Assembly: GCA_965235115.1 (NCBI GenBank)
Contig: OZ249436.1
Location: 25,422,001 to 25,486,000 of the forward strand
DNA length: 64,000 nt
Direction: 5' to 3'
From: Laetmonice hystrix
Taxonomy: Eukaryota
Both the position numbers and the translations under genes were made by a program. Below are positions 1-64,000 of the stretch, one piece after another (positions within the stretch are counted from its first letter, which is position 1; each line of letters opens with the position of its first letter). Below the pieces are notes generated by a model. It did not search any database and was not told the DNA's origin. It saw nothing but the letters and a program-made list of their open reading frames with translations.

Positions 1-3000
1 GGCATAGTAAGTCAATGCGAGCTCGCATGTCAAACCTAACCCGCCCCCCAGCACATGAGCTGAAAATATTCAAATAGCTTGAAAACTAGAATATAGCTTT
101 GCTTAATACCATTATACCATCAACTCGCATTACAGGCCTAATGCGAAGCTCCCAGCCTAAAACGAGTTTCCAATTAATTTAAAGTTAACAAGATGCACTA
201 ATAATCGATTCCAAGCCTAATTAGGCCATTGCTAGTTGGATAACCAAATCTCATACAAAATACACCCTCCCGGCAGATGACCTGAGAATATTCAACTCTT
301 ATGTCCGATATATCCCTGTCCGCTTAGTAGCACCCAGCCGGGCCCCCATTTTGACATTGCAACACCAATACACCAAGTGCCCAGCTAACAGCACAAATAA
401 CAGGATTCAGGGCTTCCTACCACGTTACAAGTCACAATAGATTGCTGCCTGTCGTAAAAATATACCAGACCATTTTAAAAAGTCACAGAACCCTAATCCG
501 GCCCTAATATGTCACTCCCAGTACCAATACACTCTGGAAGCACCATCAACTGAAATTCAGGCCTAGAACCCACCTCTCTCTACCAATATCATGCACCTAG
601 TCCGTATACGAGGTTGTAATTTACTTTAATGAACGGGTTGCGCCGCAGCAACCCACTCTGGTCTTTGCAATCTTTTTCAATATGCGTTAACATTTGTAAC
701 CAGCTCAACGCGCCTTGTAAAATTTTTCAAAGTGCGTAAAAGTGTGTGTCCACCCCGTCACGCTTTCCAAACCACTATACCCACCGAGCGACATCCACTC
801 ATATACAGGCTTCGACCGATCCTCACTGTGCCAATAATCCGCCACAAGGCAAATTCAGTCAATGCAAGCTGGAAAATCGAATGTCAAACCTAATGCTCCC
901 CCCCCAGCACGTTAACTGAAAATAATCAACTAGCTTGAAAACTAGAATATAGCTTTGTTTAGCTAACAATCTACTCTCCCAGCGCCATCAACTCGCATAC
1001 AGGCGTAAAAGCAAACGCACTGCCCCATATAATGCTCCCAGCCTAAAACGATGTTGCAATTAATTTAAAATTAACAAGATGCACTAGTAATCCGATCCAA
1101 GCCTAATTACGTCATTGCTAGTTTCATAACCAAATCTCACAGAAAATACCCCACCCGCGCACATAACCTGAAAATATTCAACTTTTATCTCCAATGTATC
1201 CCTGTGCACCTAGTAGCACCCAAGCGGGCCCAATTTTGACATTCCAACACAAATACCGCAAATACCCGCCTAATGGCACAAAAAACTTTCTACCCCGTTG
1301 CAAGTCACATTAGCTTGCTGCTTGTCGTAAAAAATGGTGCAGACCATTTCTAAAGTCACAGTACCCCACTCCCGGCCTAATATTACGTTTCAGTATCCAT
1401 ATACGCTGCAAGCGGCAGGAACTCGAATACAGGCCTAAAAGTAACCCCAGTCTAGCAATATCATACTCTCATGCCATATACGAGCTTGTAATTATCTTTA
1501 ATTAATGGGCTCCGCAGCACCAACCCACTGCATTAACATTTGTTTAACAGCTTAACGCACCTTGTAAAAAATTTTCAAGTGCGTAAAAATGCGTGTCCAC
1601 CTCCACATACTTTAAAAATCACTATTTGATTCTCCAGCACGTATAGGATGTTTCAAGTAACATTTATCCACGGTCTGGCCCAACAACGTGCAACAAGGCA
1701 TAGTAAGTCAATGCGAGCTCGCATGTCAAACCTAACCCGCCCCCCAGCACATGAGCTGAAAATATTCAAATAGCTTGAAAACTAGAATATAGCTTTGCTT
1801 AATACCATTATACCATCAACTCGCATTACAGGCCTAATGCGAAGCTCCCAGCCTAAAACGAGTTTCCAATTAATTTAAAGTTAACAAGATGCACTAATAA
1901 TCGATTCCAAGCCTAATTAGGCCATTGCTAGTTGGATAACCAAATCTCATACAAAATACACCCTCCCGGCAGATGACCTGAGAATATTCAACTCTTATGT
2001 CCGATATATCCCTGTCCGCTTAGTAGCACCCAGCCGGGCCCCCATTTTGACATTGCAACACCAATACAGCAAGTGCCCAGCTAACAGCACAAATAACAGG
2101 ATTCAGGGCTTCCTACCACGTTACAAGTCACAATAGATTGCTGCCTGTCGTAAAAATATACCAGACCATTTTAAAAAGTCACAGGACCCCAATCCGGCCC
2201 TAATATGTCACTCCCAGTACCAATAGACGCTGGAAGCACCATCAACTGAAATTCAGGCCTAGAACCCACCTCTCTCTACCAATATCATGCACCTAGTCCG
2301 TATACGAGGTTGTAATTTACTTTAATCAACGGGCTGCGCCGCAGCAACCCACTCTGGTCTTTGCAATCTTTTTCAATATGCGTTAACATTTGTGACCAGC
2401 TCAACGCGCCTTGTAAAATTTTTCAAAGTGCGTAAAAGTGTGTGTCCACCCCGACACGCTTTCCAAACCACTATACCCACCGAGCGACATCCACTCAAAT
2501 ACAGGCTTCGACCGATCCTCACTGTGCCAATAATCCGGCACAAGGCAAATTCAGTCAATGCAAGCTGGAAAATCGAATGTCAAACCTAATACTCCCCCCC
2601 CCCAGCACGTTAACTGAAAATAATCAACTAGCTTGAAAACTAGAATATAGCTTTGTTTAGCTAACAATCTACTCTCCCAGCGCCATCAACTCGCATACAG
2701 GCGTAAAAGCAAACGCACTGCCCCATATAATGCTCCCAGCCTAAAACGATGTTGCAATTAATTTAAAATTAACAAGATGCACTAGTAATCCGATCCAAGC
2801 TTAATTACGTCATTGCTAGTTTCATAACCAAATCTCACAGAAAATACCCCACCCGGGCACATAACCTGAAAATATTCAACTTTTATCTCCAATGTATCCC
2901 TGTGCACCTAGTAGCACCCAAGCGGGCCCAATTTTGACATCCCAACACAAATACCGCAAATACCCGCCTAATGGCACAAAAAACTTTCTACCCCGTTGCA

Positions 3001-6000
3001 AGTCACATTAGCTTGCTGCTTGTCGTAAAAAATGGTGCAGACCATTTCTAAAGTCACAGTACCCCACTCCCGGCCTAATATTACGTTTCAGTATCCATAT
3101 ACGCTGCAAGCGGCAGGAACTCGAATACAGGCCTAAAAGTAACCCCAGTCTAGCAATATCATACTCTCATGCCATATACGAGCTTGTAATTATCTTTAAT
3201 TAATGGGCTCCGCAGCACCAACCCACTGCATTAACATTTGTTTAACAGCTTAACGCACCTTGTAAAAAATTTTCAAGTGCGTAAAAATGCGTGTCCACCT
3301 CCACATACTTTAAAAATCACTATACCCACCCAGCGACATTCACTCTAATACACGCCTAAGAGGAACTTCACTTTCCCATTTGATCCTCCAGCACGTATAG
3401 GATGTTTCAAGTAACATTTATCCACGGTCTGGCCCAATAACGTGCAACAAGGCATAGTAAGTCAATGCGACCTCGCATGTCAAACCTAACCCGCCCCCCA
3501 GCACATGAGGTGGAGATATTCAAATAGCTTGAAAACTAGAATATAGCTTTGCTTAATACCATTATACCATCAACTCGCATTACAGGCCTAATGCGAAGCT
3601 CCCAGCCTAAAACGAGTTTCCAATTAATTTAAAGTTAACAAGATGCACTAATAATCGATTCCAAGCCTAATTAGGCCATTGCTAGTTGGATAACCAAATC
3701 TCATACAAAATACACCCTCCCGGCAGATGACCTGAGAATATTCAACTCTTATGTCCGATATATCCCTGTCCGCTTAGTAGCACCCAGCCGGGCCCCCATT
3801 TTGACATTGCAACACCAATACACCAAGTGCCCAGCTAACAGCACAAATAACAGGATTCAGGGCTTCCTACCACGTTACAAGTCACAATAGATTGCTGCCT
3901 GTCGTAAAAATATACCAGACCATTTTAAAAAGTCACAGAACCCTAATCCGGCCCTAATATGTCACTCCCAGTACCAATACACTCTGGAAGCACCATCAAC
4001 TGAAATTCAGGCCTAGAACCCACCTCTCTCTACCAATATCATGCACCTAGTCCGTATACGAGGTTGTAATTTACTTTAATGAACGGGTTGCGCCGCAGCA
4101 ACCCACTCTGGTCTTTGCAATCTTTTTCAATATGCGTTAACATTTGTAACCAGCTCAACGCGCCTTGTAAAATTTTTCAAAGTGCGTAAAAGTGTGTGTC
4201 CACCCCGTCACGCTTTCCAAACCACTATACCCACCGAGCGACATCCACTCATATACAGGCTTCGACCGATCCTCACTGTGCCAATAATCCGCCACAAGGC
4301 AAATTCAGTCAATGCAAGCTGGAAAATCGAATGTCAAACCTAATGCTCCCCCCCCAGCACGTTAACTGAAAATAATCAACTAGCTTGAAAACTAGAATAT
4401 AGCTTTGTTTAGCTAACAATCTACTCTCCCAGCGCCATCAACTCGCATACAGGCGTAAAAGCAAACGCACTGCCCCATATAATGCTCCCAGCCTAAAACG
4501 ATGTTGCAATTAATTTAAAATTAACAAGATGCACTAGTAATCCGATCCAAGCCTAATTACGTCATTGCTAGTTTCATAACCAAATCTCACAGAAAATACC
4601 CCACCCGCGCACATAACCTGAAAATATTCAACTTTTATCTCCAATGTATCCCTGTGCACCTAGTAGCACCCAAGCGGGCCCAATTTTGACATTCCAACAC
4701 AAATACCGCAAATACCCGCCTAATGGCACAAAAAACTTTCTACCCCGTTGCAAGTCACATTAGCTTGCTGCTTGTCGTAAAAAATGGTGCAGACCATTTC
4801 TAAAGTCACAGTACCCCACTCCCGGCCTAATATTACGTTTCAGTATCCATATACGCTGCAAGCGGCAGGAACTCGAATACAGGCCTAAAAGTAACCCCAG
4901 TCTAGCAATATCATACTCTCATGCCATATACGAGCTTGTAATTATCTTTAATTAATGGGCTCCGCAGCACCAACCCACTGCATTAACATTTGTTTAACAG
5001 CTTAACGCACCTTGTAAAAAATTTTCAAGTGCGTAAAAATGCGTGTCCACCTCCACATACTTTAAAAATCACTATTTGATTCTCCAGCACGTATAGGATG
5101 TTTCAAGTAACATTTATCCACGGTCTGGCCCAACAACGTGCAACAAGGCATAGTAAGTCAATGCGAGCTCGCATGTCAAACCTAACCCGCCCCCCAGCAC
5201 ATGAGCTGAAAATATTCAAATAGCTTGAAAACTAGAATATAGCTTTGCTTAATACCATTATACCATCAACTCGCATTACAGGCCTAATGCGAAGCTCCCA
5301 GCCTAAAACGAGTTTCCAATTAATTTAAAGTTAACAAGATGCACTAATAATCGATTCCAAGCCTAATTAGGCCATTGCTAGTTGGATAACCAAATCTCAT
5401 ACAAAATACACCCTCCCGGCAGATGACCTGAGAATATTCAACTCTTATGTCCGATATATCCCTGTCCGCTTAGTAGCACCCAGCCGGGCCCCCATTTTGA
5501 CATTGCAACACCAATACAGCAAGTGCCCAGCTAACAGCACAAATAACAGGATTCAGGGCTTCCTACCACGTTACAAGTCACAATAGATTGCTGCCTGTCG
5601 TAAAAATATACCAGACCATTTTAAAAAGTCACAGGACCCCAATCCGGCCCTAATATGTCACTCCCAGTACCAATAGACGCTGGAAGCACCATCAACTGAA
5701 ATTCAGGCCTAGAACCCACCTCTCTCTACCAATATCATGCACCTAGTCCGTATACGAGGTTGTAATTTACTTTAATCAACGGGCTGCGCCGCAGCAACCC
5801 ACTCTGGTCTTTGCAATCTTTTTCAATATGCGTTAACATTTGTGACCAGCTCAACGCGCCTTGTAAAATTTTTCAAAGTGCGTAAAAGTGTGTGTCCACC
5901 CCGACACGCTTTCCAAACCACTATACCCACCGAGCGACATCCACTCAAATACAGGCTTCGACCGATCCTCACTGTGCCAATAATCCGGCACAAGGCAAAT

Positions 6001-9000
6001 TCAGTCAATGCAAGCTGGAAAATCGAATGTCAAACCTAATACTCCCCCCCCCCAGCACGTTAACTGAAAATAATCAACTAGCTTGAAAACTAGAATATAG
6101 CTTTGTTTAGCTAACAATCTACTCTCCCAGCGCCATCAACTCGCATACAGGCGTAAAAGCAAACGCACTGCCCCATATAATGCTCCCAGCCTAAAACGAT
6201 GTTGCAATTAATTTAAAATTAACAAGATGCACTAGTAATCCGATCCAAGCTTAATTACGTCATTGCTAGTTTCATAACCAAATCTCACAGAAAATACCCC
6301 ACCCGGGCACATAACCTGAAAATATTCAACTTTTATCTCCAATGTATCCCTGTGCACCTAGTAGCACCCAAGCGGGCCCAATTTTGACATCCCAACACAA
6401 ATACCGCAAATACCCGCCTAATGGCACAAAAAACTTTCTACCCCGTTGCAAGTCACATTAGCTTGCTGCTTGTCGTAAAAAATGGTGCAGACCATTTCTA
6501 AAGTCACAGTACCCCACTCCCGGCCTAATATTACGTTTCAGTATCCATATACGCTGCAAGCGGCAGGAACTCGAATACAGGCCTAAAAGTAACCCCAGTC
6601 TAGCAATATCATACTCTCATGCCATATACGAGCTTGTAATTATCTTTAATTAATGGGCTCCGCAGCACCAACCCACTGCATTAACATTTGTTTAACAGCT
6701 TAACGCACCTTGTAAAAAATTTTCAAGTGCGTAAAAATGCGTGTCCACCTCCACATACTTTAAAAATCACTATACCCACCCAGCGACATTCACTCTAATA
6801 CACGCCTAAGAGGAACTTCACTTTCCCATTTGATCCTCCAGCACGTATAGGATGTTTCAAGTAACATTTATCCACGGTCTGGCCCAATAACGTGCAACAA
6901 GGCATAGTAAGTCAATGCGACCTCGCATGTCAAACCTAACCCGCCCCCCAGCACATGAGGTGGAGATATTCAAATAGCTTGAAAACTAGAATATAGCTTT
7001 GCTTAATACCATTATACCATCAACTCGCATTACAGGCCTAATGCGAAGCTCCCAGCCTAAAACGAGTTTCCAATTAATTTAAAGTTAACAAGATGCACTA
7101 ATAATCGATTCCAAGCCTAATTAGGCCATTGCTAGTTGGATAACCAAATCTCATACAAAATACACCCTCCCGGCAGATGACCTGAGAATATTCAACTCTT
7201 ATGTCCGATATATCCCTGTCCGCTTAGTAGCACCCAGCCGGGCCCCCATTTTGACATTGCAACACCAATACAGCAAGTGCCCAGCTAACAGCACAAATAA
7301 CAGGATTCAGGGCTTCCTACCACGTTACAAGTCACAATAGATTGCTGCCTGTCGTAAAAATATACCAGACCATTTTAAAAAGTCACAGAACCCCAATCCG
7401 GCCCTAATATGTCACTCCCAGTACCAATACACTCTGGAAGCACCATCAACTGAAATTCAGGCCTAGAACCCACCTCTCTCTACCAATATCATGCACCTAG
7501 TCCGTATACGAGGTTGTAATTTCCTTTAATCAACGGGCTGCGCCGCAGCAACCCACTCTGGTCTTTGCAATCTTTTTCAATATGCGTTAACATTTGTGAC
7601 CAGCTCAACGCGCCTTGTAAAATTTTTCAAAGTGCGTAAAAGTGTGTGTCCACCCCGTCACGCTTTCCAAACCACTATACCCACCGAGCGACATCCACTC
7701 AAATACAGGCTTCGACCGATCCTCACTGTGCCAATAATCCGCCACGAGGCAAATTCAGTCAATGCAAGCTGGAAAATCGAATGTCAAACCTAATGCTCCC
7801 CCCCCAGCACGTTAACTGAAAATAATCAACTAGCTTGAAAACTAGAATATAGCTTTGTTTAGCTAACAATCTACTCTCCCAGCGCCATCAACTCGCATAC
7901 AGGCGTAAAAGCAAACGCACTGCCCCATATAATGCTCCCAGCCTAAAACGATGTTGCAATTAATTTAAAATTAACAAGATGCACTAGTAATCCGATCCAA
8001 GCCTAATTACGTCATTGCTAGTTTCATAACCAAATCTCACAGAAAATACCCCACCCGCGCACATAACCTGAAAATATTCAACTTTTATCTCCAATGTATC
8101 CCTGTGCACCTAGTAGCACCCAAGCGGGCCCAATTTTGACATTCCAACACAAATACCGCAAATACCCGCCTAATGGCACAAAAAACTTTCTACCCCGTTG
8201 CAAGTCACATTAGCTTGCTGCTTGTCGTAAAAAATGGTGCAGACCATTTCTAAAGTCACAGTACCCCACTCTCGGCCTAATATTACGTTTCAGTATCCAT
8301 ATACGCTGCAAGCGGCAAGAACTCGAATACAGGCCTAAAGGTAACCCCAGTCTAGCAATATCATACTCTCATGCCATATACGAGCTTGTAATTATCTTTA
8401 ATTAATGGGCTCCGCAGCACCAACCCACTGCATTAACATTTGTTTAACAGCTTAACGCACCTTGTAAAAAATGTTCAAGTGCGTAAAAATGCGTGTCCAC
8501 CTCCACATACTTTAAAAATCACTATACCCACCCAGCGACATTCACTCTAATACACGCCTAAGAGGAACTTCACTGTCCCATTTGATTCTCCAGCACGTAT
8601 AGGATGTTTCAAGTAACATTCATCCACGGTCTGGCCCAATAACGTGCAACAAGGCATAGTAAGTCAATGCGAGCTCGCATGTCAAACCTAACCCGCCCCC
8701 CAGCACATGAGCTGAAAATATTCAAATAGCTTGAAAACTAGAATATAGCTTTGCTTAATACCATTATACCATCAACTCGCATTACAGGCCTAATGCGAAG
8801 CTCCCAGCCTAAAACGAGTTTCCAATTAATTTAAAGTTAACAAGATGCACTAATAATCGATTCCAAGCCTAATTAGGCCATTGCTAGTTGGATAACCAAA
8901 TCTCATACAAAATACACCCTCCCGGCAGATGACCTGAGAATATTCAACTCTTATGTCCGATATATCCCTGTCCGCTTAGTAGTACCCAGCCGGGCCCCCA

Positions 9001-12000
9001 TTTTGACATTGCAACACCAATACACCAAGTGCCCAGCTAACAGCACAAATAACAGGATTCAGGGCTTCCTACCACGTTACAAGTCACAATAGATTGCTGC
9101 CTGTCGTAAAAATATACCAGACCATTTTAAAAAGTCACAGAACCCTAATCCGGCCCTAATATGTCACTCCCAGTACCAATACACTCTGGAAGCACCATCA
9201 ACTGAAATTCAGGCCTAGAACCCACCTCTCTCTACCAATATCATGCACCTAGTCCGTATACGAGGTTGTAATTTACTTTAATCAACGGGCTGCGCCGCAG
9301 CAACCCACTCTGGTCTTTGCAATCTTTTTCAATATGCGTTAACATTTGTAACCAGCTCAACGCGCCTTGTAAAATTTTTCAAAGTGCGTAAAAGTGTGTG
9401 TCCACCCCGACACGCTTTCCAAACCACTATACCCACCGAGCGACATCCACTCAAATACAGGCTTCGACCGATCCTCACTGTGCCAATAATCCGGCACAAG
9501 GCAAATTCAGTCAATGCAAGCTGGAAAATCGAATGTCAAACGTAATACTCCCCCCCCCCCAGCACGTTAACTGAAAATAATCAACTAGCTTGAAAACTAG
9601 AATATAGCTTTGTTTAGCTAACAATCTACTCTCCCAGCGCCATCAACTCGCATACAGGCGTAAAAGCAAACGCACTGCCCCATATAATGCTCCCAGCCTA
9701 AAACGATGTTGCAATTAATTTAAAATTAACAAGATGCACTAGTAATCCGATCCAAGCTTAATTACGTCATTGCTAGTTTCATAACCAAATCTCACAGAAA
9801 ATACCCCACCCGGGCACATAACCTGAAAATATTCAACTTTTATCTCCAATGTATCCCTGTGCACCTAGTAGCACCCAAGCGGGCCCAATTTTGACATCCC
9901 AACACAAATACCGCAAATACCCGCCTAATGGCACAAAAAACTTTCTACCCCGTTGCAAGTCACATTAGCTTGCTGCTTGTCGTAAAAAATGGTGCAGACC
10001 ATTTCTAAAGTCACAGTACCCCACTCCCGGCCTAATATTACGTTTCAGTATCCATATACGCTGCAAGCGGCAGGAACTCGAATACAGGCCTAAAAGTAAC
10101 CCCAGTCTAGCAATATCATACTCTCATGCCATATACGAGCTTGTAATTATCTTTAATTAATGGGCTCCGCAGCACCAACCCACTGCATTAACATTTGTTT
10201 AACAGCTTAACGCACCTTGTAAAAAATTTTCAAGTGCGTAAAAATGCGTGTCCACCTCCACATACTTTAAAAATCACTATACCCACCCAGCGACATTCAC
10301 TCTAATACACGCCTAAGAGGAACTTTACTGTCCCATTTGATCCTCCAGCACGTATAGGATGTTTCAAGTAACATTTATCCACGGTCTGGCCCAATAACGT
10401 GCAACAAGGCATAGTAAGTCAATGCGACCTCGCATGTCAAACCTAACCCGCCCCCCAGCACATGAGGTGGAGATATTCAAATAGCTTGAAAACTAGAATA
10501 TAGCTTTGCTTAATACCATTATACCATCAACTCGCATTACAGGCCTAATGCGAAGCTCCCAGCCTAAAACGAGTTTCCAATTAATTTAAAGTTAACAAGA
10601 TGCACTAATAATCGATTCCAAGCCTAATTAGGCCATTGCTAGTTGGATAACCAAATCTCATACAAAATACACCCTCCCGGCAGATGACCTGAGAATATTC
10701 AACTCTTATGTCCGATATATCCCTGTCCGCTTAGTAGCACCCAGCCGGGCCCCCATTTTGACATTGCAACACCAATACAGCAAGTGCCCAGCTAACAGCA
10801 CAAATAACAGGATTCAGGGCTTCCTACCACGTTACAAGTCACAATAGATTGCTGCCTGTCGTAAAAATATACCAGACCATTTTAAAAAGTCACAGAACCC
10901 CAATCCGGCCCTAATATGTCACTCCCAGTACCAATACACTCTGGAAGCACCATCAACTGAAATTCAGGCCTAGAACCCACCTCTCTCTACCAATATCATG
11001 CACCTAGTCCGTATACGAGGTTGTAATTTCCTTTAATCAACGGGTTGCGCCGCAGCAACCCACTCTGGTCTTTGCAATCTTTTTCAATATGCGTTAACAT
11101 TTGTGACCAGCTCAACGCGCCTTGTAAAATTTTTCAAAGTGCGTAAAAGTGTGTGTCCACCCCGTCACGCTTTCCAAACCACTATACCCACCGAGCGACA
11201 TCCACTCAAATACAGGCTTCGACCGATCCTCACTGTGCCAATAATCCGCCACAAGGCAAATTCAGTCAATGCAAGCTGGAAAATCGAATGTCAAACCTAA
11301 TGCTCCCCCCCCCCCCAGCACGTTAACTGAAAATAACCAACTAGCTTGAAAACTAGAATATAGCTTTGTTTAGCTAACAATCTACTCTCCCAGCGCCATC
11401 AACTCGCATACAGGGGTAAAAGCAAACGCACTGCCCCATATAATGCTCCCAGCCTAAAACGATGTTGCAATTAATTTAAAATTAACAAGATGCACTAGTA
11501 ATCCGATCCAAGCCTAATTACGTCATTGCTAGTTTCATAACCAAATCTCACAGAAAATACCCCACCCGCGCACATAACCTGAAAATATTCAACTTTTATC
11601 TCCAATGTATCCCTGTGCACCTAGTAGCACCCAAGCGGGCCCAATTTTGACATTCCAACACAAATACCGCAAATACCCGCCTAATGGCACAAAAAACTTT
11701 CTACCCCGTTGCAAGTCACATTAGCTTGCTGCTTGTCGTAAAAAATGGTGCAGACCATTTCTAAAGTCACAGTACCCCACTCCCGGCCTAATATTACGTT
11801 TCAGTATCCATATACGCTGCAAGCGGCAGGAACTCGAATACAGGCCTAAAAGTAACCCCAGTCTAGCAATATCATACTCTCATGCCATATACGAGCTTGT
11901 AATTATCTTTAATTAATGGGCTCCGCAGCACCAACCCACTGCATTAACATTTGTTTAACAGCTTAACGCACCTTGTAAAAAATTTTCAAGTGCGTAAAAA

Positions 12001-15000
12001 TGCGTGTCCACCTCCACATACTTTAAAAATCACTATACCCACCCAGCGACATTCACTCTAATACACGCCTAAGAGGAACTTTACTGTCCCATTTGATCCT
12101 CCAGCACGTATAGGATGTTTCAAGTAACATTTATCCACGGTCTGGCCCAATAACGTGCAACAAGGCATAGTAAGTCAATGCGACCTCGCATGTCAAACCT
12201 AACCCGCCCCCCAGCACATGAGGTGGAGATATTCAAATAGCTTGAAAACTAGAATATAGCTTTGCTTAATACCATTATACCATCAACTCGCATTACAGGC
12301 CTAATGCGAAGCTCCCAGCCTAAAACGAGTTTCCAATTAATTTAAAGTTAACAAGATGCACTAATAATCGATTCCAAGCCTAATTAGGCCATTGCTAGTT
12401 GGATAACCAAATCTCATACAAAATACACCCTCCCGGCAGATGACCTGAGAATATTCAACTCTTATGTCCGATATATCCCTGTCCGCTTAGTAGCACCCAG
12501 CCGGGCCCCCATTTTGACATTGCAACACCAATACAGCAAGTGCCCAGCTAACAGCACAAATAACAGGATTCAGGGCTTCCTACCACGTTACAAGTCACAA
12601 TAGATTGCTGCCTGTCGTAAAAATATACCAGACCATTTTAAAAAGTCACAGAACCCCAATCCGGCCCTAATATGTCACTCCCAGTACCAATACACTCTGG
12701 AAGCACCATCAACTGAAATTCAGGCCTAGAACCCACCTCTCTCTACCAATATCATGCACCTAGTCCGTATACGAGGTTGTAATTTCCTTTAATCAACGGG
12801 TTGCGCCGCAGCAACCCACTCTGGTCTTTGCAATCTTTTTCAATATGCGTTAACATTTGTGACCAGCTCAACGCGCCTTGTAAAATTTTTCAAAGTGCGT
12901 AAAAGTGTGTGTCCACCCCGTCACGCTTTCCAAACCACTATACCCACCGAGCGACATCCACTCAAATACAGGCTTCGACCGATCCTCACTGTGCCAATAA
13001 TCCGCCACAAGGCAAATTCAGTCAATGCAAGCTGGAAAATCGAATGTCAAACCTAATGCTCCCCCCCCCCCAGCACGTTAACTGAAAATAACCAACTAGC
13101 TTGAAAACTAGAATATAGCTTTGTTTAGCTAACAATCTACTCTCCCAGCGCCATCAACTCGCATACAGGGGTAAAAGCAAACGCACTGCCCCATATAATG
13201 CTCCCAGCCTAAAACGATGTTGCAATTAATTTAAAATTAACAAGATGCACTAGTAATCCGATCCAAGCCTAATTACGTCATTGCTAGTTTCATAACCAAA
13301 TCTCACAGAAAATACCCCACCCGCGCACATAACCTGAAAATATTCAACTTTTATCTCCAATGTATCCCTGTGCACCTAGTAGCACCCAAGCGGGCCCAAT
13401 TTTGACATTCCAACACAAATACCGCAAATACCCGCCTAATGGCACAAAAAACTTTCTACCCCGTTGCAAGTCACATTAGCTTGCTGCTTGTCGTAAAAAA
13501 TGGTGCAGACCATTTCTAAAGTCACAGTACCCCACTCCCGGCCTAATATTACGTTTCAGTATCCATATACGCTGCAAGCGGCAGGAACTCGAATACAGGC
13601 CTAAAAGTAACCCCAGTCTAGCAATATCATACTCTCATGCCATATACGAGCTTGTAATTATCTTTAATTAATGGGCTCCGCAGCACCAACCCACTGCATT
13701 AACATTTGTTTAACAGCTTAACGCACCTTGTAAAAAAATTTCAAGTGCGTAAAAATGCGTGTCCACCTCCACATACTTTAAAAATCACTATTTGATTCTC
13801 CAGCACGTATAGGATGTTTCAAGTAACATTTATCCACGGTCTGGCCCAACAACGTGCAACAAGGCATAGTAAGTCAATGCGAGCTCGCATGTCAAACCTA
13901 ACCCGCCCCCCAGCACATGAGCTGAAAATATTCAAATAGCTTGAAAACTAGAATATAGCTTTGCTTAATACCATTATACCATCAACTCGCATTACAGGCC
14001 TAATGCGAAGCTCCCAGCCTAAAACGAGTTTCCAATTAATTTAAAGTTAACAAGATGCACTAATAATCGATTCCAAGCCTAATTAGGCCATTGCTAGTTG
14101 GATAACCAAATCTCATACAAAATACACCCTCCCGGCAGATGACCTGAGAATATTCAACTCTTATGTCCGATATATCCCTGTCCGCTTAGTAGCACCCAGC
14201 CGGGCCCCCATTTTGACATTGCAACACCAATACAGCAAGTGCCCAGCTAACAGCACAAATAACAGGATTCAGGGCTTCCTACCACGTTACAAGTCACAAT
14301 AGATTGCTGCCTGTCGTAAAAATATACCAGACCATTTTAAAAAGTCACAGGACCCCAATCCGGCCCTAATATGTCACTCCCAGTACCAATAGACGCTGGA
14401 AGCACCATCAACTGAAATTCAGGCCTAGAACCCACCTCTCTCTACCAATATCATGCACCTAGTCCGTATACGAGGTTGTAATTTACTTTAATCAACGGGC
14501 TGCGCCGCAGCAACCCACTCTGGTCTTTGCAATCTTTTTCAATATGCGTTAACATTTGTGACCAGCTCAACGTGCCTTGTAAAATTTTTCAAAGTGCGTA
14601 AAAGTGTGTGTCCACCCCGACACGCTTTCCAAACCACTATACCCACCGAGCGACATCCACTCAAATACAGGCTTCGACCGATCCTCACTGTGCCAATAAT
14701 CCGCCACAAGGCAAATTCAGTCAATGCAAGCTGGAAAATCGAATGTCAAACCTAATGCTCCCCCCCCCCAGCACGTTAACTGAAAATAATCAACTAGCTT
14801 GAAAACTAGAATATAGCTTTGTTAAGCTAACAATCTACTCTCCCAGCGCCATCAACTCGCATACAGGCGTAAAAGCAAACGCACTGCCCCATATAATGCT
14901 CCCAGCCTAAAACGATGTTGCAATTAATTTAAAATTAACAAGATGCACTAGTAATCCGATCCAAGCCTAATTACGTCATTGCTAGTTTCATAACCAAATC

Positions 15001-18000
15001 TCACAGAAAATACCCCACCCGCGCACATAACCTGAAAATATTCAACTTGTATCTCCAATGTATCCCTGTGCACCTAGTAGCACCCAAGCGGGCCCAATTT
15101 TGACATTCCAACACAAATACCGCAAATACCCGCCTAATGGCACAAAAAACTTTCTACCCCGTTGCAAGTCACATTAGCTTGCTGCTTGTCGTAAAAAATG
15201 GTGCAGACCATTTCTAAAGTCACAGTACCCCACTCCCGGCCTAATATTACGTTTCAGTATCCATATACGCTGCAAGCGGCAGGAACTCGAATACAGGCCT
15301 AAAAGTAACCCCAGTCTAGCAATATCATACTCTCATGCCATATACGAGCTTGTAATTATCTTTAATTAATGGGCTCCGCAGCACCAACCCACTGCATTAA
15401 CATTTGTTTAACAGCTTAACGCACCTTGTAAAAAATGTTCAAGTGCGTAAAAATGCGTGTCCACCTCCACATACTTTAAAAATCACTATACCCACCCAGC
15501 GACATTCACTCTAATACACGCCTAAGAGGAACTTCACTGTCCCATTTGATTCTCCAGCACGTATAGGATGTTTCAAGTAACATTCATCCACGGTCTGGCC
15601 CAATAACGTGCAACAAGGCATAGTAAGTCAATGCGAGCTCGCATGTCAAACCTAACCCGCCCCCCAGCACATGAGCTGAAAATATTCAAATAGCTTGAAA
15701 ACTAGAATATAGCTTTGCTTAATACCATTATACCATCAACTCGCATTACAGGCCTAATGCGAAGCTCCCAGCCTAAAACGAGTTTCCAATTAATTTAAAG
15801 TTAACAAGATGCACTAATAATCGATTCCAAGCCTAATTAGGCCATTGCTAGTTGGATAACCAAATCTCATACAAAATACACCCTCCCGGCAGATGACCTG
15901 AGAATATTCAACTCTTATGTCCGATATATCCCTGTCCGCTTAGTAGCACCCAGCCGGGCCCCCATTTTGACATTGCAACACCAATACACCAAGTGCCCAG
16001 CTAACAGCACAAATAACAGGATTCAGGGCTTCCTACCACGTTACAAGTCACAATAGATTGCTGCCTGTCGTAAAAATATACCAGACCATTTTAAAAAGTC
16101 ACAGAACCCTAATCCGGCCCTAATATGTCACTCCCAGTACCAATACACTCTGGAAGCACCATCAACTGAAATTCAGGCCTAGAACCCACCTCTCTCTACC
16201 AATATCATGCACCTAGTCCGTATACGAGGTTGTAATTTCCTTTAATCAACGGGCTGCGCCGCAGCAACCCACTCTGGTCTTTGCAATCTTTTTCAATATG
16301 CGTTAACATTTGTAACCAGCTCAACGCGCCTTGTAAAATTTTTCAAAGTGCGTAAAAGTGTGTGTCCACCCCGACACGCTTTCCAAACCACTATACCCAC
16401 CGAGCGACATCCACTCAAATACAGGCTTCGACCGATCCTCACTGTGCCAATAATCCGCCACAAGGCAAATTCAGTCAATGCAAGCTGGAAAATCGAATGT
16501 CAAACCTAATACTCCCCCCCCCCCAGCACGTTAACTGAAAATAATCAACTAGCTTGAAAACTAGAATATAGCTTTGTTTAGCTAACAATCTACTCTCCCA
16601 GCGCCATCAACTCGCATACAGGCGTAAAAGCAAACGCACTGCCCCATATAATGCTCCCAGCCTAAAACGATGTTGCAATTAATTTAAAATTAACAAGATG
16701 CACTAGTAATCCGATCCAAGCTTAATTACGTCATTGCTAGTTTCATAACCAAATCTCACAGAAAATACCCCACCCGCGCACATAACCTGAAAATATTCAA
16801 CTTTTATCTCCAATGTATCCCTGTGCACCTAGTAGCACCCAAGCGGGCCCAATTTTGACATCCCAACACAAATACCGCAAATACCCGCCTAATGGCACAA
16901 AAAACTTTCTACCCCGTTGCAAGTCACATTAGCTTGCTGCTTGTCGTAAAAAATGGTGCAGACCATTTCTAAAGTCACAGTACCCCACTCCCGGCCTAAT
17001 ATTACGTTTCAGTATCCATATACGCTGCAAGCGGCAGGAACTCGAATACAGGCCTAAAAGTAACCCCAGTCTAGCAATATCATACTCTCATGCCATATAC
17101 GAGCTTGTAATTATCTTTAATTAACGGGCTCCGCAGCACCAACCCACTGCATTAACATTTGTTTAACAGCTTAACGCACCTTGTAAAAAATTTTCAAGTG
17201 CGTAAAAATGCGTGTCCACCTCCACATACTTTAAAAATCACTATACCCACCCAGCGACATTCACTCTAATACACGCCTAAGAGGAACTTCACTGTCCCAT
17301 TTGATCCTCCAGCACGTATAGGATGTTTCAAGTAACATTTATCCACGGTCTGGCCCAATAACGTGCAACAAGGCATAGTAAGTCAATGCGACCTCGCATG
17401 TCAAACCTAACCCGCCCCCCAGCACATGAGGTGGAGATATTCAAATAGCTTGAAAACTAGAATATAGCTTTGCTTAATACCATTATACCATCAACTCGCA
17501 TTACAGGCCTAATGCGAAGCTCCCAGCCTAAAACGAGTTTCCAATTAATTTAAAGTTAACAAGATGCACTAATAATCGATTCCAAGCCTAATTAGGCCAT
17601 TGCTAGTTGGATAACCAAATCTCATACAAAATACACCCTCCCGGCAGATGACCTGAGAATATTCAACTCTTATGTCCGATATATCCCTGTCCGCTTAGTA
17701 GCACCCAGCCGGGCCCCCATTTTGACATTGCAACACCAATACAGCAAGTGCCCAGCTAACAGCACAAATAACAGGATTCAGGGCTTCCTACCACGTTACA
17801 AGTCACAATAGATTGCTGCCTGTCGTAAAAATATACCAGACCATTTTAAAAAGTCACAGAACCCCAATCCGGCCCTAATATGTCACTCCCAGTACCAATA
17901 CACTCTGGAAGCACCATCAACTGAAATTCAGGCCTAGAACCCACCTCTCTCTACCAATATCATGCACCTAGTCCGTATACGAGGTTGTAATTTCCTTTAA

Positions 18001-21000
18001 TCAACGGGCTGCGCCGCAGCAACCCACTCTGGTCTTTGCAATCTTTTTCAATATGCGTTAACATTTGTGACCAGCTCAACGCGCCTTGTAAAATTTTTCA
18101 AAGTGCGTAAAAGTGTGTGTCCACCCCGTCACGCTTTCCAAACCACTATACCCACCGAGCGACATCCACTCAAATACAGGCTTCGACCGATCCTCACTGT
18201 GCCAATAATCCGGCACAAGGCAAATTCAGTCAATGCAAGCTGGAAAATCGAATGTCAAACCTAATACTCCCCCCCCCAGCACGTTAACTGAAAATAATCA
18301 ACTAGCTTGAAAACTAGAATATAGCTTTGTTTAGCTAACAATCTACTCTCCCAGCGCCATCAACTCGCATACAGGCGTAAAAGCAAACGCACTGCCCCAT
18401 ATAATGCTCCCAGCCTAAAACGATGTTGCAATTAATTTAAAATTAACAAGATGCACTAGTAATCCGATCCAAGCTTAATTACGTCATTGCTAGTTTCATA
18501 ACCAAATCTCACAGAAAATACCCCACCCGGGCACATAACCTGAAAATATTCAACTTTTATCTCCAATGTATCCCTGTGCACCTAGTAGCACCCAAGCGGG
18601 CCCAATTTTGACATCCCAACACAAATACCGCAAATACCCGCCTAATGGCACAAAAAACTTTCTACCCCGTTGCAAGTCACATTAGCTTGCTGCTTGTCGT
18701 AAAAAATGGTGCAGACCATTTCTAAAGTCACAGTACCCCACTCCCGGCCTAATATTACGTTTCAGTATCCATATACGCTGCAAGCGGCAGGAACTCGAAT
18801 ACAGGCCTAAAAGTAACCCCAGTCTAGCAATATCATACTCTCATGCCATATACGAGCTTGTAATTATCTTTAATTAATGGGCTCCGCAGCACCAACCCAC
18901 TGCATTAACATTTGTTTAACAGCTTAACGCCCCTTGTAAAAAATTTTCAAGTGCGTAAAAATGCGTGTCCACCTCCACATACTTTAAAAATCACTATACC
19001 CACCCAGCGACATTCACTCTAATACACGCCTAAGAGGAACTTCACTGTCCCATTTGATCCTCCAGCACGTATAGGATGTTTCAAGTAACATTTATCCACG
19101 GTCTGGCCCAATAACGTGCAACAAGGCATAGTAAGTCAATGCGACCTCGCATGTCAAACCTAACCCGCCCCCCAGCACATGAGGTGGAGATATTCAAATA
19201 GCTTGAAAACTAGAATATAGCTTTGCTTAATACCATTATACCATCAACTCGCATTACAGGCCTAATGCGAAGCTCCCAGCCTAAAACGAGTTTCCAATTA
19301 ATTTAAAGTTAACAAGATGCACTAATAATCGATTCCAAGCCTAATTAGGCCATTGCTAGTTGGATAACCAAATCTCATACAAAATACACCCTCCCGGCAG
19401 ATGACCTGAGAATATTCAACTCTTATTTCCGATATATCCCTGTCCGCTTAGTAGCACCCAGCCGGGCCCCCATTTTGACATTGCAACACCAATACAGCAA
19501 GTGCCCAGCTAACAGCACAAATAACAGGATTCAGGGCTTCCTACCACGTTACAAGTCACAATAGATTGCTGCCTGTCGTAAAAATATACCAGACCATTTT
19601 AAAAAGTCACAGAACCCCAATCCGGCCCTAATATGTCACTCCCAGTACCAATAGACGCTGGAAGCACCATCAACTGAAATTCAGGCCTAGAACCCACCTC
19701 TCTCTACCAATATCATGCACCTAGTCCGTATACGAGGTTGTAATTTACTTTAATCAACGGGCTGCGCCGCAGCAACCCACTCTGGTCTTTGCAATCTTTT
19801 TCAATATGCGTTAACATTTGTGACCAGCTCAACGCGCCTTGTAAAATTTTTCAAAGTGCGTAAAAGTGTGTGTCCACCCCGACACGCTTTCCAAACCACT
19901 ATACCCACCGAGCGACATCCACTCAAATACAGGCTTCGACCGATCCTCACTGTGCCAATAATCCGCCACAAGGCAAATTCAGTCAATGCAAGCTGGAAAA
20001 TCGAATGTCAAACCTAATGCTCCCCCCCCCCAGCACGTTAACTGAAAATAATCAACTAGCTTGAAAACTAGAATATAGCTTTGTTTAGCTAACAATCTAC
20101 TCTCCCAGCGCCATCAACTCGCATACAGGCGTAAAAGCAAACGCACTGCCCCATATAATGCTCCCAGCCTAAAACGATGTCGCAATTAATTTAAAATTAA
20201 CAAGATGCACTAGTAATCCGATCCAAGCCTAATTACGTCATTGCTAGTTTCATAACCAAATCTCACAGAAAATACCCCACCCGCGCACATAACCTAAAAA
20301 TATTTAACTTTTATCTCCAATGTATCCCTGTGCACCTAGTAGCACCCAAGCGGGCCCAATTTTGACATTCCAACACAAATACCGCAAATACCCGCCTAAT
20401 GGCACAAAAAACTTTCTACCCCGTTGCAAGTCACATTAGCTTGCTGCTTGTCGTAAAAAATGGTGCAGACCATTTCTAAAGTCACAGTACCCCACTCTCG
20501 GCCTAATATTACGTTTCAGTATCCATATACGCTGCAAGCGGCAAGAACTCGAATACAGGCCTAAAAGTAACCCCAGTCTAGCAATATCATACTCTCATGC
20601 CATATACGAGCTTGTAATTATCTTTAATTAATGGGCTCCGCAGCACCAACCCACTGCATTAACATTTGTTTAACAGCTTAACGCACCTTGTAAAAAATTT
20701 TCAAGTGCGTAAAAATGCGTGTCCACCTCCACATACTTTAAAAATCACTATACCCACCCAGCGACATTCACTCTAATACACGCCTAAGAGGAACTTCACT
20801 GTCCCATTTGATTCTCCAGCACGTATAGGATGTTTCAAGTAACATTCATCCACGGTCTGGCCCAATAACGTGCAACAAGGCATAGTAAGTCAATGCGAGC
20901 TCGCATGTCAAACCTAACCCGCCCCCCAGCACATGAGCTGAAAATATTCAAATAGCTTGAAAACTAGAATATAGCTTTGCTTAATACCATTATACCATCA

Positions 21001-24000
21001 ACTCGCATTACAGGCCTAAGGCGAAGCTCCCAGCCTAAAACGAGTTTCCAATTAATTTAAAGTTAACAAGATGCACTAATAATCGATTCCAAGCCTAATT
21101 AGGCCATTGCTAGTTGGATAACCAAATCTCATACAAAATACACCCTCCCGGCAGATGACCTGAGAATATTCAACTCTTATGTCCGATATATCCCTGTCCG
21201 CTTAGTAGCACCCAGCCGGGCCCCCATTTTGACATTGCAACACCAATACAGCAAGTGCCCAGCTAACAGCACAAATAACAGGATTCAGGGCTTCCTACCA
21301 CGTTACAAGTCACAATAGATTGCTGCCTGTCGTAAAAATATACCAGACCATTTTAAAAAGTCACAGAACCCCAATCCGGCCCTAATATGTCACTCCCAGT
21401 ACCAATACACGCTGGAAGCACCATCAACTGAAATTCAGGCCTAGAACCCACCTCTCTCTACCAATATCATGCACCTAGTCCGTATACGAGGTTGTAATTT
21501 ACTTTAATCAACGGGCTGCGCCGCAGCAACCCACTCTGGTCTTTGCAATCTTTTTCAATATGCGTTAACATTTGTAACCAGCTCAACGCGCCTTGTAAAA
21601 TTTTTCAAAGTGCGTAAAAGTGTGTGTCCACCCCGACACGCTTTCCAAACCACTATACCCACCGAGCGACATCCACTCAAATACAGGCTTCGACCGATCC
21701 TCACTGTGCCAATAATCCGCCACAAGGCAAATTCAGTCAATGCAAGCTGGAAAATCGAATGTCAAACCTAATGCTCCCCCCCCCCAGCACGTTAACTGAA
21801 AATAATCAACTAGCTTGAAAACTAGAATATAGCTTTGTTTAGCTAACAATCTACTCTCCCAGCGCCATCAACTCGCATACAGGCGTAAAAGCAAACGCAC
21901 TGCCCCATATAATGCTCCGAGCCTAAAACGATGTTGCAATTAATTTAAAATTAACAAGATGCACTAGTAATCCGATCCAAGCCTAATTACGTCATTGCTA
22001 GTTTCATAACCAAATCTCACAGAAAATACCCCACCCGCGCACATAACCTGAAAATATTCAACTTTTATCTCCAATGTATCCCTGTGCACCTAGTAGCACC
22101 CAAGCGGGCCCAATTTTGACATTCCAACACAAATACCGCAAATACCCGCCTAATGGCACAAAAAACTTTCTACCCCGTTGCAAGTCACATTAGCTTGCTG
22201 CTTGTCGTAAAAAATGGTGCAGACCATTTCTAAAGTCACAGTACCCCACTCCCGGCCTAATATTACGTTTCAGTATCCATATACGCTGCAAGCGGCAGGA
22301 ACTCGAATACAGGCCTAAAAGTAACCCCAGTCTAGCAATATCATACTCTCATGCCATATACGAGCTTGTAATTATCTTTAAATTATGGGCTCCGCAGCAC
22401 CAACCCACTGCATTAACATTTGTTTAACAGCTTAACGCACCTTGTAAAAAATTTTCAAGTGCGTAAAAACGCGTGTCCACCTCCACATACTTTAAAAATC
22501 ACTATACCCACCCAGCGACATTCACTCTAATACACGCCTAAGAGGAACTTCACTGTCCCATTTGATTCTCCAGCACGTATAGGATGTTTCAAGTAACATT
22601 TATCCACGGTCTGGCCCAATAACGTGCAACAAGGCATAGTAAGTCAATGCGACCTCGCATGTCAAACCTAACCCGCCCCCCAGCACATGAGCTGGAGATA
22701 TTCAAATAGCTTGAAAACTAGAATATAGCTTTGCTTAATACCATTATACCATCAACTCGCATTACAGGCCTAATGCGAAGCTCCCAGCCTAAAACGAGTT
22801 TCCAATTAATTTAAAGTTAACAAGATGCACTAATAATCGATTCCAAGCCTAATTAGGCCATTGCTAGTTGGATAACCAAATCTCATACAAAATACACCCT
22901 CCCGGCAGATGACCTGAGAATATTCAACTCTTATGTCCGATATATCCCTGTCCGCTTAGTAGCACCCAGCCGGGCCCCCATTTTGACATTGCAACACCAA
23001 TACAGCAAGTGCCCAGCTAACAGCACAAATAACAGGATTCAGGGCTTCCTACCACGTTACAAGTCACAATAGATTGCTGCCTGTCGTAAAAATATACCAG
23101 ACCATTTTAAAAAGTCACAGAACCCCAATCCGGCCCTAATATGTCACTCCCAGTACCAATACACTCTGGAAGCACCATCAACTGAAATTCAGGCCTAGAA
23201 CCCACCTCTCTCTACCAATATCATGCACCTAGTCCGTATACGAGGTTGTAATTTCCTTTAATCAACGGGCTGCGCCGCAGCAACCCACTCTGGTCTTTGC
23301 AATCTTTTTCGATATGCGTTAACATTTGTGACCAGCTCAACGCGCCTTGTAAAATTTTTCAAAGTGCGTAAAAGTGTGTGTCCACCCCGACACGCTTTCC
23401 AAACCACTATACCCACCGAGCGACATCCACTCAAATACAGGCTTCGACCGATCCTCACTGTGCCAATAATCCGCCACAAGGCAAATTCAGTCAATGCAAG
23501 CTGGAAAATCGAATGTCAAACCTAATGCTCCCCCCCCCAGCACGTTAACTGAAAATAATCAACTAGCTTGAAAACTAGAATATAGCTTTGTTAAGCTAAC
23601 AATCTACTCTCCCAGCGCCATCAACTCGCATACAGGCGTAAAAGCAAACGCACTGCCCCATATAATGCTCCCAGCCTAAAACGATGTTGCAATTAATTTA
23701 AAATTAACAAGATGCACTAGTAATCCGATCCAAGCCTAATTACGTCATTGCTAGTTTCATAACCAAATCTCACAGAAAATACCCCACCCGCGCACATAAC
23801 CTGAAAATATTCAACTTTTATCTCCAATGTATCCCTGTGCACCTAGTAGCACCCAAGCGGGCCCAATTTTGACATTCCAACACAAATACCGCAAATACCC
23901 GCCTAATGACACAAAAAACTTTCTACCCCGTTGCAAGTCACATTAGCTTGCTGCTTGTCGTAAAAAATGGTGCAGACCATTTCTAAAGTCACAGTACCCC

Positions 24001-27000
24001 ACTCCCGGCCTAATATTACGTTTCAGTATCCATATACGCTGCAAGCGGCAGGAACTCGAATACAGGCCTAAAAGTAACCCCAGTCTAGCAATATCATACT
24101 CTCATGCCATATACGAGCTTGTAATTATCTTTAATTAATGGGCTCCGCAGCACCAACCCACTGCATTAACATTTGTTTAACAGCTTAACGCACCTTGTAA
24201 AAAATTTTCAAGTGCGTAAAAATGCGTGTCCACCTCCACATACTTTAAAAATCACTATACCCACCCAGCGACATTCACTCTAATACACGCCTAAGAGGAA
24301 CTTCACTGTCCCATTTGATTCTCCAGCACGTATACGATGTTTCAAGTAACATTCATCCACGGTCTGGCCCAATAACGTGCAACAAGGCATAGTAAGTCAA
24401 TGCGACCTCGCATGTCAAACCTAACCCGCCCCCCAGCACATGAGCTGAAAATATTCAAATAGCGTGAAAACTAGAATATAGCTTTGCTTAATACCATTAT
24501 ACCATCAACTCGCATTACAGGCCTAATGCGAAGCTCCCAGCCTAAAACGAGTTTCCAATTAATTTAAAGTTAACAAGATGCACTAATAATCGATTCCAAG
24601 CCTAATTAGGCCATTGCTAGTTGGATAACCAAATCTCATACAAAATACACCCTCCCAGCAGATGACCTGAGAATATTCAACTCTTATGTCCGATATATCC
24701 CTGTCCGCTTTGTAGCACCCAGCCGGGCCCCCATTTTGACATTGCAACACCAATACAGCAAGTGCCCAGCTAACAGCACAAATAACAGGATTCAGGGCTT
24801 CCTACCACGTTACAAGTCACAATAGATTGCTGCCTGTCGTAAAAATATACCAGACCATTTTAAAAAGTCACAGAACCCCAATCCGGCCCTAATATGTCAC
24901 TCCCAGTACCAATACACGCTGGAAGCACCATTAACTGAAATTCAGGCCTAGAACCCACCTCTCTCTACCAATATCATGCACCTAGTCCGTATACGAGGTT
25001 GTAATTTCCTTTAATCAACGGGCTGCGCCGCAGCAACCCACTCTGGTCTTTGCAATCTTTTTCAATATGCGTTAACATTTGTGACCAGCTCAACGCGCCT
25101 TGTAAAATTTTTCAAAGTGCGTAAAAGTGTGTGTCCACCCCGACACGCTTTCCAAACCACTATACCCACCGAGCGACATCCAGTCAAATACAGGCTTCGA
25201 CCGATCCTCACTGTGCCAATAATCCGCCACAAGGCAAATTCAGTCAATGCAAGCTGGAAAATCGAATGTCAAACCTAATGCTCCCCCCCAGCACGTTAAC
25301 TGAAAATAATCAACTAGCTTGAAAACTAGAATATAGCTTTGTTAAGCTAACAATCTACTCTCCCAGCGCCATCAACTCGCATACAGGCGTAAAAGCAAAC
25401 GCACTGCCCCATATAATGCTCCCAGCCTAAAACGATGTTGCAATTAATTTAAAATTAACAAGATGCACTAGTAATCCGATCCAAGCCTAATTACGTCATT
25501 GCTAGTTTCATAACCAAATCTCACAGAAAATACCCCACCCGCGCACATAACCTGAAAATATTCAACTTTTATCTCCAATGTATCCCTGTGCACCTAGTAG
25601 CACCCAAGCGGGCCAAATTTTGACATTCCAACACAAATACCGCAAATACCCGCCTAATGGCACAAAAAACTTTCTACCCCGTTGCAAGTCACATTAGCTT
25701 GCTGCTTGTCGTAAAAAATGGTGCAGACCATTTCTAAAGTCACAGTACCCCACTCCCGGCCTAATATTACGTTTCAGTATCCATATACGCTGCAAGCGGC
25801 AGGAACTCGAATACAGGCCTAAAAGTAACCCCAGTCTAGCAATATCATACTCTCATGCCATATACGAGCTTGTAATTATCTTTAATTAATGGGCTCCGCA
25901 GCACCAACCCACTGCATTAACATTTGTTTAACAGCTTAACGCACCTTGTAAAAAATTTTCAAGTGCGTAAAAATGCGTGTCCACCTCCACATACTTTAAA
26001 AATCACTATACCCACCCAGCGACATTCACTCTAATACACGCCTAAGAGGAACTTCACTGTCCCATTTGATTCTCCAGCACGTATAGGATGTTTCAAGTAA
26101 CATTCATCCACGGTCTGGCCCAATAACGCGCAACAAGGCATAGTAAGTCAATGCGACCTCGCATGTCAAACCTAACCCGCCCCCCAGCACATGAGCTGAA
26201 AATATTCAAATAGCGTGAAAACTAGAATATAGCTTTGCTTAATACCATTATACCATCAACTCGCATTACAGGCCTAATGCGAAGCTCCCAGCCTAAAACG
26301 AGTTTCCAATTAATTTAAAGTTAACAAGATGCACTAATAATCGATTCCAAGCCTAATTAGGCCATTGCTAGTTGGATAACCAAATCTCATACAAAATACA
26401 CCCTCCCAGCAGATGACCTGAGAATATTCAACTCTTATGTCCGATATATCCCTGTCCGCTTTGTAGCACCCAGCCGGGCCCCCATTTTGACATTGCAACA
26501 CCAATACAGCAAGTGCCCAGCTAACAGCACAAATAACAGGATACCAGTACCAATACACGCTGGAAGCACCATTAACTGAAATTCAGGCCTAGAACCCACC
26601 TCTCTCTACCAATATCATGCACCTAGTCCGTATACGAGGTTGTAATTTCCTTTAATCAACGGGCTGCGCCGCAGCAACCCACTCTGGTCTTTGCAATCTT
26701 TTTCAATATGCGTTAACATTTGTGACCAGCTCAACGCGCCTTGTAAAATTTTTCAAAGTGCGTAAAAGTGTGTGTCCACCCCGACACGCTTTCCAAACCA
26801 CTATACCCACCGAGCGACATCCAGTCAAATACAGGCTTCGACCGATCCTCACTGTGCCAATAATCCGCCACAAGGCAAATTCAGTCAATGCAAGCTGGAA
26901 AATCGAATGTCAAACCTAATGCTCCCCCCCAGCACGTTAACTGAAAATAATCAACTAGCTTGAAAACTAGAATATAGCTTTGTTAAGCTAACAATCTACT

Positions 27001-30000
27001 CTCCCAGCGCCATCAACTCGCATACAGGCGTAAAAGCAAACGCACTGCCCCATATAATGCTCCCAGCCTAAAACGATGTTGCAATTAATTTAAAATTAAC
27101 AAGATGCACTAGTAATCCGATCCAAGCCTAATTACGTCATTGCTAGTTTCATAACCAAATCTCACAGAAAATACCCCACCCGCGCACATAACCTGAAAAT
27201 ATTCAACTTTTATCTCCAATGTATCCCTGTGCACCTAGTAGCACCCAAGCGGGCCCAATTTTGACATTCCAACACAAATACCGCAAATACCCGCCTAATG
27301 GCACAAAAAACTTTCTACCCCGTTGCAAGTCACATTAGCTTGCTGCTTGTCGTAAAAAATGGTGCAGACCATTTCTAAAGTCACAGTACCCCACTCCCGG
27401 CCTAATATTACGTTTCAGTATCCATATACGCTGCAAGCGGCAGGAACTCGAATACAGGCCTAAAAGTAACCCCAGTCTAGCAATATCATACTCTCATGCC
27501 ATATACGAGCTTGTAATTATCTTTAATTAATGAGCTCCGCAGCACCAACCCACTGCATTAACATTTGTTTAACAGCTTAACGCACCTTGTAAAAAATTTT
27601 CAAGTGCGTAAAAATGCGTGTCCACCTCCACATACTTTAAAAATCACTATACCCACCCAGCGACATTCACTCTAATACACGCCTAAGAGGAACTTCACTG
27701 TCCCATTTGATTCTCCAGCACGTATAGGATGTTTCAAGTAACATTCATCCACGGTCTGGCCCAATAACGCGCAACAAGGCATAGTAAGTCAATGCGACCT
27801 CGCATGTCAAACCTAACCCGCCCCCCAGCACATGAGCTGAAAATATTCAAATAGCGTGAAAACTAGAATATAGCTTTGCTTAATACCATTATACCATCAA
27901 CTCGCATTACAGGCCTAATGCGAAGCTCCCAGCCTAAAACGAGTTTCCAATTAATTTAAAGTTAACAAGATGCACTAATAATCGATTCCAAGCCTAATTA
28001 GGCCATTGCTAGTTGGATAACCAAATCTCATACAAAATACACCCTCCCAGCAGATGACCTGAGAATATTCAACTCTTATGTCCGATATATCCCTGTCCGC
28101 TTTGTAGCACCCAGCCGGGCCCCCATTTTGACATTGCAACACCAATACAGCAAGTGCCCAGCTAACAGCACAAATAACAGGATTCAGGGCTTCCTACCAC
28201 GTTACAAGTCACAATAGATTGCTGCCTGTCGTAAAAATATACCAGACCATTTTAAAAAGTCACAGAACCCCAATCCGGCCCTAATATGTCACTCCCAGTA
28301 CCAATACACTCTGGAAGCACCATCAACTGAAATTCAGGCCTAGAACCCACCTCTCTCTACCAATATCATGCACCTAGTCCGTATACGAGGTTGTAATTTC
28401 CTTTAATCAACGGGCTGCGCCGCAGCAACCCACTCTGGTCTTTGCAATCTTTTTCAATATGCGTTAACATTTGTGACCAGCTCAACGCGCCTTGTAAAAT
28501 TTTTCAAAGTGCGTAAAAGTGTGTGTCCACCCCGACACGCTTTCCAAACCACTATACCCACCGAGCGACATCCACTCAAATACAGGCTTCGACCGATCCT
28601 CACTGTGCCAATAATCCGCCACAAGGCAAATTCAGTCAATGCAAGCTGGAAAATCGAATGTCAAACCTAATGCTCCCCCCCCCAGCACGTTAACTGAAAA
28701 TAATCAACTAGCTTGAAAACTAGAATATAGCTTTGTTTAGCTAACAATCTACTCTCCCAGCGCCATCAACTCGCATACAGGCGTAAAAGCAAACGCACTG
28801 CCCCATATAATGCTCCCAGCCTAAAACGATGTTGCAATTAATTTAAAATTAACAAGATGCACTAGTAATCCGATCCAAGCCTAATTACGTCATTGCTAGT
28901 TTCATAACCAAATCTCACAGAAAATACCCCACCCGCGCACATAACCTGAAAATATTCAACTTTTATCTCCAATGTATCCCTGTGCACCTAGTAGCACCCA
29001 AGCGGGCCCAATTTTGACATTCCAACACAAATACCGCAAATACCCGCCTAATGGCACAAAAAACTTTCTACCCCGTTGCAAGTCACATTAGCTTGCTGCT
29101 TGTCGTAAAAAATGGTGCAGACCATTTCTAAAGTCACAGTACCCCACTCCCGGCCTGATATTACGTTTCAGTATCCATATACGCTGCAAGCGGCAGGAAC
29201 TCGAATACAGGCCTAAAAGTAACCCCAGTCTAGCAATATCATACTCTCATGCCATATACGAGCTTGTAATTATCTTTAATTAATGGGCTCCGCAGCACCA
29301 ACCCACTGCATTAACATTTGTTTAACAGCTTAACGCACCTTGTAAAAAATTTTCAAGTGCGTAAAAATGCGTGTCCACCTCCACATACTTTAAAAATCAC
29401 TATACCCACCCAGCGACATTCACTCTAATACACGCCTAAGAGGAACTTCACTGTCCCATTTGATTCTCCAGCACGTATATTATGTTTCAAGTAACATTTA
29501 TCCACGGTCTGGCCCAATAACGTGCAACAAGGCATACTAAGTCAATGCGACCTCGCATGTCAAACCTAACCCGCCCCCCAGCACATGAGCTGGAGATATT
29601 CAAATAGCTTGAAAACTAGAATATAGCTTTGCTTAATACCATTATACCATCAACTCGCATTACAGGCCTAATGCGAAGCTCCCAGCCTAAAACGAGTTTC
29701 CAATTAATTTAAAGTTAACAAGATGCACTAATAATCGATTCCAAGCCTAATTAGGCCATTGCTAGTTGGATAACCAAATCTCATACAAAATACACCCTCC
29801 CGGCAGATGACCTGAGAATATTCAACTCTTATGTCCGATATATCCCTGTCCGCTTAGTAGCACCCAGCCGGGCCCCCATTTTGACATTGCAACACCAATA
29901 CAGCAAGTGCCCAGCTAACAGCACAAATAACAGGATTCAGGGCTTCCTACCACGTTACAAGTCACAATAGATTGCTGCCTGTCGTAAAAATATACCAGAC

Positions 30001-33000
30001 CATTTTAAAAAGTCACAGAACCCCAATCCGGCCCTAATATGTCACTCCCAGTACCAATACACGCTGGAAGCACCATCAACTGAAATTCAGGCCTAGAACC
30101 CACCTCTCTCTACCAATATCATGCACCTAGTCCGTATACGAGGTTGTAATTTCCTTTAATCAACGGGCTGCGCCGCAGCAACCCACTCTGGTCTTTGCAA
30201 TCTTTTTCAATATGCGTTAACATTTGTGACCAGCTCAACGCGCCTTGTAAAATTTTTCAAAGTGCGTAAAAGTGTGTGTCCACCCCGACACGCTTTCCAA
30301 ACCACTATACCCACCGAGCGACATCCACTCAAATACAGGCTTCGACCGATCCTCACTGTGCCAATAATCCGCCACAAGGCAAATTCAGTCAATGCAAGCT
30401 GGAAAATCGAATGTCAAACCTAATGCTCCCCCCCCCCCAGCACGTTAACTGAAAATAATCAACTAGCTTGAAAACTAGAATATAGCTTTGTTTAGCTAAC
30501 AATCTACTCTCCCAGCGCCATCAACTCGCATACAGGCGTAAAAGCAAACGCACTGCCCCATATAATGCTCCCAGCCTAAAACGATGTTGCAATTAATTTA
30601 AAATTAACAAGATGCACTAGTAATCCGATCCAAGCCTAATTACGTCATTGCTAGTTTCATAACCAAATCTCACAGAAAATACCCCACCCGCGCACATAAC
30701 CTGAAAATATTCAACTTTTATCTCCAATGTATCCCTGTGCACCTAGTAGCACCCAAGCGGGCCCAATTTTGACATTCCAACACAAATACCGCAAATACCC
30801 GCCTAATGGCACAAAAAACTTTCTACCCCGTTGCAAGTCACATTAGCTTGCTGCTTGTCGTAAAAAATGGTGCAGACCATCTCTAAAGTCACAGTACCCC
30901 ACTCCCGGCCTAATATTACGTTTCAGTATCCATATACGCTGCAAGCGGCAGGAACTCGAATACAGGCCTAAAAGTAACCCCAGTCTAGCAATATCATACT
31001 CTCATGCCATATACGAGCTTGTAATTATCTTTAATTAATGGGCTCCGCAGCACCAACCCACTGCATTAACATTTGTTTAACAGCTTAACGCACCTTGTAA
31101 AAAATTTTCAAGTGCGTAAAAATGCGTGTCCACCTCCACATACTTTAAAAATCACTATTTGATTCTCCAGCACGTATAGGATGTTTCAAGTAACATTTAT
31201 CCACGGTCTGGCCCAATAACGTGCAACAAGGCATAGTAAGTCAATGCGAGCTCGCATGTCAAACCTAACCCGCCCCCCAGCACATGAGCTGAAAATATTC
31301 AAATAGCTTGAAAACTAGAATATAGCTTTGCTTAATACCATTATACCATCAACTCGCATTACAGGCCTAATGCGAAGCTCCCAGCCTAAAACGAGTTTCC
31401 AATTAATTTAAAGTTAACAAGATGCACTAATAATCGATTCCAAGCCTAATTAGGCCATTGCTAGTTGGATAACCAAATCTCATACAAAATACACCCTCCC
31501 GGCAGATGACCTGAGAATATTCAACTCTTATGTCCGATATATCCCTGTCCGCTTAGTAGCACCCAGCCGGGCCCCCATTTTGACATTGCAACACCAATAC
31601 AGCAAGTGCCCAGCTAACAGCACAAATAACAGGATTCAGGGCTTCCTACCACGTTACAAGTCACAATAGATTGCTGCCTGTCGTAAAAATATACCAGACC
31701 ATTTTAAAAAGTCACAGAACCCCAATCCGGCCCTAATATGTCACTCCCAGTACCAATACACGCTGGAAGCACCATCAACTGAAATTCAGGCCTAGAACCC
31801 ACCTCTCTCTACCAATATCATGCACCTAGTCCGTATACGAGGTTGTAATTTACTTTAATCAACGGGCTGCGCCGCAGCAACCCACTCTGGTCTTTGCAAT
31901 CTTTTTCGATATGCGTTAACATTTGTAACCAGCTCAACGCGCCTTGTAAAATTTTTCAAAGTGCGTAAAAGTGTGTGTCCACCCCGACACGCTTTCCAAA
32001 CCACTATACCCACCGAGCGACATCCACTCAAATACAGGCTTCGACCGATCCTCACTGTGCCAATAATCCGCCACAAGGCAAATTCAGTCAATGCAAGCTG
32101 GAAAATCGAATGTCAAACCTAATGCTCCCCCCCCCAGCACGTTAACTGAAAATAATCAACTAGCTTGAAAACTAGAATATAGCTTTGTTAAGCTAACAAT
32201 CTACTCTCCCAGCGCCATCAACTCGCATACAGGCGTAAAAGCAAACGCACTGCCCCATATAATGCTCCCAGCCTAAAACGATGTTGCAATTAATTTAAAA
32301 TTAACAAGATGCACTAGTAATCCGATCCAAGCCTAATTACGTCATTGCTAGTTTCATAACCAAATCTCACAGAAAATACCCCACCCGCGCACATAACCTG
32401 AAAATATTCAACTTTTATCTCCAATGTATCCCTGTGCACCTAGTAGCACCCAAGCGGGCCCAATTTTGACATTCCAACACAAATACCGCAAATACCCGCC
32501 TAATGGCACAAAAAACTTTCTACCCCGTTGCAAGTCACATTAGCTTGCTGCTTGTCGTAAAAAATGGTGCAGACCATTTCTAAAGTCACAGTACCCCACT
32601 CCCGGCCTAATATTACGTTTCAGTATCCATATACGCTGCAAGCGGCAGGAACTCGAATACAGGCCTAAAAGTAACCCCAGTCTAGCAATATCATACTCTC
32701 ATGCCATATACCAGCTTGTAATTATCTTTAATTAATGGGCTCCGCAGCACCAACCCACTGCATTAACATTTGTTTAACAGCTTAACGCACCTTGTAAAAA
32801 ATTTTCAAGTGCGTAAAAATGCGTGTCCACCTCCACATACTTTAAAAATCACTATACCCACCCAGCGACATTCACTCTAATACACGCCTAAGAGGAACTT
32901 CACTGTCCCATTTGATTCTCCAGCACGTATAGGATGTTTCAAGTAACATTTATCCACGGTCTGGCCCAATAACGTGCAACAAGGCATAGTAAGTCAATGC

Positions 33001-35717
33001 GAGCTCGCATGTCAAACCTAACCCGCCCCCCAGCACATGAGCTGGAGATATTCAAATAGCTTGAAAACTAGAATATAGCTTTGCTTAATACCATTATACC
33101 ATCAACTCGCATTACAGGCCTAATGCGAAGCTCCCAGCCTAAAACGAGTTTCCAATTAATTTAAAGTTAACAAGATGCACTAATAATCGATTCCAAGCCT
33201 AATTAGGCCATTGCTAGTTGGATAACCAAATCTCATACAAAATACACCCTCCCGGCAGATGACCTGAGAATATTCAACTCTTATGTCCGATATATCCCTG
33301 TCCGCTTAGTAGCACCCAGCCGGGCCCCCATTTTGACATTGCAACACCAATACAGCAAGTGCCCAGCTAAGAGCACAAATAACAGGATTCAGGGCTTCCT
33401 ACCACGTTACAAGTCACAATAGATTGCTGCCTGTCGTAAAAATATACCAGACCATTTTAAAAAGTCACAGAACCCCAATCCGGCCCTAATATGTCACTCC
33501 CAGTACCAATACACTCTGGAAGCACCATCAACTGAAATTCAGGCCTAGAACCCACCTCTCTCTACCAATATCATGCACCTAGTCCGTATACGAGGTTGTA
33601 ATTTCCTTTAATCAACGGGCTGCGCCGCAGCAACCCACTCTGGTCTTTGCAATCTTTTTCAATATGCGTTAACATTTGTGACCAGCTCAACGCGCCTTGT
33701 AAAATCTTTCAAAGTGCGTAAAAGTGTGTGTCCACCCCGACACGCTTTCCAAACCACTATACCCACCGAGCGACATCCACTCAAATACAGGCTTCGACCG
33801 ATCCTCACTGTGCCAATAATCCGCCACAAGGCAAATTCAGTCAATGCAAGCTGGAAAATCGAATGTCAAACCTAATGCTCCCCCCCCCAGCACGTTAACT
33901 GAAAATAATCAACTAGCTTGAAAACTAGAATATAGCTTTGTTTAGCTAACAATCTACTCTCCCAGCGCCATCAACTCGCATACAGGCGTAAAAGCAAACG
34001 CACTGCCCCATATAATGCTCCCAGCCTAAAACGATGTTGCAATTAATTTAAAATTAACAAGATGCACTAGTAATCCGATCCAAGCCTAATTACGTCATTG
34101 CTAGTTTCATAACCAAATCTCACAGAAAATACCCCACCCGCGCACATAACCTGAAAATATTCAACTTTTATCTCCAATGTATCCCTGTGCACCTAGTAGC
34201 ACCCAAGCGGGCCCAATTTTGACATTCCAACACAAATACCGCAAATACCCGCCTAATGGCACAAAAAACTTTCTACCCCGTTGCAAGTCACATTAGCTTG
34301 CTGCTTGTCGTAAAAAATGGTGCAGACCATTTCTAAAGTCACAGTACCGCACTCCCGGCCTAATATTACGTTTCAGTATCCATATACGCTGCAAGCGGCA
34401 GGAACTCGAATACAGGCCTAAAAGTAACCCCAGTCTAGCAATATCATACTCTCATGCCATATACGAGCTTGTAATTATCTTTAATTAATGGGCTCCGCAG
34501 CACCAACCCACTGCATTAACATTTGTTTAACAGCTTAACGCACCTTGTAAAAAATTTTGAAGTGCGTAAAAATGCGTGTCCACCTCCACATACTTTAAAA
34601 ATCACTATTTGATTCTCCAGCACGTATAGGATGTTTCAAGTAACATTTATCCACGGTCTGGCCCAATAACGTGCAACAAGGCATAGTAAGTCAATGCGAG
34701 CTCGCATGTCAAACCTAACCCGCCCCCCAGCACATGAGCTGAAAATATTCAAATAGCTTGGAAAAACTAGAATATAGCTTTGCTTAATACCATTATACCA
34801 TCAACTCGCATTACAGGCCTAATGCGAAGCTCCCAGCCTAAAACGAGTTTCCAATTAATTTAAAGTTAACAAGATGCACTAATAATCGATTCCAAGCCTA
34901 ATTAGGCCATTGCTAGTTGGATAACCAAATCTCATACAAAATACACCCTCCCGGCAGATGACCTGAGAATATTCAACTCTTATGTCCGATATATCCCTGT
35001 CCGCTTAGTAGCACCCAGCCGGGCCCCCATTTTGACATTGCAACACCAATACAGCAAGTGCCCAGCTAACAGCACAAATAACAGGATTCAGGGCTTCCTA
35101 CCACGTTACAAGTCACAATAGATTGCTGCCTGTCGTAAAAATATACCAGACCATTTTAAAAAGTCACAGAACCCCAATCCGGCCCTAATATGTCACTCCC
35201 AGTACCAATACACGCTGGAAGCACCATCAACTGAAATTCAGGCCTAGAACCCACCTCTCTCTACCAATATCATGCACCTAGTCCGTATACGAGGTTGTAA
35301 TTTACTTTAATCAACGGGCTGCGCCGCAGCAACCCACTCTGGTCTTTGCAATCTTTTTCAATATGCGTTAACATTTGTAACCAGCTCAACGCGCCTTGTA
35401 AAATTTTTCAAAGTGCGTAAAAATGTGTGTCCACCCCGACACGCTTTCCAAACCACTATACCCACCGAGCGACATCCACTCAAATACAGGCTTCGACCGA
35501 TCCTCACTGTGCCAATAATCCGCCACAAGGCAAATTCAGTCAATGCAAGCTGGAAAATCGAATGTCAAACCTAATGCTCCCCCCCCCCAGCACGTTAACT
35601 GAAAATAATCAACTAGCTTGAAAACTAGAATATAGCTTTGTTAAGCTAACAATCTACTCTCCCAGCGCCATCAACTCGCATACAGGCGTAAAAGCAAACG
35701 CACTGCCCCATATAATG
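1..35717. repeat. ~1.75-kb satellite tandem array, left segment (monomers 1-21)
   Basis: The motif ggcatagtaagtcaatgcg recurs at about 1, 1697, 3451, 5147, 6901, 8653, 10408, 12164, 13863, 15617, 17372, 19125, 20879, 22633, 24386, 26137, 27778, 29531, 31230, 32983 and 34680. Copies differ only by scattered SNPs, poly-C length and a few deletions. Confidence 0.98.
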
Positions 35718-35945
35718 AATGAGACTGAGACCGAATTCGTTTGGACTAAAAATGTTTTATTACGACATTATAAGACACAGATAAAATAATAAAAGAAATG
35801 TTGGTATATATGATAAGAGGGGTAATAAAACATTGATGAGGGTTTTCGTGGGAAATATATTTTTAAAGAGAGGGTTGTTTAGTGGAGTGAGTTTAATGGT
35901 TAGTAAGATCGTTTGAGATTTCAGTTTCTTTATTCTTAATGGCCA
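35718..35945 (-). repeat. Split direct repeat B2 (228 bp, 3' terminus of the YR element)
   Basis: Matches 36152-36379 with one visible mismatch (gatgagggtt vs gatgagagtt). Confidence 0.93.
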
Positions 35946-35994
35946 GTGGGAGGGATTTAGGGTAATGAAAGGTTAATATGGGATGGGTGGGAGG

Positions 35995-36151
35995 GTAAAA
36001 GACGTGTGTGTCGGAGTGTGGCGGAGAGGAAAGTGACCGAGTGAGAGTCGGGGAAGGTGAAGGAAAGTTGGGGCCGGAAGTGACGTATAGATTGCGGATA
36101 TTCAAGTCTCAGACCATTCATTATGCGCAATGAAATACATTACGGACAATG
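35995..36151 (-). repeat. Split direct repeat A2 (157 bp, internal)
   Basis: Identical by eye to 39292-39448. It abuts B1 through AATG at 36148-36151. Confidence 0.93.
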
Positions 36152-36379
36152 AATGAGACTGAGACCGAATTCGTTTGGACTAAAAATGTTTTATTACGAC
36201 ATTATAAGACACAGATAAAATAATAAAAGAAATGTTGGTATATATGATAAGAGGGGTAATAAAACATTGATGAGAGTTTTCGTGGGAAATATATTTTTAA
36301 AGAGAGGGTTGTTTAGTGGAGTGAGTTTAATGGTTAGTAAGATCGTTTGAGATTTCAGTTTCTTTATTCTTAATGGCCA
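36152..36379 (-). repeat. Split direct repeat B1 (228 bp, internal)
   Basis: Copy of 35718-35945. On the minus strand it begins at the (duplicated) YR stop codon, followed by AATAAA. Confidence 0.93.
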
Positions 36380-36679
36380 AACATTGAAGTAAAAGCATCG
36401 GGGACTGCAGTGTAGAGCTTCTTGGGAACGTAGGCATTAATAGCTGCCGATGACCACGTCCCGTGGCGCATTATGTCCGCCTGCGGCACACCGACCCGGG
36501 CGCAAGCCTGGGCGCCACAGTTTCTTTATTCTTAATGGCCAAACATTGAAGTAAAAGCATCGGGGACTGCAGTGTAGAGCTTCTTGGGAACGTAGGCATT
36601 AATAGCCGCCGATGACCACGTCCCGTGGCGCATTATGTCCGCCTGCGGCACACCGACCCGGGCGCAAGCCTGGGCGCCA
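36356..36679. repeat. 162-bp tandem duplication of the YR 3' end, stop codon and AATAAA
   Basis: 36356-36517 matches 36518-36679 with one visible mismatch (tagctgccg vs tagccgccg). Confidence 0.92.
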
Positions 36680-37668
36680 GACCGGCGGAGTGAGTGGACC
36701 GTCGCTGAGTTCGCTGCCGGATGCCCCAGAACGAGTAGGATGGCCCGGAGGTATGTCTCCAACCTTGTCGGGGTCAGCGGAGTAGATGGATCCAGCATGA
36801 AGGCCGAGCTATCGGCTGATAAAGGAACATCTCGTATATAGCGTCTCCACGCCAGGACCGGGCAATATCTTGAACCCACATATGGGACAGGGATCGCCAC
36901 CCTGTCCGCTGGATCGGAGATCGTTTTGGACGAATTGACGGTGAGCCATATGCGATCGCCTGCGTCAGAGACGTCCCCCCGAGTAAGCGTGTGCGGCGTG
37001 GGGCCAGAAGGCCCAGGGAGTAAGTTGGACTGTCGGAGCAAGGAGCAGAAACCCATAAGAAGTACGGCCCGGGCTGTTAAAGCGTGTCCGCCCAAAGTTT
37101 CTAATATATCACAGACATCTTTAATGTCCTGATAAGATAGGGCTGGTGCCCGGCGCGGTACATGAGACGATAGTCGTGCGACTCCTTTGATCATGGTTGC
37201 AATGTCTGGAGCCGTAAAGTTTGTGACGTCGCCCCCGGATCCAGCGACGTACGTTTTTGCCCCTGAGAGATAGTTTTTTATTGTAGCCGTGCTTTTAAAA
37301 CTGTATAATTCGGATGTGAAAATACAGTCTAGCTCCACAGGTATAAGGCGAGAAAGACCGTACTGTGACACGAGGGCCTCCGCAGTGTCGGCATATGCTT
37401 TGCTTAAATGGTAGCGACTGAGTGCGTCCGCCAGAACTAAGTCGACCCCCGGCTGGTGATATACCATTATTTCAAGCTGATTCGTGGCTGCGACCATCCA
37501 TAGCTCACGTGCGCATGCGGCGAGTACGGGGTCCTTTGTTTTTCCTGTGTTCAGCGCATACATTGCGGCCATATTGTCCGTTTTTACCCTGACCGTGTGA
37601 GCTACCAGGCGTTGAGGAACGAGAGTTTTAACTGCCATTACAACGTTTATAGCTTCGGTAAGGTACAT
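36532..37668 (-). CDS. Partial DIRS-type RNase H fused in frame to a tyrosine recombinase (378 aa)
   Basis: The N-terminal part has EAINVV..VKTDNMAA..ARELW..HQPG..LADALSR, the C-terminal motifs of DIRS-type RNase H. The C-terminal part has LLRQSNL (R), SSKT (K), CPV, HSLRR (H-x-x-R), GTWSS (W) and NAY (Y), a full YR catalytic set. Confidence 0.9.
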   Translation of the reverse strand: MYLTEAINVVMAVKTLVPQRLVAHTVRVKTDNMAAMYALNTGKTKDPVLAACARELWMVAATNQLEIMVYHQPGVDLVLADALSRYHLSKAYADTAEALVSQYGLSRLIPVELDCIFTSELYSFKSTATIKNYLSGAKTYVAGSGGDVTNFTAPDIATMIKGVARLSSHVPRRAPALSYQDIKDVCDILETLGGHALTARAVLLMGFCSLLRQSNLLPGPSGPTPHTLTRGDVSDAGDRIWLTVNSSKTISDPADRVAIPVPYVGSRYCPVLAWRRYIRDVPLSADSSAFMLDPSTPLTPTRLETYLRAILLVLGHPAANSATVHSLRRSGAQACARVGVPQADIMRHGTWSSAAINAYVPKKLYTAVPDAFTSMFGH

Positions 37669-38050
37669 TAGGAACGATTTCGGAGTCGATGTGCGGTTTA
37701 GTTTGAGTAGATCGGGGTGTAAGGTGAACTGTGCCCAGTGTGGTGGCGGCTGCGGTGTGGGATCCCTGAGGGATACAGAGCCCCGTCTTCAGAGGTTCGG
37801 TGAAAGGTTCGTTCAGTGTGCCAGTATTCAGGGTTGCTGTGGAATGGTACGGAGAAATTACAGTGTGGGGCCCTTGAGGGATACAGAGCCCCGTCTTCAG
37901 AGGTTCGGTGAGAGGTTCGTTCAGTGTACAAGTATTCAGGGTTGCTGTAGAGTGGTACGGAGAAATTACAGTGCGGGGCAGAGTCTCGGAGACGGTCGGA
38001 GTGGTGGAGCGACAATGGTTTTCTGGGCGAGTATCGGACTCCCCAGTCAA
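37669..38050 (-). pseudogene. Probable N-terminal remnant of the pol ORF (RT domain missing)
   Basis: An open Thr/Pro-rich frame starts at the gag stop, which is the pol position in DIRS/Ngaro elements. It has no RT motifs (no Y-x-DD) and is out of frame with the RNase H part. Confidence 0.5.
37766..37975. repeat. 108-bp tandem duplication (36-aa repeat)
   Basis: ggatacagagccccgtcttcagagg occurs at 37771 and 37879. It translates as TVISPYHSTATLNT..LNEP.TEPLKTGLCIPQG twice. Confidence 0.92.
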
Positions 38051-39285
38051 TTCGGAAACCCCAATGAGGATGGTTGGTTGTCCTGCCTATCGAATGTTTT
38101 TGAACGGCATACGTTAAGAGAGTGAGGAAGGAACAAACACTTTTTCAAGAGGCAGAATTCGCATACGTGGAGTTGACGGTATCCATTCGCAACGTGGTGT
38201 GAGTGTTGGATGCATGTTCCTCGCTGATACGCACGACAAGGTGGTGCAGGCTTGGCAGATTTAAGAAAGTCTGGTATGTCGACGCTAACGGTCGTATTGT
38301 TATCGTTCTGTTGCGGTGTGGAGTTTTGTGTCCCCATGTGTGATAGGCGAGTCTGAAGGCGGTCAATTTCATATGTGTTAGACCATGAGAGCTTCTTGTC
38401 GAAAATCTGCGCGCACACCTCTTCCGACCAGGCCCTGACTGATAGCCAGTCATATGTCCTGGCGTCATTAACAACTTGCTCAATATGTCTGTTCATAAGA
38501 TTTACAGTTTCATTGTCCTGGACAAGCCTCGTCATTTGAGTGAAACCCCATACATATTCGGCGATAGTGCACTCTGCAAGTTCGAGTTTGACATGCTTTG
38601 GTCCCCGCGTCACAAACTGGTGTGGAAATGCTCCAGACTGCTTACCTTTTCCAGCTGTAGGGAATGGGGACACTACGGCGTGGAGAGCGTCAGCCACGCG
38701 ACGTGCTAATATTGGGTCCGCCTCGAGCTGTGCTACGGTGGTTGGCGGGTTCCCCGCGCGCTCGTGGTGCGTTGTGGGTCTGCTGGGGTGGGACTTGGGT
38801 GGCGAGGAATGACGGGCAACCAGCGTCCTATCGTCTGCCCCCAGGCCGGTGAACCTTTCCGGTAGTGAAAGTGCCTGAGGGGCGTGGGCGGTCCTGTCGG
38901 CTGTTTCGCAGTGTCGGTGGTCAGCCGGCGGGGTGCTTGGTATGTCGGGCTGGCGGGAGTTGGTGACCCGTTGGCCTTGTACTGTTCCTCCAAGTTCAGA
39001 CGAGGCGTCGGCGGGTTCCAGTCGGGGTGGTGGGGTAGTATGACGAGCTTCTGGAGTGGTGTGGTCAGGCGGTGGTAGTTGGCCGCTTAGTCGAGTGAGA
39101 AGTTCTGTAATGTTTGTTAGCTTACTTTCAATATTGTTAACTCTGTGGCTGACTTGTCCAATTGCGTCGGCATTACTTGCGACGGTTGTTCGACGCTGAG
39201 CCCGAGGGGTCTGCGGCTGGCTTTCCTCGTCGGTTTCTTCGAGTGGTGTGTGTCGCCGTGTTATCGTTTTCTTTGTGCGCCCCAT
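38047..39285 (-). CDS. Gag-like protein of the YR retroelement (412 aa from the ATG at 39285)
   Basis: The first ATG lies just downstream of A1. The protein has a coiled-coil-like segment (VSHRVNNIESKLTNITELLTRL), a Pro/Thr-rich linker, a helical YDWLSVRAW..LSW region and a C-terminal Cys/His cluster (CRAYQRGTC...HVCEFC...HSLNVC). Confidence 0.82.
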   Translation of the reverse strand: MGRTKKTITRRHTPLEETDEESQPQTPRAQRRTTVASNADAIGQVSHRVNNIESKLTNITELLTRLSGQLPPPDHTTPEARHTTPPPRLEPADASSELGGTVQGQRVTNSRQPDIPSTPPADHRHCETADRTAHAPQALSLPERFTGLGADDRTLVARHSSPPKSHPSRPTTHHERAGNPPTTVAQLEADPILARRVADALHAVVSPFPTAGKGKQSGAFPHQFVTRGPKHVKLELAECTIAEYVWGFTQMTRLVQDNETVNLMNRHIEQVVNDARTYDWLSVRAWSEEVCAQIFDKKLSWSNTYEIDRLQTRLSHMGTQNSTPQQNDNNTTVSVDIPDFLKSAKPAPPCRAYQRGTCIQHSHHVANGYRQLHVCEFCLLKKCLFLPHSLNVCRSKTFDRQDNQPSSLGFPN

Positions 39286-39291
39286 TGCAGT

Positions 39292-39448
39292 GTAAAAGAC
39301 GTGTGTGTCGGAGTGTGGCGGAGAGGAAAGTGACCGAGTGAGAGTCGGGGAAGGTGAAGGAAAGTTGGGGCCGGAAGTGACGTATAGATTGCGGATATTC
39401 AAGTCTCAGACCATTCATTATGCGCAATGAAATACATTACGGACAATG
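39292..39448 (-). repeat. Split direct repeat A1 (157 bp, 5' terminus of the YR element)
   Basis: Identical by eye to 35995-36151. It ends at AATG 39445-39448, after which the satellite resumes. Confidence 0.93.
39371..39383. promoter_or_regulatory. Overlapping ETS/CRE-like motif CCGGAAGTGACGT in repeat A (second copy at 36074-36086), candidate internal promoter element
   Basis: Motif match about 90 bp upstream of the gag ATG. Function is inferred only. Confidence 0.4.
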
Positions 39449-42400
39449 CTCCCAGCTTAAACGATGTTGCAATTAATTTAAAATTAACAAGATGCACTAG
39501 TAATCCGATCCAAGCCTAATTACGTCATTGCTAGTTTCATAACCAAATCTCACAGAAAATACCCCACCCGCGCACATAACCTGAAAATATTCAACTTTTA
39601 TCTCCAATGTATCCCTGTGCACCTAGTAGCACCCAAGCGGGCCCAATTTTGACATTCCAACACAAATACCGCAAATACCCGCCTAATGGCACAAAAAACT
39701 TTCTACCCCGTTGCAAGTCACATTAGCTTGCTGCTTGTCGTAAAAAATGGTGCAGACCATTTCTAAAGTCACAGTACCCCACTCCCGGCCTAATATTACG
39801 TTTCAGTATCCATATACGCTGCAAGCGGCAGGAACTCGAATACAGGCCTAAAAGTAACCCCAGTCTAGCAATATCATACTCTCATGCCATATACGAGCTT
39901 GTAATTATCTTTAATTAATGGGCTCCGCAGCACCAACCCACTGCATTAACATTTGTTTAACAGCTTAACGCACCTTGTAAAAAATTTTCAAGTGCGTAAA
40001 AATGCGTGTCCACCTCCACATACTTTAAAAATCACTATACCCACCCAGCGACATTCACTCTAATACACGCCTAAGAGGAACTTCACTGTCCCATTTGATT
40101 CTCCAGCACGTATAGGATGTTTCAAGTAACATTCATCCACGGTCTGGCCCAATAACGCGCAACAAGGCATAGTAAGTCAATGCGACCTCGCATGTCAAAC
40201 CTAACCCGCCCCCCAGCACATGAGCTGAAAATATTCAAATAGCGTGAAAACTAGAATATAGCTTTGCTTAATACCATTATACCATCAACTCGCATTACAG
40301 GCCTAATGCGAAGCTCCCAGCCTAAAACGAGTTTCCAATTAATTTAAAGTTAACAAGATGCACTAATAATCGATTCCAAGCCTAATTAGGCCATTGCTAG
40401 TTGGATAACCAAATCTCATACAAAATACACCCTCCCAGCAGATGACCTGAGAATATTCAACTCTTATGTCCGATATATCCCTGTCCGCTTTGTAGCACCC
40501 AGCCGGGCCCCCATTTTGACATTGCAACACCAATACAGCAAGTGCCCAGCTAACAGCACAAATAACAGGATTCAGGGCTTCCTACCACGTTACAAGTCAC
40601 AATAGATTGCTGCCTGTCGTAAAAATATACCAGACCATTTTAAAAAGTCACAGAACCCCAATCCGGCCCTAATATGTCACTCCCAGTACCAATACACTCT
40701 GGAAGCACCATCAACTGAAATTCAGGCCTAGAACCCACCTCTCTCTACCAATATCATGCACCTAGTCCGTATACGAGGTTGTAATTTCCTTTAATCAACG
40801 GGCTGCGCCGCAGCAACCCACTCTGGTCTTTGCAATCTTTTTCAATATGCGTTAACATTTGTGACCAGCTCAACGCGCCTTGTAAATTTTTTCAAAGTGC
40901 GTAAAAGTGTGTGTCCACCCCGACACGCTTTCCAAACCACTATACCCACCGAGCGACATCCACTCAAATACAGGCTTCGACCGATCCTCACTGTGCCAAT
41001 AATCCGCCACAAGGCAAATTCAGTCAATGCAAGCTGGAAAATCGAATGTCAAACCTAATGCTCCCCCCCCCCCCAGCACGTTAACTGAAAATAATCAACT
41101 AGCTTGAAAACTAGAATATAGCTTTGTTTAGCTAACAATCTACTCTCCCAGCGCCATCAACTTGCATACAGGCGTAAAAGCAAACGCACTGCCCCATATA
41201 ATGCTCCCAGCCTAAAACGATGTTGCAATTAATTTAAAATTAACAAGATGCACTAGTAATCCGATCCAAGCCTAATTACGTCATTGCTAGTTTCATAACC
41301 AAATCTCACAGAAAATACCCCACCCGCGCACATAACCTGAAAATATTCAACTTTTATCTCCAATGTATCCCTGTGCACCTAGTAGCACCCAAGCGGGCCC
41401 AATTTTGACATTCCAACACAAATACCGCAAATACCCGCCTAATGGCACAAAAAACTTTCTACCCCGTTGCAAGTCACATTAGCTTGCTGCTTGTCGTAAA
41501 AAATGGTGCAGACCATTTCTAAAGTCACAGTACCCCACTCCCGGCCTGATATTACGTTTCAGTATCCATATACGCTGCAAGCGGCAGGAACTCGAATACA
41601 GGCCTAAAAGTAACCCCAGTCTAGCAATATCATACTCTCATGCCATATACGAGCTTGTAATTATCTTTAATTAATGGGCTCCGCAGCACCAACCCACTGC
41701 ATTAACATTTGTTTAACAGCTTAACGCACCTTGTAAAAAATTTTCAAGTGCGTAAAAATGCGTGTCCACCTCCACATACTTTAAAAATCACTATACCCAC
41801 CCAGCGACATTCACTCTAATACACGCCTAAGAGGAACTTCACTGTCCCATTTGATTCTCCAGCACGTATAGGATGTTTCAAGTAACATTTATCCACGGTC
41901 TGGCCCAATAACGTGCAACAAGGCATAGTAAGTCAATGCGACCTCGCATGTCAAACCTAACCCGCCCCCCAGCACATGAGCTGGAGATATTCAAATAGCT
42001 TGAAAACTAGAATATAGCTTTGCTTAATACCATTATACCATCAACTCGCATTACAGGCCTAATGCGAAGCTCCCAGCCTAAAACGAGTTTCCAATTAATT
42101 TAAAGTTAACAAGATGCACTAATAATCGATTCCAAGCCTAATTAGGCCATTGCTAGTTGGATAACCAAATCTCATACAAAATACACCCTCCCAGCAGATG
42201 ACCTGAGAATATTCAACTCTTATGTCCGATATATCCCTGTCCGCTTTGTAGCACCCAGCCGGGCCCCCATTTTGACATTGCAACACCAATACAGCAGCAC
42301 AAATAACAGGATTCAGGGCTTCCTACCACGTTACAAGTCACAATAGATTGCTGCCTGTCGTAAAAATATACCAGACCATTTTAAAAAGTCACAGAACCCC

Positions 42401-45400
42401 AATCCGGCCCTAATATGTCACTCCCAGTACCAATACACTCTGGAAGCACCATCAACTGAAATTCAGGCCTAGAACCCACCTCTCTCTACCAATATCATGC
42501 ACCTAGTCCGTATACGAGGTTGTAATTTCCTTTAATCAACGGGCTGCGCCGCAGCAACCCACTCTGGTCTTTGCAATCTTTTTCAATATGCGTTAACATT
42601 TGTGACCAGCTCAACGCGCCTTGTAAATTTTTTCAAAGTGCGTAAAAGTGTGTGTCCACCCCGACACGCTTTCCAAACCACTATACCCACCGAGCGACAT
42701 CCACTCAAATACAGGCTTCGACCGATCCTCACTGTGCCAATAATCCGCCACAAGGCAAATTCAGTCAATGCAAGCTGGAAAATCGAATGTCAAACCTAAT
42801 GCTCCCCCCCCCCAGCACGTTAACTGAAAATAATCAACTAGCTTGAAAACTAGAATATAGCTTTGTTTAGCTAACAATCTACTCTCCCAGCGCCATCAAC
42901 TCGCATACAGGCGTAAAAGCAAACGCACTGCCCCATATAATGCTCCCAGCCTAAAACGATGTTGCAATTAATTTAAAATTAACAAGATGCACTAGTAATC
43001 CGATCCAAGCCTAATTACGTCATTGCTAGTTTCATAACCAAATCTCACAGAAAATACCCCACCCGCGCACATAACCTGAAAATATTCAACTTTTATCTCC
43101 AATGTATCCCTGTGCACCTAGTAGCACCCAAGCGGGCCCAATTTTGACATTCCAACACAAATACCGCAAATACCCGCCTAATGGCACAAAAAACTTTCTA
43201 CCCCGTTGCAAGTCACATTAGCTTGCTGCTTGTCGTAAAAAATGGTGCAGACCATTTCTAAAGTCACAGTACCCCACTCCCGGCCTAATATTACGTTTCA
43301 GTATCCATATACGCTGCAAGCGGCAGGAACTCGAATACAGGCCTAAAAGTAACCCCAGTCTAGCAATATCATACTCTCATGCCATATACGAGCTTGTAAT
43401 TATCTTTAATTAATGGGCTCCGCAGCACCAACCCACTGCATTAACATTTGTTTAACAGCTTAACGCACCTTGTAAAAAATTTTCAAGTGCGTAAAAATGC
43501 GTGTCCACCTCCACATACTTTAAAAATCACTATACCCACCCAGCGACATTCACTCTAATACACGCCTAAGAGGAACTTCACTGTCCCATTTGATTCTCCA
43601 GCACGTATAGGATGTTTCAAGTAACATTTATCCACGGTCTGGCCCAATAACGTGCAACAAGGCATAGTAAGTCAATGCGAGCTCGCATGTCAAACCTAAC
43701 CCGCCCCCCAGCACATGAGCTGAAAATATTCAAATAGCTTGAAAACTAGAATATAGCTTTGCTTAATACCATTATACCATCAACTCGCATTACAGGCCTA
43801 ATGCGAAGCTCCCAGCCTAAAACGAGTTTCCAATTAATTTAAAGTTAACAAGATGCACTAATAATCGATTCCAAGCCTAATTAGGCCATTGCTAGTTGGA
43901 TAACCAAATCTCATACAAAATACACCCTCCCGGCAGATGACCTGAGAATATTCAACTCTTATGTCCGATATATCCCTGTCCGCTTAGTAGCACCCAGCCG
44001 GGCCCCCATTTTGACATTGCAACACCAATACAGCAGCACAAATAACAGGATTCAGGGCTTCCTACCACGTTACAAGTCACAATAGATTGCTGCCTGTCGT
44101 AAAAATATACCAGACCATTTTAAAAAGTCACAGAACCCCAATCCGGCCCTAATATGTCACTCCCAGTACCAATACACTCTGGAAGCACCATCAACTGAAA
44201 TTCAGGCCTAGAACCCACCTCTCTCTACCAATATCATGCACCTAGTCCGTATACGAGGTTGTAATTTCCTTTAATCAACGGGCTGCGCCGCAGCAACCCA
44301 CTCTGGTCTTTGCAATCTTTTTCAATATGCGTTAACATTTGTAACCAGCTCAACGCGCCTTGTAAAATTTTTCAAAGTGCGTAAAAGTGTGTGTCCACCC
44401 CGACACGCTTTCCAAACCACTATACCCACCGAGCGACATCCACTCAAATACAGGCTTCGACCGATCCTCACTGTGCCAATAATCCGCCACAAGGCAAATT
44501 CAGTCAATGCAAGCTGGAAAATCGAATGTCAAACCTAATACTCCCCCCCCCAGCACGTTAACTGAAAATAATCAACTAGCTTGAAAACTAGAATATAGCT
44601 TTGTTTAGCTAACAATCTACTCTCCCAGCGCCATCAACTCGCATACAGGCGTAAAAGCAAACGCCCTGCCCCATATAATGCTCCCAGCCTAAAACGATGT
44701 TGCAATTAATTTAAAATTAACAAGATGCACTAGTAATCCGATCCAAGCTTAATTACGTCATTGCTAGTTTCATAACCAAATCTCACAGAAAATACCCCAC
44801 CCGGGCACATAACCTGAAAATATTCAACTTTTATCTCCAATGTATCCCTGTGCACCTAGTAGCACCCAAGCGGGCCCAATTTTGACATCCCAACACAAAT
44901 ACCGCAAATACCCGCCTAATGGCACAAAAAACTTTCTACCCCGTTGCAAGTCACATTAGCGTGCTGCTTGTCGTAAAAAATGGTGCAGACCATTTCTAAA
45001 GTCACAGTACCCCACTCCCGGCCTAATATTACGTTTCAGTATCCATATACGCTGCAAGCGGCAGGAACTCGAATACAGGCCTAAAAGTAACCTCAGTCTA
45101 GCAATATCATACTCCCATGCCATATACGAGCTTGTAATTATCTTTAATTAATGGGCTCCGCAGCACCAACCCACTGCATTAACATTTGTTTAACAGCTTA
45201 ACGCACCTTGTAAAAAATTTTCAAGTGCGTAAAAATGCGTGTCCACCTCCACATACTTTAAAAATCACTATACCCACCCAGCGACATCCACTCTAATACA
45301 CGCCTAAAAGGAACTTCACTGTCCCATTTGATTCTCCAGCACGTATAGGATGTTTCAAGTAACATTTATCCACGGTCTGGCCCAATAACGTGCAACAAGG

Positions 45401-48400
45401 CATAGTAAGTCAATGCGAGCTCGCATGTCAAACCTAACCCGCCCCCCAGCACATGAGCTGAAAATATTCAAATAGCTTGAAAACTAGAATATAGCTTTGC
45501 TTAATACCATTATACCATCAACTCGCATTACAGGCCTAATGCGAAGCTCCCAGCCTAAAACGAGTTTCCAATTAATTTAAAGTTAACAAGATGCACTAAT
45601 AATCGATTCCAAGCCTAATTAGGCCATTGCTAGTTGGATAACCAAATCTCATACAAAATACACCCTCCCGGCAGATGACCTGAGAATATTCAACTCTTAT
45701 GTCCGATATATCCCTGTCCGCTTAGTAGCACCCAGCCGGGCCCCCATTTTGACATTGCAACACCAATACAGCAAGTGCCCAGCTAACAGCACAAATAACA
45801 GGATTCAGGGCTTCCTACCACGTTACAAGTCACAATAGATTGCTGCCTGTCGTAAAAATATACCAGACCATTTTAAAAAGTCACAGAACCCCAATCCGGC
45901 CCTAATATGTCACTCCCAGTACCAATACACTCTGGAAGCACCATCAACTGAAATTCAGGCCTAGAACCCACCTCTCTCTACCAATATCATGCACCTAGTC
46001 CGTATACGAGGTTGTAATTTCCTTTAATCAACGGGCTGCGCCGCAGCAACCCACTCTGGTCTTTGCAATCTTTTTCAATATGCGTTAACATTTGTGACCA
46101 GCTCAACGCGCCTTGTAAAATTTTTCAAAGTGCGTAAAAGTGTGTGTCCACCCCGACACGCTTTCCAAACCACTATACCCACCGAGCGACATCCACTCAA
46201 ATACAGGCTTCGACCGATCCTCACTGTGCCAATAATCCGCCACAAGGCAAATTCAGTCAATGCAAGCTGGAAAATCGAATGTCAAACCTAATGCTCCCCC
46301 CCAGCACGTTAACTGAAAATAATCAACTAGCTTGAAAACTAGAATATAGCTTTGTTTAGCTAACAATCTACTCTCCCAGCGCCATCAACTCGCATACAGG
46401 CGTAAAAGCAAACGCACTGCCCCATATAATGCTCCCAGCCTAAAACGATGTTGCAATTAATTTAAAATTAACAAGATGCACTAGTAATCCGATCCAAGCC
46501 TAATTACGTCATTGCTAGTTTCATAACCAAATCTCACAGAAAATACCCCACCCGCGCACATAACCTGAAAATATTCAACTTTTATCTCCAATGTATCCCT
46601 GTGCACCTAGTAGCACCCAAGCGGGCCCAATTTTGACATTCCAACACAAATACCGCAAATACCCGCCTAATGGCACAAAAAACTTTCTACCCCGTTGCAA
46701 GTCACATTAGCTTGCTGCTTGTCGTAAAAAATGGTGCAGACCATTTCTAAAGTCACAGTACCCCACTCCCGGCCTGATATTACGTTTCAGTATCCATATA
46801 CGCTGCAAGCGGCAGGAACTCGAATACAGGCCTAAAAGTAACCCCAGTCTAGCAATATCATACTCTCATGCCATATACGAGCTTGTAATTATCTTTAATT
46901 AATGGGCTCCGCAGCACCAACCCACTGCATTAACATTTGTTTAACAGCTTAACGCACCTTGTAAAAAATTTTCAAGTGCGTAAAAATGCGTGTCCACCTC
47001 CACATACTTTAAAAATCACTATACCCACCCAGCGACATTCACTCTAATACACGCCTAAGAGGAACTTCACTGTCCCATTTGATTCTCCAGCACGTATAGG
47101 ATGTTTCAAGTAACATTTATCCACGGTCTGGCCCAATAACGTGCAACAAGGCATAGTAAGTCAATGCGAGCTCGCATGTCAAACCTAACCCGCCCCCCAG
47201 CACATGAGCTGAAAATATTCAAATAGCTTGAAAACTAGAATATAGCTTTGCTTAATACCATTATACCATCAACTCGCATTACAGGCCTAATGCGAAGCTC
47301 CCAGCCTAAAACGAGTTTCCAATTAATTTAAAGTTAACAAGATGCACTAATAATCGATTCCAAGCCTAATTAGGCCATTGCTAGTTGGATAACCAAATCT
47401 CATACAAAATACACCCTCCCGGCAGATGACCTGAGAATATTCAACTCTTATGTCCGATATATCCCTGTCCGCTTAGTAGCACCCAGCCGGGCCCCCATTT
47501 TGACATTGCAACACCAATACAGCAAGTGCCCAGCTAACAGCACAAATAACATGATTCAGGGCTTCCTACCACGTTACAAGTCACAATAGATTGCTGCCTG
47601 TCGTAAAAATATACCAGACCATTTTAAAAAGTCACAGAACCCCAATCCGGCCCTAATATGTCACTCCCAGTACCAATACACGCTGGAAGCACCATCAACT
47701 GAAATTCAGGCCTAGAACCCACCTCTCTCTACCAATATCATGCACCTAGTCCGTATACGAGGTTGTAATTTACTTTAATCAACGGGCTGCGCCGCAGCAA
47801 CCCACTCTGGTCTTTGCAATCTTTTTTAATATGCGTTAACATTTGTGACCAGCTCAACGCGCCTTGTAAAATTTTTCAAAGTGCGTAAAAGTGTGTGTCC
47901 ACCCCGACACGCTTTCCAAATCACTATACCCACCGAGCGACATCCACTCAAATACAGGCTTCGACCGATCCTCACTGTGCCAATAATCCGCCACAAGGCA
48001 AATTCAGTCAATGCAAGCTGGAAAATCGAATGTCAAACCTAATGGTCCCCCCCCCCCCCCAGCACGTTAACTGAAAATAATCAACTAGCTTGAAAACTAG
48101 AATATAGCTTTGTTTAGCTAACAATCTACTCTCCCAGCGCCATCAACTCGCATACAGGCGTAAAAGCAAACGCACTGCCCCATATAATGCTCCCAGCCTA
48201 AAACGATGTTGCAATTAATTTAAAATTAACAAGATGCACTAGTAATCCGATCCAAGCCTAATTACGTCATTGCTAGTTTCATAACCAAATCTCACAGAAA
48301 ATACCCCACCCGCGCACATAACCTGAAAATATTCAACTTTTATCTCCAATGTATCCCTGTGCACCTAGTAGCACCCAAGCGGGCCCAATTTTGACATTCC

Positions 48401-51400
48401 AACACAAATACCGCAAATACCCGCCTAATGGCACAAAAAACTTTCTACCCCGTTGCAAGTCACATTAGCTTGCTGCTTGTCGTAAAAAATGGTGCAGACC
48501 ATTTCTAAAGTCACAGTACCCCACTCCCGGCCTAATATTACGTTTCAGTATCCATATACGCTGCAAGCGGCAGGAACTCGAATACAGGCCTAAAAGTAAC
48601 CCCAGTCTAGCAATATCATACTCTCATGCCATATACGAGCTTGTAATTATCTTTAATTAATGGGCTCGGCAGCACCAACCCACTGCATTAACATTTGTTT
48701 AACAGCTTAACGCACCTTGTAAAAAATTTTCAAGTGCGTAAAAATGCGTGTCCACCTCCACATACTTTAAAAATCACTATACCCACCCAGCGACATTCAC
48801 TCTAATACACGCCTAAGAGGAACTTCACTGTCCCATTTGATTCTCCAGCACGTATAGGATGTTTCAAGTAACATTTATCCACGGTCTGGCCCAATAACGT
48901 GCAACAAGGCATAGTAAGTCAATGCGAGCTCGCATGTCAAACCTAACCCGCCCCCCAGCACATGAGCTGAAAATATTCAAATAGCTTGAAAACTAGAATA
49001 TAGCTTTGCTTAATACCATTATACCATCAACTCGCATTACAGGCCTAATGCGAAGCTCCCAGCCTAAAACGAGTTTCCAATTAATTTAAAGTTAACAAGA
49101 TGCACTAATAATCGATTCCAAGCCTAATTAGGCCATTGCTAGTTGGATAACCAAATCTCATACAAAATACACCCTCCCGGCAGATGACCTGAGAATATTC
49201 AACTCTTATGTCCGATATATCCCTGTCCGCTTAGTAGCACCCAGCCGGGCCCCCATTTTGACATTGCAACACCAATACAGCAAGTGCCCAGCTAACAGCA
49301 CAAATAACATGATTCAGGGCTTCCTACCACGTTACAAGTCACAATAGATTGCTGCCTGTCGTAAAAATATACCAGACCATTTTAAAAAGTCACAGAACCC
49401 CAATCCGGCCCTAATATGTCACTCCCAGTACCAATACACGCTGGAAGCACCATCAACTGAAATTCAGGCCTAGAACCCACCTCTCTCTACCAATATCATG
49501 CACCTAGTCCGTATACGAGGTTGTAATTTACTTTAATCAACGGGCTGCGCCGCAGCAACCCACTCTGGTCTTTGCAATCTTTTTCAATATGCGTTAACAT
49601 TTGTGACCAGCTCAACGCGCCTTGTAAAATTTTTCAAAGTGCGTAAAAGTGTGTGTCCACCCCGACACGCTTTCCAAATCACTATACCCACCAAGCGACA
49701 TCCACTCAAATACAGGCTTCGACCGATCCTCACTGTGCCAATAATCCGCCACAAGGCAAATTCAGTCAATGCAAGCTGGAAAATCGAATGTCAAACCTAA
49801 TGGTCCCCCCCCCCCCAGCACGTTAACTGAAAATAATCAACTAGCTTGAAAACTAGAATATAGCTTTGTTTAGCTAACAATCTACTCTCCCAGCGCCATC
49901 AACTCGCATACAGGCGTAAAAGCAAACGCACTGCCCCATATAATGCTCCCAGCCTAAAACGATGTTGCAATTAATTTAAAATTAACAAGATGCACTAGTA
50001 ATCCGATCCAAGCCTAATTACGTCATTGCTAGTTTCATAACCAAATCTCACAGAAAATACCCCACCCGCGCACATAACCTGAAAATATTCAACTTTTATC
50101 TCCAATGTATCCCTGTGCACCTAGTAGCACCCAAGCGGGCCCAATTTTGACATTCCAACACAAATACCGCAAATACCCGCCTAATGGCACAAAAAACTTT
50201 CTACCCCGTTGCAAGTCACATTAGCTTGCTGCTTGTCGTAAAAAATGGTGCAGACCATTTCTAAAGTCACAGTACCCCACTCCCGGCCTAATATTACGTT
50301 TCAGTATCCATATACGCTGCAAGCGGCAGGAACTCGAATACAGGCCTAAAAGTAACCCCAGTCTAGCAATATCATACTCTCATGCCATATACGAGCTTGT
50401 AATTATCTTTAATTAATGGGCTCCGCAGCACCAACCCACTGCATTAACATTTGTTTAACAGCTTAACGCACCTTGTAAAAAATTTTCAAGTGCGTAAAAA
50501 TGCGTGTCCACCTCCACATACTTTAAAAATCACTATACCCACCCAGCGACATTCACTCTAATACACGCCTAAGAGGAACTTCACTGTCCCATTTGATTCT
50601 CCAGCACGTATAGGATGTTTCAAGTAACATTTATCCACGGTCTGGCCCAATAACGTGCAACAAGGCATAGTAAGTCAATGCGAGCTCGCATGTCAAACCT
50701 AACCCGCCCCCCAGCACATGAGCTGAAAATATTCAAATAGCTTGAAAACTAGAATATAGCTTTGCTTAATACCATTATACCATCAACTCGCATTACAGGC
50801 CTAATGCGAAGCTCCCAGCCTAAAACGAGTTTCCAATTAATTTAAAGTTAACAAGATGCACTAATAATCGATTCCAAGCCTAATTAGGCCATTGCTAGTT
50901 GGATAACCAAATCTCATACAAAATACACCCTCCCGGCAGATGACCTGAGAATATTCAACTCTTATGTCCGATATATCCCTGTCCGCTTAGTAGCACCCAG
51001 CCGGGCCCCCATTTTGACATTGCAACACCAATACAGCAAGTGCCCAGCTAACAGCACAAATAACAGGATTCAGGGCTTCCTACCACGTTACAAGTCACAA
51101 TAGATTGCTGCCTGTCGTAAAAATATACCAGACCATTTTAAAAAGTCACAGAACCCCAATCCGGCCCTAATATGTCACTCCCAGTACCAATACACGCTGG
51201 AAGCACCATCAACTGAAATTCAGGCCTAGAACCCACCTCTCTCTACCAATATCATGCACCTAGTCCGTATACGAGGTTGTAATTTACTGTAATCAACGGG
51301 CTGCGCCGCAGCAACCCACTCTGGTCTTTGCAATCTTTTTCAATATGCGTTAACATTTGTAACCAGCTCAACGCGCCTTGTAAAATTTTTCAAAGTGCGT

Positions 51401-54276
51401 AAAAGTGTGTGTCCACCCCGACACGCTTTCCAAACCACTATACCCACCGAGCGACATCCACTCAAATACAGGCTTCGACCGATCCTCACTGTGCCAATAA
51501 TCCGCCACAAGGCAAATTCAGTCAATGCAAGCTGGAAAATCGAATGTCAAACCTAATACTCCCTCCCCCCAGCACGTTAACTGAAAATAATCAACTAGCT
51601 TGAAAACTAGAATATAGCTTTGTTTAGCTAACAATCTACTCTCCCAGCGCCATCAACTCGCATACAGGCGTAAAAGCAAACGCACTGCCCCATATAATGC
51701 TCCCAGCCTAAAACGATGTTGCAATTAATTTAAAATTAACAAGATGCACTAGTAATCCGATCCAAGCCTAATTACGTCATTGCTAGTTTCATAACCAAAT
51801 CTCACAGAAAATACCCCACCCGCGCACATAACCTGAAAATATTCAACTTTTATCTCCAATGTATCCCTGTGCACCTAGTAGCACCCAAGCGGGCCCAATT
51901 TTGACATTCCAACACAAATACCGCAAATACCCGCCTAATGGCACAAAAAACTTTCTACCCCGTTGCAAGTCACATTAGCGTGCTGCTTGTCGTAAAAAAT
52001 GGTGCAGACCATTTCTAAAGTCACAGTACCCCACTCCCGGCCTAATATTACGTTTCAGTATCCATATACGCTGCAAGCGGCAGGAACTCGAATACAGGCC
52101 TAAAAGTAACCTCAGTCTAGCAATATCATACTCCCATGCCATATACGAGCTTGTAATTATCTTTAGTTAATGGGCTCCGCAGCACCAACCCACTGCATTA
52201 ACATTTTGTTTAACAGCTTAACGCACCTTGTAAAATTTTTTCAAGTGCGTAAAAATGCGTGTCCACCTCCACATACTTTAAAAATCACTATACCCACCTA
52301 GCGACATCCACTCTAATACACGCCTAAAAGGAACTTCACTGTCCCATTTGATTCTCCAGCACGTATAGGATGTTTCAAGTAACATTTATCCACGGTCTGG
52401 CCCAATAACGTGCAACAAGGCATAGTAAGTCAATGCGAGCTCGCATGTCAAACCTAACCCGCCCCCCAGCACATGAGCTGAAAATATTCAAATAGCTTGA
52501 AAACTAGAATATAGCTTTGCTTAATACCATTATACCATCAACTCGCATTACAGGCCTAATGCGAAGCTCCCAGCCTAAAACGAGTTTCCAATTAATTTAA
52601 AGTTAACAAGATGCACTAATAATCGATTCCAAGCCTAATTAGGCCATTGCTAGTTGGATAACCAAATCTCATACAAAATACACCCTCCCGGCAGATGACC
52701 TGAGAATATTCAACTCTTATGTCCGATATATCCCTGTCCGCTTAGTAGCACCCAGCCTGGCCCCCATTTTGACATTGCAACACCAATACAGCAAGTGCCC
52801 AGCTAACAGCACAAATAACAGGATTCAGGGCTTCCTACCACGTTACAAGTCACAATAGATTGCTGCCTGTCGTAAAAATATACCAGACCATTTTAAAAAG
52901 TCACAGAACCCCAATCCGGCCCTAATAAGTCACTCCCAGTACCAATACACGCTGGAAGCACCATCAACTGAAATTCAGGCCTAGAACCCACCTCTCTCTA
53001 CCAATATCATGCACCTAGTCCGTATACGAGGTTGTAATTTACTTTAATCAACGGGCTGCGCCGCAGCAACCCACTCTGGTCTTTGCAATCTTTTTCAATA
53101 TGCGTTAACATTTGTGACCAGCTCAACGCGCCTTGTAAAATTTTTCAAAGTGCGTAAAAGTGTGTGTCCACCCCGACACGCTTTCCAAACCACTATACCC
53201 ACCGAGCGACATCCACTCAAATACAGGCTTCGACCGATCCTCACTGTGCCAATAATCCGCCACAAGGCAAATTCAGTCAATGCAAGCTGGAAAATCGAAT
53301 GTCAAACCTAATGCTCCCCCCCCAGCACGTTAACTGAAAATAATCAACTAGCTTGAAAACTAGAATATAGCTTTGTTTAGCTAACAATCTACTCTCCCAG
53401 CGCCATCAACTCGCATACAGGCGTAAAAGCAAACGCACTGCCCCATATAATGCTCCCAGCCTAAAACGATGTTGCAATTAATTTAAAATTAACAAGATGC
53501 ACTAGTAATCCGATCCAAGCCTAATTACGTCATTGCTAGTTTCATAACCAAATCTCACAGAAAATACCCCACCCGCGCACATAACCTGAAAATATTCAAC
53601 TTTTATCTCCAATGTATCCCTGTGCACCTAGTAGCACCCAAGCGGGCCCAATTTTGACATTCCAACACAAATACCGCAAATACCCGCCTAATGGCACAAA
53701 AAACTTTCTACCCCGTTGCAAGTCACATTAGCTTGCTGCTTGTCGTAAAAAATGGTGCAGACCATTTCTAAAGTCACAGTATCCCACTCCCGGCCTAATA
53801 TTACGTTTCAGTATCCATATACGCTGCAAGCGGCAGGAACTCGAATACAGGCCTAAAAGTAACCCCAGTCTAGCAATATCATACTCCCATGCCATATACG
53901 AGCTTGTAATTATCTTTAATTAATGGGCTCCGCAGCACCAACCCACTGCATTAACATTTGTTTACCAGCTTAGCGCACCTTGTAAAATTTTTTTAAGTGC
54001 GTAAAAATGCGTGTCCACCTCCACATACTTTAAAAATCACTATACCCACCCAGCGACATCCACTCTAATACACGCCTAAAAGGAACTTCACTGTCCCATT
54101 TGATTCTCCAGCACGTATAGGATGTTTCAAGTAACATTCATCCACGGTCTGGCCCAATAACGTGCAACAAGGCATAGTAAGTCAATGCGAGCTCGCATGT
54201 CAAACCTAACCCGCCCCCCAGCACATGAGCTGAAAATATTCAAATAGCTTGAAAACTAGAATATAGCTTTGCTTAA
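39449..54276. repeat. ~1.75-kb satellite tandem array, middle segment (rest of monomer 21 to start of monomer 30)
   Basis: The satellite resumes in register (ctcccagc...) after the YR element. Monomer starts are at about 40166, 41922, 43661, 45399, 47150, 48908, 50664, 52419 and 54171. Confidence 0.98.
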
Positions 54277-55409
54277 GGCACGTTGTAACCGAAGGTTCAA
54301 CGAATTTTATGCAGGAAAACACGAGAGGCCTACTGTCTGAATCAGTGCCGTCATGGCAACAACTTTCTGGGTCATGTGTTGAATAATTATGTCACGCCGA
54401 ATCCCATCATGCATCATGCCGCAACCGGTTGACGACCGTGACGTTGTCCTTGAATCTTCCCACTTTCTTCAAGACACGCAGGGTAACGGTTTTCAGTGGC
54501 AACGGTCGCATTTTATCACTCTCAATCGTCTTAATTTTAGTTCATCCGAGGTTGAGTTTCTAGTCACGTCTTTATAAAATCGTCACCCGTCTTTTGTACT
54601 TGCTTTCATTTTCTAGGCATAGTCTGTTGGCCTAGGTTTAGCCATCTTTATATCTCCTAGGAGTTAGGCCTAGGCTAAGCAAAATGGCGTCTGGGTACGT
54701 CTTGATTCTTAATCTTAGTCTTAGTGACAGCATTCATCTTCGTCGTCCTGTCACAGATACCCAAGGGAGTTTAGTTCTAGAGTGAATCCGAATTTAACGT
54801 CACCGTTAGTTCTTTACTATCGGGGTAGATCTAGATCTAGTGAATGTGGCTGTAGTTTTGTTATAGACTAGATTAGTTGATTGATAATGATAGACACTAG
54901 GCTAGTCAGGCTAGCCGGTCTAACTGGATCGACTTGTCTTATGTCATGAATTTGATACTTAGCCTGAGCCTACATTAGCGTTTAATCTAACGACGTTAGT
55001 TATGACTATATCTACTAGTTTAGAATCTAGTAACCTCGTTAGTCACTTATTGACTTAGTGTTTGACGTTGGCTCTGAGGACGGGTGGCTACGTGTCGTGT
55101 CTATTAAAATGCCATTGAATTTTGTCGTGCGGGAGTAGATCTACAAGAGTGACCGTTTTGTTTTCATCCATCATTCATTGGTTATTTCCTATTGCCAATG
55201 TTTCCCTACACATGTAAATTATTGTATAAATGCTACCTTAACCTGATATATTATTACATTAAATTCATTCTATTGGCCACGGTTTCTTTATACATTATTG
55301 ATACATTACAATTTACAGCATATTTGTGAATGATGATTGATATGTATCCCGTATATACTGTACATTACGGGGCCTGTTTAATTAATCTGGCTACGTGTGT
55401 TGTATATAT

Positions 55410-58400
55410 ATATTTTTTATTGCTACATTATACACCTTATGATTGCTATATTTAGACCTTATTGGGAGACCATTTGGTTCTCTTTATTATTGGTCACATT
55501 TTATTACGATTGATATTAATGGGATTTAGATCCCTTATTTTTGTGTTGGGCTCTGTCATCGAGAGACTATCATGTTTTCTCCTTGATCAGTAGTTCCAAT
55601 TTTCTTTTCAGTCTTTATATGTTTATTATTGCTACAGTATACACCTTATTATTGCTATAGACCTTATTGGGAGACCGTTTGGTTCTCTTCATTATTGGTC
55701 ACATTTTATTATTTTTGATATTAATGGGATTAATATCCCGTATATTCTTGCGTTGGGCTCTGTCATTGAGAGACTATACTGTTTTCTCTTTGATCAGTAG
55801 TTCCAATTTTCTTTTCAGTCTTTATATGTTTATTATTGCTACATTATACACCTTTATTATTGCTATAGACCTTATCGGGAGACCGTTTGGTTCTCTTCAT
55901 TATTGGTCACATTTTATTATGATTGATAAAAATGGGATTTATATCCCGTATTTTTGTGTTGGGCTCTGTCATCGAGAGACTATCATGTTTTCTCTTTGAT
56001 CAGTAGTTCCAATTTTCTTTTCAGTCTTTATATATTTATTATTGCTACATTATACACCTTATTATTGCTATAGACCTTATTGGGAGACCGTTTGGTTCTC
56101 TTCATTATTGGTCACATTTTATTATGATTGATATTAATGGGATTTATATCCCGTATTTTTGTGTTGGGCTCTGTCATCGAGAGACTATCATGTTTTCTCT
56201 TTGATCAGCAGTTCTAATTTTCTTTCCAGTCTTTATATGTTTGTTATTGCTACATTATACACCTTATTATTGCTATAGACCTTATTGGGAGACCGTTTGG
56301 TTCTCTTCATTATTGGTCACATTTTATTATGATTGATATTAATGGGATTTATATCCCGGATTTTTGTTTTGGGCTCTGTCATCGAGAGACTATCATGTTT
56401 TCTCTTTGATCAGCAGTTCCAATTTTCTTTTCAGTCTTTATATGTTTATTATTGCTACATTATACACCTTATTATTGCTATAGACCTTATTGGGAGACCG
56501 TTTGGTTCTCTTCATTATTGGTCACATTTTATTATGATTGATATTAATGGGATTTATATCCCGGATTTTTGTTTTGGGCTCTGTCATCGAGAGACTATCA
56601 TGTTTTCTCTTTGATCAGCAGTTCCAATTTTCTTTTCAGTCTTTATATGTTTATTATTGCTACATTATACACCTTATTATTGCTATAGACCTTATTGGGA
56701 GACCGTTTGGTTCTCTTCATTATTGGTCACATTTTATTATGATTGATATTAATGGGATTTATATCCCGTTTATATATTTTTGCGTTGGGCTCTGTCATCG
56801 AGAGACTATACTGTTTTCTCTTTGATCAGTAGTTCCAATTTTCTTTTCAGTCTTTATATGTTTGTTATTGCTACATTATACACCTTATTATTGCTATAGA
56901 CCTTATTGGGAGACCGTTTGGTTCTCTTCATTATTGGTCACATTTTATTATGATTGATTGATATTAATGGGATTTATATCCCGCATATATATTTTTGTGT
57001 TGGGCTCTGTCATCGAGAGACTATCATATTTTCTCTTTGATCAGTAGTTCCAATTTTCTTTTCAGTCTTTATATTTTTTATTATTGCTATATTATGGTCG
57101 ATTCTCACCAACTGTCGACAACTGGAAATTCGCATTTCTGTTCTGAATAAATCTTTCAAAGTTATTTTCTTTTGATTTCCCCCTATTCCATCGTATCCGA
57201 CGTGTCGAGATCTTCACAAGGAACCCTACATTTGCATATCTATCATCAAAATCAAGGGAGATAGAGCAAAATTAAACACCAGGAAAGGCCATTTTTCACA
57301 AAAATCGCACAGATCATATAGTTAAAAGCATCTACGATTAGAAAAAATAAAACGAATGTAAGTTTTTTGATGATATTCAAGTAGTCTAAGGATTAAAGAT
57401 ATATTTTTTGTCTGTGCATCATGGGAATATTATTATAGAGATACACTGAGTGACTTGATAATGATTGTGTAATTTTTAGTAGTTACCCGTCATGCTTTAA
57501 TCAGCTGTCCCTGGTTCTCTCCAAAGATAAGGTGCACACGAAAAAAATGTGCTATCATAATGTTTAATACCTCTATATGTATGAAGGAAAAAATAGAGAG
57601 AAAATACCTTAAACATTGAACATGGTTCTCATGGACTTCTAAAACAATGGTTTGGTGTAGTTTTCTCGTAGTTACCCGTATGCACTTTACTATTGTACAT
57701 CTCGTGTAGTTTTTACATTTAATTATCTGTGGTCTGCCTATAATATCTTTATAATGTAAGGGACAATATGTGAAAATGATGAAATTGTACAAGCCCTGTA
57801 ATGGTCAGTACAGAGGTCAAGGTAACCAGCGTGGTTACCCGTCACGCGTGGTTACCCGTATCCCCCTGATGGTAATGCATGGAAATAGTCTGTGCCCGCC
57901 ACCTATCGACGAGATGTGAAAGTACTACGTCAGAAACAGACGTCAAACAACGTCGTTAGGTGTTTGCGGTCGTTTCACCGGCAAGTCTAGTCAACTTATG
58001 GTGTCACGGGTAACTACGGGGCGTACGGGTAACTACGGGGCGTACGGGTAACTACAGTCTTTTAGGGAGGAAAACTGATGTAATAGAAGCTTCGCTGGTG
58101 GTATTACTTTGTTTTAACCTATCAGATATTTGAGTTCTTTATATTTTTACCCAGATATGCCACGAACAAAACCGAAATACATTTATGTAGGTTTAGGGGC
58201 ATACGGGTAACTACACTCCAACTTTGCTCTGTTGCCATAGTTACAGTTTTATGATTTAATGTTCCCAACTTAGCCTGTGGATACCCTAACCCCTGTACTC
58301 TGTGCACACAAAAGATTTTTATTATTATACCAAATTTATTTTTTACCCCATTATCCTACCAGTTGTCGACAGTAGGTGAGAATCGACCTTATACACCTTA

Positions 58401-59471
58401 TTAAATATTGCTATATTTAGACCTTATTGGGAGACCGTTTGGTTCTCTTCATTATTGGTCACTTTTTATTATGATTGATTGATATTAATGGGATTTATAT
58501 CCCGCATATATATTTTTGTGTTGGGCTCTGTCATCGAGAGACTATATTTTCTCTTTGATCAGTAGTTCCAATTTTCTTTTCAGTCTTTATATTTTTATTA
58601 TTGCTATATTATACACCTTATTATTGCTATATTTAGACCTTATTGGGAGACCGTTTGGTTCTCTTCATTATTGGTCACATTTTATTATGATTGATTGATA
58701 TTAATGGGATTTATATCCCGCATATATATTTTTGTGTTGGACTCTGTCATAGAGAGACTATAATGTTTTCTCTTTGATCAGTAGTTCCAGTTTTCTTTTC
58801 AGTCTTTATATTTTTATTATCGCTACATTATACACCTTATTATTGCTATATTTAGACCTTATTGGGAGACCGTTTGGTTCTCTTCATTATTGGTCACATA
58901 TTATTACTATGATTGGAATTAATGGGATTTATATCCCGTATATATTTTTGTGTTGGGCTCTGTCATTGAGAGACTATCATATTTTCTCTTTGATCAGCAG
59001 TTCCAATTTTCTTTTTAGTCTTTATATTTTTATTATTGCTACATTATACACTGTCTTTATTAATGCTGTATTTAGACCTTATTGGGAGACCGTTTGGTTC
59101 TCTTCATTATTGGTCACATTTAATTATGATTGATATTAATGGGATTTATATCCCGTATTTTGTGTTGGGCTCTGTCATCAAGAGACTATCATGTTTTCTC
59201 TTTGATCAGTAGTTCCAACTTTCTATTCAGTCTTTATATTTTTATTATGGCTACATTATACACCTTGTTATTGCTATATTTTAGACCTTATTGGGAGACC
59301 GTTTGGTTCTCTTCATTATTGGTCACATTTGATTATGATTGATATTAATGGGATTTATATCTCGTATATATTTTTGTGTTGGGCTCTGTCATCGGGAAAC
59401 TATTGGGTTTTCTCTTTGATCAGCAGTTCCAATTTTCTTTCAGTCTTTATTATTTTATTATTGCTACATTT
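55410..59471. repeat. AT-rich ~205-219-bp tandem array (~13 copies) inside the Helentron-like element
   Basis: gaccttattgggagacc recurs at about 55455, 55660, 55868, 56073, 56278, 56483, 56688 and 56899. After the nested insertion it recurs at 58420, 58636, 58855, 59074 and 59284. Confidence 0.95.
57096..58388. mobile_element. Non-autonomous TIR DNA transposon (1293 bp), TTAT target duplication, GG...CC ends (Kolobok-like)
   Basis: The 30-bp TIRs at 57096-57125 (ggtcgattctcaccaactgtcgacaactgg) and 58359-58388 match at 29/30. TTAT is present at 57092-57095 and 58389-58392, and the empty repeat reads gctataTTATacacc. No transposase ORF. Confidence 0.88.
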
Positions 59472-59474
59472 TAC

Positions 59475-60835
59475 TTCGCTTCGGCGATACAATATATTAT
59501 TCTATCGGCCTGATATGACATTGGGAGATCGTTGGGCTTATGCTGGATTATCACCCCCTTCTCATGTCTGGCTCACATTTAGTTTACCCTATTGATTTTG
59601 TTTCAATACTTTGTTTTTGCTTTGATGATACAATATATTATTCTATTGGCCTGATATGACATTGAGAGATCGTTGGGCTTATGCTAGATTAGCAGCCTTT
59701 CTCATGTCTGGCTCACATTTTAGCCAATTGATTTTTGTTTCAATACTTTGTGTTTGCTTCGGCGATACAATATATTATTGCTTTTGTCCTGATATGACAT
59801 TAAGGGATCGTTGGGCTTATCCTGGATTAGCAGCCCTTCTCTGAGTTCTCATGTCTGGCTCACATTTACCCAATTGATTTTGTTTCAATACTTTGTGTTT
59901 GCTTCGGCGATACAATATATTATTGCTATTGCCCTGATATGACATTAAGAGATCGTTGGGCTTATGCTGGATTAGCGGCCCCTTCTTATGTCTGGCTCAC
60001 ATTTACCCAATTGATTTGTTTCAATTCATATTATATTACCTCAGTTGATGTGATATATTCACGATACATAGACTCTTTTATTGAGATATTATACTTTGTC
60101 TCTGCTTCAGTGATGCAATATATTTACTTGATATTGGCCTGATATGACATTGAGGGATCGTTGGGCTTATGCTAAATTAGCAGCCCTTCTCATGTCTGGC
60201 TCACATTTACCCGACTGATTTATTTCACTTCATACTGTATTACTTTACTTCATTACTGTTGATGTGACATGTACACGATACATAGTCTTTTTTATTGAGA
60301 TTATATAATATACTTTGTCTTTGCTTCAGTGATGCAATATTATATTTACTTGATATTGGCCTCATATGACATACCAGTCCCAAATTTTCAGTCTCTTAAT
60401 ATTTATATTATTATAATCTTTGCTTCAGTGATACAACATTATAGTTAATTGATATTGGCCGCTGCATATATGCCAATGCCAATGAAAGATCGTTGGGATT
60501 CGACTGTCCTGAGTTTGCAGCCCATCTAGGATCTGGCTCACATTTAACCATTTTATTTACGTTGCAATTACATCGAGTGATGTGATGCGTTCACGACATA
60601 AATGTTGTGTTCACTGTTAGGCTCAGCCATTGAGAGACCATCGAGTGTTCTGTTGGATCAGCGCGACAGCAGTTCAAATGTTCAGTCTCTTTTACATTTA
60701 TTTTACTTTTTGCTGCTTCAGAGATACATTATTATAATATTAACAATATTTTGTTGGCCGTATATGCCATTGGGAGATCGTGGGTTTCCCCTGGATTAGC
60801 AGCCTATCAGTATCACATGTGTGCCTAACATTTGA
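59475..60835. repeat. Degenerate ~140-bp (up to ~205-bp) tandem array
   Basis: gatatgacatt..gatcgttgggcttatgct..tctcatgtctggctcacattt recurs at about 59512, 59653, 59791, 59936 and 60141. Decayed copies lie near 60470 and 60765. Confidence 0.85.
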
Positions 60836-62012
60836 TTTACGTCCCATTTATATTATATTACATTTATGTTATTATACATGTACATATGTATTATTATTAC
60901 ATGTAAACCATGGTTTTTCGCCACTGATTGACATATCATCTAGGCTTATCTCTATCATCAAATTCGTAGATATCAGTTTAATTTCATAATCGTATATTAC
61001 GTAACGATTTACATTATGCTAAATGAATTATTCAGTATAATATTATACTTGCCCTATACGGCCAATGTTATACACAACATGAATTATTCAATCTGGGCGT
61101 TTTGTCATTGACTTTGGCTCTACAATGAGCCCTTCAATTCAATCAACTTCAATGAGCGGGTTGTTATCCTGGCCATGTTCCCTTGTATGGCTTCTGTTCA
61201 TGATGGCGACTACACGATTGAGGTATAAGCCCAAGCTCCCACGGAATTCTCCGATCTCCATGCCCCCATGCAAGAGGGAGCGTCTCATTATGGGTCAAGC
61301 GGAACCGGGTCGGCCTCGACTATTTCGCAAGGATTCGCGGCTGGTGTCCAGACGGTTCCCATTTACGACTGTTCAGGGAGGTTGGAGATAGGAGTTCGGC
61401 CCGGCCTGAGCCTCGACTGGGTACTCCAAGTCTCTTCCAGACCATTCTTGCTGTGGCCAGATGCAGTGGTGCAAGAGCAGATCTACGTGTGTGATCTGTA
61501 TGATCATATAATATTAGCAAAGAATGCTTTTCACCAACAATCGCGGTGTCTCCTTGAAACTCCGTATGGACGCTTCAGTTAAAATGGGATTTGGAGCGGT
61601 TTTTCGGATCTGACTAGATAATAGGCCTAGCCGGTGTCCATCTTCGTTGGATCGACAAGATGTTTTTATTGGAGCTATACCTCCATTCTTTTTGCAGTTG
61701 CCCTGTGTGGGGAATATGTTTGAAACTCCATGGTTGAGTTTCATACCATAATATTTGTGACACAATCATTAACTCAACTTGACCTTCAAAGAATCAAGGA
61801 AACAAGGGAAAGCAGATGATTTGCATCGGTTGCAGAATAGGCGTTTCATTTCCCTGCATCCCTGCACTGTGTGTTGTGGGTGGCTCCACCTGCTTGTTCC
61901 AAGCAGGTTAGTGGCCTGCGTCGCCACTCACATTTAACTGTTCAACACATTTTTAACCCTTTAACACATATTTTTGAACGATAATGTTCCTATTTTTAGA
62001 TTTGGGAACATA

Positions 62013-62310
62013 GACATTAATGGTTTCGAGACGGTGCAGTGTGGACTCACTGTCAAGAGTAATACCAATTCATGGACATTTACTTATTGTTACCGTTAGT
62101 TGTTATTTTCTACCATATCTATTCCCATGACAATGCAGTGTGGGCTCATTGTCAAAAATGGGACATTAATGGTTTCGAGACGGTGCAGTGAGGGCTCACT
62201 GTCAAGAGTAATACCAATTCATGGACATTTACTTATTGTTACCGTTAGTTGTAATTTTCTACCATATCTATTCCCATGACAATGCAGTGTGGGCTCATTG
62301 TCAAGAATGG
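62013..62310. repeat. 149-bp tandem duplication near the end of the Helentron-like element
   Basis: gacattaatggtttcgagacggtgcagtg... occurs at 62013 and 62162, near-identical. Confidence 0.9.
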
Positions 62311-62478
62311 GATGGTGACACCCTTTCTGTTCAGAAATAACCTAATTGTCCTAAACCTTTAATTAATGTTGGACACGTGCAGTGTGGGCTCACTGTCCAA
62401 CTTATATTTTTAATATTATAATAAACGGGTGTTGCCCAAATAACAACATTATCTGTTTCCGAGTGTTGCCTGCATAAA

Positions 62479-64000
62479 TACCATTATACCATCAACTCGC
62501 ATTACAGGCCTAATGCGAAGCTCCTAGCCTAAAACGAGTTTCCAATTAATTTAAAGTTAACAAGATGCACTAATAATCGATTCCAAGCCTAATTAGGCCA
62601 TTGCTAGTTGGATAACCAAATCTCATACAAAATACACCCTCCCGGCAGATGACCTGAGAATATTCAACTCTTATGTCCGATATATCCCTGTCCGCTTAGT
62701 AGCACCCAGCCGGGCCCCCATTTTGACATTGCAACACCAATACAGCAAGTGGCCAGCTAACAGCACAAATAACAGGATTCAGGGCTTCCTACCACGTTAC
62801 AAGTCACAATAGATTGCTGCCTGTCGTAAAAATATACCAGACCATTTTAAAAAGTCACAGAACCCCAATCCGGCCCTAGTATGTCACTCCCAGTACCAAT
62901 ACACGCTGGAAGCACCATCAACTGAAATTCAGGCCTAGAACCCACCTCTCTCTACCAATATCATGCACCTAGTCCGTATACGAGGTTGTAATTTACTTTA
63001 ATCAACGGGCTGCGCCGCAGCAACCCACTCTGGTCTTTGCAATCTTTTTCAATATGCGTTAACATTTGTGACCAGCTCAACGCGCCTTGTAAAATTTTTC
63101 AAAGTGCGTAAAAGTGTGTGTCCACCCCGACACGCTTTCCAAACCACTATACCCACCGAGCGACATCCACTCAAATACAGGCTTCGACCGATCCTCACTA
63201 TGCCAATAATCCGCAACAAGGCAAATTCAGTCAATGCAAGCTGGAAAATCGAATGTCACACCTAATGCTTCCCCCCCCCCAGCACGTTAACTGAAAATAA
63301 TCAACTAGCTTGAAAACTAGAATATAGCTTTGTTTAGCTAACAATCTACTCTCCCAGCGCCATCAACTCGCATACAGGCGTAAAAGCAAACGCACTGCCC
63401 CATATAATGCTCCCAGCCTAAAACGATGTTGCAATTAATTTAAAATTAACAAGATGCACTAGTCATCCGATCCAAGCCTAATTACGTCATTGCTAGTTTC
63501 ATAACCAAATCTCACAGAAAATACCCCACCCGGGCACATAACCTGAAAATATTCAACGTTTATCTCCAATGTATCCCTGTGCACCTAGTAGCACCCAAGC
63601 GAGCCCAATTTTGACATTCCAACACAAATACCGCAAATACCCGCCTAATGGCACAAAAAACTTTCTACCCTGTTGCAAGTCACATTAGCTTGCTGCTTGT
63701 CGTAAAAAATGGTGCAGACCATTTCTAAAGTCACAGTACCCCACTCCCGGCCTAATATTACGTTTCAGTATCCATATACGCTGCAAGCGGCAGGAACTCG
63801 AATACAGGCCTAAAAGTAACCCCAGTCTAGCAATATCATACTCCCATGCCATATACGAGCTTGTAATTATCTTTAATTAATGGGCTCCGCAGCACCAACC
63901 CACTGCATTAACATTTGTTTACCAGCTTAACACACCTTGTAAAATTTTTTCAAGTGCGTAAAAATGCGTGTCCACCTCCACATACTTTAAAAATCACTAT
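62479..64000. repeat. ~1.75-kb satellite, right segment (rest of monomer 30)
   Basis: The sequence resumes with taccattataccatcaactcg, exactly continuing the gcttaa left at 54271-54276. Confidence 0.97.

Follow-up and report, generated by a model that had tools for sequence, protein, structure and literature searches.

Within the window, as we call the whole 64,000-nucleotide stretch of Laetmonice hystrix contig OZ249436.1 that was analysed, lies a minus-strand retroelement built on split direct repeats in the order A1-B1-A2-B2 (Table 1). As the first-pass annotation had described it, the repeat scaffold is complete, with identical A copies (157 nt) and a single base difference between the B copies over 232 nt, gag is open for 412 aa from the ATG at 39285 to the stop at 38047, and reverse transcriptase (RT) is absent. 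Gag matched no family in Pfam scans and is alignable with the Gag of seven sister families. The RNase H remnant begins 392 bp after the gag stop, and the frame of the pol stub reaches a stop 8 codons past the RT deletion. The insertion target is a 1.7-kb satellite, the empty form of which has one AATG at this site. This satellite site, the 162-bp duplication of the 3' end of the tyrosine recombinase (YR) and the two 108-bp repeats of the pol stub are additions to the earlier description.

Table 1. Features of the element and its insertion site (positions in the window)
Feature	Position	Strand	Remarks
Whole element	35714-39448	minus	A1-B1-A2-B2 split direct repeats
A1 repeat	39292..39448	minus	157 nt identical to A2; element 5' end starts (C)ATTG
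A2 repeat	35995..36151	minus	157 nt
B1 repeat	36148..36379	minus	232 nt
B2 repeat	35714..35945	minus	element 3' end = CATT, then target AT
gag	38047..39285	minus	412 aa, ATG 39285 to stop 38047, open
Candidate phase-1 splice donor, gag codon 214	38638..38648	minus	AAG/GTAAG, GT from 38645; predicted
pol 5' stub	37655..38086	minus	-1 frame relative to gag; two 108-bp repeats
1430-bp deletion junction	37654..37657	minus	RT and first part of RNase H gone; 3-bp microhomology
RNase H C-terminal remnant	37305..37654	minus	by comparison with sibling L033
199-bp deletion junction	37304..37305	minus	defines class R1 (11 loci)
N-terminally truncated tyrosine recombinase	36532..37304	minus	catalytic R-K-H-R-W-Y retained; Cre-like fold
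162-bp tandem duplication	36356..36679	minus	YR 3' end and B1 start
Internal B1/A2 joint, copy of joined ends	36095..36175	minus	ATT core; two-stem hairpin, z -5.7
Flanking satellite unit, ~1.7 kb	33880..35717	plus	array back in register at 39445

The element is an RT-less, non-autonomous derivative of a Ngaro-type retrotransposon of the DIRS order. Its repeats are direct only, the internal ones lying downstream of YR, with none of the inverted terminal repeats or ICR of DIRS1-like elements, and a tyrosine recombinase stands in place of a DDE integrase. RT and RNase H, absent from their expected place between gag and YR in the window copy, are present there in siblings at 99% identity, and these pol-bearing siblings identify the window copy as the derived form. 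The methyltransferase that accompanies split repeats in PAT-like elements is missing: sibling pol stops just after RNase H, and no methyltransferase family was matched in Pfam scans of five pol proteins. That PAT lineages can lose this domain, as stated in the part of PMC4157794 drawn on here, is a caveat on the choice between Ngaro and PAT. A protein atlas search returned only unnamed RVT_1 clusters.

Relative to sibling L033, 1430 bp are missing at 37655/37654, about 10 bp from the position (~37665) first given for a junction that does exist. The second junction had been placed correctly near 37305 (37305/37304), but it had not been recognized as a 199-bp deletion that truncates the recombinase. 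The 1430-bp junction is common to 17 loci, and the 3.73-kb form with both junctions occurs at 11 loci with flanks that all differ, so that one deletion is found at many independent and precise insertions. This count disposes of the proposal of a one-off deletion copy and supports the alternative offered with it, a compact non-autonomous lineage borrowing RT in trans. An assembly error is likewise refuted, as the junctions recur in contigs of the sequencing runs (the 1430-bp junction in 4/4, the 199-bp junction in 3/3; the runs are of one sample, possibly the assembly's own source). Retrocopied introns were considered as an origin of the deletions and ruled out, as the skipped parts have no GT..AG ends and show microhomologies or blunt joints instead.

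Our census of the assembly, in which all candidates were scored (16/16, 32/32, 37/37 and 30/30), found 27 young loci of the family; no further young locus came from a 3'-end search in which 40 of 82 candidates were scored. RT and YR are both whole in none of the 27, so the full-length relatives that had been expected are not to be found in the assembly, where the RT-bearing siblings are without the YR core. Class R1, that of the window copy, comprises 11 RT-less loci with the YR 5' end deleted, and gag is open in nine of them. Class R2 comprises seven RT-less siblings that keep the YR 5' end, with YR open in five, and the 162-bp tandem duplication is seen in R1 and R2 only. Class Y consists of three YR-less siblings with open RT-RNase H. 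A whole RT segment is present at four loci, three of which miss 609 bp of YR and encode RVT_1 in a pol frame that stays open for 737-741 aa, the fourth having frameshifts and an interrupted YR; a whole YR core is present at 19 young loci, all of them RT-less. Among 20 copies with both ends, the target is ATT, with A at the next position in 19 and T at the one after it in 18.

The catalytic residues of the recombinase are complete, as had been reported (R165, K201, H278, R281, W304 and Y312; numbering follows the 331-aa sibling ORF), but the enzyme of the window copy is not intact. Lost with the 199 bp are the predicted YR splice acceptor and residues ~9-75, a stretch that homologs conserve, that corresponds to ~33-80 of Cre in alignment and that folds into three helices in a structure model (20-31, 34-53 and 63-76). 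In both sequence and fold, Cre is the best match for the complete sibling YR (E 5e-6 by sequence; Foldseek E 1.8e-9, TM ~0.68), at ~15% identity, and the window copy is without the part matching Cre up to ~80. With Pfam models, RVT_1 was matched in the RT-bearing siblings, and the match of YR to Phage_integrase was weak (E 0.09-0.15). The first-pass claim that the element supplies its own recombinase is thus unsupported for the window copy, which lacks both the first helices and the predicted acceptor, and suits class R2 instead.

From sequence signals we predict that splicing joins Gag and YR into one fusion protein. The predicted acceptor, which R2 retains, lies at about base 3710 of locus L046. 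A phase-1 acceptor precedes YR in 8/9 families examined, and the top-scoring donor is phase 1 and mid-gag in 7/8. Of only two changes exclusive to Y_C7 and Y_C2, one alters the acceptor AG, and so does 1 of the 18 that unite three YR-less copies in a different family (P~0.013), and amphioxus RefSeq models splice Gag to YR at the homologous G-K junction. Together, the matched-phase signals, the precise loss of the acceptor by lineages with a dead YR in two families, and the amphioxus models support the splice model. The Gag-YR gene models come from a search of representative proteins, and a search for YR proteins of greater length gave two matches only. A dipeptide-offset test with 38 outside YR frames, in which offsets cluster from -16 to -21, has no background control and is excluded from this support. 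Candidate acceptors for pol are of mixed phase across families and pol lies in the -1 frame relative to gag in 7/8, so that frameshifting stays the default for pol. Titles and abstract openings in the literature gave no description of a spliced Gag-YR or of a mutually complementing YR pair, for which precedent may sit in full texts.

All classes are equally young. Mean divergence is 0.37% within R1, 0.32% within Y and 0.63% within R2, each copy of these classes has 1-8 private changes, and the A and B repeats are identical or nearly so within copies. The classes also appear from their shared alleles to have recombined with each other: the YR-less copy Y2_C8b carries R2 alleles in its 5' 347 bp, all four combinations of RT deletion and YR deletion exist, and homoplasy amounts to 20 extra steps where simulations gave means of 2.5 and 6.4, a value reached in 0/40 runs of each; a recombination test based on distances gave no significant result (p 0.87 and 0.81). 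Shared changes number 16N:7S for gag and 6N:4S for the YR core, where an N/S of ~2.6-2.8 would be expected, and give no clear sign of purifying selection, and the dN/dS comparison across copies that had been suggested finds too few changes to decide.

The absence of a complete copy among the 27 young loci suggests that the family likely survives by half-broken classes lending each other the lost enzyme. We favour, with confidence about evenly poised, trans-complementation in which Gag+YR copies and Gag+RT copies supply each other and R1 is a freeloader. R1 would move with RT lent by class Y, the Gag+RT copies that lost the recombinase core, and with recombinase lent by class R2, the RT-less Gag+YR copies. 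Full-length RNAs of all classes would gather in Gag particles, and the class Y RT could copy RNAs of any class and rebuild their ends from the split repeats. The recombinase would be a Gag(1-214)-YR fusion off spliced RNA, which R2 could make and R1 could not, and would insert the cDNA at (C)ATT-AT. R1 may be the commonest class partly because loss of the acceptor would leave more unspliced, packageable RNA. We count as support that the DIRS-1 RT works in trans, according to the section of PMC7192593 drawn on. Against this reading, a different family has YR-less copies that share one junction alongside intact copies, so that such classes need no mutual dependence. Copies with open RT and YR make up 2/3 and 3/6 of those fetched from two sister families.

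That coexistence of intact and YR-less copies would also fit an autonomous RT+YR master that sits on the haplotype not assembled or in other individuals, or that died very recently, with the assembled classes as its passengers, a reading we consider rather less likely. The sequencing runs contain an empty allele of Y_C6, so that at least one insertion is heterozygous and the assembly seems to represent a single haplotype. RT-core contig depth, which is not copy number, amounts to ~5-6 single-copy units for two of the runs and to ~8 for the third, against four assembled loci, and unseen RT copies may therefore exist and may be complete. The C19 locus, ~1% from all classes, resembles a broken former master. 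However, with 0/27 young loci complete, the share of complete copies is capped near 11% (95% bound, our arithmetic), RT donors are 3/27 and YR donors 5/27, and sister families do show intact copies. No contig of the runs spans both RT and YR, and the YR-deletion joint was not among the matches listed. Somewhat unlikely, in our judgement, is a bipartite family whose autonomous ancestor is gone, an obligate Gag+RT / Gag+YR pair carrying freeloaders, in which YR-dead lineages would be selected to destroy the acceptor; the split would have been easy because the Ngaro recombinase would be made as a separate spliced Gag-YR protein.

A sister Ngaro family with intact copies (G000, C2:10.17 Mb and C5:19.44 Mb) seems an improbable donor of RT, YR or both to the window family. 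Its gag, pol and YR are open, its repeats are identical, and its ends are 73-79% similar to those of the window family, with the same CATT core and two-stem hairpin; yet identity is only 43% in Gag and 59-64% in the enzymes (RT 64%, YR 59%), young copies match sibling sequence at 97-100% throughout with no sister-like tract in BLAST comparisons, and exchange was detected only among the window family's own classes. We likewise doubt that R1 makes a working recombinase and needs RT alone in trans. Both deletions leave a single in-frame RH::YR ORF of 378 aa, opened by an ATG at 37668, with all catalytic residues and open in 7/11 R1 copies, and a Ngaro with pol-YR in a single frame is described in the portion of PMC3783388 used here. 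This frame is, however, already broken in 4/11 copies, its ATG sits 1.6 kb downstream of the gag start, the best-scoring sites upstream of the remaining YR include no phase-1 acceptor, and on the structure model its product would lack the Cre-like clamp's three N-terminal helices. That the copies multiplied through satellite turnover or segmental duplication, and not by retrotransposition, is very hard to credit: the R2 copies C18c and C18e have a common left flank and five copies sit in related satellites, but the left flanks of all 11 R1 copies differ, which refutes it for R1, and ends are base-precise, the target is ATT-AT and homogenisation of the A and B repeats is recent.

Several known systems resemble this family in part. 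In RNA virus segmentation, two complementing deletion genomes jointly hold all functions; here each partner is an insertion in a chromosome with its own inheritance, and their dependence on each other is a proposal. TOC1 is a non-autonomous split-repeat relative of YR retrotransposons that is not known to encode the enzymes. SIRE of VIPER is another, described in the part of PMC6681497 used as a short non-coding piece, whereas the classes here retain Gag and one whole enzyme; solo A-spacer-B pieces resembling SIRE also occur in the Laetmonice hystrix assembly. The Ngaro elements described in the excerpts of PMC4157794, PMC9210276 and PMC3783388 that we consulted share with our intact sister families the Gag, RT/RH, YR order, A1-B1-A2-B2 repeats downstream of YR, the lack of a methyltransferase and a trinucleotide core at the ends, and the window family differs in having no complete member in the assembly. 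Ngaro YR is described in those excerpts as overlapping, in-frame or frameshifted, with no mention there of a spliced Gag-YR. Deletion classes that, like those here, keep Gag and lose enzymes are found in RLG_Quinta/Cereba, Sabrina and WHAM/Wilma, and Giselle/Inga (PMC11302176, PMC9744471, PMC5738225). In the passages used from these sources, such LTR elements co-evolve and recombine in what is termed a cooperative complex, and an autonomous partner with all enzymes is known or assumed; here the enzymes are split over two defective classes, and a tyrosine recombinase serves as the integrase.

For the expression of the Ngaro recombinase, which has no start of its own, and for the action of the proteins in trans, the window family offers natural mutants of each step, RT-less, YR-less and acceptor-less, and the predicted Gag-YR splice junction is one named, testable site. 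If the defective classes do sustain each other, this would be a retrotransposon splitting into co-dependent genomes, and searches for intact copies could then declare an active family dead.

By structure, the window element would be classed as a Ngaro derivative, since its family has the split repeats, the lack of a methyltransferase and the gag-RT/RH-YR order (YR, tyrosine recombinase) of Ngaro, as described in the available portions of PMC4157794, PMC9210276, PMC3783388 and PMC6681497. It interrupts the 1.7-kb satellite, whose empty site carries one AATG. The two A repeats (157 nt) are identical, the two B repeats differ at one of 232 bases, and Gag is an open frame of 412 aa. Gag is followed by a stub of pol, a remnant of RNase H and the YR, a stretch that includes a 418-codon frame, and this layout is accounted for by two deletions, both of whose junctions are present in contigs of the sequencing runs (one sample, perhaps the assembly's source). 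The first-pass annotation had taken the recombinase to be intact, a claim that fails because the second deletion takes YR residues ~9-75. These residues are conserved in 20 homologs, align to Cre beginning at Cre residue 33, and form three helices in a predicted structure (mean pLDDT 82.8) whose top fold match is Cre/Tre. As Cre grips DNA as a two-domain clamp, their loss would be expected to abolish recombination, and the recombinase of the window copy is probably dead. Of the 11 copies of the same class, 7 keep the remaining YR-containing frame open, so that a working fusion recombinase is possible. The window copy itself is an ordinary non-autonomous Ngaro derivative.

A census of the 627-Mb assembly, made by four segment searches with every candidate scored, plus fetched loci, gave 27 young loci of the family (97-100% identity). 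Eleven have the window's form (R1). Seven (R2) combine the same RT deletion with a retained YR 5' end; two of these have a common flank, the YR is open in five, and Gag and YR are both open in four. A single R3 locus has a different RT deletion, three Y loci keep pol open at 737-741 aa and lack 609 bp of the YR, and three Y2 loci lack 658 bp of the RT and have a broken YR. In one C19 locus the RT is frameshifted and the YR interrupted, and the last is a 5' fragment. None of the 27 young loci in the assembly has both RT and YR whole, and probing with the 3' end, for which 40 of 82 candidates were scored, returned, beyond the known young loci, older pieces only. Among older relatives, a C19 subfamily ends as would be expected of B1 x B2 recombination, and solo A-spacer-B pieces, which resemble SIRE of VIPER, are likely A1 x A2 recombination products.

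Features of the window and of related loci (L numbers, fetched loci of the same assembly; C numbers, locations in the assembly)
Feature	Position	Strand	Description
Satellite	1-64000		~1.7-kb unit built from two ~850-bp halves that are about 61-67% similar; 98-99% identity between units; an additional ~54 bp in most
Element	35714-39448	minus	R1 copy
B/A junction	36095-36175		Two-stem hairpin fold, z -5.7
Second deletion	37305/37304		199 bp
First deletion	37655/37654		1430 bp; RT and first part of RNase H
Pol 5' region	37764-37979		Tandem repeats of 108 bp; 1-5 units in the family
Second satellite insertion	54277-62476		8.2 kb, AT-rich; tandem arrays of ~205-216 bp and ~140 bp; no ORF of 150 aa
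Piece nested in the insertion	57093-58391		~1.3 kb; 33-bp inverted ends
B/A junction, sister family	L051:6525-6610		Two-stem hairpin fold, z -5.2
Inverted family copy	L035:1508-6695		Inversion breaks the copy at base 347/348; the two pieces bear alleles of different classes
R2 copies on C18	L044, L047, L048, L050		Four, in related satellite about 72% identical; C18b site apparently homologous to the window's insertion site
Tandem 3' fragments	C5:27.29-27.30 Mb (L040, L065)		Three, 90-94% identical; RT scraps and partial YR
Older C19 subfamily	L041, L042, L058-L061		75-86% identical; lacks RT; terminates at B1, no A2-B2
Solo A-spacer-B pieces	L064:1778-2200, L076, L077, L078		83-92% identical
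Second Ngaro family	L071:5276-5600, L072, L073		Three dispersed Gag+RT copies; common 641-bp YR deletion, its left break coinciding in YR position with that in the window's family
RT-less or internally deleted derivatives, other Ngaro families	L057:4180-6811, L080, L079, L082		Split repeats near-identical in L080
Pol 5' tandem repeats, several families	L054-L056, L067, L069		~93, ~81 and ~138 bp; copy number varies

The copies spread by retrotransposition. The left flanks of the R1 copies are all different, element ends are base-precise at insertion sites, and insertions occur at ATT, with A as the next base in 19 of 20 copies and T after that in 18 of 20. Copies differ on average by 0.37% in R1, 0.32% in Y and 0.63% in R2, and copies of different classes by about 0.8-1.2%. 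This shared youth, together with the precise ends and the run-supported junctions, indicates that copies without RT and copies without YR were moving over one and the same recent period, and each kind needed an enzyme supplied in trans.

Within the assembly, open RT genes of the family are confined to the three Y copies and full YR genes to five R2 copies. That complementation between defective classes is the main present enzyme source seems to us an evenly balanced proposition. Finding no complete copy among 27 puts a ceiling of about 11% on the share of such copies in the pool; should some exist, split donors would still be equally or more frequent. The RT of DIRS-1 acts in trans, according to the part of PMC7192593 available. 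Sequence exchange between classes has occurred: RT and YR deletions are found in all four combinations, homoplasy amounts to 20 steps against 2.5-6.4 expected, and the 5' end of one YR-less copy is of R2 type. Gene conversion between loci could produce the same pattern, and a distance-based recombination test on the family copies was not significant. Further points bear against complementation. The assembly represents one haplotype, with at least one insertion heterozygous; a rough estimate from RT-core depth suggests that a few RT copies are missing from it. In another family a YR-less class of like kind coexists with intact copies, and the intact sister family has ends similar to those of the window's family and the same junction hairpin. 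No selection on Gag or YR could be demonstrated from the copies' changes.

In siblings the YR frame has no start codon ahead of the N-terminal domain whose first helices are missing in the window copy, and the YR would likely be made by splicing from gag into YR (Gag-YR). A phase-1, pyrimidine-rich CAG precedes the YR in eight of nine families of this genome, the examined copy of the ninth being frameshifted at the predicted acceptor region, and the best predicted gag donor, by a simple hand-made score, is phase 1 and mid-gene in seven of eight. Only two changes are exclusive to Y_C7 and Y_C2 (two Y copies), one of them a 3-bp deletion through the acceptor AG, and three YR-less copies of an unrelated family have in common an AG to AC change at the acceptor (P about 0.013, from 18 shared changes over 2816 sites in these three copies). 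These two precise losses point to acceptor function. Larger deletions remove the predicted acceptor in R1, R3 and Y2_C8a (a Y2 copy). Among the best 150 YR matches, four are RefSeq models of 502-549 aa (three from amphioxus, one from a hemichordate) in which the YR begins at residue 182-219; for two of them, a GenBank model of the same element has Gag running on, with G-K at exactly the point at which the RefSeq model switches to YR. The family's predicted Gag-YR splice is well supported and testable.

Neither a spliced Gag-YR nor a mutually complementing YR pair was found described in the literature searched, the founding Ngaro papers lying outside this search. Cereal LTR elements include Gag-keeping non-autonomous partners, as reported in the available parts of PMC11302176, PMC9744471 and PMC5738225; PMC9341512 yielded nothing further for the comparison. 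In those systems, as far as these parts describe them, an autonomous member is known or assumed, whereas the window's family has no complete young copy in the assembly. The interest lies less in the window copy than in the family around it, which is a candidate two-part retrotransposon.
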